From the IMG/VR virus record IMGVR_UViG_3300045988_162372: 64,000 bases of DNA. The stretch is one strand, 5' to 3'. The notes beneath the pieces are model-generated. The model did no database searches. It was given only the letters and a program-made list of their open reading frames with translations, and was not told the DNA's origin. Source of the stretch: a virus. Positions 1 to 64,000 of the stretch are shown here, one piece after another; within the stretch, counting starts at the first letter, position 1; each line of letters begins with the position of its first letter. The position numbers and the translations under genes are program-made.

Positions 1-104
1 TTATAAGTGGGGAATGATACCGCTTTACTTGTGTTTTTTGAAAACACTCCATGTTCACAAAGGTAGGAATTTTCTTCGATGTTTTTTACAACAAAACGTG
101 ACAT
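1..104 (-). CDS. hypothetical protein, partial (continues past window start)
   Basis: Minus-strand ATG at 104-102, frame open to position 1; promoter box at 137-144 upstream. Confidence 0.35.
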   Translation of the reverse strand, partial: MSRFVVKNIEENSYLCEHGVFSKNTSKAVSFPTY

Positions 105-136
105 AACTTTATTGTTTTTATTTGTTTTCTCTTTTG

Positions 137-144
137 CAAAGGTA
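137..144 (-). promoter_or_regulatory. -7 promoter box TAnnTTTG
   Basis: rc = TAccTTTG upstream of minus-strand ATG at 104. Confidence 0.55.
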
Positions 145-197
145 ATACATTTTCCTTTATTACCAAAATTTTTAGAGTATTTTTTCCTTAAAAATAG

Positions 198-419
198 TTA
201 ACGTGTTTTTGTCCACTGATAAAATTTAGTATGAGAATTATAATGGTAATAACCATATTTTTTCAGTTCTGAAGCTTTTGGGAAATAGCTATCTGCAAGC
301 TGATAGTCTTCTTTTGTGTTCTCTGTACGATTATTTACGATTTTAGATTTTTCAAGGAACTCTTTACGTTGTTGTTCCATGAAATTAATAAAAGCTTTAG
401 CCGTATAAGTAGTAACCAT
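198..419 (-). CDS. hypothetical protein (73 aa)
   Basis: ORF track; rc AGGAGG about 8 nt upstream of ATG; promoter box 471-478. Confidence 0.7.
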   Translation of the reverse strand: MVTTYTAKAFINFMEQQRKEFLEKSKIVNNRTENTKEDYQLADSYFPKASELKKYGYYHYNSHTKFYQWTKTR

Positions 420-470
420 AATTTAAACCTCCTATTTTAAAATAATAACTTTATTTCCTTATCTCTGATG

Positions 471-478
471 CAAAGGTA
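471..478 (-). promoter_or_regulatory. -7 promoter box TAnnTTTG
   Basis: rc = TAccTTTG(CA) upstream of ATG 419. Confidence 0.65.
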
Positions 479-511
479 ATACTTTTATATGGATTATCCA
501 AATTTTTATTG

Positions 512-763
512 TTAAAGAACGTTAACTGAATAGCCTATCATTTCAAGTTCTTTTTTCAACGGTGTATACTCTTCCTTACTTGCCTTTTCAAGTTCATTTA
601 CAAGACATTCCATGCACATACCATGTTGACCCATGTGCATATAAGACATTACTTCAGCTTTGCTATCTTTTGCAACGGGATAAATGTTCAGGAAAATAGC
701 AATTACTTCACCATCCTCAAACTTTCTGAATGCTACGTTGATTTTATTCATTTCCTTTTCCAT
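512..763 (-). CDS. hypothetical protein (83 aa)
   Basis: ORF track; promoter box 788-795. Confidence 0.7.
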   Translation of the reverse strand: MEKEMNKINVAFRKFEDGEVIAIFLNIYPVAKDSKAEVMSYMHMGQHGMCMECLVNELEKASKEEYTPLKKELEMIGYSVNVL

Positions 764-787
764 ATTGTTTATCTCTTAATCGTGATG

Positions 788-795
788 CAAAGATA
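788..795 (-). promoter_or_regulatory. -7 promoter box TAnnTTTG
   Basis: rc = TAtcTTTG(CA) upstream of ATG 763. Confidence 0.65.
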
Positions 796-917
796 AGGAG
801 TTTATTTCATATATCCAAAGAAAATCTGGATTTTAACGTTGATTTAACCAATCAATATCTTTTTGTTAATAAATTATAAAAAACTATCTGAAATTTGGTC
901 ATGTCGAAAATAATGCT

Positions 918-925
918 TATCTTTG
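918..925 (+). promoter_or_regulatory. -7 promoter box TAnnTTTG (drives sRNA copy A)
   Basis: TAtcTTTG on + strand with no ORF downstream. Confidence 0.55.
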
Positions 926-930
926 TAATG

Positions 931-1059
931 TGAAAAGGAAAACAGGTAGGCAAAGGTAAAACTTTGAAGTATTGTCTCCTTTAGAGCTAATCTATAATTG
1001 TTATCATATATTAAAAATACCTTACCAACATTAAAGTCAGTAAGGTATTACTTTTTTTT
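931..1059 (+). ncRNA. candidate sRNA, family copy A
   Basis: Promoter 918-925; hairpin CAAAG-GTAAAA-CTTTG 951-966; tail AAGTATTGTCTCCTTT 967-982; terminator 1018-1059; no ORF. Confidence 0.5.
1018..1059. terminator. rho-independent terminator (bidirectional position)
   Basis: Stem ATACCTTAC/GTAAGGTAT then T8; sits between sRNA A (+) and gene 1071-1316 (-). Confidence 0.7.
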
Positions 1060-1070
1060 CTTTTAGAGCT

Positions 1071-1316
1071 TTACAGATACAAATTTATCCATCTTGAAAT
1101 AGCTTCACTTTGCGTCAAATCATGTCTGTTATATATGGCATTTATTTCGTCTATGACGTTATCTGCCTCATCACCTTGAAAATAATATGATTCATTCTCA
1201 TCATTGATATTCTCAAAATAAGCATAAGACAAAGATGTATTTATTTCAACGTTGAAACCGTTTACATCTTTATATTTGCCGTTAAGCCACGTAGGGGAAA
1301 GCATTTCTTTATTCAT
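1071..1316 (-). CDS. hypothetical protein (81 aa)
   Basis: ORF track; promoter box 1344-1351. Confidence 0.7.
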   Translation of the reverse strand: MNKEMLSPTWLNGKYKDVNGFNVEINTSLSYAYFENINDENESYYFQGDEADNVIDEINAIYNRHDLTQSEAISRWINLYL

Positions 1317-1343
1317 ATCTATATTGTTTTAATTATTACACCA

Positions 1344-1351
1344 CAAAGGTA
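1344..1351 (-). promoter_or_regulatory. -7 promoter box TAnnTTTG
   Basis: rc = TAccTTTG upstream of ATG 1316. Confidence 0.6.
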
Positions 1352-1400
1352 CAAAAAATAAATGAAACCTCCAAGTTAATGGAGGTTAATCATTTGTTAA

Positions 1401-1673
1401 TTATGCCTTAATAAAGAAGATAGGATATTTGCCCCGTTCATTATCACAATTATAATAACGGTAGTCATTGATTACATTCTCAAATGTACTATCGTAAACA
1501 TCTTTGTTTTTATTTATAGGACACGGCGACTGCCACATATTATTAGGGCGCATATTGCAAGAAAGTAAATAAACCGTTTCTCCACGTTCATAAGCGTTTT
1601 TAGCGGCTATTTTATTCACTTGCTTTACTTTTTCACCATACATTTCCAAAACTTCACCTTTGTAACGTAACAT
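1401..1673 (-). CDS. hypothetical protein (90 aa)
   Basis: ORF track; promoter box 1721-1728. Confidence 0.7.
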   Translation of the reverse strand: MLRYKGEVLEMYGEKVKQVNKIAAKNAYERGETVYLLSCNMRPNNMWQSPCPINKNKDVYDSTFENVINDYRYYNCDNERGKYPIFFIKA

Positions 1674-1720
1674 ATCTTTTGAATTTTATTTGTTAGACAT
1701 CTTTGTTTTTTATCACAGTG

Positions 1721-1728
1721 CAAAGATA
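1721..1728 (-). promoter_or_regulatory. -7 promoter box TAnnTTTG
   Basis: rc = TAtcTTTG(CA) upstream of ATG 1673. Confidence 0.65.
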
Positions 1729-1860
1729 ACACATTTATTTGAATTCACCAAGCGTTTTCCAGTTTTAACATTAAATTAACCATCTAATATATTTCTGTTA
1801 AACAATGTTATAGCAAAGGAAATTCTATCTGAAAAATTTTGTAGTATGGAAAATTATCAC

Positions 1861-1868
1861 TACCTTTG
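1861..1868 (+). promoter_or_regulatory. -7 promoter box TAnnTTTG (drives sRNA copy B)
   Basis: TAccTTTG; upstream about 30 nt near-identical to promoters at 21291 and 46726. Confidence 0.55.
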
Positions 1869-1873
1869 TAGTG

Positions 1874-1990
1874 TAAAAAGAAAGATAGGGCAAGAGTGAA
1901 ATCTTGAAGTATAATCTCCTTTACGGCTTATTTTTTATAGTTATTGAATATTAAAAAATCCTCAACAATGTTACTTGCCGAGGATTTCTT
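1874..1990 (+). ncRNA. candidate sRNA, family copy B
   Basis: Hairpin CAAGA-GTGAAA-TCTTG 1891-1906; tail AAGTATAATCTCCTTT 1907-1922; hairpin AATCCTC/GAGGATT 1957-1986 + T-rich; no ORF. Confidence 0.5.
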
Positions 1991-2003
1991 GCGTTAAGGC
2001 TTA

Positions 2004-2294
2004 TTAAGCCTTTTTCACATATCTATGCAAACTATCTGCACACATTGGCACGTTATTTGCAGGTATTACGTTTTCATTACGCAAAGCATAACGAAGGTAG
2101 TATTGATGGCGACTTGTTGAAACGCTGTATTTTGTTTCATTCATAATAAAGTTGTAATACCCACGTTCATTTACAAAACGCTCACAAATACAAGTATTGT
2201 AAGAATATAGACGGTTATTGAATATCCGCATATTGCTTCCGTTACCTTCGTTTGCACCATTCACGAATCTTTCACACAAAACTGAATTTTTCAT
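2004..2294 (-). CDS. hypothetical protein (96 aa)
   Basis: ORF track; rc AGGAGG upstream; promoter box 2352-2359. Confidence 0.7.
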   Translation of the reverse strand: MKNSVLCERFVNGANEGNGSNMRIFNNRLYSYNTCICERFVNERGYYNFIMNETKYSVSTSRHQYYLRYALRNENVIPANNVPMCADSLHRYVKKA

Positions 2295-2351
2295 AATTGA
2301 AACCTCCTATTTTATTCGTTAGACTATTTGTTTTATTTCCTAATTGCACTG

Positions 2352-2359
2352 CAAAGGTA
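2352..2359 (-). promoter_or_regulatory. -7 promoter box TAnnTTTG
   Basis: rc = TAccTTTG(CA) upstream of ATG 2294. Confidence 0.65.
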
Positions 2360-2513
2360 GTGAATCCATTTGATATATGCAAATTTTCAGATAGAAATTT
2401 TCTCTAAATAAACATCTTTTAAGATTTATGGTTTGTTTCGTTAAATGGATTTGGCTTATCTGCAATAAATGTGAAATGATGTAAAATTATTTGGCGAATT
2501 CAATTTTTCTTCT

Positions 2514-2521
2514 TACCTTTG
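2514..2521 (+). promoter_or_regulatory. -7 promoter box TAnnTTTG
   Basis: TAccTTTG with TTTG at 2490-2493 (-33 position); upstream of ATG 2553. Confidence 0.65.
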
Positions 2522-2552
2522 CAGCGTTGAAACAATAAAACAAATATAAGAT

Positions 2553-2762
2553 ATGAAACAGATAAACAGATATTATTTAGTGTTTGGTGTATGGTGTGTA
2601 ATACTTGCTTATGCAGTATTTTTCAGCAATAACGTGTATTTTAACGCTATTTTACTTTTCTTTGGTTTTCTTGGATGTGTAACGGCTTATGCCTACATTG
2701 ACGAACATGAAAATGAAAAGGAACGCAAATTTAGTGAAAAAATTGTTAATTTGCTTGGATAA
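2553..2762 (+). CDS. small membrane protein (69 aa, 2 hydrophobic helices)
   Basis: ORF track; hydrophobic segments LVFGVWCVILAYAVFF and AILLFFGFLGCVTAYAYI. Confidence 0.65.
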   Translation: MKQINRYYLVFGVWCVILAYAVFFSNNVYFNAILLFFGFLGCVTAYAYIDEHENEKERKFSEKIVNLLG

Positions 2763-2777
2763 TTCAAATAAAATGAT

Positions 2778-2785
2778 TATCTTTG
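2778..2785 (+). promoter_or_regulatory. -7 promoter box TAnnTTTG
   Basis: TAtcTTTG(CA); AGGAGG at 2803-2808; ATG 2817. Confidence 0.65.
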
Positions 2786-2816
2786 CAACGTAATTAAAAC
2801 ATAGGAGGTAACAAAC

Positions 2817-3029
2817 ATGAAAACAAATTTTTATGTAACCGCAAGTGATAAGGTTTGGGGCGACAAGTTGATCGCCGCTTGTAATAGCCATCAAAAAGCT
2901 CAAGAAATCTTTGATAAGTGGCAAAACCGTAGTGACTTGAAATATGTCAACATACGTTCCACAAAACCGTATTACAAAAAATACGTTATGTATGATGAAA
3001 ACCTTATAGAAATAGAATCTTGTCATTAA
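2817..3029 (+). CDS. hypothetical protein (70 aa)
   Basis: ORF track; strong SD; own promoter. Confidence 0.7.
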   Translation: MKTNFYVTASDKVWGDKLIAACNSHQKAQEIFDKWQNRSDLKYVNIRSTKPYYKKYVMYDENLIEIESCH

Positions 3030-3077
3030 AAGATGTTAAAACATTGGTAAGGATTTGGTTATTTCAAACTTTTTCCT

Positions 3078-3085
3078 TACCTTTG
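3078..3085 (+). promoter_or_regulatory. -7 promoter box TAnnTTTG
   Basis: TAccTTTG upstream of ATG 3132. Confidence 0.6.
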
Positions 3086-3131
3086 TAGAGTAAAAATCAA
3101 AAATCTAACAATCTAAAAATAGATAAGAATT

Positions 3132-3653
3132 ATGGCAACTGGAAATTTTTGTTACGAAAACCGTTGTGTGGTAGTTACAGATGGTGACTACGAAATGGAT
3201 AATCTTCCCGAAATAGGAGAGTGTGTGGATAACTCACGTAATTACCCGTCATATTTGATAGAAGAATTTGAGTTTTGGGATGTTGTCCTAACCGCAGGAT
3301 ATTACGAAGGTGCTTGCATTGACTATATTGAGCATCACAAACATAGCCCTTATGATGTAGTGCAGGGATATATCGGTTATCCTTCTACAAAAAAAGAACT
3401 CTTTAAGGAATGTAAAGAAGCATTCGGTCTGTCAAGACTGAAAATGCAAGCTATTTGCGGAAACGTCGGAGATATGGATATTGATGACTATGTTGAGAAA
3501 GCAACTGAAAAGGTAGGGGAATATCTTGCCGAAAAAGAAGAAAAGGAGGTAAATGAATATATTGACAAGCTGAAAGAAGAATATGGATATGAAGAAGTTT
3601 GCAGAGTTGCAACTTTCAGCAACGGCGAAACAATCTACCGAAAAGTAGGGTAA
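3132..3653 (+). CDS. hypothetical protein (173 aa)
   Basis: ORF track; own promoter. Confidence 0.7.
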   Translation: MATGNFCYENRCVVVTDGDYEMDNLPEIGECVDNSRNYPSYLIEEFEFWDVVLTAGYYEGACIDYIEHHKHSPYDVVQGYIGYPSTKKELFKECKEAFGLSRLKMQAICGNVGDMDIDDYVEKATEKVGEYLAEKEEKEVNEYIDKLKEEYGYEEVCRVATFSNGETIYRKVG

Positions 3654-3692
3654 GAGAAGTAAACATGGGGTAGGGTGAAAATCCCTATCCTA

Positions 3693-3708
3693 TGTACTCA
3701 AATGAGTT
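3693..3708 (+). repeat. dyad motif TGTACTC-N4-GAGTA, copy 1
   Basis: TGTACTCAAATGAGTT, 40 nt after stop of 3132-3653. Confidence 0.8.
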
Positions 3709-3759
3709 CTATTAACATTGTTTAACTAAAAATAATTTGGTAAACACATAGTTTGTTTT

Positions 3760-3767
3760 TATATTTG
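3760..3767 (+). promoter_or_regulatory. -7 promoter box TAnnTTTG
   Basis: TAtaTTTG(CA) upstream of ATG 3785. Confidence 0.6.
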
Positions 3768-3784
3768 CAATGTAATTAAAAGAT

Positions 3785-4090
3785 ATGATTATGAAAGAAA
3801 AGAAATTACCTATTATATTTTATGTTGTTTCATTAGGGTTTGCCTACAAAGATAATTATACTATATGTTTTAATGCTAAAGAAATCAAAAATGCGTTGGA
3901 TAAGTATATTAAGGTTGGGGAAAACACTAATAATGATATCATAATAAAGGTATATCGAATCGAAAATAGACATATACTTGAGGATTTTTCTAGAAGAAAA
4001 TTTGTAGAATTGTATCTTTCAGATGTAAATTATTTTAGTAATGGTTTAAAACATATTGAAGAGATAAGTATAAATTTGAATGAAGAATAA
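3785..4090 (+). CDS. hypothetical protein (101 aa)
   Basis: ORF track. Confidence 0.65.
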   Translation: MIMKEKKLPIIFYVVSLGFAYKDNYTICFNAKEIKNALDKYIKVGENTNNDIIIKVYRIENRHILEDFSRRKFVELYLSDVNYFSNGLKHIEEISINLNEE

Positions 4091-4096
4091 AGGTGT

Positions 4097-4112
4097 TGTA
4101 CTCAAATGAGTA
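4097..4112 (+). repeat. dyad motif TGTACTC-N4-GAGTA, copy 2
   Basis: TGTACTCAAATGAGTA, 7 nt after stop 4090. Confidence 0.8.
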
Positions 4113-4163
4113 TCAAATAACATTTATTAACGATAAAAATTTGGTTATATCAAGATAAAGTAT

Positions 4164-4171
4164 TAACTTTG
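4164..4171 (+). promoter_or_regulatory. -7 promoter box TAnnTTTG
   Basis: TAacTTTG(CA) upstream of ATG 4202. Confidence 0.6.
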
Positions 4172-4201
4172 CAGTGTCGAACGAAAAAAGATAATAAAGC
4201 A

Positions 4202-4372
4202 ATGGAAGAAAGAGATTATATTATCATTAGAGAGAACGGCAAACCTTTGACTTTCAAGGACGGACAGACGGTTGTCTATGGGAGTTATGAAGAGGCTAAG
4301 GACGATTTATGCAAGACTGACCTTTGCATTATGCCCTTGGAAGACTATAACAAGATTATCAATAAACATTAA
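4202..4372 (+). CDS. hypothetical protein (56 aa)
   Basis: ORF 4169-4372 trimmed to first ATG downstream of the promoter box, which lies inside the longer call. Confidence 0.6.
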   Translation: MEERDYIIIRENGKPLTFKDGQTVVYGSYEEAKDDLCKTDLCIMPLEDYNKIINKH

Positions 4373-4391
4373 TAAAATAGGAGGTAATAAT

Positions 4392-4664
4392 ATGAAAGTG
4401 TATGTCATTGTAAGTAACGAGAATAATTTGGGTGAGTTGACTACAAATTGCGAAGGTGTGTTCCTGTCAAAAGACAAGGCGTTGGAACAACTCAAAAAGA
4501 ACGGGGAAGACCTTATGAATGATGAGGATTTTACAGATGAGGAATATGACAAGTATGTGGACGAAGATTGTAATGACTTCAACTTCACGGCAATGAACAA
4601 GGATAACGGTGAAATTGAATATACAATGTATCAATGCGTCCTTGAAAAGGAAATAACCGAATGA
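4392..4664 (+). CDS. hypothetical protein (90 aa)
   Basis: ORF 4272-4664 trimmed to the ATG preceded by TAGGAGGT; N-terminus MKVY... resembles 16187-16393. Confidence 0.65.
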   Translation: MKVYVIVSNENNLGELTTNCEGVFLSKDKALEQLKKNGEDLMNDEDFTDEEYDKYVDEDCNDFNFTAMNKDNGEIEYTMYQCVLEKEITE

Positions 4665-4666
4665 TA

Positions 4667-4682
4667 TGTACTCAAATGAGTA
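4667..4682 (+). repeat. dyad motif TGTACTC-N4-GAGTA, copy 3
   Basis: TGTACTCAAATGAGTA, 3 nt after stop 4664. Confidence 0.8.
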
Positions 4683-4767
4683 TGGTATTCTATTTTTTAA
4701 CGAACTTGAAGAAAAATATTTAGCAAAATTTCAATTTTATTGGCTTGCAATTAACAATTAAATTCAC

Positions 4768-4775
4768 TAATTTTG
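4768..4775 (+). promoter_or_regulatory. -7 promoter box TAnnTTTG
   Basis: TAatTTTG(CA) upstream of ATG 4804. Confidence 0.6.
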
Positions 4776-4803
4776 CAACGTCAAACAAAAAGATAATAAG
4801 ACT

Positions 4804-4974
4804 ATGGACAAGAGATTTGTATATGTAACGGTTAAGATGGAAATCACTAATCCAAACAAGGAGGTTATCACGGACGAGGATATCGAAAATGTTATCAATG
4901 ATGTTGACTACAACTTCAATGATGTGGATGATTTTCATATCAATACTGAAATTGTAGATTATGAATGCAACTAA
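4804..4974 (+). CDS. hypothetical acidic protein (56 aa), not in ORF track
   Basis: Hand translation MDKRFVYVTVKMEITNPNKEVITDEDIENV...VDYECN*; own promoter; the minus ORF 4720-5010 covering it looks spurious. Confidence 0.5.
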   Translation: MDKRFVYVTVKMEITNPNKEVITDEDIENVINDVDYNFNDVDDFHINTEIVDYECN

Positions 4975-4988
4975 ACACAAAGAATAAT

Positions 4989-5258
4989 ATGATGATATTT
5001 GTAATAACACTTTCAGATAAGAAATTTGATGAGAAATACAGAAATTTCTGTTATAAGAATCTCACATCACTCACAAAGCAATTTAGGGGCGATCTGGAAG
5101 ACTATCTTGATGATATGGATGATTACCTTACCGATAAGGATGAAAAGGAACTAGACGAACTTATTTCACGTCTAACAAAAACTTCAAGTGTAGGCAAAAC
5201 TATGAAATTAAAAGGTCTTGGCATTGAATTCACCTTAAGGAAAGAGGATTTGAAATAA
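4989..5258 (+). CDS. hypothetical protein (89 aa)
   Basis: ORF 4965-5258 trimmed to ATG after the stop of the preceding ORF. Confidence 0.55.
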   Translation: MMIFVITLSDKKFDEKYRNFCYKNLTSLTKQFRGDLEDYLDDMDDYLTDKDEKELDELISRLTKTSSVGKTMKLKGLGIEFTLRKEDLK

Positions 5259-5304
5259 AAACAATTTTTAACGAAAAAGATTTGGTTATATCAAGAATAA
5301 TACG

Positions 5305-5312
5305 TATCTTTG
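5305..5312 (+). promoter_or_regulatory. -7 promoter box TAnnTTTG (drives leader RNA + tRNA)
   Basis: TAtcTTTG(CA); no ORF between it and the tRNA. Confidence 0.6.
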
Positions 5313-5317
5313 CAGTG

Positions 5318-5586
5318 TAAATAAGAAAGAGAGAGAGTGATAAACTTTATGCTTGGCTAGCCCTTCGGATGTATTTGGTCGGATATGTTCGTCGTTTAAT
5401 TAAGGAAGCTACAATTCCCTTACGACCTTAAATATCAGTTCGCTAACAAACTGATTATGGATAAGGTAGCGTGTTAGCTAACATATAAAGGGCCTGCCAA
5501 AATTAGCCCTAATGATAAAAAACTAGTAAAGACGAAGTTTCTTCTGTTAATATGGTTGGGAAGTTTTAGATAGTCTTAAATTTAGA
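5318..5586 (+). ncRNA. ORF-free structured leader upstream of tRNA (candidate ncRNA)
   Basis: Several hairpins, e.g. ATCAGTT/AACTGAT 5434-5456, palindrome GTTAGCTAAC, AGGGC/GCCCT; no coding potential. Confidence 0.4.
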
Positions 5587-5660
5587 GGGCCTGTAACTCA
5601 GTCGGTAAGAGTAACTGACTCATAATCAGGAGGTCGCAGGTTCAAGCCCTGCCAGGCCCA
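5587..5660 (+). tRNA. tRNA with CAU anticodon (elongator Met or Ile2/lysidine type)
   Basis: Hand-folded cloverleaf: acceptor GGGCCTG/CAGGCCC, D stem ACTC/GAGT, anticodon loop CTCATAA, T stem GCAGG/CCTGC, T loop TTCAAGC, A73; no encoded CCA. Confidence 0.9.
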
Positions 5661-5665
5661 CACAA

Positions 5666-5681
5666 TGTACTCAATCGAGTA
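5666..5681 (+). repeat. dyad motif TGTACTC-N4-GAGTA, copy 4
   Basis: TGTACTCAATCGAGTA, 6 nt after tRNA 3' end. Confidence 0.8.
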
Positions 5682-5737
5682 TGGTATATTTAACAAATAA
5701 TTAACACGAAAAACTTGCAGGGTTGAAGAAAACTTCG

Positions 5738-5745
5738 TATCTTTG
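5738..5745 (+). promoter_or_regulatory. -7 promoter box TAnnTTTG
   Basis: TAtcTTTG(CA) upstream of ATG 5803. Confidence 0.65.
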
Positions 5746-5802
5746 CAATGTTGAAAGAGAAAATAAAAGGTCAAACATTAAAAAACATAGGAGATTAAGA
5801 CA

Positions 5803-6252
5803 ATGAACATTTCAGTTAAGTTTGGAACATTCAACGTGGTAGAGAACAAGGAAAACAACGGTATTTCTATCTATAACGGTAACAATAAAGTTCTAGACAT
5901 TGCCAACATTAATTGGTGGGATAAGGACGCTATTGAAAATGCAATGTATGCCAAAGAAAGCCTTATCAAAGAACGTAATAAAGACTACAGAGATGTAAAG
6001 ATCGAGAGCCTTAATCAAGCTATTGAGGCTATGAAAAAGATACATGAAAACGAAATCAACAAGTGGAAAGAAAGATATCGTGTACTGGCTGAAAGCAAGA
6101 ACAACATTTCAATCAATGATGGAAATGTGGTTGAGGTGCTTGAAACTGCTAATAATGTGTTGAAGAATATTTCAGATAAGAAGAATAGAGGATTTGTTTG
6201 TAGTCGTGTATCACAAGTTATCAACAAACTTCGTTCTATCACTGCTGAATAA
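5803..6252 (+). CDS. hypothetical protein (149 aa)
   Basis: ORF track; SD TAGGAGAT; own promoter. Confidence 0.7.
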   Translation: MNISVKFGTFNVVENKENNGISIYNGNNKVLDIANINWWDKDAIENAMYAKESLIKERNKDYRDVKIESLNQAIEAMKKIHENEINKWKERYRVLAESKNNISINDGNVVEVLETANNVLKNISDKKNRGFVCSRVSQVINKLRSITAE

Positions 6253-6436
6253 AACAAAATATTAACGGGATGCCTTTTCACAAGCCCGTATTCAGAAAAG
6301 TCAAAGAGGTTGTTTTAGTGTAACGTCCGCTTAAAACGTAAAACATTTCCTCCGCAGGGTTGATTGCTATCCTAATTGGTTCGTTAAGACCCTTGATTTA
6401 TATTGTTTATTAACATTAAAAGATATCATAATCATT

Positions 6437-6589
6437 ATGAAAGTACAAGAGAAAAAGAAAACAAATCAAGAGTTGAGAACTGCAAAGAAATTGAAAGGTG
6501 TGTATAAACACTGTATCAATATACTTTCATCCTCACCCAATGCAAAGCATATTGTTAAAAATATCGAGGCGAAGATGAAAAGTATTTAA
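6437..6589 (+). CDS. hypothetical basic protein (50 aa), not in ORF track
   Basis: Hand translation MKVQEKKKTNQELRTAKKLKGVYKHC...; no clear promoter or SD. Confidence 0.3.
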   Translation: MKVQEKKKTNQELRTAKKLKGVYKHCINILSSSPNAKHIVKNIEAKMKSI

Positions 6590-6711
6590 AACCTCCTATG
6601 TTGAAAAGGGGTAGGCAAAATTCTTATCAAGTATATATAAGCTATCATTGCGATTAAAGTCCTACCCCTTTGTTCTTATCACAAAAAAAAAATGATTGTT
6701 AGATTATGAAG

Positions 6712-6744
6712 TAGCACCGTCTGTGAAGATAGTGCTATTTTTTT
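6712..6744 (+). terminator. rho-independent terminator
   Basis: Stem TAGCAC/GTGCTA followed by T7. Confidence 0.65.
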
Positions 6745-6753
6745 ATACCTATA

Positions 6754-6769
6754 TGTACTCGATTGAGTA
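6754..6769 (+). repeat. dyad motif TGTACTC-N4-GAGTA, copy 5
   Basis: TGTACTCGATTGAGTA. Confidence 0.8.
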
Positions 6770-6843
6770 TTGTTATTCCAATTTATTAACTATTCGTTTA
6801 TTTTTATTTAACCTAAATAATTTGGTTGATATATCAAATATTA

Positions 6844-6851
6844 TTACCTTT
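6844..6851 (+). promoter_or_regulatory. -7 promoter box TAnnTTTG
   Basis: TAccTTTG(CA); about 150-nt leader with long-range pairing AGCCCCT 6871-6877 / AGGGGCT 6938-6944 before ATG 7003. Confidence 0.6.
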
Positions 6852-7002
6852 GCACATAAAAAGCTAAATTAGCCCCTATAATCAATTATCTATTATTAAA
6901 TGATAATTCTATCATAAGAAATAAGATAATGAAATTGAGGGGCTGAAAATAGCATTAAATCATATTATGATAATACATAAACTAATAAACGTATATTAAA
7001 GT

Positions 7003-8211
7003 ATGAAGAAAGATTTAATTGGCAAATGGTATAACCCAGACCTTACAGACGAGCAAAATGTTTCTTTATTAAAGGAACATGGTATTAGCATTTCAAAAAG
7101 AACATTGATTACTTGGAGAAAAAATCAAGGTATCGCAAAACAGCGTGGAGGTGATAGAAAAAGTATAGATTTTAAAAATCAAAGTGCAATTTTCAAAGTG
7201 CAAAATATTGCAGATAAATCAAAGTGCAATTTTCAAAGTGCAAATTCTTCTGAAAATCAAAGTGAAGAAATCAAAGTGCAATTATTAACTAATCAAAGTG
7301 CAAAAATTACAAAATCAAAGTGCAAAAATCAAGATGCAATTTTAGAAAATCAAAGTATCATTTCTGACCAAAGTATCAAAATCAAAGTATCAAACCCTCT
7401 AAATCAAAGTGCAATTTCAGAAGAAGAAAGTGATGTTCTGGATTGGGATAATGAAGATGAAAAGTTCGTGGAAATAATGCCGAAAGGTAGAATAACAAGT
7501 GAAATGTATGATAAGATGTTCGGCGATGATAGCGTTCCACATTACACTGGAAAAACACCTCCCAAACAAATAACTCTTGAAACTTTCAGAAATGAAACAG
7601 AGGATTTGCCAGTTAAGGATGTTAAGTATTATCTTTCAAAAAATCTTCCCGAAGTGATTGATGATGCAGAGGAATTCAAGAAGTGGATTAACGCCACATT
7701 CTACCTATTGAAAGGTACAAAAAACTGGACTGACTATCTGTTACATAGAGAAACATACAGCAAGATTTTGGCAGCGGCAAATAGAGGGTATAGTGCTGAT
7801 TATGAGAAGGGTACAACCGTTGAACAATGGCAAATTCAAAGGGCAAAGGATAGCTATTATAAAATGTGGGAAAACTATAAATACCCATACTTTGAAAAGA
7901 AATATTCTAACGAACCTTATAATGTCGCTTGCGAGGATTTATATAAGACTTACGGGATTGTTCCAATGAGGTTGGAAGATTACAGAAGAATAATGGATGA
8001 AAAGATGGGAAAGAAACAAGAGAAAATCAATTCAGACCCAAATTGGCAACCGTTCTCAATGAAAGGAAATACATACGCTGATGAGGATTATGACGAAGAT
8101 GAGGAAGAGGAAATTGAAAGAAAGAATTGCGATAAGGATATTTCAAACAAAGCTGTAAACGGAATGACAAATGAAGAAATGATGAGATTTGTTTGTGATG
8201 GAAATTTCTAA
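7003..8211 (+). CDS. putative DNA-binding, replication-initiator-like protein carrying iterons in its own coding sequence
   Basis: N-terminal HTH-like segment (EQNVSLLKEHGISISKRTLITWRKNQG); NQSA/KSKC repeats encoded by 12-nt DNA repeats; acidic C-terminus. Confidence 0.55.
   Translation: MKKDLIGKWYNPDLTDEQNVSLLKEHGISISKRTLITWRKNQGIAKQRGGDRKSIDFKNQSAIFKVQNIADKSKCNFQSANSSENQSEEIKVQLLTNQSAKITKSKCKNQDAILENQSIISDQSIKIKVSNPLNQSAISEEESDVLDWDNEDEKFVEIMPKGRITSEMYDKMFGDDSVPHYTGKTPPKQITLETFRNETEDLPVKDVKYYLSKNLPEVIDDAEEFKKWINATFYLLKGTKNWTDYLLHRETYSKILAAANRGYSADYEKGTTVEQWQIQRAKDSYYKMWENYKYPYFEKKYSNEPYNVACEDLYKTYGIVPMRLEDYRRIMDEKMGKKQEKINSDPNWQPFSMKGNTYADEDYDEDEEEEIERKNCDKDISNKAVNGMTNEEMMRFVCDGNF
7178..7413 (+). 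repeat. iteron cluster 1: 13 copies of ATCAAAGTGCAA / ATCAAAGTATCA
   Basis: Copies counted by eye at 7178, 7193, 7218, 7233, 7256, 7270, 7292, 7314, 7328, 7349, 7367, 7381, 7402. Confidence 0.85.
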
Positions 8212-8321
8212 ATCAAAGTATCATTTCTGACCAAAGTGAAAAAATCAAAGTGCAATTTTCAAAGTGCAAATTCTTCTGAAAATCAAAGTATCAAAAGCAA
8301 AGTGAAGAAATCAAAGTATCA
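8212..8321 (+). repeat. iteron cluster 2: 7 copies of the same 12-mer family
   Basis: Starts right after stop 8209-8211. 45-bp exact repeat 7218-7262 = 8244-8288; 26-bp exact repeat 7349-7374 = 8212-8237. Confidence 0.85.
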
Positions 8322-8338
8322 TTTTTCCAGATATTATT

Positions 8339-8517
8339 GTATACTTCTCGTTGTTAACAATAATAATCGTTAACGTTAATATTGTATACTAGTATAGTAT
8401 AATAATGTTAACGTATAATACCATATACTCATATAGTACAATATTCTATACATTATTACCGTATACTCGTATAGTATATTATTCTCTTGCGATATTACTG
8501 TATACTGGTATACTAGG
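8339..8517 (+). repeat. 5 spaced copies of GTATACTnGTATAGTA-like element, period about 38-44 bp
   Basis: Copies at 8339, 8383, 8422, 8460, 8499; each contains a short palindrome (ATACT/AGTAT). Confidence 0.7.
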
Positions 8518-8525
8518 ATCGATCT

Positions 8526-8569
8526 GGAAAGAAAAAGAAGAAAAAAATAAAAAAAAAAGAAAAAGAAAG
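8526..8569 (+). repeat. polypurine (A/G) tract
   Basis: 44 nt of A/G interrupted by a single T. Confidence 0.8.
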
Positions 8570-8837
8570 TGTCAAACATTATCCTTGCAAGGAAATAATA
8601 TCTACATTCAAACGGGCGTAAGCGAAATAAAGCGTTCTGGGTAATTTTCTCGTAGTGAGGTAATAACTTATACCACTTTAACGTAAAAATGCCTTAGAAA
8701 CGAAAAGAAAGGTATTCTGACGCAAATTTCAATCGTAAGAATGTGAACGAATGTTACAATATCAGCGTTAAAGGTGAAAATTAGCTAACGTAATGAAGAT
8801 TTTTCTTATTTCATTTGGAAGATTAAATAAAATGTTG

Positions 8838-8845
8838 TATCTTTG
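8838..8845 (+). promoter_or_regulatory. -7 promoter box TAnnTTTG
   Basis: TAtcTTTG(CA); SD TAGGAGGA; ATG 8907. Confidence 0.65.
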
Positions 8846-8906
8846 CATCGTTCTTAGAAGTAGAACAATAATATTAACTTTTTAATTTCATAGGAGGATT
8901 TGAATT

Positions 8907-9812
8907 ATGAGTCATTTCGCAGTTATGGTCATCGGAGATAATGTTGAAGAACAACTATCAAAGTATGATGAAAACATTAAAGTAGAGGAATATTGTAAGG
9001 GAGAAGTTACAGAAGACGAGAAGAAGTGCATGATCGAATATTACGAGCGTGAAAAGGGTGAAACATTCAATAGCTTCGATGAATGCTATACAAGGTACGG
9101 GAAAGATTGGAATGATAACCGTTACAGAAAAGATACAGACGGTAAGTGGAAAGTATATAGCACATACAACCCTCTTTCAAAATGGGATTGGTGGCAAGTC
9201 GGAGGTCGTTTCTCTGGTGCATTTATCACTCATATCAAAAAGGATGTAAAGGTTTCAGATGAAAATTACGGAGAGCCTTCGTGGTGTACAAAAGAGATTG
9301 GAGTTGACCGCATTGAAAAGAAACATATTGATTTTGAAGCAATACGCAAGGATGCTGAAACTGATGCAAGAGAACGCTATCGTAATATTGCGAGATTGTT
9401 TAAGAATGGAGAAATACCAAAGGTAGGCATGACTTGGGCAAAGGTATGTGAATTGTTCAAAGATAAAACTTTGGATGAAAAACGGAATATCTACAATGCA
9501 CAAACGGCTGTCATTGAATGGAACAAAGCAAGAGAAGAGGATAAAAATAGTACTTCACCCGTACTTGGTTTCTTTACAAGTATTGAGGATTACCAAATGA
9601 GTGAAGAAGAATATGTCAAGAAAGCTGGTGATGAATCTTTTGTTCCCTTTGCAGTTGTCAAGGATGGTAAATGGTATGAGCGTGGAGAAATGGGATGGTG
9701 GGCAATGGTAGCCAACGAAAAAGAGCCAACAGAATGGAATGAAATTGTAAGGAAATTGTTAGATGAAACTGACGATGATGAAATGATAACATTTGTTGAT
9801 TGTCATATTTGA
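8907..9812 (+). CDS. hypothetical protein (301 aa)
   Basis: ORF track; SD; motif WDWWQVGGRF; family not recognised. Confidence 0.75.
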   Translation: MSHFAVMVIGDNVEEQLSKYDENIKVEEYCKGEVTEDEKKCMIEYYEREKGETFNSFDECYTRYGKDWNDNRYRKDTDGKWKVYSTYNPLSKWDWWQVGGRFSGAFITHIKKDVKVSDENYGEPSWCTKEIGVDRIEKKHIDFEAIRKDAETDARERYRNIARLFKNGEIPKVGMTWAKVCELFKDKTLDEKRNIYNAQTAVIEWNKAREEDKNSTSPVLGFFTSIEDYQMSEEEYVKKAGDESFVPFAVVKDGKWYERGEMGWWAMVANEKEPTEWNEIVRKLLDETDDDEMITFVDCHI

Positions 9813-9837
9813 CAATAATGTAGTGTGGACAAATTTT

Positions 9838-9876
9838 ATGCTATTGCTATTGTGAAAATAGTAATAGCATTTTTAT
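9838..9876 (+). terminator. rho-independent terminator
   Basis: 14-bp stem ATGCTATTGCTATT/AATAGTAATAGCAT then T5. Confidence 0.75.
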
Positions 9877-9936
9877 TTATATCTTGATTTATACGGTGAT
9901 TTTTATTATCTTATTAAAAGATAATAAATTTAAATT

Positions 9937-11037
9937 ATGAAAGATATAAAGCAACACTTAAATGTATTAATGTATGATCTTACATTGAAAAAGATAGAAG
10001 ATGTTAAAATCGGTGACTTATTAATGGGTGACGATGGTACATATAGAAGAGTAATAAGTAAAACAAATAAATATGGTAAGATATATAATATACATCAAAC
10101 TAGTGGGGAAGATTATTTTACAAATGGTGAACATACGCTTGTATTAAAAAAATCGGAAACTGCCAAGAGGCCATACGGTAATATAACGAAAAAAGGTACA
10201 CTTCGACATCCTAATGGACGATTGGCATCTTATGAGGATTATGAAAATATGAATATAATAGATTTTTTGCAAAAATCACTTACATTTAGAGAAAATTTTT
10301 TCACTTTTAAACCTACAACAATTCATTGTGAAGAAAAAGAAGTGTATATTGATCCTTATCTCCTGGGTATTTGGTTAGGAGATGGTTCTGCTCGTAATAC
10401 TTCAATAATCTCAATGGATGATGAAATTATTAAGTACATATATGAGTATGCAGACAAAAATAATTTATCTGTGAATAAACTTGAACGGGATTGGGAAAAA
10501 GCTGATGTATATAAATTAAATAGACCACTTGTTAATAGGACAAGGAAGAATGAGCTTCTAGAAAATTTACGAAAATATAATTTAATAAATAATAAACACA
10601 TTCCACAAGAATATATAAATAATAGTGAAAGAGTTAGAATTGAATTAATGGCAGGATTAATAGATACAGATGGCAGTTTGTCTAAAAATAACGTTTATGA
10701 ATTTTATCAAAAATCGTATGATTTTATACGAGATGTTAAAATAATTGCGGATTCTTTAGGATTTAGAACAAGTTTACGTGAAAAGAAAAATTGTATTTGT
10801 AATGGAAAAAATTATGGAACACATTATAGATTAAGTATAAGCGGAGATTTATGGAGAATACCGTGTAAAGTGAAAAGAAAAAAGGTAACAAAAGATATGT
10901 TAAGCAAAAATAAGGATTGGAGAGTTTCAATGATTAAACCTATTGAAATAGGGGATGGCGAATATACTGAAATAAAAGTTGATGGAAATGGAAACTATTT
11001 ATTAGGTGACTTTACAATAGCACATAATTCGATATAG
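9937..11037 (+). CDS. free-standing intein-like (Hint + LAGLIDADG) homing endonuclease
   Basis: Intein blocks: VLMYDLTLKKIEDVKIGD (A, Cys1 replaced by Asn), TNGEHTLVL (B), LLGIWLGDGS and LMAGLIDTDGS (two LAGLIDADG), EIKVDGNGNYLLGDFTIAHNS (F/G); no promoter box; more AT-rich than neighbours. Confidence 0.8.
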   Translation: MKDIKQHLNVLMYDLTLKKIEDVKIGDLLMGDDGTYRRVISKTNKYGKIYNIHQTSGEDYFTNGEHTLVLKKSETAKRPYGNITKKGTLRHPNGRLASYEDYENMNIIDFLQKSLTFRENFFTFKPTTIHCEEKEVYIDPYLLGIWLGDGSARNTSIISMDDEIIKYIYEYADKNNLSVNKLERDWEKADVYKLNRPLVNRTRKNELLENLRKYNLINNKHIPQEYINNSERVRIELMAGLIDTDGSLSKNNVYEFYQKSYDFIRDVKIIADSLGFRTSLREKKNCICNGKNYGTHYRLSISGDLWRIPCKVKRKKVTKDMLSKNKDWRVSMIKPIEIGDGEYTEIKVDGNGNYLLGDFTIAHNSI

Positions 11038-11041
11038 TAAG

Positions 11042-11746
11042 ATGAATCAAATAGACATTAGAAAAATAGTTAATGAATGTATCTCTGCTTTAAAAGAGAG
11101 ACATTGTATAATTCAAGAAAATAGACTCGTAACATTTGGTAAAAGAGTATATCCTAATAGTGGGTGGTGTATTTTTTTAACAGGTGGTTCTGGATGTGGA
11201 AAAGGCTATACACTTAATAATCAACTTCCAATCAACGGAAAAGTTATCAATGTTGACCATTGGAAGAAAACCTTTGCCAAAATGAATAATATTGACTATG
11301 ATAGCCATGACCCAGAACAAGTAAGTCAATTACATAAAGCAATTGCAGATAAGGGTTATAAGGAGAAATATATAAACAATCTTTTTAACCCACAAGCACA
11401 CAATAGCAAAGACAGATTACCAAACATTATCTTTGACATTACAGGAAAAAATCCCTACCATGATGTCTTGGATATTGCGCAGGACGCACAAGACTTAGGA
11501 TATAAGACAATGCTTGTATGGGTAGTTGCGACAAGAAGTGAAGCAATACTAAGAAACTTGAAAAGGGATAGAAAGGTTCCAGATTCAGTCTTTCACTCAA
11601 TACACAATATGATATTGGACAATATGCCACGTTTCCTGCAAGGAAGTTATGCCACAGAGTGTTTGGATGATGCTTGGCTTATATTTTCTTCCGCCCCGAT
11701 ATTTCCAGAGGTGATTTGGAGGGTGATGAAAAGAAAACAGCCGTAG
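11042..11746 (+). CDS. P-loop kinase, zeta-toxin-like fold (N-terminal part of an apparently frameshifted gene)
   Basis: Walker A GGSGCGKG; GYKTMLVWVVATRSEAILRNLKRDRKVP resembles the zeta-toxin family C-terminal motif. Confidence 0.6.
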   Translation: MNQIDIRKIVNECISALKERHCIIQENRLVTFGKRVYPNSGWCIFLTGGSGCGKGYTLNNQLPINGKVINVDHWKKTFAKMNNIDYDSHDPEQVSQLHKAIADKGYKEKYINNLFNPQAHNSKDRLPNIIFDITGKNPYHDVLDIAQDAQDLGYKTMLVWVVATRSEAILRNLKRDRKVPDSVFHSIHNMILDNMPRFLQGSYATECLDDAWLIFSSAPIFPEVIWRVMKRKQP

Positions 11747-11961
11747 TACAACTTCAAAGAGGAAGTAAAGGTTTTATAATTGATAAAAATACAATGCAAC
11801 GTCTTGTACAATATCTTGGTGAGAGAGAAGCAAATGTGGATAATCCACAGACATTCCTATCAAGCAAGGAAGTAATAGACAGATACGGTATTCCAAACGA
11901 TAAGGGTGGTTATGATGTTGATAGAACAAAGATAGACCCAAAGAAAGGATTATATCGTTAA
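11674..11961 (+). pseudogene. -1 frame continuation of 11042-11746
   Basis: Frame opens at 11671, overlaps the end of the upstream ORF; listed start is TTG, no SD; T4 run at 11684-11687. Confidence 0.4.
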
Positions 11962-11985
11962 AAGATGTTATTCTAATGATATTTT

Positions 11986-12018
11986 ATGCCACAGAATTTT
12001 GTTTTGTGGCATTTTCTT
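11986..12018 (+). terminator. rho-independent terminator
   Basis: Stem ATGCCACA/TGTGGCAT then T-run. Confidence 0.7.
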
Positions 12019-12020
12019 TA

Positions 12021-12028
12021 TATCTTTG
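12021..12028 (+). promoter_or_regulatory. -7 promoter box TAnnTTTG
   Basis: TAtcTTTG(CA) upstream of ATG 12051. Confidence 0.65.
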
Positions 12029-12050
12029 CATTGTAATAATAAGATAAGAT

Positions 12051-12497
12051 ATGAAATATAAGAAGATATACAAGTTAATCAATAACGAAAGGGATTGTTA
12101 TGATTGTGATTACACGGGCAATGCTGAAGATTTAATCAGTCCTTTGAATAAGCTATTTACAAAAATATTCCTTACGGAAGAATTGCTTTCAAGAGTTAAT
12201 GAGGAATTGAAAGGAAAACCTCATCAGAAATTTCATTTGGTATTGAATTTTATCCCCTTTGGTAAGGATAAGCCTATTACAGAAGTAAGTGTAGGCATTG
12301 AGTATGACAGCAATCTGACTGCGACAAGTACGAATTACGAAGAAGAAACAACTTATATTATCACAAGGGTTGTAAATGAGTTTCTACGTGATTTAGGTTA
12401 TCCAATTGATAGCTGTAATCCTAACAATTTTTTAGATAGGTTGATTCTGGAATATTCAGAATTTGGAAAATATTTCAATGTGGAAATAAATAAATGA
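12051..12497 (+). CDS. hypothetical protein (148 aa)
   Basis: ORF track. Confidence 0.7.
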   Translation: MKYKKIYKLINNERDCYDCDYTGNAEDLISPLNKLFTKIFLTEELLSRVNEELKGKPHQKFHLVLNFIPFGKDKPITEVSVGIEYDSNLTATSTNYEEETTYIITRVVNEFLRDLGYPIDSCNPNNFLDRLILEYSEFGKYFNVEINK

Positions 12498-12509
12498 AAC
12501 AATTTGATT

Positions 12510-12971
12510 ATGAACGATAGAGAATTCTTAAAATTAAAGACAATCATACGAGAGTGTATTGAAGAAGTAATCAATGAGCGTGAGAAAATGAGATTAGATG
12601 AAATGGCAAGAGTTGGGATTATGTTAAATAATCTTGATGTTGTCGTTTATACGGATGATAAAGGATATATTCCACACGTTCATATATTGGATAGAGGGAC
12701 TAATGGAAGAGAATTTGATTGCTGTGTTCAGTTAGAAACCAATCGTTATTTTTCTCACGGAAAACATCTTGATACATTTAATAATAAGCAGTGTAGAGAA
12801 TTTAATGATTTTATGAAACAGCCTTGTCGTTCTCCGAAATATAGAAACAATTATGAATTTGCTGTTGAAATGTGGAATGCAAATAATTCAGATAGCTATG
12901 TTCAGATACGAGAAAATGAATTAGGAGAAATCATGATGCCAGATTACTCAATAATTTTACCATATAAATAA
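12510..12971 (+). CDS. hypothetical protein (153 aa)
   Basis: ORF 12504 (TTG) trimmed to ATG 12510. Confidence 0.65.
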   Translation: MNDREFLKLKTIIRECIEEVINEREKMRLDEMARVGIMLNNLDVVVYTDDKGYIPHVHILDRGTNGREFDCCVQLETNRYFSHGKHLDTFNNKQCREFNDFMKQPCRSPKYRNNYEFAVEMWNANNSDSYVQIRENELGEIMMPDYSIILPYK

Positions 12972-12980
12972 AAATGATAT

Positions 12981-13313
12981 ATGAAAAAGAAAATTCTATC
13001 TGTTATTTTATTCTTGTCTCTATTCTCTTGTTCAATTTATTCACAAGAAAGGTATGTGTCTTGTCAGATTGTGGAAACAAAAGATAGTATTTATATTGTT
13101 CCAAACAAGAATTATCTGAAAGGTACGGATTATTGGAAGTGGGTAATCTATGGCCAAAATAAGATACCTTACAAGTTTGAAACAATAGATGAAGCCATAT
13201 CCCACTTGGGAAAATTCGGTTGGAAGAACACAAGGGAATATAGAAAGGAAGATAAACATATTATCATTATGAGCAGGGAATATTCTAACTATTTGGAATA
13301 CAAGGACGAATAA
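12981..13313 (+). CDS. putative lipoprotein (110 aa)
   Basis: Signal peptide MKKKILSVILFLSLFSC with lipobox-like LFSC. Confidence 0.65.
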   Translation: MKKKILSVILFLSLFSCSIYSQERYVSCQIVETKDSIYIVPNKNYLKGTDYWKWVIYGQNKIPYKFETIDEAISHLGKFGWKNTREYRKEDKHIIIMSREYSNYLEYKDE

Positions 13314-13394
13314 GCTATATTTTGTTTTGTTGTTTCTTAACATCCCGTTAATACCATTTAACATAAAAGTTTTGGTTAAACGGGATTTTTTGTG

Positions 13395-13402
13395 TACCTT
13401 TG
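13395..13402 (+). promoter_or_regulatory. -7 promoter box TAnnTTTG (drives sRNA copy C)
   Basis: TAccTTTG, no ORF downstream. Confidence 0.55.
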
Positions 13403-13406
13403 TATC

Positions 13407-13610
13407 GTTGAAAGGAAGGAGATATTCAACGAAGCAGAAGTAAAATTCTGAAGTATAGTTTCCTTTATAATTAAAAATAATTTCTTAATAATATTGAAAA
13501 TAAAATAAGAAATGTATATATTTATTTTTGAATTAATTTCTCAGAGATTATACATAAATATATTAATGCAAGGAAGGAACGGTTCGTGATGAATAGTTCC
13601 TTTCATTTTT
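13407..13610 (+). ncRNA. candidate sRNA, family copy C
   Basis: H1 CGTTGAA/TTCAACG 13406-13431 with purine loop AGGAAGGAGATA; H2 CAGAA-GTAAAA-TTCTG 13435-13450; tail AAGTATAGTTTCCTTT; terminator AAGGAAC/GTTCCTT 13574-13602 + T-run. Confidence 0.55.
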
Positions 13611-13669
13611 GTTAACATTCAATTAACTTCTTTTCACATAAAATATTTGGTTATTCCAGTCTAATCTAT

Positions 13670-13677
13670 TATCTTTG
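13670..13677 (+). promoter_or_regulatory. -7 promoter box TAnnTTTG
   Basis: TAtcTTTG(CA) upstream of ATG 13706. Confidence 0.65.
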
Positions 13678-13705
13678 CAACGTGAAACAATAAAAGATAA
13701 ATGAT

Positions 13706-14038
13706 ATGTACGATCAACAACTCTTAAAAGAAAAATATGGTTTCAGTGCTGACACTTACGGTGGTGGATGGGCAAACTATCTGAAAGCCAAAGTGAAACT
13801 TATCCGTAAGAATGGGTTGGAAGCCGTTAAAATGGATTATAACGGTTATGGAATATACGACATATATTCGTATAAGGGAGACTGCAAATTTGATGTTGTA
13901 ATACTTAGTGGATTGGATGATGGTTTTCCACAAGTGGGAGTAAATCACTCTAATAAAACCGTATCACCCTTGCATGGATATATGGGGCGTGGTAAAGAAC
14001 TTGCAAAAAGACTTGGTTACAAATATCATGATATTTAA
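13706..14038 (+). CDS. hypothetical protein (110 aa)
   Basis: ORF track. Confidence 0.7.
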   Translation: MYDQQLLKEKYGFSADTYGGGWANYLKAKVKLIRKNGLEAVKMDYNGYGIYDIYSYKGDCKFDVVILSGLDDGFPQVGVNHSNKTVSPLHGYMGRGKELAKRLGYKYHDI

Positions 14039-14081
14039 CTTCTATTAACTTGAAAAATTTGCTGGTTCAAAAAAGAATCAT

Positions 14082-14089
14082 TATCTTTG
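14082..14089 (+). promoter_or_regulatory. -7 promoter box TAnnTTTG
   Basis: TAtcTTTG(CA); lies inside the longer ORF call 14087. Confidence 0.65.
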
Positions 14090-14143
14090 CATCGTCAAAA
14101 AGAAAGAAGATGTCTAACAATTAAAATTATAGGAGATAAGATT

Positions 14144-14692
14144 ATGGCACGTGAGAACAAAATTCAGAAGATGATTGCAGAAGTGGCTAACAATAAGTTG
14201 GCAGGTAAGTACAATCTTGTTCAGTACAAGGAGGGCGGAAAACGCTATGGCGAGAAGGTAAAGGCTATGGCTCATAAAAAGGCTTGTGAGGATATTGTTA
14301 AGTTTATGAACGAGCATAAGGATATTCCGTTCTATTTCGTCCTTTCAGTAGGTGTTTCCAAAGGTGCTTACAAGGAAAGTGAGTTTAACAAAGGATATAA
14401 AGCATTTGACGCTTACAAGGTATTGCAGGTGCATATCATGGGTATGGAATATCTCAAATACAATGGCTTGGAGGGTAAGAAGATGTCAGATGTTGCAATT
14501 CGTTTGATTATGCGTTACTACGAAAAGAAATCATCTGATATTGCAATGTTTATGCTTGATTTGCAGAACTCTAAGAAATTGGGTAAGATGTGTGGTAGCC
14601 GTGAAGTGCCTTATTCTGACTTGTGTAAGAATTTGAACATCCCGTTTGCCGATGAGACCTTAATGGATAAGGAGTATTCTATGGTCGGATAA
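14144..14692 (+). CDS. hypothetical protein (182 aa)
   Basis: ORF 14087-14692 trimmed to ATG after SD TAGGAGAT. Confidence 0.7.
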   Translation: MARENKIQKMIAEVANNKLAGKYNLVQYKEGGKRYGEKVKAMAHKKACEDIVKFMNEHKDIPFYFVLSVGVSKGAYKESEFNKGYKAFDAYKVLQVHIMGMEYLKYNGLEGKKMSDVAIRLIMRYYEKKSSDIAMFMLDLQNSKKLGKMCGSREVPYSDLCKNLNIPFADETLMDKEYSMVG

Positions 14693-14734
14693 CATCATTT
14701 AACTAGAAATGTTTGCAGGGGTAAGATTTATTTC

Positions 14735-14742
14735 TTACCTTT
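14735..14742 (+). promoter_or_regulatory. -7 promoter box TAnnTTTG
   Basis: TAccTTTG(CA). Confidence 0.65.
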
Positions 14743-14790
14743 GCATTGTTGAAAGAACAAACAAGTCTAACAATTAAATTTCAAAGTGAT

Positions 14791-15330
14791 ATGATTAGTA
14801 AAGAAGTAATGGAGGTTAAGTATGCGTGTGAAATCAAGATGGACAAGTTGTTCATTGACGCTATCAAACGTATTAAGGAAATTTTGGTAGAACGTAAATG
14901 TGATGGCAAAGTGTTCAATAAACGCATTACAGATATGATAGAAAAGGAACTTGGTATTTCTCAATTCTGTGCAGTCAGTAAAGATGCGTCTGGTAGAAAC
15001 AGATATATCAAGGTTTATTTAAACAATGACGAGAGATGGTATTCTGACGGAAATAAAATTAAAGGCTATGTCGAACAGAATTCTGTTTTGGGTTTGGATG
15101 TCATTGTGGATTTGCAAAATGAGCGCATAAAACTCGCAGAAACGCTTAAAAGTTTGGATGATAGTATTTCCCACTATGAGAAAAATATCACCAATATGGA
15201 AGAATATATGGCTAATTACGATACATATAAGGCTTATGAAGATAAACTGAAAGATATGATTGAGGAATATACTAAGAAAGTCCCTTCCCGTCTTAGAAGC
15301 GTTGTGAATATTAATGATTGTAGTTATTAA
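14791..15330 (+). CDS. hypothetical protein (179 aa)
   Basis: ORF 14746-15330 trimmed to first ATG after the predicted TSS. Confidence 0.6.
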   Translation: MISKEVMEVKYACEIKMDKLFIDAIKRIKEILVERKCDGKVFNKRITDMIEKELGISQFCAVSKDASGRNRYIKVYLNNDERWYSDGNKIKGYVEQNSVLGLDVIVDLQNERIKLAETLKSLDDSISHYEKNITNMEEYMANYDTYKAYEDKLKDMIEEYTKKVPSRLRSVVNINDCSY

Positions 15331-15396
15331 GTATATATTATCTTTTATTTTCACCTACTTTAACTGAATAAATTTGGTTAGAGTAGGTTTTTTGTG

Positions 15397-15404
15397 TATC
15401 TTTG
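15397..15404 (+). promoter_or_regulatory. -7 promoter box TAnnTTTG (drives sRNA copy D)
   Basis: TAtcTTTG(CA), no ORF downstream. Confidence 0.55.
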
Positions 15405-15408
15405 CATT

Positions 15409-15457
15409 GTCAATAAGAGATAGGAGCAATGGTAACACATTGGAGTATATTCTCCGT
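15409..15457 (+). ncRNA. candidate sRNA, family copy D (divergent; 3' end undefined)
   Basis: CATTG...CAATG-GTAACA-CATTG 15427-15442 (alternative pairings possible); tail GAGTATATTCTCCGT. Confidence 0.4.
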
Positions 15458-15553
15458 CATAATTAATTGAAAATTGTTAATAAGTGTAAAATTTCAGATG
15501 GAAATTACAACATCTTTTAACTGGGAAAATTTGTCTGTTCCAAATAAAAGTAT

Positions 15554-15561
15554 TATCTTTG
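15554..15561 (+). promoter_or_regulatory. -7 promoter box TAnnTTTG
   Basis: TAtcTTTG(CA); SD TAGGAGGT; ATG 15609. Confidence 0.65.
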
Positions 15562-15608
15562 CATCGTTGAAAGTTGAACAAATAATATAGAATAGGAGGT
15601 TTAAGATT

Positions 15609-16115
15609 ATGGTATACGATTTGAAGTATGGAACGTTGAGAGACTTGATTGAAAATAATAAATTCAACCCTCACGAAACAAATTGCGGTAGGGCTATTAT
15701 AGAACTCTGTGGAACGTTTAATGAGGTTGTAAATAAAAGTTGTCAGCCGAGACATATTGTAAGTGTTCTTTTGGATTATAAGGAAAGAAAACCTAATAAG
15801 CTATCAGAGACAACCGTAGATAATCTTGAAAGGGTTTGTTTGGTTATGTATGATAAGTTTGGCGGTAGTTTTTATTATATAAACAAAGAAAATTTATTAG
15901 AGGGCAACAAAATACCTTACCGTGCAGATTGGGTGAAAAATGTAAAATTGGAAGATTTAAGCAGATGGCAGCATTTCGGACTTGGCGGTACTGAATTTGT
16001 TTTGAGGGATTATCCCGATACAGCAGGTATGCTTTTAACTTGCCGTAATCTTAGAACACATAATGATGTGAAATTTGAAAAGGATATAATTGTTGAACAA
16101 TTATATTTTGATTAA
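15609..16115 (+). CDS. hypothetical protein (168 aa)
   Basis: ORF track; SD. Confidence 0.7.
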   Translation: MVYDLKYGTLRDLIENNKFNPHETNCGRAIIELCGTFNEVVNKSCQPRHIVSVLLDYKERKPNKLSETTVDNLERVCLVMYDKFGGSFYYINKENLLEGNKIPYRADWVKNVKLEDLSRWQHFGLGGTEFVLRDYPDTAGMLLTCRNLRTHNDVKFEKDIIVEQLYFD

Positions 16116-16158
16116 CATCTTTTAATTTGAAAATTTTGGATAATTCAAATAAATGTAT

Positions 16159-16166
16159 TATCTTTG
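16159..16166 (+). promoter_or_regulatory. -7 promoter box TAnnTTTG
   Basis: TAtcTTTG(CA) inside the longer ORF call 16127. Confidence 0.65.
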
Positions 16167-16186
16167 CACTATCAAAAGAAAAAGAT

Positions 16187-16393
16187 ATGAAAGTATATAA
16201 GTTTACACCAAAAGAATCTTATTGTGGTGGCTGTATATTGGTTGCAGCCGAGACAGAGGAACAAGCAAAAGATCTTATAGATATTTATACTTTTCATGGT
16301 ATAGATGGATTTTATTCTGACGGTACAATAGAAAACCTTGAATATAAAGGTGATATGGCTGAGATAATTATTAACCACACTTATTTTGAATAG
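16187..16393 (+). CDS. hypothetical protein (68 aa)
   Basis: ORF 16127-16393 trimmed to ATG after the promoter. Confidence 0.6.
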   Translation: MKVYKFTPKESYCGGCILVAAETEEQAKDLIDIYTFHGIDGFYSDGTIENLEYKGDMAEIIINHTYFE

Positions 16394-16397
16394 GATT

Positions 16398-16661
16398 ATG
16401 GCAAAGAAAAAATCACAGAAAATTGTTAGAATTGACAGAGTAGAGAAATATGCAAACATCCTTATTCCCGAATTGTTACAGATTGATGCTGTATATAGGA
16501 CTTCGTTCACAATCAGCAATGGAAGCTGTTATATTCTTTCCACCCCGTTCAACAACGAGGAAATACAGAAATTTCTTGCAACACGCATTGAAATGGATGA
16601 CGTAACTTTCTTGAAGGGTAAAATGAAGTTGGAATTGTATTACACAGAAAAAGTGATTTAA
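16398..16661 (+). CDS. hypothetical protein (87 aa)
   Basis: ORF 16386-16661 trimmed to ATG 16398. Confidence 0.6.
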   Translation: MAKKKSQKIVRIDRVEKYANILIPELLQIDAVYRTSFTISNGSCYILSTPFNNEEIQKFLATRIEMDDVTFLKGKMKLELYYTEKVI

Positions 16662-16663
16662 TT

Positions 16664-16795
16664 ATGGGATGGTTTGATAATGTTTCAGTAAATAAAATTG
16701 AATTACTCAACGTAGATAAGGTTGAGGATAGAGAAGTTAAGGTAACGCTTTCTAACGGTACGGAAATATATATTGTACCCTGCTATGAAAGTTGA
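16664..16795 (+). CDS. hypothetical protein (43 aa to TGA; frame stays open to 16903)
   Basis: Hand translation MGWFDNVSVNKIELLNVDKVEDREVKVTLSNGTEIYIVPCYES*; 35 further open codons with no start codon follow. Confidence 0.4.
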   Translation: MGWFDNVSVNKIELLNVDKVEDREVKVTLSNGTEIYIVPCYES

Positions 16796-16886
16796 CAACA
16801 ATATGGCGGAACTACAGAAGAACTTGGTTTAACCGTTGATATTGCTGAAAGATATAATGCTTGGCTTCACGGAGAGGAGGGATATA

Positions 16887-17057
16887 ATGAGGAACTATTT
16901 TAAGGCTTTGCTTGGCATTATTTTAGCGTTGGTAATAGGAACTATTCCCTTATGGGTAAAAGTCGAATATAACGGCACAGAGGTCGTATTTATAATGGTT
17001 GCAATGTTTATTGGCATTCCGTCTTTGGTGGTGTACTTTAATGAAATGTTCAAATAA
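16887..17057 (+). CDS. small membrane protein (56 aa)
   Basis: ORF 16836-17057 trimmed to ATG after GGAGAGGAGGG; two hydrophobic helices. Confidence 0.6.
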   Translation: MRNYFKALLGIILALVIGTIPLWVKVEYNGTEVVFIMVAMFIGIPSLVVYFNEMFK

Positions 17058-17063
17058 TAAGTT

Positions 17064-17357
17064 ATGGAAAAAATTTGTAACAAATTGATATTTTTAACAG
17101 TTTTTATTGTATTTAAAATACCAATCAGAATTATAGGTTATATTTTATTTGGATTGTTGTATGTTTCGCCAATTTTAATCTATATTGCAATGAATTTCTT
17201 TCTGATTGCACATGTATTCTTAGGTGGTGTTCTTCATAAACCTAGTTCATACGAAACAGGGTCATTAGTGTTTTATTATATATTCTGTTTTTTGTATGTA
17301 ATAGCAGATATTCTTTTTACACTTTATGGTTTAAAATATCTATTTAGAAAGAAATGA
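17064..17357 (+). CDS. membrane protein (97 aa)
   Basis: ORF track; three hydrophobic segments. Confidence 0.65.
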   Translation: MEKICNKLIFLTVFIVFKIPIRIIGYILFGLLYVSPILIYIAMNFFLIAHVFLGGVLHKPSSYETGSLVFYYIFCFLYVIADILFTLYGLKYLFRKK

Positions 17358-17668
17358 GAAAGTTTACAAAAGAACACAATGAAATTGGGTGGCTGTTTCC
17401 TTCAGTACTTCCCGAAGATAACCCCGAAGAGGATTTCAATACCTTTGAGGAAAGGGGAAAATTTTTGTTTGAAGAAGCCTATCAAGACAAAGAAGCATTC
17501 ACTAAGGATGATATGATGGACGCTTTTATGAAAGGCTGTTCAGTGGCGCAGCAACATCTGTCTGAAAAATATGGATATATGATACATACCGTATTGGATG
17601 AAACAAAGCGAAATAGAGAGATAATGAAAGACGTGAAGGAAATTCTTTCTTCTATTAATTCTATTTAA
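17354..17668 (+). CDS. hypothetical protein (104 aa)
   Basis: ORF track; ATGA overlap with upstream gene. Confidence 0.65.
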   Translation: MRKFTKEHNEIGWLFPSVLPEDNPEEDFNTFEERGKFLFEEAYQDKEAFTKDDMMDAFMKGCSVAQQHLSEKYGYMIHTVLDETKRNREIMKDVKEILSSINSI

Positions 17669-17724
17669 CAATAAAAACTTGTATTTCTTTAACAAGAAAA
17701 ACTTGTATAATCCAAATAAAAGCA

Positions 17725-17732
17725 TTACCTTT
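17725..17732 (+). promoter_or_regulatory. -7 promoter box TAnnTTTG
   Basis: TAccTTTG(CA); SD TAGGAGAT; ATG 17777. Confidence 0.65.
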
Positions 17733-17776
17733 GCAGTGTAATAAGAAATAAATAAAACAATAGGAGATTATAAGTT

Positions 17777-18040
17777 ATGAACAAGCAAGAAATTCTGAAT
17801 GAACTTATCATTAAGTTGAATGATTATCCTTTCATCTTGTTTGATGATGCTGTTGAGATGCCGAGTTTGAACAACTCAATCAAGGAATTTAGCGGTGGAG
17901 ACCCAATATGGGAGGATATGTCCGACGATGATATTGAATTGGAAGATGCGTCAGAAGATGATTTGGCAAATCTTCTGTATTGGATAGACGCACAGATTGA
18001 GCGTGATGACAAACTGATGGATAGATGTCAAGGTTGGTAA
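17777..18040 (+). CDS. hypothetical acidic protein (87 aa), paralog of 40144-40410
   Basis: Shared C-terminal pattern DDL..LLY.I..QIE.D..LM..C..W. Confidence 0.7.
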   Translation: MNKQEILNELIIKLNDYPFILFDDAVEMPSLNNSIKEFSGGDPIWEDMSDDDIELEDASEDDLANLLYWIDAQIERDDKLMDRCQGW

Positions 18041-18069
18041 AAACAAATACAAATTAGAATAATAAAATC

Positions 18070-18639
18070 ATGGGACAATATTATAGACCCGTCGTATTGA
18101 AAGAGGATTACGAGAACGAGAATTTTCCTTGTATCTTGTCACTTACTTCTTGGGATATGGGTAATGGTGCAAAACTGATGGAGCATTCCTATGTTGGAAA
18201 CAACTTTGTGGAGGCATTTGCGCAGATTATCCACAAGAATAACACAAAAGGTTATGCAGATAACCGTGTAGTATGGTGTGGCGATTATGGTGAACCTATA
18301 AACGATAATAGTATTTACCATCTTGCGAAACATTGTGATGCGTCGGAATTTTATCTTGAGAAATATACAGATGGAGTACAGCGTCCTTATCAATACATTG
18401 TGAATACTGATAAGGAACAATATGTCAAGGTCAAGCCTTATAATGAAAATGAGTGGACTATTCACCCGTTACCCTTGCTCACAGCCTACGGAAACGGACA
18501 AGGTGGTGGTGATTATTATGGCAGTGATATGGATAAGGTAGGAATTTGGGCATTTGACCATGTTTATACATCTGACGAAGTGCCAGAGGGATATGAAGAA
18601 CTTGTAGTTGATTTCAAGGAAGATACAGAAGAGCCTTAA
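18070..18639 (+). CDS. hypothetical protein (189 aa)
   Basis: ORF track. Confidence 0.7.
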   Translation: MGQYYRPVVLKEDYENENFPCILSLTSWDMGNGAKLMEHSYVGNNFVEAFAQIIHKNNTKGYADNRVVWCGDYGEPINDNSIYHLAKHCDASEFYLEKYTDGVQRPYQYIVNTDKEQYVKVKPYNENEWTIHPLPLLTAYGNGQGGGDYYGSDMDKVGIWAFDHVYTSDEVPEGYEELVVDFKEDTEEP

Positions 18640-18697
18640 AAATTGTTTCGTCTGAAAAATAGTTGGGTTATTATTTGGATAATCCAATTATTTTTCT

Positions 18698-18705
18698 TAC
18701 CTTTG
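18698..18705 (+). promoter_or_regulatory. -7 promoter box TAnnTTTG
   Basis: TAccTTTG(CA); SD AAAGGAGAT; ATG 18758. Confidence 0.65.
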
Positions 18706-18757
18706 CAGAGTGATAAAGAAAAAGATATATAACTAACAATCAAAGGAGATTAAAGCT

Positions 18758-19258
18758 ATGAGTTACGAAAAAGTAAAGTCAGTAAGATTTTTTTCAGATG
18801 ATAACATCATTCTTGAAAGTGTGTCAAACAACGTTTCCCCTAAAAAGTACCACAAATGGAAATTTACTGGAACTCTTATTGATTTCCTTAGATATGTGCA
18901 AGGAAGTGAATTGCAAATAACCACAAGCGCAAATGGCTACTTTTGGTCTGCATTATTTGCTATGTATTACAAGACGCTTAAAGCGCAAAACATTGAATAT
19001 TCAGACCTTTATTCCTTAGATAAGGACGACCCTAGATGGGATGATATTATCAAGACATTTCATATTGCAATGAACTATCTGAAAGCAAACAGAAACAAGA
19101 AATGCTATGTCAAAAATGGTAGTTTTTATATCGCAGGTAGAGCATACGGCGGTAAATATTACCTTGTTGAGAATAAAGAGGACGCAAAGAAATATCCTTA
19201 TTGTCAAGCAAGGTATATGTCAGAAAATAATGATTGGATTTTTGAAGAAGCGAGATAG
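18758..19258 (+). CDS. hypothetical protein (166 aa)
   Basis: ORF track; SD. Confidence 0.7.
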   Translation: MSYEKVKSVRFFSDDNIILESVSNNVSPKKYHKWKFTGTLIDFLRYVQGSELQITTSANGYFWSALFAMYYKTLKAQNIEYSDLYSLDKDDPRWDDIIKTFHIAMNYLKANRNKKCYVKNGSFYIAGRAYGGKYYLVENKEDAKKYPYCQARYMSENNDWIFEEAR

Positions 19259-19297
19259 AATATAATAACTTGATTTTTTGTACGTGTACTCATTTTA

Positions 19298-19339
19298 GCT
19301 TCCCATCCGTTGTGATAATGTGTGGGAAGCACTTTTTTA
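19298..19339 (+). terminator. rho-independent terminator
   Basis: Stem GCTTCCCA/TGGGAAGC then T6. Confidence 0.75.
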
Positions 19340-19407
19340 TTAACATTATTTAGAAATTAATTAAGACTTATTATTTGAAATAATTTTCCTATATCAAATT
19401 TTATTGC

Positions 19408-19415
19408 TATCTTTG
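19408..19415 (+). promoter_or_regulatory. -7 promoter box TAnnTTTG (drives sRNA copy E)
   Basis: TAtcTTTG(CA), no ORF downstream. Confidence 0.55.
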
Positions 19416-19419
19416 CATT

Positions 19420-19479
19420 GTGATTGAGAAAGAGATAATCACAGAAGCAGATATAATAATCTGAAGTATAATCTCCTTT
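19420..19479 (+). ncRNA. candidate sRNA, family copy E (3' end undefined)
   Basis: H1 TGTGATT/AATCACA 19419-19443, loop GAGAAAGAGAT; H2 CAGAT-ATAATA-ATCTG 19448-19463; tail AAGTATAATCTCCTTT 19464-19479. Confidence 0.55.
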
Positions 19480-19574
19480 GGATATGAACTGAAATTGTTA
19501 ATGTTTCTAAAATCAATTAACATCATTTTACAGAAAATAATCAGCCAAACTATTGCATATATCAAAAACTTTAT

Positions 19575-19582
19575 GTACCTTT
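19575..19582 (+). promoter_or_regulatory. -7 promoter box TAnnTTTG
   Basis: TAccTTTG(CA); SD TAGGAGGT; ATG 19637. Confidence 0.65.
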
Positions 19583-19636
19583 GCAACGTCAAAAGGAACA
19601 AAGAACAAATTAAAACAATTAGGAGGTAAAAACAAT

Positions 19637-19930
19637 ATGGCAACAAAACAAGGCAAGGAACTTCTACAAGCTATCAGAAACACAAAAAAATGTGCAATGA
19701 GAGATGCGTATGACTATATGCTTTACCTTGCGGATGATGGTACTTACGCAATAACCAGATTATTCGGTGAGCCTACAAATTGGTATTTATGGGACTTAAA
19801 GGAAATTATAGGTTTTGCAACCTATGATTATTCAACGAAGTCTGCAAGGTATTTCAGTATGACAAACCGAAGCAAGGAGGCTAAGGCATTTTGTGAGAGA
19901 CTAATCAATAAAAATCATATCAAATATTAA
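19637..19930 (+). CDS. hypothetical protein (97 aa)
   Basis: ORF 19553-19930 trimmed to ATG after promoter and SD. Confidence 0.7.
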   Translation: MATKQGKELLQAIRNTKKCAMRDAYDYMLYLADDGTYAITRLFGEPTNWYLWDLKEIIGFATYDYSTKSARYFSMTNRSKEAKAFCERLINKNHIKY

Positions 19931-19944
19931 AAAATACATACATT

Positions 19945-20388
19945 ATGACTTCATACGAAAAATCAAACAGCATACTTGAGGTTGCATTGAAACGCTTTTC
20001 AAGCTCTTATAGCCACGATTTTCTTTCAAGTGATACAAGTATCAAGGATAGGGAGAAAAACGCACAGAAACTCGTGGATTATCTTTGCGACAAGTTTAAG
20101 ATACCACATTGCTATGTTATTATCTCAAACAAGCGTCAAAATCACGTTACAAGGAACGGTAAACTTATCAAGAAAGTATACGGCAGATATATGATAAATC
20201 TTAACACTATCGAGATTTTCAACCTTACTGCAATGACGAGGAAACCAGTTGCAATTAAGACAATGTACGATACATTATTGCATGAGTTTATGCACCACTA
20301 TGATTACACCAAACTGAAACTATCCGAAAGTTTGCATACCAAAGGTTTTGCAATGAGAATTTCAGATTTGAAAAAGAAGTTGAATTAA
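19945..20388 (+). CDS. SprT-like zinc metalloprotease-domain protein
   Basis: HExxH in TLLHEFMHHYD near the C-terminus, SprT/WLM-like context. Confidence 0.5.
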   Translation: MTSYEKSNSILEVALKRFSSSYSHDFLSSDTSIKDREKNAQKLVDYLCDKFKIPHCYVIISNKRQNHVTRNGKLIKKVYGRYMINLNTIEIFNLTAMTRKPVAIKTMYDTLLHEFMHHYDYTKLKLSESLHTKGFAMRISDLKKKLN

Positions 20389-20416
20389 TGAACAACTTTA
20401 AAAACTTAATAAGGAT

Positions 20417-20689
20417 ATGGAAAGCAAGAATTTTTCAGCAATGAATTTTGAGGAACAAGTAACTTTGCTTTATGATTTGGCAGACGGATGGAATATACTT
20501 CACGCTAAACTTGTTTTTAAGGTAATTCTAAACGCTATCAAAGCCGTTGGGTATAGTTATACCTATCAAAAAAATTTAGCCATTAAAACACTTAAATCAA
20601 TGCTTAATGACGTTGAAGAAAAATATGGGATAGAGTCCGCTCAATACAGGGAAATAGCAATTTTGTATCATATTATATTAAAAGGATAA
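20417..20689 (+). CDS. hypothetical protein (90 aa)
   Basis: ORF track. Confidence 0.65.
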   Translation: MESKNFSAMNFEEQVTLLYDLADGWNILHAKLVFKVILNAIKAVGYSYTYQKNLAIKTLKSMLNDVEEKYGIESAQYREIAILYHIILKG

Positions 20690-20695
20690 TGCCGT

Positions 20696-21055
20696 ATGGA
20701 AAAGAAATATATCAAAGCAAATATAGACGAGAAAAACGTAACAAGTGATTGGATATTTGATTATGTATTGGATGATAGAAATGATATATCCGTTTCAACA
20801 AGAATTCCATCAGACAAAGGAAACTCTTTTATTGGTGTGTATAGAAATAGTGTAGTAAACGCATATTGGAAAGCAACCGACAATAAGGTAACATTCAAAT
20901 TCCTACATACGCTTACTACAACTGCAAATGATAGTGACATGGATAAGTTATATCATTTCTTGTTGGAGGATTTCAATGATGATAACCTTGTAACGAGAGT
21001 ATCTCAAGTAGATGATACCACCATCGTAGTAAAGTTTTATTGGAAAGAAGAATAA
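20696..21055 (+). CDS. hypothetical protein (119 aa)
   Basis: ORF track. Confidence 0.65.
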   Translation: MEKKYIKANIDEKNVTSDWIFDYVLDDRNDISVSTRIPSDKGNSFIGVYRNSVVNAYWKATDNKVTFKFLHTLTTTANDSDMDKLYHFLLEDFNDDNLVTRVSQVDDTTIVVKFYWKEE

Positions 21056-21087
21056 ATATCATTTAACATATTTATTTAGCTTTATTA

Positions 21088-21120
21088 ACGCCCGAAATTC
21101 TTTATTGGGCGTTTTATTTT
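21088..21120 (+). terminator. rho-independent terminator
   Basis: Stem ACGCCC/GGGCGT then T-rich run. Confidence 0.7.
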
Positions 21121-21121
21121 G

Positions 21122-21129
21122 TATCTTTG
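21122..21129 (+). promoter_or_regulatory. -7 promoter box TAnnTTTG (drives sRNA copy F)
   Basis: TAtcTTTG(CA), no ORF downstream. Confidence 0.55.
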
Positions 21130-21133
21130 CAAT

Positions 21134-21195
21134 GTGAAAAAGGAAAGATACCTATCACAGAAGCAAAAGTAACATTTTGAAGTATAGTCTCCTTT
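21134..21195 (+). ncRNA. candidate sRNA, family copy F (3' end undefined)
   Basis: H1 TGTGA/TCACA 21133-21159, loop AAAAGGAAAGATACCTA; H2 CAAAA-GTAACA-TTTTG 21164-21179; tail AAGTATAGTCTCCTTT 21180-21195. Confidence 0.55.
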
Positions 21196-21290
21196 ATAAT
21201 CAATTTTTAATTGTTAATGAACCTTTAATCAATTAACGTCTTTTAATAGAAAAACATTGGATAAAATTTTGCTATATGGAAAATAATCAC

Positions 21291-21298
21291 TATCTTTG
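21291..21298 (+). promoter_or_regulatory. -7 promoter box TAnnTTTG
   Basis: TAtcTTTG(CA) upstream of ATG 21328. Confidence 0.65.
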
Positions 21299-21327
21299 CA
21301 TTGTGAAACTTAAAGAGATAAAACAAT

Positions 21328-21633
21328 ATGAGTAAGAAAATGACAAAATTAGGCAGTGTCAATCCTTGTGCTTTGTTATATCTTTATAATAAGGATAACG
21401 AAGAAATTGGCACTTGTTTAGATACTCCGAACAATTTTGCAGTAGCTTGTATGTTAAATGATAACGTACAATATGGTAAAGCATATTATCAGTTCTTCGG
21501 AGAAACTATCAAACAAAGAAAAGATAAGGATATTTTAGATAGAATATCCGTATACCAAAAACTTGTCAGTCTTGAAAATAAAGATACGTTAGAGGAAATT
21601 AACAGGCATAAACTGACTATTAACTTTCTTTAA
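21328..21633 (+). CDS. hypothetical protein (101 aa)
   Basis: ORF track. Confidence 0.7.
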   Translation: MSKKMTKLGSVNPCALLYLYNKDNEEIGTCLDTPNNFAVACMLNDNVQYGKAYYQFFGETIKQRKDKDILDRISVYQKLVSLENKDTLEEINRHKLTINFL

Positions 21634-21657
21634 CTTGTATATTTTGATAAAAAGTTG

Positions 21658-21665
21658 TACCTTTG
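21658..21665 (+). promoter_or_regulatory. -7 promoter box TAnnTTTG
   Basis: TAccTTTG upstream of ATG 21712. Confidence 0.6.
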
Positions 21666-21711
21666 TAAAAGCAATCAGAAAGAAAAACAAATAACAAAAT
21701 AAGCTACAATT

Positions 21712-22044
21712 ATGGGAAGAAAAAAGAACTATATCAAAATTCCAGTAAAACCTCTCTTATCAGCAATAACAGCAGAAAATAAGACCGTTGAGTCTGTTTT
21801 GCGTAATATCAATGTAAACGAGGATTATGTTACAGATTTTCCTACTGATGATTTGGGAAAAGAAATAAACAAAGATTTAAATTTTCTTCAACTTTTCAAT
21901 GGCTTGTTATGTGGAAAAGACATCTACGAAATGTTGGATGTTTCAGATTCTTTGATACGTGAGAGAGTGTTGGAACGTCTCGCATATCTTATGGGTATAG
22001 ACTATCAGATAATTTACTACCTTTGGTTGAACGAGAACAAATAA
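21712..22044 (+). CDS. hypothetical protein (110 aa)
   Basis: ORF track. Confidence 0.7.
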   Translation: MGRKKNYIKIPVKPLLSAITAENKTVESVLRNINVNEDYVTDFPTDDLGKEINKDLNFLQLFNGLLCGKDIYEMLDVSDSLIRERVLERLAYLMGIDYQIIYYLWLNENK

Positions 22045-22061
22045 AAACTAATATAGTTATT

Positions 22062-22325
22062 ATGGCAACTACAAAAGGAAATAAAAAACGCCCCAAATAT
22101 ATACAAGATATTGTGAATGATATAAATGCACAACTTAGGGCTAACTATATCAAAGACGAAAATAATGACTTGTTCGTATGGCTGTGTGACTATCTTCTCA
22201 AACGGAAAATGTATGAAGGCTACAATTTCCACAAGTATGGAGATAAGATAGTGAACGGCAAACCTATCGTATGCCTTGCAGGAACAGCAGACAAGAACAA
22301 GTTTGACTTTCTTCAAGTATGGTAA
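22062..22325 (+). CDS. hypothetical protein (87 aa)
   Basis: ORF 22023 (non-ATG start) trimmed to ATG after the upstream stop. Confidence 0.6.
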   Translation: MATTKGNKKRPKYIQDIVNDINAQLRANYIKDENNDLFVWLCDYLLKRKMYEGYNFHKYGDKIVNGKPIVCLAGTADKNKFDFLQVW

Positions 22326-22340
22326 TAACAATGTACGCGA

Positions 22341-22736
22341 ATGAGTACGATACATCTAAATAACAAGAGGTTAAGAATAAGGTTTGGAGAAACAAAATTC
22401 CTCAAGCCCAACAAAGGGCTGCAAGACATCTTCGTGAATAATCTTTGTATAGGCTACGTTATTACAGAGGATAAGAACTTGCTTTCACCTATCTATGAAC
22501 GCTTTTGGTCAAACGGCTTGTCTGAAAAACAGATTGAGGATAACAAACAATCACTATCAAAGTATGACAAGTGTGATACTGAAGATGAAGGCTATTATCA
22601 AGTCGGCTATATGGTTGACAGTGATACTTGTGACTCTAAGGAATGGGATATACGTCTTAGAGAATTTTGTGAAACAATTTATAACATCTTAATCAACGAC
22701 AAGGAATATGTACAAGGTAATTATAACAGACAATAA
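22341..22736 (+). CDS. hypothetical protein (131 aa)
   Basis: ORF track. Confidence 0.65.
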   Translation: MSTIHLNNKRLRIRFGETKFLKPNKGLQDIFVNNLCIGYVITEDKNLLSPIYERFWSNGLSEKQIEDNKQSLSKYDKCDTEDEGYYQVGYMVDSDTCDSKEWDIRLREFCETIYNILINDKEYVQGNYNRQ

Positions 22737-23019
22737 TACGAATAAGTCTTATTTTTTCAAGACACAGCATTCCACAGACTACACATCAATGTGGTCTATC
22801 ACTTCAAAGATTGTGGAACAGGAAAAGAAATACCACGACATTGACATACCTTTGGGTGAAGTAAATCTGAAAGAATATCTTAATGCAGTATATAATATAT
22901 CTGTAGAGTGTTTTCCTATGGACGGAAGAAAAAGATATGCAAGAAACCTTAATTGGTTTAACTGGTGGCAACCTTTTGAACTTGCTTGGCAGGACATTAA
23001 GGATAATGTACTCAAATGA
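22708..23019 (+). CDS. hypothetical protein (103 aa)
   Basis: ORF track; its last codons and stop (GTA CTC AAA TGA) lie inside dyad motif copy 6. Confidence 0.55.
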   Translation: MYKVIITDNNTNKSYFFKTQHSTDYTSMWSITSKIVEQEKKYHDIDIPLGEVNLKEYLNAVYNISVECFPMDGRKRYARNLNWFNWWQPFELAWQDIKDNVLK

Positions 23020-23022
23020 GTA
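23007..23022 (+). repeat. dyad motif TGTACTC-N4-GAGTA, copy 6
   Basis: TGTACTCAAATGAGTA; 33 nt before ATG 23056, no TAnnTTTG box in between. Confidence 0.8.
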
Positions 23023-23055
23023 TGGGGACAGAAAACTTAAAAACATTATTTCACT

Positions 23056-23295
23056 ATGAATGATATATTTGTTGTTAATGCTATCATCAATATAGGTGAA
23101 TGCCAAAGTTGTATAGAACTATATGCCAATCCTAATGATGCAGATAAGGCATACAGAAAATATGTAAAAAAAGTAGATAAACTCTTTAAAGTTTTCGATT
23201 GCATTAAGACAACGGAAACAAAAGGCTATTATGAAATGACCACACAAGGCTCTTCGTTTGCCATCGTTAAAATTACAAAACAAAATATATTATGA
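23056..23295 (+). CDS. hypothetical protein (79 aa)
   Basis: ORF track. Confidence 0.65.
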   Translation: MNDIFVVNAIINIGECQSCIELYANPNDADKAYRKYVKKVDKLFKVFDCIKTTETKGYYEMTTQGSSFAIVKITKQNIL

Positions 23296-23576
23296 AAACA
23301 TTTCAAATCAAGAAACTTATCAATAGGGTGACAAAAATATCACAACCCAACAATGATAACTTCACCTACTACGGAAATGAAGTAACCCTACAAAGCGGTA
23401 CACCAGACTATGTAGTAGTGTCAGTCAAGACAGAAGATAACAACGTTATGGAATTTGATTTCGATTTCTTAACAAAAGAACTTAACATCACCTTTGCCGA
23501 TACTGACGAAACTCTGGATACAATCATTAACTCTTTCAAAGAACTATACAGAAATGTCAAAATATCTATAGAATAA
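23292..23576 (+). CDS. hypothetical protein (94 aa)
   Basis: ORF track; ATGA overlap. Confidence 0.65.
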   Translation: MKTFQIKKLINRVTKISQPNNDNFTYYGNEVTLQSGTPDYVVVSVKTEDNNVMEFDFDFLTKELNITFADTDETLDTIINSFKELYRNVKISIE

Positions 23577-23622
23577 ACTTTATTCATATTTATAAATTGT
23601 AACTTAATTATTTTTTGCATTG

Positions 23623-23661
23623 AACCAGATAGTCCGTGACGGATAGTCTGGTTTTATTTTT
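23623..23661 (+). terminator. rho-independent terminator
   Basis: Stem AACCAGA...TCTGGTT (imperfect inner stem) then T-run. Confidence 0.6.
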
Positions 23662-24187
23662 TATATATGTCTTTTAACTTTATATAAAATTTCTTCTATA
23701 AAAAATATTTTATATAATTACAAGAAATTTTAACTATCATTATCTTAATATTTAAATACCAAAATAAGTCTTAAATATTAATAAAATAATAGTTAAACAT
23801 ATTTTAATATATTTTATGATATATTAGCATTTAACATCTTTTTCAAAATTTTAAAATTTTTTAATAAAACACACAGCACACAGAATTTTTGCCCATTTTC
23901 TTCTCTTGGGCAATTTAAATATTTTTACCTAATTTTTAAAACTACTATTTCTATATTGTGTGTTTCTTAATAAAACCCTTAAGAAAATATCCTTTTGAGG
24001 AAATATTTATATTTTTGAACACCTAATTTGCGATTTTTCAGCAACTTTCCACATTTTATTTGTAAGTCATTGATACTCAACCACTTAGATAATTCAAAGG
24101 GTAAATCACCTTTATAACTAATTGACTATCAGACACTTTCAAAAAACCTCAAAATTCTATCTGATTTTTCTATGTTCCAGACTGTTT

Positions 24188-24203
24188 ATGTACTCAAATG
24201 AGT
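24188..24203 (+). repeat. dyad motif TGTACTC-N4-GAGTA, copy 7
   Basis: TGTACTCAAATGAGTA inside the ORF-free spacer. Confidence 0.8.
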
Positions 24204-24393
24204 ATGGTATATATATCTCTTTATAGGCACATATTTCTTTCTTATGTGCCGAATTATTATATATCTAAAAATGTATTTAAAGATTTATATACCTAACCTA
24301 ATTTGATTATTTTATTCGGGAACGGGAACTTTTCTTTTTGTTCCCATTTTTATTCTTTAACATATAATATTTTCCCATATCAGATGTTTTTCG

Positions 24394-24401
24394 TATATTT
24401 G
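24394..24401 (+). promoter_or_regulatory. -7 promoter box TAnnTTTG
   Basis: TAtaTTTG upstream of ATG 24465. Confidence 0.55.
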
Positions 24402-24464
24402 CGATGTCTTAAAAGAAACAAAATACGCTATTGTATAACAAAATCTTATAAGGAGGAAAAAAAT

Positions 24465-24545
24465 ATGAATACTGTTATTGCATTAACTTTATGGATTATT
24501 GCCGTATATTGTGTTTACAATACTTTTTATCGAAATTTGAAATAA
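24465..24545 (+). CDS. 26-aa hydrophobic peptide
   Basis: MNTVIALTLWIIAVYCVYNTFYRNLK preceded by AAGGAGGA; the longer ORF call 24303 spans the promoter. Confidence 0.45.
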   Translation: MNTVIALTLWIIAVYCVYNTFYRNLK

Positions 24546-24561
24546 AAAATTATATGAAGAT

Positions 24562-24735
24562 ATGATTGCAATTATCTGTATATGGCTTATATGTCTGGTA
24601 TATGTATTACATTACATAATGAGGATATGTAGACCATATTCTTTATCATCGTATGTAACCATTTCTTTCATTACATCTGTCTTATTTTACCTAAGTTTCA
24701 TTTTCTTTTGTTTATTGACTTTGTTTAACATATAA
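24562..24735 (+). CDS. 57-aa hydrophobic protein, not in ORF track
   Basis: Hand translation MIAIICIWLICLVYVLHYIM...; no SD. Confidence 0.3.
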   Translation: MIAIICIWLICLVYVLHYIMRICRPYSLSSYVTISFITSVLFYLSFIFFCLLTLFNI

Positions 24736-24771
24736 TATTTGTATATTCCACTTATTTTGATTACCTTTGCA

Positions 24772-24779
24772 TCAGAAAA
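24772..24779 (+). promoter_or_regulatory. -7 promoter box TAnnTTTG
   Basis: TAccTTTG(CA); SD AAAGGAGAT; ATG 24799. Confidence 0.65.
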
Positions 24780-24798
24780 CAAAAAAGGAGATTACATT

Positions 24799-25296
24799 AT
24801 GAAAACAGTTGACACTTTAAAAGTATATCTTCGCCATCCGAAATGTATTGTGCAAGATATGAGATTTTATACCAAGAAATACAAGGAGAAATATGAATTC
24901 TGGCTTAGAAAGAAATTGTTGAAACGAATTTTAGAAAGTGATATTTGTTCTTATACCTACGAAATGAGGCATCAGTACAGACCTTTCAATAGGGCAATGC
25001 TCTTTCCTTGTTCTGTTGTGTCAATGGTATTAGCGGAATATTTCCAAAGGGTTGATTTGTTAGGCATACATGGTATAAGTGTTGATACGCAATCAGATGA
25101 AGCCGTAACTGCGATAATAGCACTTGCTCGTCCAGGGCTTCTTATAGGAAAGGGTGGTAAGGATATAGATGCAGTTAGGGAAAGATTGTCTGTACTATTC
25201 GGTAAGGAGACTAATATTGATATTAAAGAAATAAATGATGTGAATGAAGAAAAGATACTTAAATATCCTTCTGATTTCTATCTTATTGAATATTGA
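24799..25296 (+). CDS. KH-domain RNA-binding protein resembling the N-terminal KH domain of ribosomal protein uS3
   Basis: VTAIIALARPGLLIGKGGKDIDAVRERLSVLFGKETNIDIKEINDV vs remembered E. coli S3 [47 protein letters not shown]; GxxG = GKGG. Confidence 0.6.
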   Translation: MKTVDTLKVYLRHPKCIVQDMRFYTKKYKEKYEFWLRKKLLKRILESDICSYTYEMRHQYRPFNRAMLFPCSVVSMVLAEYFQRVDLLGIHGISVDTQSDEAVTAIIALARPGLLIGKGGKDIDAVRERLSVLFGKETNIDIKEINDVNEEKILKYPSDFYLIEY

Positions 25297-25319
25297 AAAT
25301 AACATAAAAATATAAAGAC

Positions 25320-25727
25320 ATGAAACTGGGAAGAAATTTAAAACAGCCAAAGGTAGGGGAGCATTATTTCATTGCTTCCAATGATTACCAGAAAACAAAG
25401 ATTAAAAAGGAAGTGATTGTTACTTCCGTAGGGAGGAAGTATTTTACCGTAAAGTTGGTTGATGGTATTGATGAATTGAAGTTTAGCAAAGCTGATTTCA
25501 GTCATAACAACGGTGAATATTCCTCTGCCTATGTCCTTTATAATGATGTTGATGATTATGAGAAGAAAACCGTTGTTAAATCATTCACAAGAGAGATACA
25601 GCAGAATATAAGACTTTTAGACTACCTTTCAGACGATGAATTGATTTCTTTGTACAAGACACTTATGGAAAGAAAGGATTTATATAGCAAGAATAAGGAC
25701 ACTGAATTTGTCGAACTTAAATTTTAA
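25320..25727 (+). CDS. hypothetical protein (135 aa)
   Basis: ORF track. Confidence 0.65.
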   Translation: MKLGRNLKQPKVGEHYFIASNDYQKTKIKKEVIVTSVGRKYFTVKLVDGIDELKFSKADFSHNNGEYSSAYVLYNDVDDYEKKTVVKSFTREIQQNIRLLDYLSDDELISLYKTLMERKDLYSKNKDTEFVELKF

Positions 25728-25732
25728 CTAAT

Positions 25733-25888
25733 ATGAGTATTATAGTATTATGTGTTTGTGCTGCGTGTGCGGATTTGTGTGCGATGGTATGGAAGATTAG
25801 GAAAAGGGATTATGATATGGCTATCTTAATGTTTTGCTTGTTTATTATAATGATTTATTGTACCATTCTAAATATAAGTCGATTATGA
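25733..25888 (+). CDS. 51-aa Cys-rich hydrophobic protein, not in ORF track
   Basis: Hand translation MSIIVLCVCAACADLCAMVWKIRKRDYDMAILMFCLFIIMIYC...; ATGA overlap with next ORF. Confidence 0.35.
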   Translation: MSIIVLCVCAACADLCAMVWKIRKRDYDMAILMFCLFIIMIYCTILNISRL

Positions 25889-26067
25889 TTAAGGATAGGA
25901 TTGGTATATTATACGACTGGCTGCGAGAAGAGTTCTACAAAAGCAATTTGAACAAATACCGTCATTACTTTGAAGTATGGGTTGAAAATCTGACACAGCC
26001 GCAAATTGACGGATTTGCTAAACAGATGTACAACAAGAAGAATAATGTGTTAGGAGAAATAGATTAA
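25885..26067 (+). CDS. hypothetical protein (60 aa)
   Basis: ORF 25834 (non-ATG) trimmed to ATG 25885. Confidence 0.5.
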   Translation: MIKDRIGILYDWLREEFYKSNLNKYRHYFEVWVENLTQPQIDGFAKQMYNKKNNVLGEID

Positions 26068-26080
26068 ATATATCATACAA

Positions 26081-26088
26081 TATTTTTG
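26081..26088 (+). promoter_or_regulatory. -7 promoter box TAnnTTTG only 5 nt before ATG 26093
   Basis: TAttTTTG(CA)TT-ATG; the spacing implies a leaderless or near-leaderless mRNA if the box is used. Confidence 0.4.
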
Positions 26089-26092
26089 CATT

Positions 26093-26941
26093 ATGTTAAA
26101 AGAGTTTTTAGAACATAACAATCCATGTGATATCTGTTTGAATGAAAAATGTAGGGGAAAACATACTTGTAATTGTTCTACTTGTAAGATACTTGCTGAT
26201 TGTCCCAAATTTTTACGTGCTGTGATAAGAATAACGAATAAATGTACCCAGACTTGTTCGCATTGTTGTTTTAAGAGTTCACCAAAAAGCAATATCATGA
26301 TGAATATCGAAATGGCAAAAAATGTGGCGGCATTTATTAAATCTAATAAGGTATGTGATTTGAATGTGATGGGTGGTGAATTTTTCTGTAACCCAGATTG
26401 GTATGAAATACTTTCCATTCTTATAGACAGCACTCATTCCATGCGCCTTGTAACAAACGGTGATTGGGCGGCCAATAAAGTTATTGCAGACAAAGTTATA
26501 GAATTTATAAATTTAAACAAAAATAAAGTTAGAATAGCCATATCAAAAGACAAGTGGCATACAAACAAGAATATTGAAAATGCAGAAGAATATATTAAAC
26601 AGACTGGCGCATTATATCATGTCGCCTTACCGTCAGAGACAACTGATAGTTCCATTGTTCCTATTGGAAGAAGTGAACTTGAATATACACCTTTTTATTC
26701 TTTTGCTGGTTGTTATTGCCATAATCCCTATGAACAATATACGATTCTTATTGATGAGAATGGGGATATCTATAAATGTGGGTTTGGCGCATGGAAATAT
26801 GCAAATATCAAGGGCTACATAAATGGGGGTTTCAACAAAAAGTTTAAAGAATTTAACAAAAAATTTTATGACATCTTTATTCCATCTTGCAAGTCTTGTC
26901 TGTATGCTTGTAATAAAGAACGTCGAGTTAAAACGGATTAA
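26093..26941 (+). CDS. radical SAM protein with Cys-rich N-terminal extension
   Basis: CX3CX2C in ITNKCTQTCSHCCF; upstream CDIC..C..C.C..C...C cluster; GGE-like MGGEFF. Confidence 0.7.
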   Translation: MLKEFLEHNNPCDICLNEKCRGKHTCNCSTCKILADCPKFLRAVIRITNKCTQTCSHCCFKSSPKSNIMMNIEMAKNVAAFIKSNKVCDLNVMGGEFFCNPDWYEILSILIDSTHSMRLVTNGDWAANKVIADKVIEFINLNKNKVRIAISKDKWHTNKNIENAEEYIKQTGALYHVALPSETTDSSIVPIGRSELEYTPFYSFAGCYCHNPYEQYTILIDENGDIYKCGFGAWKYANIKGYINGGFNKKFKEFNKKFYDIFIPSCKSCLYACNKERRVKTD

Positions 26942-27008
26942 CAGCATTACTTTTTTAATATAATGAAATACTTATATAAAAGTATAATTAATTAAATATT
27001 AATATAAT

Positions 27009-27272
27009 ATGAAAGATAAAATTGTGAAATTTTTTACAAATAAATGGGTACATGGTGCTATTTCATTTATTTTAACTCTTTTAATCATATTACAAGAAGT
27101 ATTGCTATCAAATCCTATTTGTGTGTGGTATGGGCTTATATTCTCTGCTGTATTTGGAGTTTTTGCAGAAGCAATACGCATGATTGCACAAGGACAGAAA
27201 TATAATATTTTAAATGTACTTCCCTGGTTAATCGGTGGTGCGTTAGCTTGTTTAATCATGATGTTTGTATAA
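27009..27272 (+). CDS. membrane protein (87 aa)
   Basis: ORF track; 3 hydrophobic helices. Confidence 0.65.
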   Translation: MKDKIVKFFTNKWVHGAISFILTLLIILQEVLLSNPICVWYGLIFSAVFGVFAEAIRMIAQGQKYNILNVLPWLIGGALACLIMMFV

Positions 27273-27355
27273 ACATACGAGATGTTTTTGTTTTCAATAT
27301 TGTTATCTATGAATAAAATGATAACAATATTTTTATTTATTTCAAATATTCTTGT

Positions 27356-27363
27356 TATCTTTG
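27356..27363 (+). promoter_or_regulatory. -7 promoter box TAnnTTTG
   Basis: TAtcTTTG upstream of ATG 27402. Confidence 0.6.
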
Positions 27364-27401
27364 TGTTTATAAAATTGTTAAATCAAAAATAAAAAAGAAC
27401 A

Positions 27402-28031
27402 ATGAAAGAAAAGAATAGAACGGAAATAGGTGAGATATTCAAGTTTGGTGGAATATGGTGGCAAAAAGTAAGACATGACGATTATCCTTCAGATGAGGAC
27501 GAATGTGTGGCATTAAGAAGTACAATGGCACGTAATTATGGTCTTGTAAAACTTAAAAAAGTAGGACAACCTATATGTAAGCATGGAATAATGCTCCAAT
27601 CTTATAAAATATATACTTATCCTTTTTATTTACCAGATAAACCATATATGTTTTATAATGGAGTAACAGGACTATTGGAAATTGAAATAGAGGACGAAAA
27701 TATGAAAAAAGAAAATATAGTGAATGATATAAAACTTTATTCAGCGGACATACCGAAACCATCTGACTTCTTGTTGTCTTATGAGAAGTTCAGAAGAATG
27801 TGTCTTGAAGAACTTTCTAAGAAACTGGATGACATTGAGAAGAAAGGCTATGTGGAAATAATCATCCCAATCAATAAAATGCTTATAAGAAATGAACATC
27901 TTACCAAGTTGAAGAATGAGTTTATGAGGGCAGGATGGGAACAAAAGAATATCAATGTACATTACAGCAAAGTAGTTAATAAGGAAGGTGTTTATATTTC
28001 ACTGTCTCTATCCAAAACGGATATAGAATAA
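27402..28031 (+). CDS. hypothetical protein (209 aa)
   Basis: ORF track. Confidence 0.7.
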   Translation: MKEKNRTEIGEIFKFGGIWWQKVRHDDYPSDEDECVALRSTMARNYGLVKLKKVGQPICKHGIMLQSYKIYTYPFYLPDKPYMFYNGVTGLLEIEIEDENMKKENIVNDIKLYSADIPKPSDFLLSYEKFRRMCLEELSKKLDDIEKKGYVEIIIPINKMLIRNEHLTKLKNEFMRAGWEQKNINVHYSKVVNKEGVYISLSLSKTDIE

Positions 28032-28083
28032 TCTATTTAGCTTTCTTTAACACATAATATTTGGATTTTTTCTACTTTCTATA

Positions 28084-28091
28084 TATTTTTG
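28084..28091 (+). promoter_or_regulatory. -7 promoter box TAnnTTTG
   Basis: TAttTTTG(CA). Confidence 0.55.
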
Positions 28092-28125
28092 CACTATCAA
28101 AATAACAATAAAAGAGACTGAAAAT

Positions 28126-28224
28126 ATGAAAGTAAGAAAAATGATAGAAGCATTGAACAAGGTTGTTGATAAGGAACGTGAGGTTGAAATAGCTGAACTG
28201 CGTGACAGGAATAACATTGTATAA
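28126..28224 (+). CDS. 32-aa charged peptide, not in ORF track
   Basis: MKVRKMIEALNKVVDKEREVEIAELRDRNNIV after promoter 28084. Confidence 0.3.
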   Translation: MKVRKMIEALNKVVDKEREVEIAELRDRNNIV

Positions 28225-28311
28225 ATTGTATTTGATAATGGAAATGTTCAATACTAAAAGACATATTATCAGAACTAACGAACAACTTAACGAATTAAAA
28301 AATTAACGATT

Positions 28312-28632
28312 ATGATGAAAGTATACACCCCAGAAGATGTGATGAACAAGTGCAATGAGATGATTCCCGATTTTGTTATTGCTGCTTTCAACGATTTATT
28401 GTCAGAAAATTATGTGGACGGAGAGACTGTTATCAAGCAGAATGATGCTATTAGTAGGATTTTGCAGTACAGCGATAATGATGAATTGACAAGAGAAACC
28501 ATATTCAAGAAACGGTGGTTGGATATTGAAAGCCTATATAGGAAAAACGGATGGGAAGTCAGTTACGAGAAACCTGCATTTGATGAACGGTTTGACCCAT
28601 ATTTTGTATTCAAGCCCAAGAAAAAGAATTAA
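28312..28632 (+). CDS. hypothetical protein (106 aa)
   Basis: ORF track. Confidence 0.65.
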   Translation: MMKVYTPEDVMNKCNEMIPDFVIAAFNDLLSENYVDGETVIKQNDAISRILQYSDNDELTRETIFKKRWLDIESLYRKNGWEVSYEKPAFDERFDPYFVFKPKKKN

Positions 28633-28675
28633 CATTAATTATCACTGAAAATTTGTATAATCCAAGGAAAATCAT

Positions 28676-28683
28676 TATCTTTG
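28676..28683 (+). promoter_or_regulatory. -7 promoter box TAnnTTTG
   Basis: TAtcTTTG(CA) upstream of ATG 28708. Confidence 0.65.
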
Positions 28684-28707
28684 CAACAATAAACATTGAA
28701 AGAAAAT

Positions 28708-29553
28708 ATGATTACAAAAGTACAAATTACAGATAACTCCAAACTGCCTTTGAAGTATGCAAAGGAACTGGACGCTTTCAAGAATGGTAAAGAGTATAAT
28801 TTCAAAGGTGGTGTCAATGTTATCATCGGCAAAAACGGTAGTGGTAAGACTACACTTATGAAAATGATTGCCATGTATATGTTATGCAATGATAGCCTTT
28901 GTTCAAGACTTCCTAATTTTGCCAATTATGGAGCATTGAAATTAAATGATATATTTAACGAAGAGGAATTGTTGGATGGCATTAAAATAATGGCAGATTA
29001 TGCAGGAGTTGTATATAATTGCCTTGCGCATAATGAAATGAAAGATGAGGATATTTTGGATAATGTTACCAATATGAACTATTATCTAAGCAATAAGGGT
29101 GCGTCTACTGGTGAAACAATCGTCAATAGTGTGGGGCAATTATTCAAGTTTGCATTTAGGAATACGAATATTGAGTTTCCTTTGAAAGAGATTATGGATA
29201 TAGTAAAAAACAAAACGTGCAACGATTTTTGGGAAGAGCGGCTGATAAACTTGTTGAAGTATTATAGGGATAATAGAGATAATTTCATTACACAGCAGGA
29301 TTTTGAATATACGTTCCTTTTGGATGAACCAGACAGGAATTTGGACATTACCAATATTGATAGTGTATATGAAATACTTTCCCATAGAAAAGAAATGACA
29401 CAACTAATTACAGTTATTCATAATCCAGTATTGATTTATAAATTATCAAAGGTCAAGGGAAAGAATAAGGTGAATTTCATCGAACTTACTGATGGGTATT
29501 TGAATGACATTAGAAATGTATTTGAAAATTTATATTCTAAGGTTAGGGGATGA
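28708..29553 (+). CDS. ABC/SMC-like P-loop ATPase (AAA_15/21-like)
   Basis: Walker A GKNGSGKTT; Walker B/D-loop FLLDEPDRNLD; ORF 28696 (TTG) trimmed to ATG. Confidence 0.7.
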   Translation: MITKVQITDNSKLPLKYAKELDAFKNGKEYNFKGGVNVIIGKNGSGKTTLMKMIAMYMLCNDSLCSRLPNFANYGALKLNDIFNEEELLDGIKIMADYAGVVYNCLAHNEMKDEDILDNVTNMNYYLSNKGASTGETIVNSVGQLFKFAFRNTNIEFPLKEIMDIVKNKTCNDFWEERLINLLKYYRDNRDNFITQQDFEYTFLLDEPDRNLDITNIDSVYEILSHRKEMTQLITVIHNPVLIYKLSKVKGKNKVNFIELTDGYLNDIRNVFENLYSKVRG

Positions 29554-30353
29554 AGATAGAGAACGATAAATACTATACACCTATTGCAGTTGCCAACAAA
29601 TGTTGGGATAAGGTAATAGAACTGATTGGAAAAGATAACATTGCAGATGTTATTGAACCCAGCTGTGGAAACGGCGCATTTTATCATTACCCATCAATGA
29701 AACCTAATATGGGTATTGATATTGCGCCAGAGATAGATAATAGAGAGGAAAGTATTATTACTGGCGATTATCTTGAGATGCCTATTGAATACAAGAAAGG
29801 TAGATTGGTAATTGGGAATCCTCCGTATGGCAGTAGGATGTTGCTTGCACAAAGGTTTTTCAAGAAGTCAGTAATGATTGCCGATTATATTGCCTTCATT
29901 CTGCCTATCAGCCAATATAATAATACATCTTCGCTTTTTGAATTTGATTTGATATATAGTGAGGATTTAGGGTTGCAGACATACACTGACAGGAAACTAC
30001 ATTGTTGTTTCAATGTTTACGCAAGACCAAAGGACGGAAAATTGAACAGCAGGAAAAAGGAAACATTGCCTTTTTTACATATATTTAGGCAAGACTGCAA
30101 GGGTTATGAAAACAAGCAGTTTGATATAAGGATATGTTACTGGGGAGACGGTACAACTGGAAAAATATTATCAGATGGTGAACATTATGCAGGAGAATAT
30201 AAACTATTGATAAATGATGATTATTCAAGAAAATCTGAATTGATTGATTTTATCCTGCATTTTGATTGGAAAGGTTATCTGAATTGCATTGCAATGAAGA
30301 GGTTGAAACAATATCATATTATTAACGTGATAAAAGAAAAGTTTATGTTATGA
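29550..30353 (+). CDS. N6-adenine DNA methyltransferase, gamma class
   Basis: Motif I VIEPSCGNGAF before motif IV VIGNPPYG; ATGA overlap with the ATPase gene. Confidence 0.8.
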   Translation: MKIENDKYYTPIAVANKCWDKVIELIGKDNIADVIEPSCGNGAFYHYPSMKPNMGIDIAPEIDNREESIITGDYLEMPIEYKKGRLVIGNPPYGSRMLLAQRFFKKSVMIADYIAFILPISQYNNTSSLFEFDLIYSEDLGLQTYTDRKLHCCFNVYARPKDGKLNSRKKETLPFLHIFRQDCKGYENKQFDIRICYWGDGTTGKILSDGEHYAGEYKLLINDDYSRKSELIDFILHFDWKGYLNCIAMKRLKQYHIINVIKEKFML

Positions 30354-30502
30354 GCAAGGTAGTGGAAGAAGAACGGGAGGTTAAATGCCCTTATTGCAAA
30401 TATAAAATACGTTATACAAGTGAGGATGTAAGGAGTATATGGTTATTGAAATATCCTTACATTATTTGTCCTGTGTGTGGGGAGAGAATTTTTATTGAAT
30501 AA
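30350..30502 (+). CDS. 50-aa zinc-ribbon protein, not in ORF track
   Basis: MSKVVEEEREVKCPYCKYKIRY...IICPVCGERIFIE: CxxC...CxxC; ATGA overlap with the MTase stop. Confidence 0.55.
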   Translation: MSKVVEEEREVKCPYCKYKIRYTSEDVRSIWLLKYPYIICPVCGERIFIE

Positions 30503-30531
30503 GATGATATACAAGTGATAGAAGTTATATT

Positions 30532-30972
30532 ATGTGCTTAAATGTTTATGGAAAAAATCTATTACGATTAAAAGCTCAAAATGATATAAGATGTTATAAG
30601 ATAATGGGCATAAGTAAAGATGGGACATTAATAACACCTTATATTAATTTTCCTATGAAGAAAGGTAAATTATATGAGGATAAAGAAGATGAGAATATTA
30701 AATATGGTTGTGTTATAAATAAGAACTCATATTTTAATAATTTTGCAATAAATTATGGATATATGATATACGAAGGCTTCTTTCATACATTCGTAAGAAA
30801 TGCAGATGCAAATATAAATTGTGATAAACTTAACAGAATTCGACTGAATAAAGATGTTATATATCATGTATATCCTTGTATCATACCTTCTGGTAGTGAA
30901 TATATCAACGGCAATTACTTTAATAATGAGTCTGTCTTTGCTTCAAAGAAACTGATGATATTGGATGATTAA
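30532..30972 (+). CDS. hypothetical protein (146 aa); N-terminus paralogous to 34322-35362
   Basis: Both start MCL... followed by (Y/F)KI(M/L) and TPY. Confidence 0.65.
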   Translation: MCLNVYGKNLLRLKAQNDIRCYKIMGISKDGTLITPYINFPMKKGKLYEDKEDENIKYGCVINKNSYFNNFAINYGYMIYEGFFHTFVRNADANINCDKLNRIRLNKDVIYHVYPCIIPSGSEYINGNYFNNESVFASKKLMILDD

Positions 30973-31015
30973 TATATTTTCACATAAAATATTTGGTTAT
31001 TCATATAGATTTCTG

Positions 31016-31023
31016 TATCTTTG
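31016..31023 (+). promoter_or_regulatory. -7 promoter box TAnnTTTG
   Basis: TAtcTTTG(CA) upstream of ATG 31053. Confidence 0.65.
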
Positions 31024-31052
31024 CAAAGCAAAATAATTAAAACAATTAAGTT

Positions 31053-31397
31053 ATGGAAACAATCTACAATAAAATATTACGAATTGTAGGAGATACTTCA
31101 TGGTCTGCAAGTGTAGAAGATAAAAGTTATGTCGAATTTTCAACCTATACAACCTTTGGCAATGATTTTAGTTTTGATATAAGAGTAGGTAGAGATGATG
31201 ATTTGTCTGATATTATAGATAGAATAAAAGAATATATCGACGGTTTTGATGTGGATTATGAAGCATATCTCTGGATTGGTGATGATGGTCACGGAAAGAA
31301 TGGTGCGCCGTATCATATCAAAGATATTGTATCAGACATGGAAGATGCACGAGATTCGATGAAAAAACTTGTGCAAGTCTTTGAAAAGAGTGTATAA
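31053..31397 (+). CDS. hypothetical protein (114 aa)
   Basis: ORF track. Confidence 0.7.
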   Translation: METIYNKILRIVGDTSWSASVEDKSYVEFSTYTTFGNDFSFDIRVGRDDDLSDIIDRIKEYIDGFDVDYEAYLWIGDDGHGKNGAPYHIKDIVSDMEDARDSMKKLVQVFEKSV

Positions 31398-31418
31398 TTG
31401 TTAAAATATAATGTAACT

Positions 31419-31994
31419 ATGGGATTGGATATTTCTGTTTGCAAATTAAAGAAAAAGGGAAATGAAATCAATGAAAATGATAACTTTTTCAGGATGGTGG
31501 ATGATAATTATGATTTTTCCAACCGAAATTTTCCTCAATGGGCTAAAAAGTTTTTCACTCCTTACAAACAAGAGATGTATGATTGGGAGAAGTATAAAGA
31601 ACAAACTGGCATTGATGTACCTGCAATGGCATGGTGCAGTACGGAATACGGCGAAAAGTGTATAATGACACTTGAGTCAAATGATGAAGAAAAGAAACAA
31701 ATAAAGATTGATTTGGACGAAGTTCCCACCTATTTCAAAGACATACAGATAGTTCCCTATGAAGAGGTTGGCTACCAGAGAAAAGGTTTGAATAGTAAAT
31801 TCTATGATGATTACAATAATGGTAAAATTGGTTACTTCGTATGGTCTAAAAAAGAACTGGAAAGGTATAAAGAAGAATATTGTGATGAGAAAAGTCCTTA
31901 TGGTGATGACTACGAGAGTCCTAAAACGGACTTTCAACGTAACATTATTGACAAGTTCACCGAAGGCGAAGATTGTGTAATTTTTGACTGGTAG
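31419..31994 (+). CDS. hypothetical protein (191 aa)
   Basis: ORF 31398 (TTG) trimmed to ATG 31419 (MGLDISV...). Confidence 0.65.
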   Translation: MGLDISVCKLKKKGNEINENDNFFRMVDDNYDFSNRNFPQWAKKFFTPYKQEMYDWEKYKEQTGIDVPAMAWCSTEYGEKCIMTLESNDEEKKQIKIDLDEVPTYFKDIQIVPYEEVGYQRKGLNSKFYDDYNNGKIGYFVWSKKELERYKEEYCDEKSPYGDDYESPKTDFQRNIIDKFTEGEDCVIFDW

Positions 31995-32016
31995 AAAAAT
32001 AAACCTTTAAAACCTT

Positions 32017-32244
32017 ATGATTATGTGGGAAATTTACGTTGCTGTATTGATAATCCTTATTTTATGTATGTTGTATGTCTACCATAACTATATGTGGTGC
32101 AAAACTTGCCATAGATTTGTAAGAATACAAACGCTTTGTTATACTGAAGGCGAGAAGGATATAATGAGAGTTTATGCAAAATGTCCTAAATGCGGCAAGA
32201 TGTTAAAAGACGAAATATATACCTCAATAGAAGGTGAGGAATAG
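32017..32244 (+). CDS. membrane-anchored zinc-ribbon protein (75 aa)
   Basis: N-terminal TM helix; CKTC...CPKC. Confidence 0.6.
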   Translation: MIMWEIYVAVLIILILCMLYVYHNYMWCKTCHRFVRIQTLCYTEGEKDIMRVYAKCPKCGKMLKDEIYTSIEGEE

Positions 32245-32294
32245 AATATTAACATCATTTAACAAAATTAACTTGCATATTTTATTGAAAGTTC

Positions 32295-32302
32295 ATACCT
32301 TT
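32295..32302 (+). promoter_or_regulatory. -7 promoter box TAnnTTTG
   Basis: TAccTTTG upstream of ATG 32332. Confidence 0.6.
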
Positions 32303-32331
32303 GTGGTGTAATAATTAAAGCATCTAAGATT

Positions 32332-32514
32332 ATGGATAAAAAGAATGTTATTATTTGTGATGGAATAGAACATGGAGATTATGTCGTATGTTCTAATTGT
32401 GGCACAGTGATGCTTGTTCCTTGTGGAGAAGATATTTGCCCAATGTGCCACAAGGACGGATGTCTTATGTGGGCTGATGACGAACAGGAACATAGTGCCA
32501 GTGATTTTGTATAA
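32332..32514 (+). CDS. zinc-ribbon protein (60 aa)
   Basis: CSNC...CPMC plus further Cys/His. Confidence 0.6.
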   Translation: MDKKNVIICDGIEHGDYVVCSNCGTVMLVPCGEDICPMCHKDGCLMWADDEQEHSASDFV

Positions 32515-32533
32515 TGAAAAAAGATATAAAGAT

Positions 32534-32920
32534 ATGAAAACAGCAAAAACTTTCAATGATTTATCTAGTGATGTTACCATTGCCTATTATAGGATTAGCA
32601 CTGCCGTAATAGGATATGCAAGGTTTGTAAGGAATTGTCAGAATGAAGCAAGGTTACTTAGTAAAAGTGGAGAGATATTGGTTAATTTTGGCAAGGATAA
32701 TTTATTATATACACCTTTTTTTAAATGCGAGACGTTTTTAGGGGAATGTATGTTCGCTGCTGATACTTCATTACTTATGAAAAATATTGCGCAATATCTA
32801 AATAAAAATAACGAAATACAAAAACAAGAATGTATCGTCAAAGATATGGAAGAAATATTCGTTAATGAAAAAGAAAAATTGAGGAGGATGAAGCATATAT
32901 TGAAAGAAACAAAAGGTTAA
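32534..32920 (+). CDS. hypothetical protein (128 aa)
   Basis: ORF 32414 trimmed to first ATG after the upstream stop. Confidence 0.55.
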   Translation: MKTAKTFNDLSSDVTIAYYRISTAVIGYARFVRNCQNEARLLSKSGEILVNFGKDNLLYTPFFKCETFLGECMFAADTSLLMKNIAQYLNKNNEIQKQECIVKDMEEIFVNEKEKLRRMKHILKETKG

Positions 32921-32971
32921 TTTGTTAACTTTATTTAACTCAATACATTTGGTAATTTAAAATATTCTTGT

Positions 32972-32979
32972 TATCTTTG
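32972..32979 (+). promoter_or_regulatory. -7 promoter box TAnnTTTG
   Basis: TAtcTTTG(CA); SD GGGAGGT; ATG 33034. Confidence 0.65.
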
Positions 32980-33033
32980 CAATGTCAAAAGAAAAAGGTA
33001 ACAAGAATATTAATTTAATGGGAGGTATTAATT

Positions 33034-33276
33034 ATGAGAAGTATTAATAGGATTGGTAGAAAAGATACTATTAAGGCTTATTCTTATGATAAGAATAGAA
33101 AACTTATTACAAGTTTGTACGATAGTGGTTTTCATTCTATTGAAGAAATTGTAAATAGACTTAATGAAAAAGGTTCTGGATGGCTTAAAGCAATCTATGA
33201 GGTTAATATCATTAATGAGGATAAAAATATTTCTTACTGGTATGTTATTAAAGGCAACAAGATTATCAAACAATAG
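33034..33276 (+). CDS. hypothetical protein (80 aa)
   Basis: ORF track; SD. Confidence 0.7.
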   Translation: MRSINRIGRKDTIKAYSYDKNRKLITSLYDSGFHSIEEIVNRLNEKGSGWLKAIYEVNIINEDKNISYWYVIKGNKIIKQ

Positions 33277-33291
33277 AGAGGAGGGTAAAAT

Positions 33292-33783
33292 ATGGACTAT
33301 AAAGAGGAAGTTTTCCCATTAAATAATTTCGCTTTGTTTAGCAAAGGATGGTATTCACCAGTAAATGACGATGAGGATTTATTAACAACGGTAAAACACG
33401 TATTGGCATTGGATGGATATGACTTTATTTCTAATTACAATGACGTTCTTTGTATATTATTGAGCGAGATTGATAGGTACAACAAATATCTGGATAGTGT
33501 TAATGCAAATACTCTTAACTTGTTTAAATTCTGTAAGGAAATTAGTGAAGAAAAGAACTTGTGGCATAAGGATATAAGTAATGAAGAAGCTATTGTGAGA
33601 GTGATTGCAAAATTCTTGCGATATATGGATAGTAAATATATAAAGTTACAATGTCCTTTTTATAGCCGAAAACTTACCAAGAAGTATGGATTAACATTAC
33701 AACCTTTCTTCTATAAAAAGAGTAAGCAGGGAACAACATATAAGGAAATGAACAGAGTTGCAAACAAATATTTTAATCAATAG
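33292..33783 (+). CDS. hypothetical protein (163 aa)
   Basis: ORF track; SD GAGGAGGG. Confidence 0.7.
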   Translation: MDYKEEVFPLNNFALFSKGWYSPVNDDEDLLTTVKHVLALDGYDFISNYNDVLCILLSEIDRYNKYLDSVNANTLNLFKFCKEISEEKNLWHKDISNEEAIVRVIAKFLRYMDSKYIKLQCPFYSRKLTKKYGLTLQPFFYKKSKQGTTYKEMNRVANKYFNQ

Positions 33784-33797
33784 AAACATATCATATT

Positions 33798-34052
33798 ATG
33801 ATAGATACTTACGATAAGTTCTGGGATGCAGTACAGAAGATTGAAAAAACAATTAAGAGTTGTAAAACTATTGCACAAATTGAAAACTGCAAACAATGGA
33901 TGGATAATGTGTGGGATGATAACCTTTTACAATATAAAGGTTTAGGTGTGAGCTTGCAAGACATGGTTGAGATTAAACAATTATTAAATACTGCATACTC
34001 AACCCAACGGCAGATTATCTTAAATAATCAAAACTTAAAAGATGATGAATGA
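33798..34052 (+). CDS. hypothetical protein (84 aa)
   Basis: ORF track. Confidence 0.65.
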   Translation: MIDTYDKFWDAVQKIEKTIKSCKTIAQIENCKQWMDNVWDDNLLQYKGLGVSLQDMVEIKQLLNTAYSTQRQIILNNQNLKDDE

Positions 34053-34218
34053 GAAAGAAGTACAAGATTATATAAATCGTTTGATTACTTTGCAAAAGAA
34101 TGGCGATCCTGAAATAGACCATCCCGAAGCAGATAATATATTGTGCGAGATTATAGAACAATTAGGGTATCCAGAGATTATAAAAGAATACGATAAGATA
34201 CATAAATGGTATAGTTGA
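34045..34218 (+). CDS. hypothetical protein (57 aa), not in ORF track
   Basis: Hand translation MNEKEVQDYINRLITLQKNGDPEIDHPEADNILCEIIEQLGYPEIIKEYDKIHKWYS; overlaps the upstream stop. Confidence 0.5.
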   Translation: MNEKEVQDYINRLITLQKNGDPEIDHPEADNILCEIIEQLGYPEIIKEYDKIHKWYS

Positions 34219-34266
34219 TTTATTATTTATTAACAATAAAAGTTTTGGATATAAAAAACATTTTTG

Positions 34267-34274
34267 TATCTTTG
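34267..34274 (+). promoter_or_regulatory. -7 promoter box TAnnTTTG
   Basis: TAtcTTTG(CA) upstream of ATG 34322. Confidence 0.65.
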
Positions 34275-34321
34275 CAAAGTAATAAGAAAAGAGATTATTA
34301 ACGTTTAAACTGAATTATATT

Positions 34322-35362
34322 ATGTGTTTGATTAGCCAAAGTTTAAAGCCATTCGTAGCTAAGAAAGATTTGAAAGTGTTTAAAATCCTAAACAAGGATG
34401 AAAAAGGTAATTATGAAACACCCTATCAGCATTGCAAAGTTGAACTTAATAGTTTGATGCAAGCTAATGAAAATAGTGGTGATTATAGTAAATATAACTG
34501 GGGAGATGGCGGTCATAAATGCCAATTACAAATTAATGGTGGATTTATTCATTCTTTGTTCCACGATATTAAGGAATATACAGACAATAATAATCCATGT
34601 ATCGTGGTAGCTTACATTCCAGAAGGAACTGAATATTTCATCAGTACAAGGTTTATGGATGTTTGTTCCAAACAACTTAAATTGACAGATGAGATTGTTA
34701 ACATTGATGATGCAGTTCTTTCAAAAGAGGAAATGATGGATATTCTTTCACCAATTTCTGAAACTATTGACAAAGAAAAGGTAGATGCTGGATGGTTGGT
34801 AAAAAGTGATAAGACTTTTCTTCATCCGTCAGAATATACCAACGAAGTGAAAGATGATATTATTGGTGTTGTGGGAAGCATTATTGACGGGAAGATTATC
34901 GTTATTGCTCTTGATAAAACAAGATGCGAATGGTGTCAGAATAATGAGAAAGTAGATGATATGCCTACTATTCCTTATAGTGAGGTATATGATAACTTTA
35001 AGGGAAAAGAATATACTGAAATTATTAAAAATAACAAAAAATATAAAAAGGATAATAGCTATTTTCCTGCGTTTGATTATTGCCTGAAATACAAAACGAA
35101 AGGCACTGAAAGCGGTGATTGGTATCTGCCTTCAAGTGGGGAATTACATAGAATGCTCAATATGAATAGGGATGTCCTTAATTATGCTTTTTTTATTATG
35201 GGTACGGAATTAATAAAGGACGATACGGGTTACTGGGCTTCTGCCGAGACTAGCTCCACGCATGCTTGGAGTTGCTATACGTACGGTGCGGGTCTGGGCT
35301 ATTGGTACGGTAAGTGGGGTAGCGGTTACGTGCGTCCTTCCTTTGCTATTGAGGCTGATTAA
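34322..35362 (+). CDS. protein with C-terminal DUF1566-like (Lcl C-terminal type) domain
   Basis: DWYLPSSGELHRML ... YWASAETSSTHAWS ... GYVRPSFAI pattern; the 3' end is visibly more GC-rich than its surroundings. Confidence 0.6.
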   Translation: MCLISQSLKPFVAKKDLKVFKILNKDEKGNYETPYQHCKVELNSLMQANENSGDYSKYNWGDGGHKCQLQINGGFIHSLFHDIKEYTDNNNPCIVVAYIPEGTEYFISTRFMDVCSKQLKLTDEIVNIDDAVLSKEEMMDILSPISETIDKEKVDAGWLVKSDKTFLHPSEYTNEVKDDIIGVVGSIIDGKIIVIALDKTRCEWCQNNEKVDDMPTIPYSEVYDNFKGKEYTEIIKNNKKYKKDNSYFPAFDYCLKYKTKGTESGDWYLPSSGELHRMLNMNRDVLNYAFFIMGTELIKDDTGYWASAETSSTHAWSCYTYGAGLGYWYGKWGSGYVRPSFAIEAD

Positions 35363-35440
35363 GCCTCTATTAGCAGTGTAACTGCCTTATTGTAAGCAAA
35401 GCGAACTTGTATTAAGCGTTAGCTTTATTATTTACTATAC

Positions 35441-35480
35441 AGATAGTTAGTGGAACATATCTCATTAACTATCTTTTTTA
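35441..35480 (+). terminator. rho-independent terminator
   Basis: Stem AGATAGTTA/TAACTATCT then T6. Confidence 0.7.
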
Positions 35481-35538
35481 TTATTCTATTATTAACGTCA
35501 TTTAACCATAATAATTTTGTCAGACGAAATATTTTTAC

Positions 35539-35546
35539 TACCTTTG
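35539..35546 (+). promoter_or_regulatory. -7 promoter box TAnnTTTG
   Basis: TAccTTTG(CA); SD CGGAGGT; ATG 35591. Confidence 0.65.
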
Positions 35547-35590
35547 CACCTGTAAGAGATAAGGAAATAAACAAATCGGAGGTTAAAGAT

Positions 35591-35767
35591 ATGGATAAGA
35601 CGATTTCTTATGTAATGAATACCGTTGTAGGTAAGATTACAAGTGTAAGCGAATTTATGAACATCGTTTCAGACTATGATTATTGTCAGTTTGGAATAGA
35701 TAGGGGTGAAGGAGATTTCTTTTTCTTTGAATTGAAGATTAAGGAATTGTATAATAAAGGAAGGTAA
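35591..35767 (+). CDS. hypothetical protein (58 aa), possibly the 5' fragment of a gene split by the tnpB element
   Basis: ORF 35450 trimmed to ATG after promoter and SD; ends just before the tnpB element. Confidence 0.5.
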   Translation: MDKTISYVMNTVVGKITSVSEFMNIVSDYDYCQFGIDRGEGDFFFFELKIKELYNKGR

Positions 35768-35874
35768 TAATATACCAGATGACCCAGAAACGAAAAAGTG
35801 ATAAAAAACGAAGTTTTCTATTAATTTTTTGGAAAGTAACCGATATTTATTAATATAATAGAAACGAGAAGAAT

Positions 35875-37095
35875 ATGAAACGTGCATACAAATACAAACT
35901 GAAACCAACAATGAGGCAGCAACAAATGTTGTTGCAGCATTTCGGTTGTTGCCGTTTCATATACAACTGGGGATTGGATAGGAAAAAGAATGCATGGACG
36001 AATGAAAAGAAATCCATAGGTTATCTTCAACTTGCAAGGGAATTAACGCTATTGAAGAATGACGGCGAACATGGTTGGCTGAAAAATGTGGCAAACGAAA
36101 GTTTGCAGCAATCATTAAGAAACTTGGATAATGCTTATACGCAGTTCTTCAAGGCAAAGAAGGGATTCCCCAAATTCAGATCGAAGAAACACAGCAAGAA
36201 CGTATGCAAGTTCATCAACAACGTGCGCTTTGACTTTGATAAATGGAAAGTCAGAATACCCAAGATGGGATGGACAAAGTTGTGTCACAACAAAGCATTT
36301 GACTTGTCCAAATGCAAGATTGGAACTCTTACAGTGTCACAGGACAAATGTGGAGACTACTGGTGCGTAATCATTGTCGAGGATGGTGAAAAACCGAAAC
36401 CGAAAGCCAAGATTTCGGAGAAAACTGCCGTTGGCGTAGATTTAGGCATCAAAGATTTTGCCATATTGTCCGATGGTACAAAATATGGAAATAACAAATT
36501 CCTTGAAAAAGGACAAATACGCTTGAAGAAATTGCAACGCAGGTTTTCAAAAGCACAGAAAGGGTCGAAAAGAAGGGAAAGGCTGAAAATTAAAATCGCA
36601 AGACAGCACAGAAGAATATCCAACCGCAGGTCGAATTTCTTGCACAAACTGACAACCGATTTAATGTGCAAATATGACACAATCTGCCTTGAGAACCTTA
36701 ATGTGCAAGGGATGATGCAAAATCATCATTTGGCAAATGCAATTTCAAGCGTTTCATGGAATGAATTTGTAAGACAACTTGCATACAAAGCCGAATGGAA
36801 TGGGAAAAACGTGATATTTATCGGCAGGTTTGAACCCAGTAGCAAGACTTGCTCTTGTTGTGGGTACATTAAGAAAGACCTATCATTGAAAGACAGAAGT
36901 TGGATTTGCTCCAAATGTGGCGCAAGCCATGACAGGGATGTGAATGCAGCAATAAACATACGCAACTTTGGATTGCATCCACAATCGCAGGTTGCGATAG
37001 AAAATAAAATCCCAGAGGTAACTGGGATAAATACGGACGGTGAGGGCAATGGCACAAGTCACCCTGTGAAACGTCAAGATAATAAACCGTGTTAG
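35875..37095 (+). CDS. tnpB: TnpB (OrfB) RNA-guided endonuclease, IS200/IS605 family
   Basis: N-terminal YKYKLKPT..Q...L...FG.CRFIYN; RuvC-I GVDLGIKDFA; RuvC-II ICLENLN; zinc finger CSCCG...CSKCG; RuvC-III HDRDVNAAINI. Confidence 0.9.
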   Translation: MKRAYKYKLKPTMRQQQMLLQHFGCCRFIYNWGLDRKKNAWTNEKKSIGYLQLARELTLLKNDGEHGWLKNVANESLQQSLRNLDNAYTQFFKAKKGFPKFRSKKHSKNVCKFINNVRFDFDKWKVRIPKMGWTKLCHNKAFDLSKCKIGTLTVSQDKCGDYWCVIIVEDGEKPKPKAKISEKTAVGVDLGIKDFAILSDGTKYGNNKFLEKGQIRLKKLQRRFSKAQKGSKRRERLKIKIARQHRRISNRRSNFLHKLTTDLMCKYDTICLENLNVQGMMQNHHLANAISSVSWNEFVRQLAYKAEWNGKNVIFIGRFEPSSKTCSCCGYIKKDLSLKDRSWICSKCGASHDRDVNAAINIRNFGLHPQSQVAIENKIPEVTGINTDGEGNGTSHPVKRQDNKPC

Positions 37096-37110
37096 CACAG
37101 CGATGCTGGG
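36950..37110 (+). ncRNA. expected omega (re)RNA scaffold at the tnpB 3' end (position inferred, not demonstrated)
   Basis: Family knowledge places the omega-RNA over the tnpB 3' end and right end; hairpins ATCGCA/TGCGAT, ATCCCA/TGGGAT and GGTGA/TCACC seen here. Confidence 0.3.
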
Positions 37111-37238
37111 TGAACATGTATATCATTACCTTGAAAATGATATTGATACTGCACGTTATTACGCTGCACAAGAATTATTCTACGAATGGGTAGAAAATCT
37201 TTAATTCGTAATTTGTTTCATATAAAAATAATACATAA

Positions 37239-37760
37239 ATGCGAAAGATTTTTACATATATTGGAATTTGTTTTGCAATAGCAGGGATGGTCAATGCTGC
37301 AATGGTACATAGTGAAGAAGCAAGGGAAAACGTAACAACTGAAATGTTATTGAATGATAATGTAGACGTTTCATCTGAAATTGTTAAAGAGGATAAAGAA
37401 CTTCTTGCAGAAGAAAACAATATGAAGAAAAACAAGAACACTATTACCCATGTAAAGGTTACTTGTTATCAGCCAGTAGAAGCACAATGTGATAGTGATC
37501 CACTTATAACGGCAGATGGGAGCAAGATTGATTTACATAAATTAAAGAAAGGAAATGTTAAGTGGTGCGCTATTTCACGTGATTTGTTATGGCTCTTTCC
37601 AAAGGATAAACCTAAACGTGTACATATTGAGGGATATGGCATATACGAAGTGAGAGACGTTATGAACAAGCGTTTTAATCACAGAGTGGATATTCTTATT
37701 CATCCGTCAGAAAAGGCTAATATCAGTGAAGAAAATGTAAAAATGACAATTTTAGGATAA
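37239..37760 (+). CDS. secreted 3D-domain (MltA/RlpA-like double-psi barrel) cell-wall protein
   Basis: Signal peptide MRKIFTYIGICFAIAGMVNA; VTCYQPVEAQCDSDPLITADGSKI matches the 3D-domain signature. Confidence 0.65.
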   Translation: MRKIFTYIGICFAIAGMVNAAMVHSEEARENVTTEMLLNDNVDVSSEIVKEDKELLAEENNMKKNKNTITHVKVTCYQPVEAQCDSDPLITADGSKIDLHKLKKGNVKWCAISRDLLWLFPKDKPKRVHIEGYGIYEVRDVMNKRFNHRVDILIHPSEKANISEENVKMTILG

Positions 37761-37772
37761 GGAGGCAATATT

Positions 37773-38099
37773 ATGGAAGTTTTTGGGAACATTGTTTATT
37801 TCATTATTGTTGCAGGTTTGTTATTTCCAGTCAATAGTATTTTGAATGCAGTTAGAAAGAAATATGATAAAGATGCAGATGTTAAAGCGTTTTATATCTT
37901 GGCGAATGTCGATAGGGCTATCTTTATCTTGGCGATGGTTGCATTGATGGGAACATTGAATTTCTTTACAAATGAGCCAGAAGCAATAGATGTATATAGA
38001 GGAAAAACTGAATTATACATTGAACAGACAATGAGAGGTAATAAAGTCATAAAAAGCGACACCACGGTAGTTTTCAAACAAGAAAAATCTATCAAATAA
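37773..38099 (+). CDS. membrane protein (108 aa)
   Basis: ORF track; SD AAGGAGG; 2 hydrophobic helices. Confidence 0.65.
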   Translation: MEVFGNIVYFIIVAGLLFPVNSILNAVRKKYDKDADVKAFYILANVDRAIFILAMVALMGTLNFFTNEPEAIDVYRGKTELYIEQTMRGNKVIKSDTTVVFKQEKSIK

Positions 38100-38143
38100 A
38101 CATCATTTAACATACAATGTTTGGATAATCAAAATAAAATGAT

Positions 38144-38151
38144 TATTTTTG
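38144..38151 (+). promoter_or_regulatory. -7 promoter box TAnnTTTG
   Basis: TAttTTTG(CA); SD AAAGGAGA; ATG 38178. Confidence 0.6.
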
Positions 38152-38177
38152 CATCATAATTAAACAAAGGAGACTTT

Positions 38178-38438
38178 ATGAAAAAGAAATATGAAAAATA
38201 TGTAGGAAAATATTTCAGACGTAAATGTGAACATTATATCATAGTGTTCCATATTATCGGATTTGAAGAAATAGATGTTATTCCTTTCTTTATTGGTGAA
38301 GAGTACATTATGTCAAAGAAAGGCGATAATTTTACAATAGAATGTCGTAAAGGATGTGAGTATTTTTTAGATGTGTTTACTGAAATAACAAAAGAAGAAT
38401 ATGCAGAACAGATTTCTTTGGGGTTTCCCCACGATTAA
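38178..38438 (+). CDS. hypothetical protein (86 aa)
   Basis: ORF track. Confidence 0.65.
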   Translation: MKKKYEKYVGKYFRRKCEHYIIVFHIIGFEEIDVIPFFIGEEYIMSKKGDNFTIECRKGCEYFLDVFTEITKEEYAEQISLGFPHD

Positions 38439-38685
38439 TCAAATAAGGCCTGCCGATAATCTTATTGTGAAGGCTTACGGATGGGATAAGAAAGTCATTG
38501 TAGAGAAAACAATGACAGGCATTCATAAAGTGCAAGACGCAATTAATTCAATTAAAAAATGTACTGACAAAGAAGTGGTGTGGGTTAATATCTACAATAG
38601 TAGACTGGATATTTCAAGAACCTATGCAGTATTTAAGAATACACATAAAAGAACATTAATTTATGGAATTGAAGAGAAATTTTAA
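38401..38685 (+). CDS. hypothetical protein (94 aa; start uncertain)
   Basis: ORF track; 38-nt out-of-frame overlap with the upstream ORF. Confidence 0.45.
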   Translation: MQNRFLWGFPTINQIRPADNLIVKAYGWDKKVIVEKTMTGIHKVQDAINSIKKCTDKEVVWVNIYNSRLDISRTYAVFKNTHKRTLIYGIEEKF

Positions 38686-38863
38686 ATTGGTTTGTTATTT
38701 GTTACTAGGAATAGGAGTGTTAGTGATTATATTAAAGATGTTTGGATTATTACCGTTTCTATCTTGGTGGGTGATATTGTTTCCTATATGGTTTCCGATT
38801 ATGGTTATTATTACTCTTATTCTCATCATTTTCTGTTTCTTGAAATATCATAATGTCATTTAA
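38663..38863 (+). CDS. small membrane protein (66 aa)
   Basis: ORF track; two hydrophobic helices. Confidence 0.6.
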   Translation: MELKRNFKLVCYLLLGIGVLVIILKMFGLLPFLSWWVILFPIWFPIMVIITLILIIFCFLKYHNVI

Positions 38864-38917
38864 CAATCTGATTTTATTATTTAACATATAAAATACTGAT
38901 AATTCAAATATAATTTG

Positions 38918-38925
38918 TATCTTTG
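38918..38925 (+). promoter_or_regulatory. -7 promoter box TAnnTTTG
   Basis: TAtcTTTG upstream of ATG 38974. Confidence 0.6.
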
Positions 38926-38973
38926 TATTGCGATAAGAAAGAAGAAGTTTAATAATTAAAACATGAAAGTGAT

Positions 38974-39279
38974 ATGAACAAGAGCAACAAGAATAAAAAT
39001 TACATGGGAGTACATCTTCGTACTTGGTATGGAGAAACTGCTATGTACTTGCTTAACAGCATTAAGGATAAAAAGATGACTCTTGAGGAAGTTATCCAAA
39101 ACTGGAACAATTGCCTCGGTGAGGGAGATAGTTTTGAATCTGAAAAAATTGATACAAATGATTGTAATAAGTTTTATATAGTTAAGGTAAACTATACTGA
39201 TTATATCATTATGTTCTCAAATTGCGAAAGCGAGGTAGATATGATGTGTGATATTTATGAAATTGAATACGAGTTATGA
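38974..39279 (+). CDS. hypothetical protein (101 aa)
   Basis: ORF track. Confidence 0.65.
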   Translation: MNKSNKNKNYMGVHLRTWYGETAMYLLNSIKDKKMTLEEVIQNWNNCLGEGDSFESEKIDTNDCNKFYIVKVNYTDYIIMFSNCESEVDMMCDIYEIEYEL

Positions 39280-39497
39280 AAACAAACGAAATTATTTCTG
39301 AATTGTGGATTGTTACCGTATATGACGCAAGACATGACGAAATGGTAAAAGAAGTTACGGTAATTGGTAAACAAAACTTAGATAAGGCGATTAAAAACAT
39401 TAAATCCAGTTATATGGGTTATAATGTAGGTGTAAACAAAGGTATTATCTGTTTTGATGGGTATGTTGCGAAGGGTGATTATATAGGAGATTTTTAA
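39276..39497 (+). CDS. hypothetical protein (73 aa)
   Basis: ORF track; ATGA overlap. Confidence 0.65.
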   Translation: MKTNEIISELWIVTVYDARHDEMVKEVTVIGKQNLDKAIKNIKSSYMGYNVGVNKGIICFDGYVAKGDYIGDF

Positions 39498-39500
39498 GGT

Positions 39501-39809
39501 ATGGAAATAATTTTCTATTTTTGGATATTACCAGTTCTGATCGGACTGGTAATATTTTACTTTTGGAAATTCAAAGGACAGACAATAAAAGATTTTGTGG
39601 ATGAAATAAGTTACTATGATAGCATAGTACCGCCATACTGGTTGTTTATTACTTTTCCAATAGTTAATATTTTATTCATTGTCGTATGGTGTGTTTTGAT
39701 GATATATAAGGGCATATTTTTTCTATATAGAAAATTTCTGCAACCTCATATCAATTACGAAAGACTGAATAATATATTAGATAAGTTTTTGAATTTAAAA
39801 ATAAAATGA
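39501..39809 (+). CDS. membrane protein (102 aa)
   Basis: ORF track; hydrophobic helices. Confidence 0.65.
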   Translation: MEIIFYFWILPVLIGLVIFYFWKFKGQTIKDFVDEISYYDSIVPPYWLFITFPIVNILFIVVWCVLMIYKGIFFLYRKFLQPHINYERLNNILDKFLNLKIK

Positions 39810-40039
39810 AAGATTTTGTATATTTGTGTTTAGGAATCTGGTTTATATTATGTATAGTTGCATTCTTTTATTCCAGTTATGAAAAGGATGAACAAGAGAA
39901 GTTAATCAAGATAGGTGATAAAGTTATACTTGGAAATGACACGTTGATAGTCACCAAAATAGAATTATTTGATAAAACCTATCTTCATAACGGAGCTATT
40001 ATAGACACCAATTTTGCAATAGAAAATTTGAGTAAATGA
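39806..40039 (+). CDS. membrane-anchored protein (77 aa)
   Basis: ORF track; N-terminal TM; ATGA overlap. Confidence 0.65.
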   Translation: MKDFVYLCLGIWFILCIVAFFYSSYEKDEQEKLIKIGDKVILGNDTLIVTKIELFDKTYLHNGAIIDTNFAIENLSK

Positions 40040-40086
40040 TTTATCTTATTTAACACATTATTCTTGCATATATTAAATATAATGTT

Positions 40087-40094
40087 TATCTTTG
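40087..40094 (+). promoter_or_regulatory. -7 promoter box TAnnTTTG
   Basis: TAtcTTTG(CA) upstream of ATG 40144. Confidence 0.65.
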
Positions 40095-40143
40095 CAAATA
40101 AGAATAATAACCAATATAAATTTATAAAGAAAAATACCAAAAT

Positions 40144-40410
40144 ATGAATAGAAATGAACTGATACAAAGGATTGATGCGAAATTGATTGATAATGGTACG
40201 ATAAGTTTTAATGTACCGTTTTTCGTTAAGAGTGCAAATGATAACATTAAGAACATTTGCTTTGGGGAAATACAATGGGGAAATAGATATACCAACGCTG
40301 ATTTGTCTGATTTATCCAATGACGAGTTATCTGACTTATTGTATGAAGTTGAAAGACAAATTGAAAGTGATAACAATTTTATGCAGCATTGTTCTGATAT
40401 TTGGTATTGA
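40144..40410 (+). CDS. hypothetical acidic protein (88 aa), paralog of 17777-18040
   Basis: Shared C-terminal motif (DELSDLLYEVERQIESDNNFMQHCSDIW). Confidence 0.7.
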   Translation: MNRNELIQRIDAKLIDNGTISFNVPFFVKSANDNIKNICFGEIQWGNRYTNADLSDLSNDELSDLLYEVERQIESDNNFMQHCSDIWY

Positions 40411-40431
40411 TTTTTAAAAGGAGGTACACAA

Positions 40432-41157
40432 ATGAGCAAACCGAAACATACGGTATTTTGTCCAGAATGCGGGCGTAGCAAGATATTGTTTGAAACAGAG
40501 AAGAAGGCAAATTTGTTTCTTCAATACAATTCAGACGATATAGCACACAGCAATAGATACGGAAAGAAACCAGTAAGGAGTTATTATTGCAAGGTGTGTG
40601 GCGGATGGCACGTTACAAGTGTCAAAGAGAATCTATATCAAGATTATAGCCTTACTGATAGAGTTGTTTCTTTATATCATCAAGACGAATTAAATAAAAA
40701 ATTAATTTTGAAACATATAACTTCCTCTCCAACAATCAAAGAAATTGTAGATAATTTTCAATATATTGGATTATTTCTGACAAATGAGTCAAAAGATGTA
40801 CTGAAACAATATATCGAAGATAATTTTGCTGATATGATAAAAGATGGAAAGATGTATCTTGACCATTGTACAATTCTACATCGCTCTCAAAAAGAGGATA
40901 AGAAAGCATTACGTTGTCTTGACAGATATATCAAGGATAGTGGCAAAGGTATAAAGGAAACTATTGTTATAAACAAAATAGGGTATAACAATGAAGCTAT
41001 GGCGTTTGGATGTAGGGTGAATACTCCTTGCGTGAATACCCAACCTCATATTACTATCTGTACATTCGGTAACGGAAAACCTATGGCAAGTAATTCTATT
41101 ACTAATTGGAAAGATATCAATCCTATTAAAGTGAAAGCTATCATACATAGAGTTTAA
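40432..41157 (+). CDS. zinc-finger / 2H-phosphoesterase (LigT/CPDase/Acb1-type) fusion protein
   Basis: N-terminal CPECG...YYCKVCGGWH; C-terminal two HxTx motifs (LDHCTILH and QPHITICT) about 60 aa apart; SD AAAGGAGGT. Confidence 0.6.
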   Translation: MSKPKHTVFCPECGRSKILFETEKKANLFLQYNSDDIAHSNRYGKKPVRSYYCKVCGGWHVTSVKENLYQDYSLTDRVVSLYHQDELNKKLILKHITSSPTIKEIVDNFQYIGLFLTNESKDVLKQYIEDNFADMIKDGKMYLDHCTILHRSQKEDKKALRCLDRYIKDSGKGIKETIVINKIGYNNEAMAFGCRVNTPCVNTQPHITICTFGNGKPMASNSITNWKDINPIKVKAIIHRV

Positions 41158-41201
41158 CTTCTTTTAATAGCTTAACTATTGTGTATCTCAAAGAAAAGTA
41201 T

Positions 41202-41209
41202 TACCTTTG
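41202..41209 (+). promoter_or_regulatory. -7 promoter box TAnnTTTG
   Basis: TAccTTTG(CA) upstream of ATG 41239. Confidence 0.65.
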
Positions 41210-41238
41210 CAAAGTAATAAGGAAAAAGAAACAATAAT

Positions 41239-41445
41239 ATGAAAGCAAAATTCAAACAAGGAGACAAAGTAAGAATCGTCAAGAATGGACAGGTTATTCT
41301 TGATAATGGTATTATCAGCAACATTGATATCAATGATTGCACTTTTGAAATGCAATATAGTGTTGAATATTTCAACAAGGAGAAGAATATGCAATATACA
41401 ATGATTTGTATACCAGAGAAGAATGTGGTTAAAATAATTGATTAA
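41239..41445 (+). CDS. hypothetical protein (68 aa)
   Basis: ORF track. Confidence 0.65.
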   Translation: MKAKFKQGDKVRIVKNGQVILDNGIISNIDINDCTFEMQYSVEYFNKEKNMQYTMICIPEKNVVKIID

Positions 41446-41488
41446 CAATTATTAACACAATAAATTTGTTTAATCTAAATAAAATAAT

Positions 41489-41496
41489 TAACTTTG
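41489..41496 (+). promoter_or_regulatory. -7 promoter box TAnnTTTG
   Basis: TAacTTTG(CA); SD TAGGAGGT; ATG 41531. Confidence 0.65.
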
Positions 41497-41530
41497 CACT
41501 ATCAGAACAAATAAAATAGGAGGTAATATT

Positions 41531-42088
41531 ATGAACACAACTTTTAATTTCAAGAAAGGCGATTATGTAATCTTTACTGATACATATAATAATGATTATG
41601 TAGATATCATCGGGGATTATAACCCAGAGAATAATAGTGTAGAGGAAATTGTTTCCGTTATGTATATGGATAGAAATGGAGGTGAGGAAGAAGGATTTAT
41701 CTACTATCGTACAACTTTATTTTTAGATGCAGTAAAGGAAATGCGTCTTGCAACAAAGGATGAGGTAAACTTTTTGAACGCTGTCTTAATGGATGATGAC
41801 AATAAGTTTGACAAGGATAAGATGGAAGTTGTTAGCAGGGAAACTGGTACGAAGAAGACATTTCATCTGACAAGAACCGTCATGCTCGGTGGCTATTATC
41901 AAGACACTATTGATGTGGAAGCAGAGAATTTGGAAATTGCTTTAAACAAGGCCACTGAATTCAATTCATCTTCTGAAAATGTATGGGCCACTATGGATAA
42001 GGATGAAATCATTATGGACGAATCTGATATTAAACGGATAGAAATTTCTGATGCTAACGGAGAAGAGTATCGTGAAATTGATTTTTAA
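41531..42088 (+). CDS. hypothetical protein (185 aa)
   Basis: ORF track; SD. Confidence 0.7.
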   Translation: MNTTFNFKKGDYVIFTDTYNNDYVDIIGDYNPENNSVEEIVSVMYMDRNGGEEEGFIYYRTTLFLDAVKEMRLATKDEVNFLNAVLMDDDNKFDKDKMEVVSRETGTKKTFHLTRTVMLGGYYQDTIDVEAENLEIALNKATEFNSSSENVWATMDKDEIIMDESDIKRIEISDANGEEYREIDF

Positions 42089-42096
42089 CAATGTAA

Positions 42097-42114
42097 TGTA
42101 CTTGAATGAGTACA
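42097..42114 (+). repeat. dyad motif, copy 8 (TGTACTTGAATGAGTACA)
   Basis: The C-to-T change at stem position 6 would keep a G.U pair in RNA; 9 nt after stop 42088. Confidence 0.75.
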
Positions 42115-42381
42115 AAGGGTTTCAAAAATAATTTATTTAATTTTTATTCTCAAATGATTTAAATTTATAAAAAGTATGAAAAGAAACAACACTATCGAAG
42201 AATTATCAACAAAGGCTATGTTTATCAAACATTTGTTGAGGCAAAGGAGGGTACAACTGTTTTCGACGGAATTGACGAAGCGATAGATAATGCAATTGAT
42301 GCAACTGATAAAGGGGGTAGTATCTATGTTATTGTTGATAACGAGAATAATAAAGTACAGGTACTTGATGATGGATGTGGA

Positions 42382-43791
42382 ATGACACATACATTACTAA
42401 AAGATGTGATGCAAAATGCAACTTTTCATAAAGCAGATGGAAAATCTATTGGTATTAATGGTATTGGCATAAAAAAGTTTGCAGCTATTGTTGGTAATCT
42501 TCGTGGTTGTCGTTTGAATGTATTGTCAAGTAAGGGTGATGGATATGTTTCTTCTGCCACATTGCATATTTCTCCGAATGATGAGGAGATTATTCACCCT
42601 ACTATAGAATGGTTTGAGAATGGAAACTTACCAGATAATGGTATGAATATTATTAATGGGAAGTTGAAAGGTACTATTGCAACTTTAACTTATACAGAAG
42701 AAGTTAATTTTACCGATGATATTATTGAGCAATATTCAATTAAATATGCAGAACAAATTTTATTGAACAAGAAACACATTTTTATTAATGATAAGGAATT
42801 AGTTGCAATTGACCCTACTCATACAATAGGTATCAATGATATCAATAAAGACCTTATTGTAGATGAAGAAAATAGATTGTATATTGCTAATTTTAAATTA
42901 GAAGCCTTTATTGAGGGACAAGAGAATATTAAAATACCGTTTATTGTAACATCTGTGCAGGCACTCGATCCGTCACTTCTTCGTAAAAAATATCCTTTTG
43001 AAAATAAGCCTTTTAATTATCTGGGTGGTATATACACTATTCGTGGTGGACGTTTCATTGATTATGGTAATAATACCAATATAATGTTTGCTATGGAAAG
43101 CAGTAAACTTGGCTCAACCAAAGGCAGTGGAATGTATGGAGATATTAGTGGTAGCCTAGCTGGATACAACCGTTTGATTATTAATCTGGATAATACGGAA
43201 AGCGCACGTTTATTTGGTGTCCAATCAATTAAAAGCAAGGGAATAATTCCATTGCATGAAAATGACAACCTTTTCAAATATAAGGTTAATGTAAATGGGG
43301 TGAAAATTACGGTATTTGAAGCTATTTCATACATTCGTTGTTTTAACCATAAATTCTACACAACAACCATTAAATCTTCTAAATATAATTGGAAGAATTT
43401 TAGAGAAGATGTTTACAAGAAATTTTATGAATACGATTTTTCTACGTCCAAACAGATTAAAAAGTCAGTAACTTCTGCCACGGCACACAAGAGTAAGAAT
43501 AACGAAGAGGCGATTTATACCATCGCTGATAGTGCTTGTTATCTTAAAGTTCAATGGAAACAGAACGCTCATAACGACAAGGCAAAAATTGTGTATTCAT
43601 TACCTAATGAAGATTGTTTGTTGTACAGACGCAATAAAGAAAATGTAAATCTAATTAGTAAACTTACAACACTTTTCATAGAAGATTTTAAGTGTTTCGC
43701 TGATTATGCTCATTATGATAGGGAGGGTATTAAGAATTTACTAATTGCAAGAACAAATCAATATCTTGATAAAATGAAAGAGGAGGAATAA
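42382..43791 (+). CDS. GHKL (HATPase_c_3/MORC-like) ATPase; the listed ATG truncates the ATP-binding domain
   Basis: ATG 42382 is the M of the G1 box DDGCGM; the N box EAIDNAIDA is encoded in the same frame at 42277-42303; frame open from 42163 with no ATG/GTG/TTG. Confidence 0.7.
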   Translation: MTHTLLKDVMQNATFHKADGKSIGINGIGIKKFAAIVGNLRGCRLNVLSSKGDGYVSSATLHISPNDEEIIHPTIEWFENGNLPDNGMNIINGKLKGTIATLTYTEEVNFTDDIIEQYSIKYAEQILLNKKHIFINDKELVAIDPTHTIGINDINKDLIVDEENRLYIANFKLEAFIEGQENIKIPFIVTSVQALDPSLLRKKYPFENKPFNYLGGIYTIRGGRFIDYGNNTNIMFAMESSKLGSTKGSGMYGDISGSLAGYNRLIINLDNTESARLFGVQSIKSKGIIPLHENDNLFKYKVNVNGVKITVFEAISYIRCFNHKFYTTTIKSSKYNWKNFREDVYKKFYEYDFSTSKQIKKSVTSATAHKSKNNEEAIYTIADSACYLKVQWKQNAHNDKAKIVYSLPNEDCLLYRRNKENVNLISKLTTLFIEDFKCFADYAHYDREGIKNLLIARTNQYLDKMKEEE

Positions 43792-43845
43792 TATGGAAAA
43801 GTATTTTGTAATTTTTTATTATAAACCAAAGTAAATTTTAATAAA

Positions 43846-44238
43846 ATGAAAAATTTAACATTAAACAATGTGCGAATTGCATGGAATGAAAGTAAGAATA
43901 GTGAATTCTTAAAAACTAAAATGGTTGTGTATAAGTTGGTATTTCCAGATAATACTTGCTATGTAGGATTGACATCACTCACTATGTATGAAATGCTTTC
44001 AAATCTATGTAAGTATTATCATCAGGGAATGAGTAGAATTAATCAAAAAATAAAAGATTATCGTTCTTTCCTTGCTGAAGTGCTTTATGAAGCGGAAGAT
44101 AAAAATGATGCCGAGGATTATAAAAAATATGCAATTTCTAAAATAGTTAAAGAAATTGCACAGAAAGGGCATCTAAGAAAATACCACCATTTACAAGATG
44201 ATAATATTCTAAAAGTCTTATTAAACGATAGGTGGTAA
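43846..44238 (+). CDS. GIY-YIG-like domain protein (degenerate)
   Basis: VVYKLVFPDNTCYVGLT fits GIY-x9-YIG spacing; downstream catalytic residues not clearly seen. Confidence 0.4.
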   Translation: MKNLTLNNVRIAWNESKNSEFLKTKMVVYKLVFPDNTCYVGLTSLTMYEMLSNLCKYYHQGMSRINQKIKDYRSFLAEVLYEAEDKNDAEDYKKYAISKIVKEIAQKGHLRKYHHLQDDNILKVLLNDRW

Positions 44239-44973
44239 ATTCTCTGTAAATTTATTTATTCTTTCGTTAGTCATATCAACATATATTTTGAATTTTTCAA
44301 AACCAATATATTCAAAGTTATGTTGTAATGCAGCAAGAGCAACCGTACCACTACCCATAAATGGGTCTAAGACTATTATATTGTTATTCTCTTTTGATGG
44401 GATACAATCCATAATATTGTTAGGCAAGTCTATTGGGAATGGTGCGGGATGCTTTGTATTTTTTTCAAATGGGAATGACCATATTTCGTTTTTGTATTTT
44501 GTCGTAAGGCTACGATAAAAATTAGGTTTAGTTGTTTTTGTTAGCCAAAATACTAATTCAGTCATTGGTAGGAAACGACAAGTATTGACGTTATTCGTAC
44601 TTCCCCTATCCCATATAATTTCTTGTCTGATTTTGAATTTTGTTTTGAACAGCCATTGATAAGGTGATACTATTTCACCTTTATGTATTCTGTTTTTATG
44701 ATTGTAAAACATTGATCCGTCAGACTTTAAGACTCTGAAACATTCATTTAAGAAATTTATTTGCCATTTTTGGTATTCATCTTCTGGAATATTATCGACA
44801 TTTACATCATCATTGTAATCTATCGTTCCTTTCCATTTCTTACCTTTTTGTATACCGTTAAGACCTGCTTTATTGTAAGGTGGCGAAGTAATGATTAAAT
44901 CTATTGAATTATCATCCAATAATTTCAGGCCATCCATCACATCTATATTATATATTCTGTTTGTTTCTAACAT
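44221..44973 (-). CDS. DNA methyltransferase, beta class (N4-C or N6-A)
   Basis: Motif IV DLIITSPPYN near the N-terminus, motif I VLDPFMGSGTVALAA near the C-terminus; only minus-strand gene in a 60-kb + block. Confidence 0.85.
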   Translation of the reverse strand: MLETNRIYNIDVMDGLKLLDDNSIDLIITSPPYNKAGLNGIQKGKKWKGTIDYNDDVNVDNIPEDEYQKWQINFLNECFRVLKSDGSMFYNHKNRIHKGEIVSPYQWLFKTKFKIRQEIIWDRGSTNNVNTCRFLPMTELVFWLTKTTKPNFYRSLTTKYKNEIWSFPFEKNTKHPAPFPIDLPNNIMDCIPSKENNNIIVLDPFMGSGTVALAALQHNFEYIGFEKFKIYVDMTNERINKFTENLPPIV

Positions 44974-45074
44974 ATCAAATCATTTTATATATATAAATAG
45001 AGTACTGAATATATTTAGGTATAACTTTTAGTAGTTTTTAACTATTAATATTTGGTTATTTGAGTTAGAATTTA

Positions 45075-45082
45075 TATTTTTG
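45075..45082 (+). promoter_or_regulatory. -7 promoter box TAnnTTTG
   Basis: TAttTTTG(CA) upstream of ATG 45099. Confidence 0.55.
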
Positions 45083-45098
45083 CATTATTAAAAATAAA

Positions 45099-45383
45099 AT
45101 GTATAAAGTTATGGCAGTAAGAAAAGAAAGAAGTATTTACTTCACCAGAAAAGAAGAATTGGATTTTGTGAGACTTTGTACTATTCATGGTTTCAAGAAA
45201 CGTGATATTATTAAAGACGAAGAAAATAGAGTGACTAAGTTTGAAATCTATCTGCCGTTTATAAGTGGCAGTATGGAGAAGAAATTGAGCAATGTGGCAA
45301 GATACACGAATAGTCGTAGGACTTCAGCACCTTGCATTGTAGGACGGCAACATCTTATCAAAGTAACATTTAACAAAAAATAA
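45099..45383 (+). CDS. hypothetical protein (94 aa)
   Basis: ORF track. Confidence 0.65.
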   Translation: MYKVMAVRKERSIYFTRKEELDFVRLCTIHGFKKRDIIKDEENRVTKFEIYLPFISGSMEKKLSNVARYTNSRRTSAPCIVGRQHLIKVTFNKK

Positions 45384-45395
45384 TTGATTATAGGT

Positions 45396-45872
45396 ATGGC
45401 GACAAGAGCAACAATTACATTAAAAATCAAGGATGAAGATTTGAATAAGACAAAGAAATTTGACATTGATAAACTTCCAGAAAATACGTCTTATAATGAT
45501 GATTGCATCGAGAACTTGAGGGAGGTTACTCTTAACAAACCTTACATAAGTATTTATCATCATTTTGACGGTTATCCAGATGGATTAGGGGTTACTTTGT
45601 TTACTAAATTTCATGATTATGATAAGACATTGAATATCCTTCTAGGCGGTGATGCTTCATCCATTAACGGTGATACCATTATACAGTATTGTCCAGCTTA
45701 TCAAGATGAGGATTGGGATAGTACCAAACCAGATTTAACTGATGAAATTCCTGTTGCTGATCAAGACTATCAGTATTATTTTGACGGTGAAAAATGGTGG
45801 TTTAGAGGTTACGAGAAAACTAAATGGAAAGATTTGGAAAAGTTCTTACAAGAAAATAATTTGGTTAATTAA
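45396..45872 (+). CDS. hypothetical protein (158 aa)
   Basis: ORF 45384 (TTG) trimmed to ATG 45396. Confidence 0.65.
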   Translation: MATRATITLKIKDEDLNKTKKFDIDKLPENTSYNDDCIENLREVTLNKPYISIYHHFDGYPDGLGVTLFTKFHDYDKTLNILLGGDASSINGDTIIQYCPAYQDEDWDSTKPDLTDEIPVADQDYQYYFDGEKWWFRGYEKTKWKDLEKFLQENNLVN

Positions 45873-45915
45873 CACTATTTAACTATTTCTTCTTGTTTTT
45901 TTCAAATACATCTCT

Positions 45916-45923
45916 TATCTTTG
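45916..45923 (+). promoter_or_regulatory. -7 promoter box TAnnTTTG
   Basis: TAtcTTTG(CA); SD TAGGAGAT; ATG 45959. Confidence 0.65.
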
Positions 45924-45958
45924 CAGTACGAAACTAAAAAAGATAGGAGATTTTTGTT

Positions 45959-46300
45959 ATGAGAGACTATGGAGTTATAGAAAAAGAAGATTTGTCTGCT
46001 GAAAATATTTATAAGACTCTTAATGAGGTCTTTAAAGATGTGGATAGAGAGTATGATTATGCTGTGATTTACTACGAACGCAAGGAAGATAAAATTACGA
46101 GATTAACAGAATTATTTGGTTGTCCTTGTTCTCAAAACATAGTGGATGTTAATGATTATGGCTGTATTGACTACTATAAAGACTTGTATGATGCCACATA
46201 CAGATGGCGTGAATTACAACAGATAACTAATAAGAGTTATCATAGGGTTGCTATTGTTTCTTATCTTGATTCAAAAATTATTATTTCAGAAGATGAATAA
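45959..46300 (+). CDS. hypothetical protein (113 aa)
   Basis: ORF track; SD. Confidence 0.7.
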   Translation: MRDYGVIEKEDLSAENIYKTLNEVFKDVDREYDYAVIYYERKEDKITRLTELFGCPCSQNIVDVNDYGCIDYYKDLYDATYRWRELQQITNKSYHRVAIVSYLDSKIIISEDE

Positions 46301-46682
46301 TCAAGATATATTATTTACAGATGAAATTTGGAGAAACATTGCAGGTTATAATGGCAAATACCAGATTTCAAATATGGGTAGGGTAAGACATAATGAAACA
46401 ATATTAAAACCTTACCCAAATTCTTGTGGATATTTGAGAGTTGGATTATATAAAGAAGGGAAGCATAGAAAAGAGCTGGTACACAGACTTGTTGCAGATG
46501 CTTTTATTGACAATCCTTATAATTTGCCAGTTGTTAATCACAAGAATGAGGACAAAGAAGATAATAGGGCTACTAATTTAGAATGGGCTACAATAAAAGA
46601 AAATATGAATTATGGCTCATTACAGGATAGGAAATCAAGGAGCTTAAAATTAGCATATAACAGAAGAAAAATAATCTATTAA
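46293..46682 (+). CDS. HNH homing endonuclease with NUMOD4-like N-terminus
   Basis: YNGKYQISNMGRV (NUMOD4); VHRLVADAF; VNHKNEDKEDNRATNLEW (HNH_3); ORF 46248 trimmed to ATG 46293. Confidence 0.85.
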   Translation: MNNQDILFTDEIWRNIAGYNGKYQISNMGRVRHNETILKPYPNSCGYLRVGLYKEGKHRKELVHRLVADAFIDNPYNLPVVNHKNEDKEDNRATNLEWATIKENMNYGSLQDRKSRSLKLAYNRRKIIY

Positions 46683-46725
46683 CTTCAATTAACATAATAT
46701 ATTTGGTAGTATGAGAAATAATCAC

Positions 46726-46733
46726 TACCTTTG
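46726..46733 (+). promoter_or_regulatory. -7 promoter box TAnnTTTG
   Basis: TAccTTTG(CA); SD TAGGAGAT; ATG 46797. Confidence 0.65.
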
Positions 46734-46796
46734 CATTGTGTTTAAGAAATGAGTTATTATTCAAAACAACAATTAAAAATCATAGGAGATAAAATT

Positions 46797-47369
46797 ATGG
46801 GACAAAGAACTCAAATGTTAATTCAAACGGTGAATAATAAAGGTGAAAAGAAAAACCGTTTATATCATTTTCAATGGGGATTTGGTAGGACAATGTTTTT
46901 GCAGTTAATGGATTTATACCTTAGTGATTATTTTAAAGATTGTTTTCAAAGGGATTACTCTGTTTTTGACGTAACAAAACTAACCAAACATGCTTATGAT
47001 ATTACCGATGAGGTTGATATTCCAGAGGATTTGGATATAAATAATATCGAACAGGTAAAATCTATTTTCGAGCATTGTGACAACAATAATGGTGGTATGG
47101 TAATACAAGTAACTGAAGATAAAGTTGATTATCATGGGTTTCATTATCTTGTAGGTCTTGTGCTTGGTTATGAAGGCTGTTGGGATTATGACAAAGAAAT
47201 TGAAATAGAAAAGCCTTTTTCAAGATTTGTTTCTTGGAAAGAATTTTTTGAAAAAGAAGGAGGGAAATTTTGTGAAAATAAAGGATTTCTACAAATGTGG
47301 AGAGGGTTTATTAAATTTGGTAATATCAAGTTTATCAAACCGACAAAGACAAATAAAAAGAATGTATAA
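46797..47369 (+). CDS. hypothetical protein (190 aa)
   Basis: ORF 46749 trimmed to ATG after SD. Confidence 0.7.
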   Translation: MGQRTQMLIQTVNNKGEKKNRLYHFQWGFGRTMFLQLMDLYLSDYFKDCFQRDYSVFDVTKLTKHAYDITDEVDIPEDLDINNIEQVKSIFEHCDNNNGGMVIQVTEDKVDYHGFHYLVGLVLGYEGCWDYDKEIEIEKPFSRFVSWKEFFEKEGGKFCENKGFLQMWRGFIKFGNIKFIKPTKTNKKNV

Positions 47370-47394
47370 TTACTAAAATATAGGAGATAAAATA

Positions 47395-47619
47395 ATGCGT
47401 AAATTGATTGGTACTATAGTTATTTTGTTGTTTTTGTATGTTGGTTTCTTTGGTTGTGAACGTTATCACATCAAACCGTTTATTGCAGAGTGGTTACAAA
47501 GTGATAAACCAGAAAAGTTAGGGAAGAATATTGAAAAAGTAAGTAACAAAGTAAAAGAAATTACAGATACTGTTGTAGAAAAGGGTGATAAGGTTATCAA
47601 TTCGGCAGTAAACGAGTAA
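47395..47619 (+). CDS. membrane-anchored/secreted protein (74 aa)
   Basis: SD TAGGAGAT; N-terminal hydrophobic helix. Confidence 0.65.
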   Translation: MRKLIGTIVILLFLYVGFFGCERYHIKPFIAEWLQSDKPEKLGKNIEKVSNKVKEITDTVVEKGDKVINSAVNE

Positions 47620-47633
47620 AATAATATAACGAT

Positions 47634-48197
47634 ATGAAGAATACATTTAAGACATACGCAGGGCTGATTTTAGCCCTGCTGTTGGCAAGCTGTTCAACAA
47701 CAAAGGATTTTCATCTTTACCAAAGTGACCATTCATTTAAGGTAAAGGCTGAATTTGACCAGGTGTGGGAAGAAGTAATTGATTATGTTGCAGAAAGCAA
47801 TTATGAAATTACTAATTTGGAAAAAGAAAGTGGTATCATAACGATTAGTCCATGTCGTTTTAAGGCTGCATTTCAAGTAAAAGGTATGCAGAATAACAAT
47901 TACTACTATGCAGTGCAGAACTATCCTAAATATAAGAAAAAGGACTTATATGTAATAAGTAATTGGAACATCCGTGTAAAGCCTATCAATCATTATGTAA
48001 CCAAAATATCGGTGAACCTTTTGGATAACGGCAGGGTAATAGCCATTGATGACGATAAGAAGCAGACTGAATTGGATTTGGCAAACCAAAGCACAGGCAC
48101 GTTTGAAAAGAAAATACTTTATCAGATTTTGGATAATTTACGAAAGAGAAATTTTGACGAATACGATTGGAGATATTATGAAGGCGAAAATCATTGA
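47634..48197 (+). CDS. putative lipoprotein (187 aa)
   Basis: Signal peptide with lipobox LLASC. Confidence 0.7.
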   Translation: MKNTFKTYAGLILALLLASCSTTKDFHLYQSDHSFKVKAEFDQVWEEVIDYVAESNYEITNLEKESGIITISPCRFKAAFQVKGMQNNNYYYAVQNYPKYKKKDLYVISNWNIRVKPINHYVTKISVNLLDNGRVIAIDDDKKQTELDLANQSTGTFEKKILYQILDNLRKRNFDEYDWRYYEGENH

Positions 48198-48202
48198 TAA
48201 GT

Positions 48203-48913
48203 ATGAAGTATATTCAACGATATATAAAGACGTTGGCAGATGGAGTCATTGAAAAGAAATCAGAAATATCAAACTCGGTATATTATAAATTAACTGGTAA
48301 AGACGGGAGTAGATTTACCATACGTTGTAGCGACCATTTTTCTGTAATGAAAGCATATATCACCAATGATATTGACATCATACAGGCGTTTGGTGAAAAG
48401 GATAAGTTTGTTGTAATGTATGATGAATACAACACCCCAATGATAAAAAATCGTAAAGAAACAAAAGACTTCATTAAATTCGCTTATGACTTGTATATGA
48501 TGAAAACCTTTAAAAAAGAAAGTGAAATGTTAAAGAAGAGTAAAGAAAGCATAAGTGAAGAAGAGTTGATGGAAATCAGAGATTTACCAGAAAGTGTTTC
48601 TTTGAAATGGAATAATCATCTAGCAGACGTAGTAAAACTAAAACATAAGCATACAAAAGTATTTGAAGGTGAATGGTCATCGTTCTATGGTATGCTTGTA
48701 TGTACATTTAAAGGCAGAATCGAATTTACCAAGAAGGAACGAGATATAATTGCCAAATATTTGGAAAAAGAATACCTGAACAGGGACGAAATTTGCGAAG
48801 TATTGTACAATATTGTATCATTAGAACCTAAAAGAGAGTTTAACGAAGGAAAATTAAAACAATATCTCTATCATAGATATTTGATGAAAAAAGAAGAGGA
48901 GGAAAAGAAATGA
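48203..48913 (+). CDS. hypothetical protein (236 aa)
   Basis: ORF 48194 (TTG) trimmed to ATG 48203. Confidence 0.65.
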   Translation: MKYIQRYIKTLADGVIEKKSEISNSVYYKLTGKDGSRFTIRCSDHFSVMKAYITNDIDIIQAFGEKDKFVVMYDEYNTPMIKNRKETKDFIKFAYDLYMMKTFKKESEMLKKSKESISEEELMEIRDLPESVSLKWNNHLADVVKLKHKHTKVFEGEWSSFYGMLVCTFKGRIEFTKKERDIIAKYLEKEYLNRDEICEVLYNIVSLEPKREFNEGKLKQYLYHRYLMKKEEEEKK

Positions 48914-49185
48914 CAAGAGAGGAATTAAATAAGATATTGGTTGAACATCATTTTCAACTGATTTCAGAACATAATAATAAACGTGTGACTACATATACCT
49001 ATACTTGTAGTATATCGTATCTCAATCGTTTTATCACATTCAATGTACTAAACGGTAGTGATGATATATATAATGATAGTGTTCTGTATGAGATACAATC
49101 ACCAATATATCATAGAACTATTGATAGTAGTGAATGGAAAGGAATACAAGAGGTGAAAGATTATTTAATAAGAAACCATTTCTGA
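48910..49185 (+). CDS. hypothetical protein (91 aa)
   Basis: ORF track; ATGA overlap. Confidence 0.65.
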   Translation: MTREELNKILVEHHFQLISEHNNKRVTTYTYTCSISYLNRFITFNVLNGSDDIYNDSVLYEIQSPIYHRTIDSSEWKGIQEVKDYLIRNHF

Positions 49186-49186
49186 A

Positions 49187-49206
49187 TTGTACTCAATTGA
49201 GTACAA
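49187..49206 (+). repeat. dyad motif, copy 9; perfect 20-bp palindrome TTGTACTCAATTGAGTACAA
   Basis: Starts 2 nt after stop 49185; 34 nt from the 16-nt core (49188-49203) to ATG 49238; no TAnnTTTG box. Confidence 0.85.
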
Positions 49207-49237
49207 GGACTCATCTAAATTTATAAAAAGGGAAGTT

Positions 49238-49465
49238 ATGGAAACATTTGAAATAGTATTGATAATATTAGGGTTGTTAATGTTGGTCTGTGCATTACTA
49301 TACAGTTATAATAGAGGTTGCTTGAATGGCTTAATGCAAGCAAAGAAAATTGTTGAACAATTATATAATGATATGGATGAACAAAAGAAAATATATCAAG
49401 ATATCTTAAAGGCATACCAGAAACTATTAGATGAAAAGAAAGAAAAAGGGCTTAATATTAATTAA
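49238..49465 (+). CDS. membrane-anchored protein (75 aa)
   Basis: ORF 49187 trimmed to ATG 49238 (the longer call starts inside the palindrome). Confidence 0.6.
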   Translation: METFEIVLIILGLLMLVCALLYSYNRGCLNGLMQAKKIVEQLYNDMDEQKKIYQDILKAYQKLLDEKKEKGLNIN

Positions 49466-49499
49466 CTATTATTCATTTGGCTAAACCAATAATAAGCGG

Positions 49500-49507
49500 T
49501 ATCTTTG
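49500..49507 (+). promoter_or_regulatory. -7 promoter box TAnnTTTG
   Basis: TAtcTTTG(CA) inside the longer ORF call 49477. Confidence 0.65.
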
Positions 49508-49533
49508 CAACAAATAAAATTAGAGAATATAGG

Positions 49534-49809
49534 ATGAAAGATGATAAATCAAAATATAAATTAATAGCAATAATAATGATGCTTGCAGGAATCTTATTCG
49601 ACGGTTCATTAATATTTTCCTGTATTATTGTAATGCTGTTTATGATGCCGCTTATTAACGTGAATCAAATTGAAGAAATGTCTATAAGTGAAATGACACA
49701 AGAAGATATTGAAACGATGGTTTTCAAAGCGTTGGCATATATGAGTATGTATGTTGCGAGTGTAGCGGTAGTTAATAATATGATAGAAACTGCTATGACC
49801 ACATTTTGA
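49534..49809 (+). CDS. membrane protein (91 aa)
   Basis: ORF 49477 (TTG) trimmed to ATG after the promoter. Confidence 0.6.
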   Translation: MKDDKSKYKLIAIIMMLAGILFDGSLIFSCIIVMLFMMPLINVNQIEEMSISEMTQEDIETMVFKALAYMSMYVASVAVVNNMIETAMTTF

Positions 49810-49820
49810 GTTATGGGCTA

Positions 49821-50423
49821 ATGAATGATAAAAATTTATTGAAAATGATAACAAGGTATATTGCAGGAAATTGTAAGATTGATATTGAAAAGAAAAAGGC
49901 AAATGATGAGGAAATCAAAAATTATATCAATAGTTTGCCTTTTAAAATTGTAGTGTATAACAAGGATAACCAATCATTGAAGAATTTATCCGCCTTTGAC
50001 AGCATTGATAATATTCGTGATTACAAACGAATGTATGGAAAGAAAAGCTATTTTACTTTTCCTATAAAAATCGAAGGAGAAGCAAGTATCAGGATTGACG
50101 ACGATGTTGTTGTAGAGGATAGCAAAGATGGCGTTATGGCTGTTTCTAAGCGTTATATGAGGACTTTCTTTCCTGAGTTGAAGACTGCCTTATCTAAGGA
50201 TGTAAAGCTCAAAGGACGGCAAATATGCGATAATTTTATAACTTCGTCATTATCTTCCATCATTAATCGGGAATATTACAATGTAACATTGTATGAGGGT
50301 GATAATGTACAGAATCTAAATATGATATTCGCAGATGATACGCTGGTACTTAGACGATATATTACCAATAACCTTGTATTGTCTAGTAATTCAATGAGGG
50401 CATTGGTGAATGAGATTAAATGA
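49821..50423 (+). CDS. hypothetical protein (200 aa)
   Basis: ORF 49806 (TTG) trimmed to ATG 49821. Confidence 0.6.
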   Translation: MNDKNLLKMITRYIAGNCKIDIEKKKANDEEIKNYINSLPFKIVVYNKDNQSLKNLSAFDSIDNIRDYKRMYGKKSYFTFPIKIEGEASIRIDDDVVVEDSKDGVMAVSKRYMRTFFPELKTALSKDVKLKGRQICDNFITSSLSSIINREYYNVTLYEGDNVQNLNMIFADDTLVLRRYITNNLVLSSNSMRALVNEIK

Positions 50424-50441
50424 AACTAAAATAGAATTTTT

Positions 50442-50993
50442 ATGGAAAGAACAGACAAATTTGTAGCAAAATTGGATAAGTTTGATACCACCGCTTTTCC
50501 TGACAGATATTATGACATCGAGGAAATGATATATGCTTATAAAAAACTAAACGAAACTGATGAAGTGGTTAATTCTCATCTTACTGCTCTTAAAAACATT
50601 ATAAACAATGCAAGAAAAGAAAAAGGAACGATGGTAATGGATAGGATACGTTTCTGGGAAAAATTGCTATATGATTTTTATCATATCAAAGTAATGGATA
50701 ACAATGAAACTGACAAAGTGCTTTACGAATTCTATTTCTATCCTTATAAAGTGGTAAGAAGTAATTCTACCGTCTTTGGATTATATTGTGAAAAGAAAAA
50801 TCAAGATAATTTTTATGTCTATGAATGTGGTATTGTAGATAAGGGTCTTAATATCTTCAAGGATCTGGGAACAAACCCTATGGAAATTGAATATTCTGAT
50901 GAAAAGGAGATGTTGAAGAATGCAACAGATACGTGTAAGAACTTGATTGATATGCGAATGTGGAAACTGAAATACAGGGATAAGGTAATTTAA
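50442..50993 (+). CDS. hypothetical protein (183 aa)
   Basis: ORF track. Confidence 0.7.
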   Translation: MERTDKFVAKLDKFDTTAFPDRYYDIEEMIYAYKKLNETDEVVNSHLTALKNIINNARKEKGTMVMDRIRFWEKLLYDFYHIKVMDNNETDKVLYEFYFYPYKVVRSNSTVFGLYCEKKNQDNFYVYECGIVDKGLNIFKDLGTNPMEIEYSDEKEMLKNATDTCKNLIDMRMWKLKYRDKVI

Positions 50994-51021
50994 TGTTTTG
51001 ACATAAGAAATAATTTCTGTA

Positions 51022-51037
51022 TGTACTCAATTGAGTA
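51022..51037 (+). repeat. dyad motif TGTACTC-N4-GAGTA, copy 10
   Basis: TGTACTCAATTGAGTA; 32 nt before ATG 51070; no TAnnTTTG box. Confidence 0.8.
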
Positions 51038-51069
51038 TTATTTATTCACTAATTTTAATATAAAAGAAC

Positions 51070-51474
51070 ATGGAAGTAAAAGAATGGTTTAACAGTCTTT
51101 TTAGGAAGATTGAACCGAAAGAAAAGGCTCTGACGGCAGAGGAGGCGTATTTCAAAACCAAGTATGGTGTTTATCGTACTGTGGAACAACGTATCAAGGA
51201 CAATCAGAAGAACATCAAAGAACTTATCAAGTCAAAGGTAACACCTGCTTATAAAGCAGAAACAAAGTTCAGTTCTTTCTATTGTGTCATTGATTTGGAT
51301 GATGAATTGAAGCCTTACGTGAATGACATATTTAAGCCGTTTGTGGAGAATGGTTTTAAAGTAATCAATCTTTCAGATAAAGTTGAAGAAATCAATGATG
51401 AACTTGTATTTCTTATTTCGTGGTACAAAAACGATTTTGGAGAAGTTGTTAAGTCAAACACTAAAAATAAATAA
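51070..51474 (+). CDS. hypothetical protein (134 aa)
   Basis: ORF track. Confidence 0.7.
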   Translation: MEVKEWFNSLFRKIEPKEKALTAEEAYFKTKYGVYRTVEQRIKDNQKNIKELIKSKVTPAYKAETKFSSFYCVIDLDDELKPYVNDIFKPFVENGFKVINLSDKVEEINDELVFLISWYKNDFGEVVKSNTKNK

Positions 51475-51479
51475 AAACT

Positions 51480-52097
51480 ATGTTTAAGAATGGAGTCGAT
51501 TTGAATAAGAATGGATGGTATTGCAAGTTCCTGGAATTTCTGTGGGGAGGCAATATTGCAAAGGAGTATAAAAACTTCTGTCCGTTGTTTTGGCTGATTA
51601 TTGGTTCAATAGTCATATCTCCAATAGTCTTGATAATAAAAGGTTTAATTCGTTTTGGTAATATCAAAATAGGATATATGCCAAATAAGGATACTGCCAT
51701 TACTATTGGAAAAAGTGTATTCTGGATTATGAGATTTGTATTTAGTTTGGTAGTAGCTATTAGTATTTCAATATTCTTATACTTAGTAGTTGTTGTCGTT
51801 AGTGATGCTATAGCACAAGGAGAAATATATATGATATTGGCAGTAATAGGGATTTCTGTAATTGTTGCTGCTATTATTGGTGGTTTCCTTTACTATCTTA
51901 TTCATTATGATGGAAAAATGGAAAAAGTCGGTTATCATTATAAAGACCTTGACACTACAAAAGATAAAATAATGGCAATACCATTTATGTTTTTGCGAAT
52001 TATTTTTGTAAAGATATTTGGTGGTTTTTTCAAACTGATAGGTGGTGCGATATATCATATTTATAAAAAATGTTGCCCTATAATTAATTGGAATTAA
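51480..52097 (+). CDS. multi-pass membrane protein (205 aa)
   Basis: ORF track; about 4 hydrophobic helices. Confidence 0.7.
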   Translation: MFKNGVDLNKNGWYCKFLEFLWGGNIAKEYKNFCPLFWLIIGSIVISPIVLIIKGLIRFGNIKIGYMPNKDTAITIGKSVFWIMRFVFSLVVAISISIFLYLVVVVVSDAIAQGEIYMILAVIGISVIVAAIIGGFLYYLIHYDGKMEKVGYHYKDLDTTKDKIMAIPFMFLRIIFVKIFGGFFKLIGGAIYHIYKKCCPIINWN

Positions 52098-52120
52098 GAA
52101 CAATATAAAATAAAAAGATT

Positions 52121-52573
52121 ATGTTATTGATTATAATATTATTTGTGGCATTTTATATACTTGCCTATACACTCTTGAAAAATTGGGACTCTTTTAAATG
52201 GGGTGGAACTTTTGAAGGAAATCAAATGGGATTTGCAATAATTGCAACGGTGGTAGTTGCAGTAATAGTTAATGTAACTTCATATTACATCAATGTTGAT
52301 GATATCAAATATTACCCGTCAGCACCAGAAAAATGTAAAGTTACTACATACGATAAAGAGAATAATAAGATAGTAATTGATAGCGAAGATAAATGGGATA
52401 GTAATGACAAAATATTACGATATTACAACAACAATGAAGTTGATAGCTGTTATGCGGTGAAATATGTTAGCAAGGCAGATACAACATTGAGTATGGCGTG
52501 GTTATTTAATATGTTTCCACCAAAAACTGATTCTGTTATTGTTTATAATATATACAAATACAAGGAAAAATAA
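52121..52573 (+). CDS. membrane protein (150 aa)
   Basis: ORF track; 2 N-terminal TM helices. Confidence 0.7.
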   Translation: MLLIIILFVAFYILAYTLLKNWDSFKWGGTFEGNQMGFAIIATVVVAVIVNVTSYYINVDDIKYYPSAPEKCKVTTYDKENNKIVIDSEDKWDSNDKILRYYNNNEVDSCYAVKYVSKADTTLSMAWLFNMFPPKTDSVIVYNIYKYKEK

Positions 52574-52607
52574 GACTATTTATATCTATAAGAATAGATA
52601 TAAAAAG

Positions 52608-53069
52608 ATGAGAAATAGAGAATACACTTTTATATACTCAAGCCCTTGCATAGAATCTTTACGGGAGCTAATAAATGAAATGTTGTTAATCTTCAATTCA
52701 CCGTTGAGGATTGACGACATTTTCTATTATGGTGTGTTTTGCAAGCCTGAAACATATGCGAATTATCAACATTGGGATGAAGCACCTCTTGACATGGAAG
52801 TACCTTTCTATTTAACTAACCCTTGTTCGACAGAGAAAGATAGAATGGAATATGTCAAAGATATTATCGTACAAGTAATGAAGGGGGAAATGGATAAGCC
52901 ATCTTGGATGATATATGTCGAAATGGAGGAAATATGTAATGAGTATGAACAAGCTCCATCAACATTCCTTTATATTGAAGTTAAGGATGAAACATATAGA
53001 ATACTTGCGGAGAAATTAATAAATTTCTTATATTCTCCAAACTTAATAATAACACTGGCAAATACTTAA
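52608..53069 (+). CDS. hypothetical protein (153 aa)
   Basis: ORF 52539 trimmed to ATG after the upstream stop. Confidence 0.6.
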   Translation: MRNREYTFIYSSPCIESLRELINEMLLIFNSPLRIDDIFYYGVFCKPETYANYQHWDEAPLDMEVPFYLTNPCSTEKDRMEYVKDIIVQVMKGEMDKPSWMIYVEMEEICNEYEQAPSTFLYIEVKDETYRILAEKLINFLYSPNLIITLANT

Positions 53070-53078
53070 AGGGAATAT

Positions 53079-53645
53079 ATGGGAAAACTAATAATATCAG
53101 AAAGCCGTTTGAAACAAATAATAAAGGAAGAAGTCTCTAAGTTAATCAAAGAAACATCTCAAAAATATAAGACTATTTCTATTGATGCGCCTTCGAACAA
53201 AAAGCCAATAGATAATTCAGTCAAAGTATTTTTGGCAGGAACTATTGATGCTGACACTGGAAGTGAGGATTGGCAGCACAAAATTTGTAAAAGAATAGAA
53301 GATACCACTAACAATAAATACAATATCACAATATACAATCCACGAAGAGAGGAATTCCCTGATAGCGGAAGCTCAGAAGTGAGAAGACAAATCAAGTGGG
53401 AACATAAGCACATGGATGATGCAGATTTGATAGTTATGAATATATTAGAGGATTCCAAAAGTCCTATAAGCCTTATGGAAATCGGTATGTATGCAGAGAG
53501 CGGAAAATTGGTGGTGTTCTGTAAGCCTGGTTTTTATCGTTATGATAATGTTCAAATGGTTTGTAAGAAATATAACGTGCCTTTACATAACACAAATGAT
53601 ATTGATGAGATTTGTAAATTAATTTTAAATTATAAAAAGAAATGA
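53079..53645 (+). CDS. nucleoside 2-deoxyribosyltransferase-like (NDT/DNPH1 fold) protein
   Basis: VFLAGTID...DW ... KWEHKHMDDADLIV ... SPISLMEIGMYA pattern typical of the family. Confidence 0.55.
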   Translation: MGKLIISESRLKQIIKEEVSKLIKETSQKYKTISIDAPSNKKPIDNSVKVFLAGTIDADTGSEDWQHKICKRIEDTTNNKYNITIYNPRREEFPDSGSSEVRRQIKWEHKHMDDADLIVMNILEDSKSPISLMEIGMYAESGKLVVFCKPGFYRYDNVQMVCKKYNVPLHNTNDIDEICKLILNYKKK

Positions 53646-54697
53646 TGGAATTAGAACAAATAAAAACAATCCTGATTGATAGAGTAAAAAAATATGATAA
53701 GGATGATATAATTAATCCTATTGATATTCAGCTTTGTGCAGATATACCCACATTATTGTCTGTTATATTAAAACATAAAAAAGATGTTTGTTATAATTTA
53801 GCAGAAGATAAGTATATTGATATGTTATTGAAGAACAATACTTTGACTGTAGATTTACTTGTAGAGTTGTTTACTGAGAAAACACTTAATGAAAATTACA
53901 TTTATACAACGGGTAGTCATAGATTAAGCGGAAGTCACACATATCATGTATTTGGAAATGCGGATGTAAGCGTTTATCACGACAGCATTGTATATGCTTA
54001 TAATCAGGCAATAGTCAAAACAAGACAGAAAGCTACGTTAATAGCGTATGATGAAGTTACATTCACAGCATCTGATGACAGTGTAGTTTATTGTGATAGC
54101 ACTATAAGTGTCAATGGTGATTTCTATGAAAGAACACAAGGTTTATTATCAAATATACATGGCAAAATAAGAGCGTATGCTAATTCCAAATTGACAGCTA
54201 TCAAATGTTCTCAGATTGAAATGTATGATAAATCTACTGCTGAGATAAGATGTGGCTCAAAGGCAAAGACTCTGGATAAATCCCAAATAACTTGTTGCTA
54301 CGATTCATCTGTGGATGCTTTTGATAATTCTTGTATATACGCTTATGGTAGTTCAACTGTAAGAATGTTTAATAATTCTTATGGCTACTTCTTTGATAAT
54401 AGTTATTGCATCGCTGATTCTGCAAATGAGATAACTGCAAAGGACAATAGTATTGTTGAAGCAGGTCAATATGTTAAATTTATAAATGCCTATAATTATA
54501 GCACTATCAAGATTAAGAAAATGGGAGCAAAACTAAGGGCATACGATAATTCAATCATAGAAGATTATGCTGACATCTACACCAACGCATTAAATAATGC
54601 CGTTATTATATGGATGAACAAACATCAAATATTTAAAAACCAACAAAAATATAGCGCAGAAGTTCCATTTGATTATACAGATGAACAGAAATGCTAA
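53642..54697 (+). CDS. repeat protein, probable beta-solenoid (351 aa)
   Basis: Many approximately 20-aa-spaced (Y/F)D(N/S/K)S repeats: YHDSIV, SDDSVV, YDKSTA, YDSSVD, FDNSCI, FNNSYG, FDNSYC, KDNSIV, YDNSII. Confidence 0.6.
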   Translation: MMELEQIKTILIDRVKKYDKDDIINPIDIQLCADIPTLLSVILKHKKDVCYNLAEDKYIDMLLKNNTLTVDLLVELFTEKTLNENYIYTTGSHRLSGSHTYHVFGNADVSVYHDSIVYAYNQAIVKTRQKATLIAYDEVTFTASDDSVVYCDSTISVNGDFYERTQGLLSNIHGKIRAYANSKLTAIKCSQIEMYDKSTAEIRCGSKAKTLDKSQITCCYDSSVDAFDNSCIYAYGSSTVRMFNNSYGYFFDNSYCIADSANEITAKDNSIVEAGQYVKFINAYNYSTIKIKKMGAKLRAYDNSIIEDYADIYTNALNNAVIIWMNKHQIFKNQQKYSAEVPFDYTDEQKC

Positions 54698-54728
54698 GAC
54701 AGAAAAATAATATGTTTTTGTATTTTTT

Positions 54729-54762
54729 AACGGGAATTATTGTGTTAGTTCCCGTTTATTTT
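54729..54762 (+). terminator. rho-independent terminator
   Basis: Stem AACGGGAA/TTCCCGTT then T-rich run. Confidence 0.75.
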
Positions 54763-54763
54763 G

Positions 54764-54771
54764 TATCTTTG
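54764..54771 (+). promoter_or_regulatory. -7 promoter box TAnnTTTG
   Basis: TAtcTTTG upstream of ATG 54806. Confidence 0.6.
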
Positions 54772-54805
54772 CGACAAATAATATAATCAAATAAGCTAAA
54801 CAGTT

Positions 54806-55477
54806 ATGGTAGTTATCAGTAAAGACTTAGAGAATACAATTAAAAATAAGTTTGTCGTTCCTTACTTGACTATTCTGAAAGACAATCAATATTTGGTAAT
54901 CACTGATGAAGACGATGTGATTCAAGGAAGATTTGTAAATAATGATGATAATTTAATTGAAATATTCAATATATACAATACAAAAGAAGTGGAGAAATAT
55001 GTTGAATGGATGTATCCCCTCTCATTCTTTGTTCGAGATATTGATAAATGGGAGTTGTTGAAATTCAATGTATTTGACAGAAAGGGTTATGTGCAATTTA
55101 TGAAGAACAATCTGAGAAAGAGCGTGGAACAAGTAATCAAATTTCGTAGTGATGATAATGACACCTATTCAATGATGAAAGAAAAGATTGAAAAATATGG
55201 TGGCAAAGTTGTGTCATTTGAGACTAATGATGATGGTTTACTGGTAGGAGCAACAATAACCGATGAGGATTTGTATTGGGTATACGTAGATAAAGATTTC
55301 AAAGTACATTTGTCTTCCGCTGTCGGTGCTTTCAAGGTTATAGAAAATCCTGACGATAGTTTCAAAACATTATTGCATGTAGCACAAAGTGAACCTGAGA
55401 ATATTGCACTTATTGTTAATGAAAGAGTGGAAGATGATATTGATTACATATTTACAGGATTAAAAATCAGAGAATAA
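54806..55477 (+). CDS. hypothetical protein (223 aa)
   Basis: ORF track. Confidence 0.7.
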   Translation: MVVISKDLENTIKNKFVVPYLTILKDNQYLVITDEDDVIQGRFVNNDDNLIEIFNIYNTKEVEKYVEWMYPLSFFVRDIDKWELLKFNVFDRKGYVQFMKNNLRKSVEQVIKFRSDDNDTYSMMKEKIEKYGGKVVSFETNDDGLLVGATITDEDLYWVYVDKDFKVHLSSAVGAFKVIENPDDSFKTLLHVAQSEPENIALIVNERVEDDIDYIFTGLKIRE

Positions 55478-55478
55478 G

Positions 55479-55694
55479 ATGAAAAATATAAAAGTTTCTT
55501 ATAGAATAACTACTAAAAGTGGTGGATGGTCTAAATTTAATAGCATTGAAGGAGCTATTACATATTATAAAAAGTTATATATTCAAGGTATTAAACGTCA
55601 AATCTTAAACATTATTAAGGTAACGGAAGAATATTTACCACAGGAAGAAATTGACAAAATTAATAAAGAAATTCAAAAGGAGATTAAAATATGA
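55479..55694 (+). CDS. hypothetical protein (71 aa)
   Basis: ORF track. Confidence 0.65.
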   Translation: MKNIKVSYRITTKSGGWSKFNSIEGAITYYKKLYIQGIKRQILNIIKVTEEYLPQEEIDKINKEIQKEIKI

Positions 55695-56098
55695 AAACAA
55701 AAAATTACAATCAGGCATTTGAAGAATTGATTAAATGTCTTTTGAAGAACACAAAAGAAGCAAAGTGTGTCACAGCATTAAAGTTCTTGGTGGAAGAATA
55801 TAAAGGTGACGTGAATCTAAAAGAAATCGTTGTCACAGAATATGCTAAATTCTTAGGATTTTGGTTTCCTTATTTGCGAGAAACATTAAAAACTTCAAAG
55901 AAAATGCAGAATTATCTTTTGACTAAAAGATTTCTTAATCCTAATGGATGGTTTGATAAAATTTGGGATTTAAAATATGAAAAAACAGATAAAAATAGAA
56001 TGTACCAAATTATAAGTCACACACAAGCAATAGTTAAGGCTCTCATTCAGACACAGAGAAGAAAACTTGGTTTTGACCAAAACAGTACAAAATATTAA
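55691..56098 (+). CDS. hypothetical protein (135 aa)
   Basis: ORF track; ATGA overlap. Confidence 0.65.
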   Translation: MKTKNYNQAFEELIKCLLKNTKEAKCVTALKFLVEEYKGDVNLKEIVVTEYAKFLGFWFPYLRETLKTSKKMQNYLLTKRFLNPNGWFDKIWDLKYEKTDKNRMYQIISHTQAIVKALIQTQRRKLGFDQNSTKY

Positions 56099-56110
56099 AG
56101 ACATAGAGAA

Positions 56111-56320
56111 ATGGGCGAAGCATTTAAAGAATTTCAAAAAGAAGTACGTGGGACACTTGAAACACTTTTAATCGTGTTCATTGTTCTGAAGCTAACAGAC
56201 CTAATAAATTGGTCTTGGGTGTGGGTTTTAGCTCCATTTTGGATACCTGCATGTGTGGCAATAGTCGGAGTAATAATATATTTAATTATTTTCATCTGTA
56301 ATAAAGACATTAATGAGTAA
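56111..56320 (+). CDS. small membrane protein (69 aa)
   Basis: ORF track; two TM helices. Confidence 0.65.
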   Translation: MGEAFKEFQKEVRGTLETLLIVFIVLKLTDLINWSWVWVLAPFWIPACVAIVGVIIYLIIFICNKDINE

Positions 56321-56975
56321 CACAAAATATCCAAGAACATACCATTTTCCATTTTCACCAGGTGCTACAAGCGACGATAAAATAGTTGATGAGGAATGGT
56401 TTGAATATTTCAAAGGTAAAGAATTAGTTATCACTGAAAAACTTGACGGTTCTAATACTGCCATAATGCAGAGTGGTGTATATTCTCGTTCACATGCCGC
56501 ACCATCAGTAAATGAATGGGATAAATATCTCTTTAGGCATGGTGGTATTTTCGACAAGATTAAGCCTTTAATAAGTGAGGATGAAATTATATACGGAGAA
56601 AATATGTATGCCGTTCATTCCATTGAATATGAGCATCTTCCTGATTATTTCTTTGTATTTAATATCCGTAATAGTGAAGAATATTATTCTTGGGATGAAC
56701 TTGAAGAAATGTGTGAAATCATCGGTTTGAAGCATGTTCCACTGCTTGATAGAGCAGTATTTAATAAGCCAGAGGACTTACAGAATACAATACTTGAACT
56801 TATGAAAAATGGTTCAACCTTTGGTAATACTATTGAAGGTGTTGTAGTCAGAGTAGCTGAAAGATTTTCGACACAAGATTTCAAACATAATGTAATAAAA
56901 TATGTGCGAGCAAACCATGTTCAAACTGATATTCATTGGACAAGGAATTGGAAACAGGCAAAATTGAATCCTTAA
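56313..56975 (+). CDS. ATP-dependent RNA ligase (RNA_ligase/Rnl2-Rnl5-like nucleotidyltransferase)
   Basis: N-terminal KYPRTYHFPFSPG..SDD and motif I lysine in TEKLDGSN. Confidence 0.75.
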   Translation: MSNTKYPRTYHFPFSPGATSDDKIVDEEWFEYFKGKELVITEKLDGSNTAIMQSGVYSRSHAAPSVNEWDKYLFRHGGIFDKIKPLISEDEIIYGENMYAVHSIEYEHLPDYFFVFNIRNSEEYYSWDELEEMCEIIGLKHVPLLDRAVFNKPEDLQNTILELMKNGSTFGNTIEGVVVRVAERFSTQDFKHNVIKYVRANHVQTDIHWTRNWKQAKLNP

Positions 56976-56990
56976 AAACAATAAAAAATT

Positions 56991-57380
56991 ATGACATATC
57001 AGATTTATTATAGACCCGACAACTCTGCCGAAAATAGTAGAGGATATGTGATGTTCGATATTGAATATTATCGTGAACAATCTCAAACGAAAGATAAATG
57101 GTTTTCTGAAATTAGATGTCTACCTTGTGTAGAAGGTAATACACGTTTTTTAAGAGATGTATTTGAGCATAAAATAGATATTGACTTTGATTTTGAAGAA
57201 TTTATCAAAGAAGGGACTGAAATACAAGAATTACGTGGTTTACTATATGAAAGGTTTAATAACAAGCCAAAAGAAGATGAAGAATCCCGTGAATTCCATT
57301 ACCATATCTTTGGAAAAGTATTAGAAAAATTATTAAATGATTTCGCTAATAAATATAAATTATATATTAATAAAGACTAA
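56991..57380 (+). CDS. hypothetical protein (129 aa)
   Basis: ORF track. Confidence 0.65.
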   Translation: MTYQIYYRPDNSAENSRGYVMFDIEYYREQSQTKDKWFSEIRCLPCVEGNTRFLRDVFEHKIDIDFDFEEFIKEGTEIQELRGLLYERFNNKPKEDEESREFHYHIFGKVLEKLLNDFANKYKLYINKD

Positions 57381-57398
57381 CTTAAAAAATCATAAATT

Positions 57399-57815
57399 AT
57401 GAATGTAGAAAATAAGAAAATTTGGGATGAAATTTTCCAAAAGCAGCCACCTGTAAACAATGATGATTGTTGTGTAATGTGTGAGGGTGAGAATGGCGAA
57501 TATATACCTGCAACTCCACTTGGTTTTGATGACGAGCAGAAAACATTTGATGCTTTGAAAGAAATCATCGAAACAGCTATTAAAGTCAAGAAATATAAAA
57601 CTTGGCATATAGGAAGTGGACTTGTAGAAACTTATACTGAAGATAAATCTCCCATTGAAGAGTTCGATGTTGTTTATCTTTTTTCAAAATCCTGGGAAGA
57701 GCCATTGTTCCCTGTTTTGGTTAAAGAGATTACTGACAAAGTGATTAAAGTTCAGTGGATAGGTGGAAAAGAGAATGAGGATATTATTAATAAGGAAATT
57801 CCTTACAAACAATAA
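57399..57815 (+). CDS. hypothetical protein (138 aa)
   Basis: ORF track. Confidence 0.65.
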   Translation: MNVENKKIWDEIFQKQPPVNNDDCCVMCEGENGEYIPATPLGFDDEQKTFDALKEIIETAIKVKKYKTWHIGSGLVETYTEDKSPIEEFDVVYLFSKSWEEPLFPVLVKEITDKVIKVQWIGGKENEDIINKEIPYKQ

Positions 57816-57840
57816 TTTAATTTGAATTATTAGATATAAA

Positions 57841-57882
57841 ATGCTGTGATATGCGACAAATATCATAGCATTTTTACTTTTT
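57841..57882 (+). terminator. rho-independent terminator
   Basis: 12-bp stem ATGCTGTGATAT/ATATCATAGCAT (one G.U) then T-runs. Confidence 0.75.
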
Positions 57883-57918
57883 TAACATTATAAATTTTGA
57901 TTTCTGTGTTGATTTCAC

Positions 57919-57926
57919 TATCTTTG
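57919..57926 (+). promoter_or_regulatory. -7 promoter box TAnnTTTG
   Basis: TAtcTTTG(CA) inside the longer ORF call 57897. Confidence 0.65.
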
Positions 57927-57956
57927 CACTTAGTTAATATAAAATATAAATATAAT

Positions 57957-59162
57957 ATGGAACAAATTATCAAACATTTTACAGACAATGACGCTTATAC
58001 GTTTACTTGTCAATACTACATATTGAAGACATATCCTCGTGCTGAAGTAGAATATAAATTCTTTGATAGGAATCATACAAAGTATCCGAAAGGCTTTGCC
58101 GAGCTATTACAAGAACAGGTGAATTACATGAAAGATGTGATTATCACAGACGAAGAGATTGCATTTATGTCTAAGAATATGTATTATCTTCCTTTATGGT
58201 ATTTTACTTTCTTGAAAGGTTATAGATTTAACCCTAACGAAGTAACTATTTCACAAGATAATGAGGGTCATCTTGATATTGCGGTAAAAGGAAAGTGGTT
58301 TTCAACGATTATGTGGGAAATGCCATTACTTTCTTGTATTTCTGAATTGATGCATAAACTTAATGGTGATGAGGATAAATATAATTTAGCAACAGAATAT
58401 TGGAAAAATTATGATAAAATGACCAAAGCACTTCAAAATGGCTTAATCATCTCCGATATGGGAACAAGACGCAGATTTTCTTATAATTATCATCACAATG
58501 TAATTAGATCTTTTGTTGAAGCATCTGAAAAATCAATGGAAGAACTTTATAGTTACGGAGAATTTGTAGGAACATCAAACGTATGGCTTGCCAAAAGATA
58601 TAATTTAAGACCAATCGGTACGATGTCTCATCAAATTATTTCGTTTGAAGAAACTGTTAGTGGTATCTTTGAATGTAATAATCAAACAATGTCTAAATGG
58701 AGTGAATGTTATGATGGTTTAAACGGAACATATCTCTATGATTGTTTTGGTGATAAAGTATTCTTTAACAATTTCCAAACAAAATATGCAAAATTATTTG
58801 ATGGATTAAGAGTAGATAGTGGTGACGAGTTTGAACAAATAGAAAAAATCATTGATAAATATAAGTCTTTGGGAGTTGATCCTAAGACAAAAACTGTCGT
58901 ATTCAGCAATGGGTTGAATTTGGATAAAGCATTGGAAATACATAAATACATTGGTGGAAGAGTTAGAGATACATATGGTATCGGCACATTCTTTACTTGT
59001 GATATTGAGAATGTTAAACCTTCAAATATTGTAATCAAATTGGTAAAAGGGAGAATTACTGAACAACGTGAATGGCATGATTGTGTGAAGCTCTCCTGTG
59101 ATAAAGGAAAGACACTGGGTAATCAAGAGAAATGTAACTATTTGTCTAACATTATTAATTGA
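57957..59162 (+). CDS. pncB: nicotinate phosphoribosyltransferase
   Basis: DNDAYTFTC and YRFNPNEVTISQDNEGHLDIAVKGKWFSTIMWEMPLLSCISE parallel remembered E. coli PncB DTDAYKLHM / [41 protein letters not shown]. Confidence 0.85.
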   Translation: MEQIIKHFTDNDAYTFTCQYYILKTYPRAEVEYKFFDRNHTKYPKGFAELLQEQVNYMKDVIITDEEIAFMSKNMYYLPLWYFTFLKGYRFNPNEVTISQDNEGHLDIAVKGKWFSTIMWEMPLLSCISELMHKLNGDEDKYNLATEYWKNYDKMTKALQNGLIISDMGTRRRFSYNYHHNVIRSFVEASEKSMEELYSYGEFVGTSNVWLAKRYNLRPIGTMSHQIISFEETVSGIFECNNQTMSKWSECYDGLNGTYLYDCFGDKVFFNNFQTKYAKLFDGLRVDSGDEFEQIEKIIDKYKSLGVDPKTKTVVFSNGLNLDKALEIHKYIGGRVRDTYGIGTFFTCDIENVKPSNIVIKLVKGRITEQREWHDCVKLSCDKGKTLGNQEKCNYLSNIIN

Positions 59163-59169
59163 TGAAATT

Positions 59170-59979
59170 ATGAAAAATAACAAACTTATACTTTGTGGAA
59201 TTTTTGGAGATATTATCGGAAAGCATTTCGAGTTTTTGAGAATAGCCAATAAGACAAAAGACTTTGAATTGTTTAGTAAAGATTCAACATACACAGATGA
59301 TACAATGTGTACGTTGGCTGTAATGAAGTGGCTCATTGATGATGTAAAGAAGCCCTTAGCACCTATTATGCGTGAAACATGTAATGTTGAACCATATAGA
59401 GGATATGGTGGAATGTTTCGTAAATGGTTACATGATGAAACTATGAGTGCCTACGGCAGTTTTGGGAATGGCAGTGGAATGCGAGTTGCACCTGTAGGTT
59501 GGTATGCCAAGACGGAAGAAGAGTGTCTTGAACTTGCAAAGCAATCTGCGATAATCACACATAATCATCCAGAGGGTATAAAGGGTGCGCAAGCTATTGC
59601 ATTGTCTGTATTTATGGCAAAGAATGGTAAGAGCAAACAAGATATTAAAGAAAGAATAACAGAGTTGTTCCACTATAATTTGGATAGAACACTCGATGAA
59701 ATTCGCCCTCACTATCATTTTGATGTAACTTGTCAAGGCTCTGTTCCAGAAGCAATTATTTCTTTCCTTGAAAGTACATCCGTCGAAGATGCTGTAAGAA
59801 ATGCTGTTTCACTTGGTGGTGATACTGACACACAAGGAATAATGGCAGGAGCTATTGCAGAAGCATATTACAAAGATTATGGAGATAGCATTATCTATGA
59901 CAAGACGTTGGAATATCTTCCACAAAAACATCTTGATGTAATAAAGAAATTTAACGAGAAAGTAAAAAATGCACAGTAA
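59170..59979 (+). CDS. ADP-ribosylglycohydrolase (ARH/DraG family)
   Basis: GDIIGKHFEF, YTDDTMCT, GNGSGMRVAPVG, THNHPEGIKGAQAIA, GGDTDTQGIMAGAIAEA; ORF 59098 trimmed to ATG 59170. Confidence 0.85.
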   Translation: MKNNKLILCGIFGDIIGKHFEFLRIANKTKDFELFSKDSTYTDDTMCTLAVMKWLIDDVKKPLAPIMRETCNVEPYRGYGGMFRKWLHDETMSAYGSFGNGSGMRVAPVGWYAKTEEECLELAKQSAIITHNHPEGIKGAQAIALSVFMAKNGKSKQDIKERITELFHYNLDRTLDEIRPHYHFDVTCQGSVPEAIISFLESTSVEDAVRNAVSLGGDTDTQGIMAGAIAEAYYKDYGDSIIYDKTLEYLPQKHLDVIKKFNEKVKNAQ

Positions 59980-60880
59980 TAGATTTATTGTTAAGGAAGA
60001 ACTTTCTGTATCTGATACAGTTGTAAAAATAACAAATGAAATATATACCCAATTGCTTAATAAATTAAGTATTGGAAAATCTTTTATTTCAAAAGAACGA
60101 AATGTTATAATTAAAAAAGGTATTTTTGATTATCAAACAGCAGGAAAACTCAAGAATACATCTTTTATTAAAGTAAAATATGTCGTTTATTATTTTAATG
60201 ATGAACAAGAACATCAAGCATATATGAAATACGGTTATTTCAGAATGAATTCTTCTGCTGATTATGAAAATAGGGTAATTAATTTATATTTATCAATGGT
60301 AGATAACAAACCTACGATTGATTTCAAGAGTGATATACAACACGAAGTTAATCATATATTCCAATATGATAATGGTCAGCAAAAGGATGAGGATTTCTAT
60401 AAAAAGATTATTGATTTGAACAAAAGTAAGGTTAAAATGGATAGAATCATCGCTCGTGCGTTGTATTACACTTTCCCAACGGAACAGGATTCTTTTGTTT
60501 CTCAATATTATGCTTATTTAAAACGAAATAATATCCCTATCAAACAAGCAATTAATTATCGTTATGATAAAAATTGTCCTTATTATGATTTTGATACTCT
60601 TTTTGATAATATTGATGATATAAGTGGAGAAATAACTGATGAATATACACAAGATAAATTAGGTATCAGTTCTAAAAAATTATTCAACATCTTGAATAAT
60701 GCAGATGATAGATTTACTAACAAATTAGGAAAAGTAATAATGCGTTATGTTCAAGAAAAAGAACTAAATGAAGATTTCGAACACAGCGAAATTCATCTTA
60801 AAATTGATCCTCGTTTATCATTTGTATTAGAATGTTATAAGAAAGGAATTAATGAAGAAGAAAGTGAGTATTTTGAATAA
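59969..60880 (+). CDS. hypothetical protein with HExxH motif (303 aa)
   Basis: DIQHEVNHIFQ; otherwise unrecognised. Confidence 0.6.
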   Translation: MHSNRFIVKEELSVSDTVVKITNEIYTQLLNKLSIGKSFISKERNVIIKKGIFDYQTAGKLKNTSFIKVKYVVYYFNDEQEHQAYMKYGYFRMNSSADYENRVINLYLSMVDNKPTIDFKSDIQHEVNHIFQYDNGQQKDEDFYKKIIDLNKSKVKMDRIIARALYYTFPTEQDSFVSQYYAYLKRNNIPIKQAINYRYDKNCPYYDFDTLFDNIDDISGEITDEYTQDKLGISSKKLFNILNNADDRFTNKLGKVIMRYVQEKELNEDFEHSEIHLKIDPRLSFVLECYKKGINEEESEYFE

Positions 60881-60887
60881 TATGTGT

Positions 60888-60921
60888 AATGACTTAGAAA
60901 ATTAGTCCTAAGTCATTTTTA
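60888..60921 (+). terminator. rho-independent terminator
   Basis: 10-bp stem AATGACTTAG/CTAAGTCATT then T-run. Confidence 0.75.
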
Positions 60922-60963
60922 TATTATTAACAGTTCTAATTTGTTTCTTTCATTGAAAAATGT

Positions 60964-60971
60964 TATCTTTG
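60964..60971 (+). promoter_or_regulatory. -7 promoter box TAnnTTTG
   Basis: TAtcTTTG(CA); about 95-nt leader to ATG 61069. Confidence 0.65.
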
Positions 60972-61017
60972 CAACGTGAGATGTAAAAAAAAATAATGTT
61001 TAACAATAAAAGGATAT

Positions 61018-61061
61018 GTTTCAATCCCTCTCCATCCTGAAGGACGGAGTTCCCTTGAAAC
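61018..61061 (+). promoter_or_regulatory. GC-rich leader hairpin 8 nt upstream of ATG 61069
   Basis: GTTTCAA/TTGAAAC outer stem, symmetric 5x5 pyrimidine internal loop (TCCCT/TTCCC), inner stem CTCCATCC/GGACGGAG, TGAA loop. Confidence 0.5.
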
Positions 61062-61068
61062 AAATTAT

Positions 61069-62079
61069 ATGGAAAATAATGAACTTTTGTATGACAAGGA
61101 TTTGGCTAATCGCTTTGTAAGTGATTATAAGTTGCCTATACAGCTAACTGATAAGAAGTATTTCTTTTATTTTCTTTCATTATATGAGAAAGAATACAAA
61201 TCATTAACAAAATATATACAGCTTTGTAATTTAATCAAAGAGAAGTATTACGATTCACCTAAGCTGTTCTTGGAGAAATATTACGAAGTGCGTGATGATA
61301 TTATAAAAACTGTCGAGGCAAGTAAGGCATATCAGAAGTTTAATAATATGGATATGTCTGTGTTTTCTATTAAAAATAAAAAGAATATCACAACAAACAA
61401 TATCTATAATGAGAATAATGCAGGGCGTATTTTCGTTTCATTTGACTTAAAGAAGGCTAATTTCCAAGCATTGAAGTATGTTAACCCTGACATCGTATTA
61501 AATGCTGATACTTATCAGGATTTTATTAAGAAATTCACAGATTTGGATTATGTTGCAGAAAGCAAGTATACAAGGCAAGTAGTGTTTGGCAAAATGAACC
61601 CAAAACGTCATATTACTGTTGAAAAGTATATGATTGATAAGGTATACGAATATATCACCGAAACCCATCATCTTACGAATTGTGTATCTATGTCAAATGA
61701 CGAACTTGTATTTGATATGGGTGAGGCTAAAAAACTTGACAGTCTTGCTATTCATAGTATTAATATTACTTGTGAGATGATTAGACAATTCATCCAAACA
61801 ATGTTGGGATTTGAAATGAATTTAGAAGTTTTCAAACTGCATAAATTACAACTTTGCTGTAACAAGTTCAAGAGAAGCCCTTATTATTATAAGGAATATT
61901 TGAATACAGAAGAACCAAAAGGAAAACTGATGTGCGTACCTATGAATTACTTTGCAATTGTATATAAGCTGTTTAATAATCTACCTTTGCAAGAAGAAGA
62001 CTATCATTTCGATTATGAAGGATTGGATAGCAAATATTGTGAGAATTTTTACCTTCTAACTGATTTTCAAAATAACTAA
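61069..62079 (+). CDS. hypothetical protein (336 aa)
   Basis: ORF track; weak palm-like motif string (see findings). Confidence 0.7.
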   Translation: MENNELLYDKDLANRFVSDYKLPIQLTDKKYFFYFLSLYEKEYKSLTKYIQLCNLIKEKYYDSPKLFLEKYYEVRDDIIKTVEASKAYQKFNNMDMSVFSIKNKKNITTNNIYNENNAGRIFVSFDLKKANFQALKYVNPDIVLNADTYQDFIKKFTDLDYVAESKYTRQVVFGKMNPKRHITVEKYMIDKVYEYITETHHLTNCVSMSNDELVFDMGEAKKLDSLAIHSINITCEMIRQFIQTMLGFEMNLEVFKLHKLQLCCNKFKRSPYYYKEYLNTEEPKGKLMCVPMNYFAIVYKLFNNLPLQEEDYHFDYEGLDSKYCENFYLLTDFQNN

Positions 62080-62083
62080 ATAT

Positions 62084-63130
62084 ATGGATAATAATAAAAC
62101 AAGTATTATATTTTTTGGTTCTGGGGATTTTCCTTACCCTACATTTAAGACCATTGTAGAGAATGAAGTTTATGATGTGAAAGGTTTGGTTACTTCTCCG
62201 TATAAGCCGTATTTTTATTCTGAGACATTGAAAGATGTAGCAGAAAGAAACAATATACCTGTGTTTTCAACACATAAGCCAAATTGTGCAGAGCTTGTCG
62301 AATGGTTGAAAGAAAAGGAAACCGACATTTTCTGTGTGATTTCTTATAAATTCCTTTCAAATGATATATTGAGAATTCCAAAGATAACAGCATTTAATGT
62401 ACACGCTTCATTACTGCCACTACTTCGAGGTGCTGCCCCTATTAACTGGGCAATCAGATATGGTTTTAAAAATACTGGTTTAACCTCATTTGTATTAAAT
62501 GAACATATTGATTGCGGAGAGATTATAAATAATATAAGTATCCCGATTGAAAGTAATGATGATTATGGTGTAGTTTTCAATAGATTATCTGTTCTTAATG
62601 TTGGCTTTACCATTGAAACAATATCACGTTTAAGAAAGTCTGATTGGAGACGTTATTTAATACTTCAACCAGATCATATTGAAGATGATATGTTCATGAA
62701 TGCTCCAAGATTGAATAATGATAATTGTACATTAAATACACATATATTTTCTGCATTTAATTATGCAATACCACAACTTTATGATGTGATTAGGTCGCTA
62801 TCACCAAATATAGGGTTAAATATTACATTAAGGGCAATGAATGAAGAAAGAAATGGTTTCTGTTGCCTTAAAAAATATGATGCCAAAATATATAAAGCTA
62901 AACTTTTTCCTGAGATACCAGAAGAACATAAAAGTTATTGCAAGAGTTATTCAAACGTGGTAACTGATGGTAAATCTTTCATGTACTTAGTTAATAATTT
63001 AAACACACAAATTATATCCATTGAAGAAATACAATTAGCAGGAAAGAAAAAACTTAATATAAAGGATTTTGTTGCAGGTTTTCAATGGGCAAGAGATAAA
63101 AATGTATATTTGCTAATAACTGGTAGATAA
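62084..63130 (+). CDS. fmt: methionyl-tRNA formyltransferase-like protein
   Basis: IIFFGSGDF; FNVHASLLPLLRGAAPINWAI vs remembered E. coli NVHGSLLPRWRGAAPIQ; C-terminal IQLAGKKKLNIKDFVAG vs LQPAGKKAMSAQDLLN. Confidence 0.8.
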   Translation: MDNNKTSIIFFGSGDFPYPTFKTIVENEVYDVKGLVTSPYKPYFYSETLKDVAERNNIPVFSTHKPNCAELVEWLKEKETDIFCVISYKFLSNDILRIPKITAFNVHASLLPLLRGAAPINWAIRYGFKNTGLTSFVLNEHIDCGEIINNISIPIESNDDYGVVFNRLSVLNVGFTIETISRLRKSDWRRYLILQPDHIEDDMFMNAPRLNNDNCTLNTHIFSAFNYAIPQLYDVIRSLSPNIGLNITLRAMNEERNGFCCLKKYDAKIYKAKLFPEIPEEHKSYCKSYSNVVTDGKSFMYLVNNLNTQIISIEEIQLAGKKKLNIKDFVAGFQWARDKNVYLLITGR

Positions 63131-63146
63131 CAAAAAACTTAAATAA

Positions 63147-64000
63147 ATGACATTAAATTTAACGTATAAAGGAAATAAATGGTTGAGTGGGGCAATTCCT
63201 GCTCTTTTGATACACTGCTGCATTGGCAGTGTATATTGTTGGTCTTTGATTAAGAACAACATCGCAATTGAAATGGGTGTGGCTTCTTCCCAAATTGAAT
63301 TTGCATTTTCATTGGCAATTTTCTTTTTGGGCATGAGTGCTGCGTTCTGTGGCAGATTCATCGAAAAGAACGTGAAGTATTCTTCACTTATTTCAGCGAT
63401 TTGCTTTACTTCTGGATTGTTCTTGACAACAGTTGCGATGCATTTGCATAGTATACCCTTGCTGTTCTTATCTTACGGATGTATCATGGGTATCGGATTG
63501 GGTATAGGCTATTTAAGTCCAGTCAAAACATTGATGTTATGGTTCAGCGAACATAAGGGCTTGGCAACTGGTATTGCTATTAGTGGCTTTGGATTATCAA
63601 AAGCAATTCTTTCACCATTCATTGAATGGTGTAATGCAAATTATTCCATTTATGTAACATTGTGGGCTATTTCATTGATAAGTATGTTCTGTATGTTATT
63701 GGCTTCAGCACTTATTAAAAAACCTGAAGGATGGGTGGAAACTACTGATAAATTTTCGATAAAGGATGTGTGGAAAATAATTACAAATTCAGAGTATATT
63801 AAGATATGGCTGATATTTTACATTAACATAACCTTGGGTTTATGTCTGATAAGTTTTGAGAAAGATTTATGTCTTACTAACGGCATAGTTGCTGTGGGCA
63901 TTATATCGTCATTAACGGCATTGTTCAATACTATTGGTAGATTTGGCTATTCTTCCTGTTCGGACTTTTTAAAACGTAAGGAAATAATCTATGTTATTAT
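63147..64000 (+). CDS. MFS transporter, oxalate/formate antiporter-like, partial (runs off window end); not in ORF track
   Basis: Hand translation MTLNLTYKGNKWLSGAIPALLIHCCIGSVYCWSLIKNNIAIEMG... with successive TM helices; G.VY.WS motif near the N-terminus. Confidence 0.7.
   Translation, partial: MTLNLTYKGNKWLSGAIPALLIHCCIGSVYCWSLIKNNIAIEMGVASSQIEFAFSLAIFFLGMSAAFCGRFIEKNVKYSSLISAICFTSGLFLTTVAMHLHSIPLLFLSYGCIMGIGLGIGYLSPVKTLMLWFSEHKGLATGIAISGFGLSKAILSPFIEWCNANYSIYVTLWAISLISMFCMLLASALIKKPEGWVETTDKFSIKDVWKIITNSEYIKIWLIFYINITLGLCLISFEKDLCLTNGIVAVGIISSLTALFNTIGRFGYSSCSDFLKRKEIIYVI

Follow-up and report, generated by a model that had tools for sequence, protein, structure and literature searches.

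ATPases of the MORC and paraMORC families are linked to nucleases and methylases in prokaryotic restriction-modification (R-M) operons (Iyer, Abhiman and Aravind 2008; PMC2292703). Systems of this kind were predicted in 2008 by comparative genomics and are still largely untested. The nucleases that this survey lists beside MORC and paraMORC proteins are of the RE-fold, Vsr, HNH and HKD types, and GIY-YIG is not among them (PMC2292703). The families paraMORC1-5 are told apart by C-terminal domains and motifs of their own, such as ExxxH in paraMORC2 and a C-terminal RE fold in paraMORC3. A GIY-YIG nuclease encoded by a phage is endonuclease II (EndoII) of T4, which initiates degradation of host DNA, the DNA of T4 itself being protected by modified cytosine (PMC2764454). 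The N-terminal region of EndoII contributes to DNA binding; variant R57A shows poor DNA binding and one of the lowest activities among the mutants, and in variant E118A catalysis is abolished and DNA binding improved (PMC2764454). N4CMT of the rotifer Adineta vaga makes N4-methylcytosine (m4C) at CpG (PMC10406627).

Here we describe a locus in a stretch of 64,000 nucleotides (the window) from IMG/VR virus record IMGVR_UViG_3300045988_162372. Judged by its homologues, it represents a three-gene cassette that is conserved among phages and comprises a MORC-like GHKL ATPase, a homologue of GIY-YIG nucleases and a convergent beta-class DNA methyltransferase (MTase). An earlier interpretation, made without database searches and referred to below as the sequence-only reading, had called the region an R-M island. 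All three of its domain assignments hold; the label is weakened by a GIY-YIG protein without catalytic Arg, His and Glu and by an ATPase gene that is frameshifted in the window. An R-M system pairs a methylase with an active endonuclease that has the same specificity and cuts unmodified DNA; in the window the methylase is intact, while the nuclease candidate lacks here the catalytic residues that are kept in six other lineages. Searches of the literature on GHKL/HATPase_c_3 and GIY-YIG proteins in phages and on MORC in jumbo phages, and of defence-system libraries, brought up no such cassette.

The ATPase gene had been taken for an intact ORF of about 540 codons starting at position 42097. No such ORF exists: frame 1 is interrupted by stop codons at 42103-42105 and 42160-42162, and it offers its first possible start (ATG, GTG or TTG) only at 42382. 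The true start is the ATG at 42176 in frame 2, and intact homologues begin MKRNNTIEELSTKGYVYQ. The 5' segment of the gene (42176..42214, plus strand, frame 2, MKRNNTIEELSTK) joins the 3' segment (42214..43791, plus strand, frame 1) only when position 42214 is read twice. The gene is split by a 1-nt deletion in the A-run at 42211-42213: relatives that are 99% identical have ACAAAAGG at the site where the window has ACAAAGG, and in the DNA alignment ATCAAC-AAAGGC of the window stands against ATCAACAAAAGGC of the relatives. Because one A is missing, the frame-2 ORF continues to a TAG at 42284-42286. Translation of the gene as it stands would yield a 36-aa peptide from 42176-42286 and, from the first in-frame ATG of frame 1, a protein of 469 aa (42382-43791). 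Owing to the deletion, the latter, which is the longest intact ATPase ORF, begins only after the N box and the greater part of the G1 box. With the reading restored across the frameshift, the protein has 538 aa. The frameshifted allele was found on contigs of approximately 351 kb from JGI, ENA and Logan, and the intact 538-aa gene on more than 60 others. A single 540-aa ORF with a non-ATG start was rejected, given that homologues point to ATG 42176 as the start and have one A more. As the default, programmed -1 frameshifting was likewise discarded: C-AAC-AAA-G permits only single-tRNA slippage on A-AAG, a canonical heptamer is absent, and close relatives have no need of frameshifting. Since the gene is frameshifted, the role of the ATPase is, to judge from this allele, dispensable in the window strain.

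A copy of the dyad motif GTACTTGAATGAGTAC (42098..42113, plus strand) lies 63 nt upstream of the true ATPase start, and thus precedes the cassette as the sequence-only reading had it. The window contains 11 plus-strand copies against 1.1 expected by chance. In L016 and L005 the motif is kept upstream of the orthologous gene while the flanks diverge. It is probably a phage regulatory or RNA element that heads the ATPase and GIY-YIG transcription unit. The asserted lack of a host-type promoter carries no information, as a sigma-70 scan gave 30 sites with 29.7 expected.

The N box (DEAIDNAIDA) and G1 box (DDGCGM) named by the sequence-only reading are present in frame 1 (approximately 42275-42385), and the protein matches Pfam HATPase_c_3 (E 1e-9, 39 bits; cut-off 25) and HATPase_c (34.3 bits; cut-off 26.4). 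By motifs and profile thresholds the family belongs to the GHKL (Bergerat-fold) superfamily. E35, D38, N39, D65xGxG69 and G93-G98 are invariant in the nine closest homologues. In the frame-1 segment the N box, G1 and G2 are followed by an S5/transducer region, in which GIYTIRGGRFI and SIKSKG are found, and at the C-terminus by a beta+alpha domain (residues 440-538, approximately) without a match in Pfam; in the window the frameshift separates motif I and most of motif II from the remainder. The proposed likeness to MORC proteins was borne out by profile and structure comparisons. Among solved structures, the family profile placed MORC4 and MORC3 at the top (3e-8), above MutL, Topo VI B and HtpG. 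The AF2 model of a 99%-identical homologue (P0001; pLDDT 76.6) retrieved from the PDB with Foldseek first SMCHD1 (7e-11) and then MORC2/3/4 and TRAP1 over 395-504 columns; the matches to the SMCHD1 and MORC2/3/4 modules had a probability of 1.0 and E values of 7e-11 to 1e-9, with low TM-scores (0.33-0.44). The combination of GHKL and S5 domains with a conserved basic residue, by which MORC proteins are recognized (Iyer et al. 2008), is present, K353 of SIKSKG being invariant in 17 diverse members. G285-I-Y-T-x-R-G-G-R293-F-I agrees at nine of 11 positions with GhXhhpXXRhl, the signature of MORC S5 domains; in the phage family G285 is invariant and R293 is at least 90% conserved. HMMER sets this segment, which by itself is not significant, opposite GIMMYHNNRLI of MORC4.

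The family is tiny: only eight of 1.84 billion cluster representatives were found at E<1e-30, and a search with the ATPase alignment in IMG/VR, JGI metagenomes and GTDB genomes returned no relative. No match was obtained in 50,697 GenBank phage records either by tblastn with the ATPase or by megablast with positions 41500-45100. Neither the ATPase (E<=0.01) nor the small ORF and neighbouring ORFs matched a PHROG. PADLOC detected no system corresponding to the cassette, and PADLOC and NCBIfam yielded for the ATPase only sub-threshold matches to GHKL motifs (MzaB, Topo VI B, MutL, histidine kinases). Membership in MZA systems finds no support in the scores for MzaB (NCBIfam 19.8 bits, cut-off 850; PADLOC E 0.014, GHKL motifs only). 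These results bear on the idea that the ATPase, unconnected with its neighbours, belongs to the GHKL proteins already known from phages: rIIA, subunits of type II topoisomerases and chaperones resembling Hsp90. Foldseek against viral models does return topoisomerase ATPase subunits, rIIA and Hsp90-like proteins (1e-10 to 1e-7), and TRAP1 and Hsp90 are among the PDB matches. However, the complete lack of PHROG matches means that there is none to the rIIA and topoisomerase families, the GenBank phage records are equally silent, the NCBIfam matches to topoisomerase VI B and MutL are far below cut-offs, neither a Toprim nor an rIIB partner is adjacent, and the profile ranks MORC4 and MORC3 higher. 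We consider this identity hardly credible and rejected it.

The MTase gene (44221..44973, minus strand, 250 aa) converges on the GIY-YIG gene, and their 3' ends overlap by 18 nt (44221-44238), as had been noted before. The claim that it is the only minus-strand gene is plausible: it is the sole long, family-supported ORF on that strand after 3 kb, but eight shorter ones (62-119 aa) remain. Its assignment to the beta class stands, with motif IV (ITSPPYN; SPPY at residues 30-33) preceding motif I (DPFMGSGT; FMGSG at residues 205-209) and a match to Pfam N6_N4_Mtase (PF01555; 1.8e-33, 116.8 bits, cut-off 26.7) that covers profile positions 1-221 of 221. The protein also matches phrog_67 (2e-52). 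The best solved relative is N4CMT of A. vaga (8s9m; E 1e-52, 45% identity over 228 aligned residues), and matches to the m6A enzymes DpnA (6e-12) and CcrM (2e-9) are far weaker. From the SPPY motif and the much stronger match to N4CMT we infer m4C activity; the enzyme is probably an N4-cytosine methylase. Few known enzymes are as closely related to the rotifer m4C enzyme.

The contexts of ATPase genes come from contigs in ENA and Logan that were retrieved by exact matches to the proteins. Twelve diverged lineages with the gene, represented by mostly large contigs of uncultivated phages, could be inspected. Eight of them have all three genes (window, L005-8, L009, L014/15, L017, L018/19, L020/21, L022-24), which answers the question of co-occurrence raised by the sequence-only reading. 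Two have the ATPase and MTase genes (L010 and L013, the latter with the MTase on the same strand) and two the ATPase and GIY-YIG genes (L001-4 and L012). The MTase orthologues that adjoin the ATPase in nine other lineages are 55-85% identical. In L001, L013 and L014 the cassette genes are the only homologues of the 37-52 kb neighbourhood of the window, and flanking genes are unrelated in those non-syntenic lineages where at least 5 kb could be read on at least one side of the module. The refutation envisaged beforehand, genes without synteny elsewhere and a small protein without a nuclease fold, did not materialize: the genes are syntenic in many diverged loci and the fold is GIY-YIG-like.

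Pairwise identities of the cassette proteins co-vary (Spearman 0.71 for ATPase vs MTase, 0.66 for ATPase vs small protein). Mean identity of the MTase (69%) is far above that of the ATPase (32%) and of the small protein (33%). Conservation of the methylase far beyond that of its partners is the usual pattern in R-M systems. An opposing interpretation is that no functional unit exists and that an orphan anti-restriction methylase stands beside an unrelated pair of ATPase and GIY-YIG genes by inherited synteny only. Orphan MTases are frequent in phages, the MTase is encoded on the opposite strand and probably has its own promoter, and L001 contains the ATPase and GIY-YIG pair with no MTase within 10 kb. 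All loci are on related, low-G+C phage-like contigs, many of them short, so that common ancestry could account for some of the linkage. Adjacency nevertheless holds down to 25% ATPase identity, amid flanks unrelated to those of the window and after inversion of the MTase (L013) or GIY-YIG gene (L012), and the co-variation of identities likewise speaks for a unit; mere synteny is, in our estimation, an unlikely explanation.

The small ORF (43846..44238, plus strand, 130 aa) encodes a true homologue of GIY-YIG proteins of the T4 EndoII type. In searches of Pfam and NCBIfam and in a profile search of the PDB the small protein of the window clade gave no GIY-YIG signal, and the assignment was reached only via canonical relatives. 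The window protein matches the canonical protein of L012 over its full length (BLASTP 2e-21), the two clades of small proteins align in hhalign with 99.7% (E 1.7e-25), and Pfam GIY-YIG (PF01541) matches three relatives (best 3e-7). The first solved match to a profile of the canonical proteins is T4 EndoII (2wsh, 4.3e-5). This homology places the window protein in the GIY-YIG superfamily. Its AF2 model (pLDDT 85) has the topology bb-bb-a-a-b-a, in agreement with the b-b-a-a-b-a core of GIY-YIG domains; Foldseek ranked the GIY-YIG domain of UvrC at the top (E 0.54) and also returned Hpy188I, neither of them significant.

The window protein retains Y29, Y39, G41 and N127, and M50, L54 and K93 replace the catalytic Arg, His and Glu. 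It does not qualify as an active enzyme by the pattern of a catalytic Arg in helix 1, a subsequent His or Tyr and a metal-binding Glu in helix 3; the Arg, His and Glu are invariant in the six canonical relatives. Replacement extends to the whole window subclade (R to M/A/I/V, H to L/T/I, E to K). Across lineages, the canonical catalytic set is present in six and lost in four, and the gene is absent in two. The window-clade proteins are otherwise well preserved, with 32 invariant residues at 38-45% identity together with an invariant R10 in the N-terminal hairpin that is specific to this clade, and all six are basic (pI 8.8-9.5). The window protein is probably, by its residues, a non-cleaving DNA-binding subunit. 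As the ATPase and MTase are kept in two lineages without the GIY-YIG gene and in the clade with impaired proteins, cleavage by the GIY-YIG protein cannot, on this gene distribution, be the sole selected function of the cassette.

A selfish mobile cassette, in which the GIY-YIG protein is a present or former free-standing homing endonuclease that carries itself and the adjoining genes from one phage genome to another, with the ATPase and MTase as cargo, would be in line with the differing genomic contexts and with the position in variable regions where HNH endonucleases and TnpB abound (35875-37095 and 46248-46682 in the window, and upstream in L001). GIY-YIG homing enzymes are also common in large phages. 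The small protein, however, consists of a catalytic core and a short hairpin and has no DNA-binding domain of its own as found in homing enzymes such as I-TevI, and a homing endonuclease so equipped was consequently rejected. Moreover, its closest solved relative is EndoII and not a homing enzyme, the gene is translationally coupled to the ATPase gene (overlaps of 4, 20 and 11 nt in L001, L009 and L017), and the cassette persists with the nuclease dead or absent. Only a slim chance can be given to this origin.

The reading that we prefer, and to which we give about an even chance, is that the ancestral cassette was an ATP-driven nuclease module discriminating by methylation, and that its restriction arm has decayed or been repurposed in the window. 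The N4CMT-like SPPY methylase would put m4C on the phage's own DNA; N4CMT prefers CpG. The small GIY-YIG enzyme would nick or cleave unmarked DNA of the host chromosome or of a co-infecting phage. The MORC-like GHKL+S5 ATPase would dimerize on ATP, clamp DNA, and recruit, position or license the nuclease, in the manner of MutL with MutH and Vsr. The outcome would be an R-M-like or EndoII/hydroxymethylcytosine-like module for host-DNA breakdown or competitor exclusion. In the window copy the restriction arm would be decayed or repurposed, with the small protein still intact, conserved and basic. As the GIY-YIG catalytic residues are lost and the ATPase gene has a 1-nt frameshift, the methylase is predicted to be the only clearly active enzyme there, serving in self-marking or anti-restriction.

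A nuclease-free system of the MORC type is conceivable instead. The ATPase would clamp and compact or silence DNA, the dead GIY-YIG protein would be an adaptor that binds DNA or reads marks, and the m4C methylase would set which DNA is spared or targeted; in the window clade this would be a current function and not decay. The joint exchange of Arg, His and Glu in proteins that stayed intact, with their 32 invariant residues and R10, fits such a role, as do the basic pI of all six proteins, the effect of E118A and of the N-terminal region on DNA binding in EndoII (PMC2764454), the two lineages with ATPase and MTase but no GIY-YIG gene, and the structural neighbours of the ATPase (MORC2/3/4, SMCHD1). 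On the other hand, the canonical catalytic residues are all retained in six other lineages, and the ancestral role was therefore most simply nucleolytic. No prokaryotic or phage MORC is known to compact DNA, and the frameshifted ATPase is dispensable in the window strain. We regard the nuclease-free alternative as rather unlikely. Its specific form, a phage 'epigenetic' self/non-self system without cutting, in which m4C marks phage DNA and the dead EndoII-like subunit guides the MORC-like ATPase to clamp and compact or silence unmarked host or rival DNA, has a small probability in our view. If true, viruses of prokaryotes would have their own equivalent of the MORC silencing of eukaryotes, and a nuclease would have been caught in transition to a reader or adaptor.

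Should the cassette work as a methylation-guided nuclease module, GIY-YIG would be the third nuclease fold in MORC/paraMORC-associated systems, and huge phages, not hosts, could carry such systems, presumably for host-DNA breakdown or phage competition. A small, tractable three-protein system would then be at hand for studying the control of a nuclease, and the reading of a methyl mark, by an ATPase of the MORC type. The lineages offer a natural comparison series, with a nuclease predicted to be active in six, dead in four and missing in two, plus the frameshifted ATPase of the window strain.

Several known systems resemble the cassette in part. Like T4 EndoII (DenA), the small protein is a phage-encoded GIY-YIG protein of approximately 130-140 aa; both have an N-terminal region, and neither has a separate domain for binding DNA. 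The logic of EndoII and hydroxymethylcytosine, attack on unmodified cytosine DNA with the phage's own DNA modified, may also be shared. Unlike in T4, modification would come from the linked methylase (m4C) and not from hydroxymethylcytosine synthesis; EndoII acts alone as a tetramer, whereas the cassette has an ATPase partner, and the window protein lacks equivalents of R57 and E118. The pairs MutL-MutH and MutL-Vsr provide the precedent of a GHKL+S5 ATPase that activates a small stand-alone nickase governed by DNA methylation, an interaction that we infer for the cassette. However, MutH and Vsr have the RE fold, and the cassette has no MutS-like sensor and belongs to phage conflict, not repair. 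In the Eco29kI, Cfr42I and Hpy188I systems a GIY-YIG nuclease adjoins a convergent methylase as it does here; those nucleases are larger and need no ATPase, whereas the window protein lacks catalytic residues. The MTase shares SPPY motif IV and the beta-class motif order with A. vaga N4CMT and bacterial beta-class m4C methylases but, unlike N4CMT, has no chromodomain. For the GHKL-fused Shedu nuclease VcSduA, too, it is proposed that the GHKL ATPase governs the nuclease in conflicts of phages and bacteria (PMC12137116), although VcSduA is a single fused bacterial protein with a PD-(D/E)xK nuclease (DUF4263) and no methylase (PMC12137116). As in the prokaryotic MORC/paraMORC R-M operons, the genes of a GHKL+S5 ATPase, a stand-alone nuclease and a DNA methylase are linked, and by profile the phage family is closest, among solved structures, to MORC4/MORC3. 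The cassette departs from those operons in its GIY-YIG partner nuclease, the absence of an SF-II helicase, its N4CMT-like SPPY methylase and its carriage by phages rather than cells. It is a variation on the known theme of MORC/paraMORC ATPases in R-M operons.

The genomic context of the ATPase gene was compared in 12 lineages by exact-protein look-ups. These are a sample rather than a census; short contigs are frequent among the loci, and a distant ancestor may be common to all lineages. The ATPases of these lineages are 25-70% identical to that of the window. In eight of them (the window and loci L005-8, L009, L014/15, L017, L018/19, L020/21 and L022-24 on other phage-like contigs), the ATPase gene is found with a GIY-YIG gene and a convergent methyltransferase (MTase) gene. 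The remaining lineages show the following arrangements: (i) L010, ATPase and convergent MTase genes, small gene absent; (ii) L013 (189-kb contig), ATPase and MTase genes on the same strand; (iii) L001-4 (176-kb contig), ATPase and small genes, with no MTase gene found within 10 kb; (iv) L012, an ATPase gene and an inverted GIY-YIG gene of the canonical type, which keeps the catalytic Arg, His and Glu, soon followed by the contig end. At L001, L013 and L014 the cassette genes alone have homologues in the 37-52 kb neighbourhood of the window, and comparison with the whole window added only distant matches elsewhere, such as the NAPRTase gene. Overlaps of 4, 20 and 11 nt between the ATPase and small genes in three lineages suggest that their translation is coupled. 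The three proteins also co-vary in pairwise identity (Spearman 0.71 and 0.66; 45 pairs, which are not independent). Given this recurrent linkage, the unrelated flanks, the overlaps and the co-varying identities, we conclude that the three genes constitute a putative functional cassette, long linked, of large, low-G+C, uncultivated phages. Mean identity is 69% for the MTase as against 32% for the ATPase and 33% for the small protein, and fast evolution of ATPase and nuclease next to a slowly evolving methylase fits a conflict system. The sequence-only reading had proposed an R-M/MORC-like island at 42097-44973; the situation that would have spoken against it, absence of a nuclease fold at 43846-44238 together with absence of synteny elsewhere, was not encountered.

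The ATPase scored above threshold with both Pfam HATPase_c_3 and HATPase_c, and matched no PHROG, PADLOC or NCBIfam family. For the AF2 model (pLDDT 76.6) of P0001, an intact 538-aa homologue with 99% identity, Foldseek returned two-domain ATPase modules, those of SMCHD1, MORC2/3/4 and TRAP1/Hsp90, with probability 1.0 over 395-504 aligned columns. When a 17-member ATPase profile was compared with all PDB sequences, MORC4 (3e-8) and MORC3 ranked on top, followed by Mlh1/MutL and Topo VI B. The motif GIYTxRGGRFI agrees with most of the MORC signature GhXhhpXXRhl defined by Iyer et al. 2008 (PMC2292703), and the invariant lysine of SIKSKG is a candidate for the phosphate sensor supplied by the S5 domain. 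These results justify the label 'MORC-like GHKL+S5 ATPase', which stops short of strict MORC or paraMORC membership. The family comprises nine clusters among 5.8 billion proteins and, at E<1e-30, only eight of 1.84 billion cluster representatives. The searches used found no members in GenBank phages, IMG/VR, JGI metagenomes or GTDB genomes.

An ATPase reading frame starting at 42097, as previously assumed, did not hold: frame 1 contains stop codons at 42103-42105 and 42160-42162, and its first ATG, GTG or TTG is found only at 42382. The N-terminus of P0001 reads MKRNNTIEELSTKGYVYQ. The window encodes MKRNNTIEELSTK in frame 2 from the ATG at 42176, but the continuation, GYVYQ..., in frame 1 from 42214. 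When its DNA was aligned with the P0001 contig (ATCAAC-AAAGGC in the window, ATCAACAAAAGGC in the homologue), the A-run at 42211-42213 proved to be one A short, which splits the reading frame. The products encoded by the gene as it stands are thus a 36-aa peptide and, at most, a 469-aa protein that begins with the Met of the G1 box and lacks the N box together with the greater part of the G1 box. The missing A may be an assembly error, as the assemblies carrying the truncated allele may share reads. However, three JGI/IMG contigs (up to 351,506 bp) carry the exact 469-aa product, contigs in ENA and Logan (up to 351,485 bp) carry an identical 460-aa call, and intact alleles of 537-540 aa are present on more than 60 further contigs. 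On account of this recurrence, the frameshift is probably genuine, carried as an allele by one strain of a ~351-kb phage, and it looks strain-specific. The contigs place the window in a huge phage of this size; related cassette proteins are located on contigs of 307-368 kb. As the gene is frameshifted in the window genome, the function of the ATPase, whatever its nature, is dispensable in this strain. No purine run resembling a Shine-Dalgarno (SD) sequence precedes the ATPase start (42165-42175, AAATTTATAAAAAGT-ATG) or the start of the small gene (43835-43845, TTTTAATAAA-ATG), which may hint at a host without SD-led initiation.

The small gene (130 aa, 43846-44238, + strand) was located exactly as described before. 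Its product alone had no match in Pfam, PHROG, NCBIfam or a PDB-profile search. The AF2 model (pLDDT 85) consists of an N-terminal hairpin and a b-b-a-a-b-a core, and the top Foldseek matches were the UvrC GIY-YIG domain and Hpy188I, with E values of only ~0.5. The decisive evidence is a sequence bridge through distant cassettes, which encode proteins of 128-142 aa (one annotated at 162 aa) at the same position. Three of the four scanned matched Pfam GIY-YIG (best 3e-7), and PF01541 is present in the precomputed annotation of these relatives and of the L022-type protein. The window protein aligns with them end to end (BLASTP 2e-21), and hhalign of the window clade against the canonical clade gave 99.7% (E 1.7e-25). 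The GIY-YIG-like nature claimed for this protein is thereby borne out as homology. A profile of the canonical proteins retrieved T4 endonuclease II (EndoII; 2wsh) first among solved structures (4.3e-5).

In the six canonical proteins Y, Y, G, R, H, E and N are all invariant. The window protein and its whole subclade retain Y29, Y39, G41 and N127, while the Arg position (M50) is occupied by M/A/I/V, the His position (L54) by L/T/I and the Glu position (K93) by an invariant Lys. At the equivalent positions of T4 EndoII, E118A is catalytically inactive, and R57A ranks with the least active mutants (PMC2764454). In view of these replacements and mutant effects, the window protein is a GIY-YIG homologue but very probably no canonical nuclease. 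It is nevertheless under constraint, since the clade has 32 invariant residues at 38-45% identity, an intact reading frame in every lineage, an invariant, clade-specific R10 and a uniformly basic pI.

The MTase gene (250 aa, 44221-44973, - strand) likewise agreed with its earlier description, including the 18-nt overlap of its 3' end with that of the small gene and the beta-class motif order, SPPY then FMGSG. Its product matches N6_N4_Mtase over the full length (1.8e-33). Among solved structures, the m4C enzyme N4CMT of Adineta vaga was the best match by far (E 1e-52; 103 of 228 aligned residues, 45%, identical in the catalytic domain), while the best m6A enzyme reached only 6e-12. The phage MTase is therefore predicted to produce m4C. 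N4CMT targets CpG (PMC10406627), and its best bacterial orthologues are less than ~40% identical (2023 JBC paper). Phage enzymes of this family may stand nearer to the origin of the N4CMT gene found in rotifers. As judged from the encoded proteins, the methylase is the only product of the cassette predicted to be clearly active in the window genome.

The dyad motif noted ahead of the ATPase gene proved to be real. At up to one mismatch, GTACTNNNNNNAGTAC occurs 11 times in the window (1.1 expected by chance), always on the + strand, at 3694, 4098, 4668, 5667, 6755, 22333, 23008, 24190, 42098, 49189 and 51023. The 16-nt sites of the family GTACTCAAATGAGTAY have a 6-bp stem and a 4-nt loop. Most copies lie in short gaps, just past a stop codon and ahead of the next gene; that at 22333 falls into the terminal part of the 22023-22325 ORF region, right before the start at 22341. 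The copy at 42098-42113 ends 63 nt upstream of the true ATPase start and is conserved ahead of the orthologue in a relative with 70% identity and diverged flanks. Possible roles of the motif are those of a phage promoter or operator and, at the RNA level, of a hairpin for processing or termination.

Several neighbouring genes were assigned. An IS605-type TnpB (OrfB) gene (35875-37095; phrog_506, 3e-124), 5 kb upstream of the cassette, lies within a local G+C peak (0.40 vs ~0.31) and was apparently inserted recently. In the 70%-related phage contig L005, the place of TnpB, just upstream of the homologue of 37239-37760, is taken by a second, unrelated HATPase_c_3 protein, truncated by the edge of the locus, and an Eco57I-like gamma-class methylase (Pfam 5e-6) downstream of it; the two (1-2173) form another ATPase-methylase pair. 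A NUMOD4 + HNH_3 homing-type endonuclease (46248-46682; phrog_59, 3e-43) shares 53 nt with the upstream ORF 45959-46300 and has an orthologue at the same place in L005. In the 241-aa product of 40432-41157, a CxxC pair resembling a zinc ribbon at the N-terminus is combined with a tRNA_lig_CPD (2H cyclic phosphodiesterase) domain (Pfam 7e-7); the protein may function in RNA repair or anti-defence. Auxiliary genes typical of very large phages are those for NAPRTase (NAD salvage; 57897-59162, Pfam 2e-45, homologue in L013), a radical SAM protein (26093-26941), an SMC_N/AAA_23 ATPase (28696-29553) and tRNA-Met (5587-5661, directly followed by a dyad copy).

GHKL+S5 ATPases dimerise on ATP and drive partners that are bound to DNA, and MutL serves as activator of the small nickases MutH and Vsr. 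MORC and paraMORC genes reside in R-M operons beside nucleases and methylases (PMC2292703). T4 EndoII, which like the small protein of the cassette is of similar size and devoid of a DNA-binding domain, is a GIY-YIG enzyme that starts host DNA breakdown, while T4 DNA is spared owing to its modified cytosines (PMC2764454). From this behaviour of GHKL+S5, MutL and MORC proteins and of EndoII we infer all activities of the cassette. The methylase would mark the phage's own DNA, the GIY-YIG enzyme would nick unmarked DNA, and the ATPase would load or license the nuclease; the payoff would be degradation of host DNA, exclusion of rival phages, or both. The small protein is catalytically impaired in one clade (four lineages including the window) and absent from two lineages, and both groups retain ATPase and MTase, which counts against a purely nucleolytic role. 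There is about an even chance that the nucleolytic model holds and that the restriction arm decays repeatedly, as occurs in many R-M systems. A nuclease-independent activity of the ATPase, e.g. clamping or compaction, with the dead GIY-YIG protein as a DNA-binding adaptor, seems rather unlikely; in its favour, EndoII binds DNA better without its glutamate (PMC2764454).

No such cassette was found in the literature searched, including a comparative survey of 224 jumbo phages, and none of the PADLOC models covers it. The cassette is of interest as a family that offers a natural series, with the nuclease active, dead or absent; the window copy is a degenerate example. The theme of GHKL+S5 ATPase, nuclease and methylase has been known since its prediction in 2008 (PMC2292703). 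Compared with the MORC and paraMORC operons described there, the parts of the cassette differ: (i) the nuclease is a GIY-YIG protein of the EndoII type, a fold that PMC2292703 never mentions; (ii) the methylase is N4CMT-like; (iii) a helicase is lacking; (iv) the carrier is a phage.
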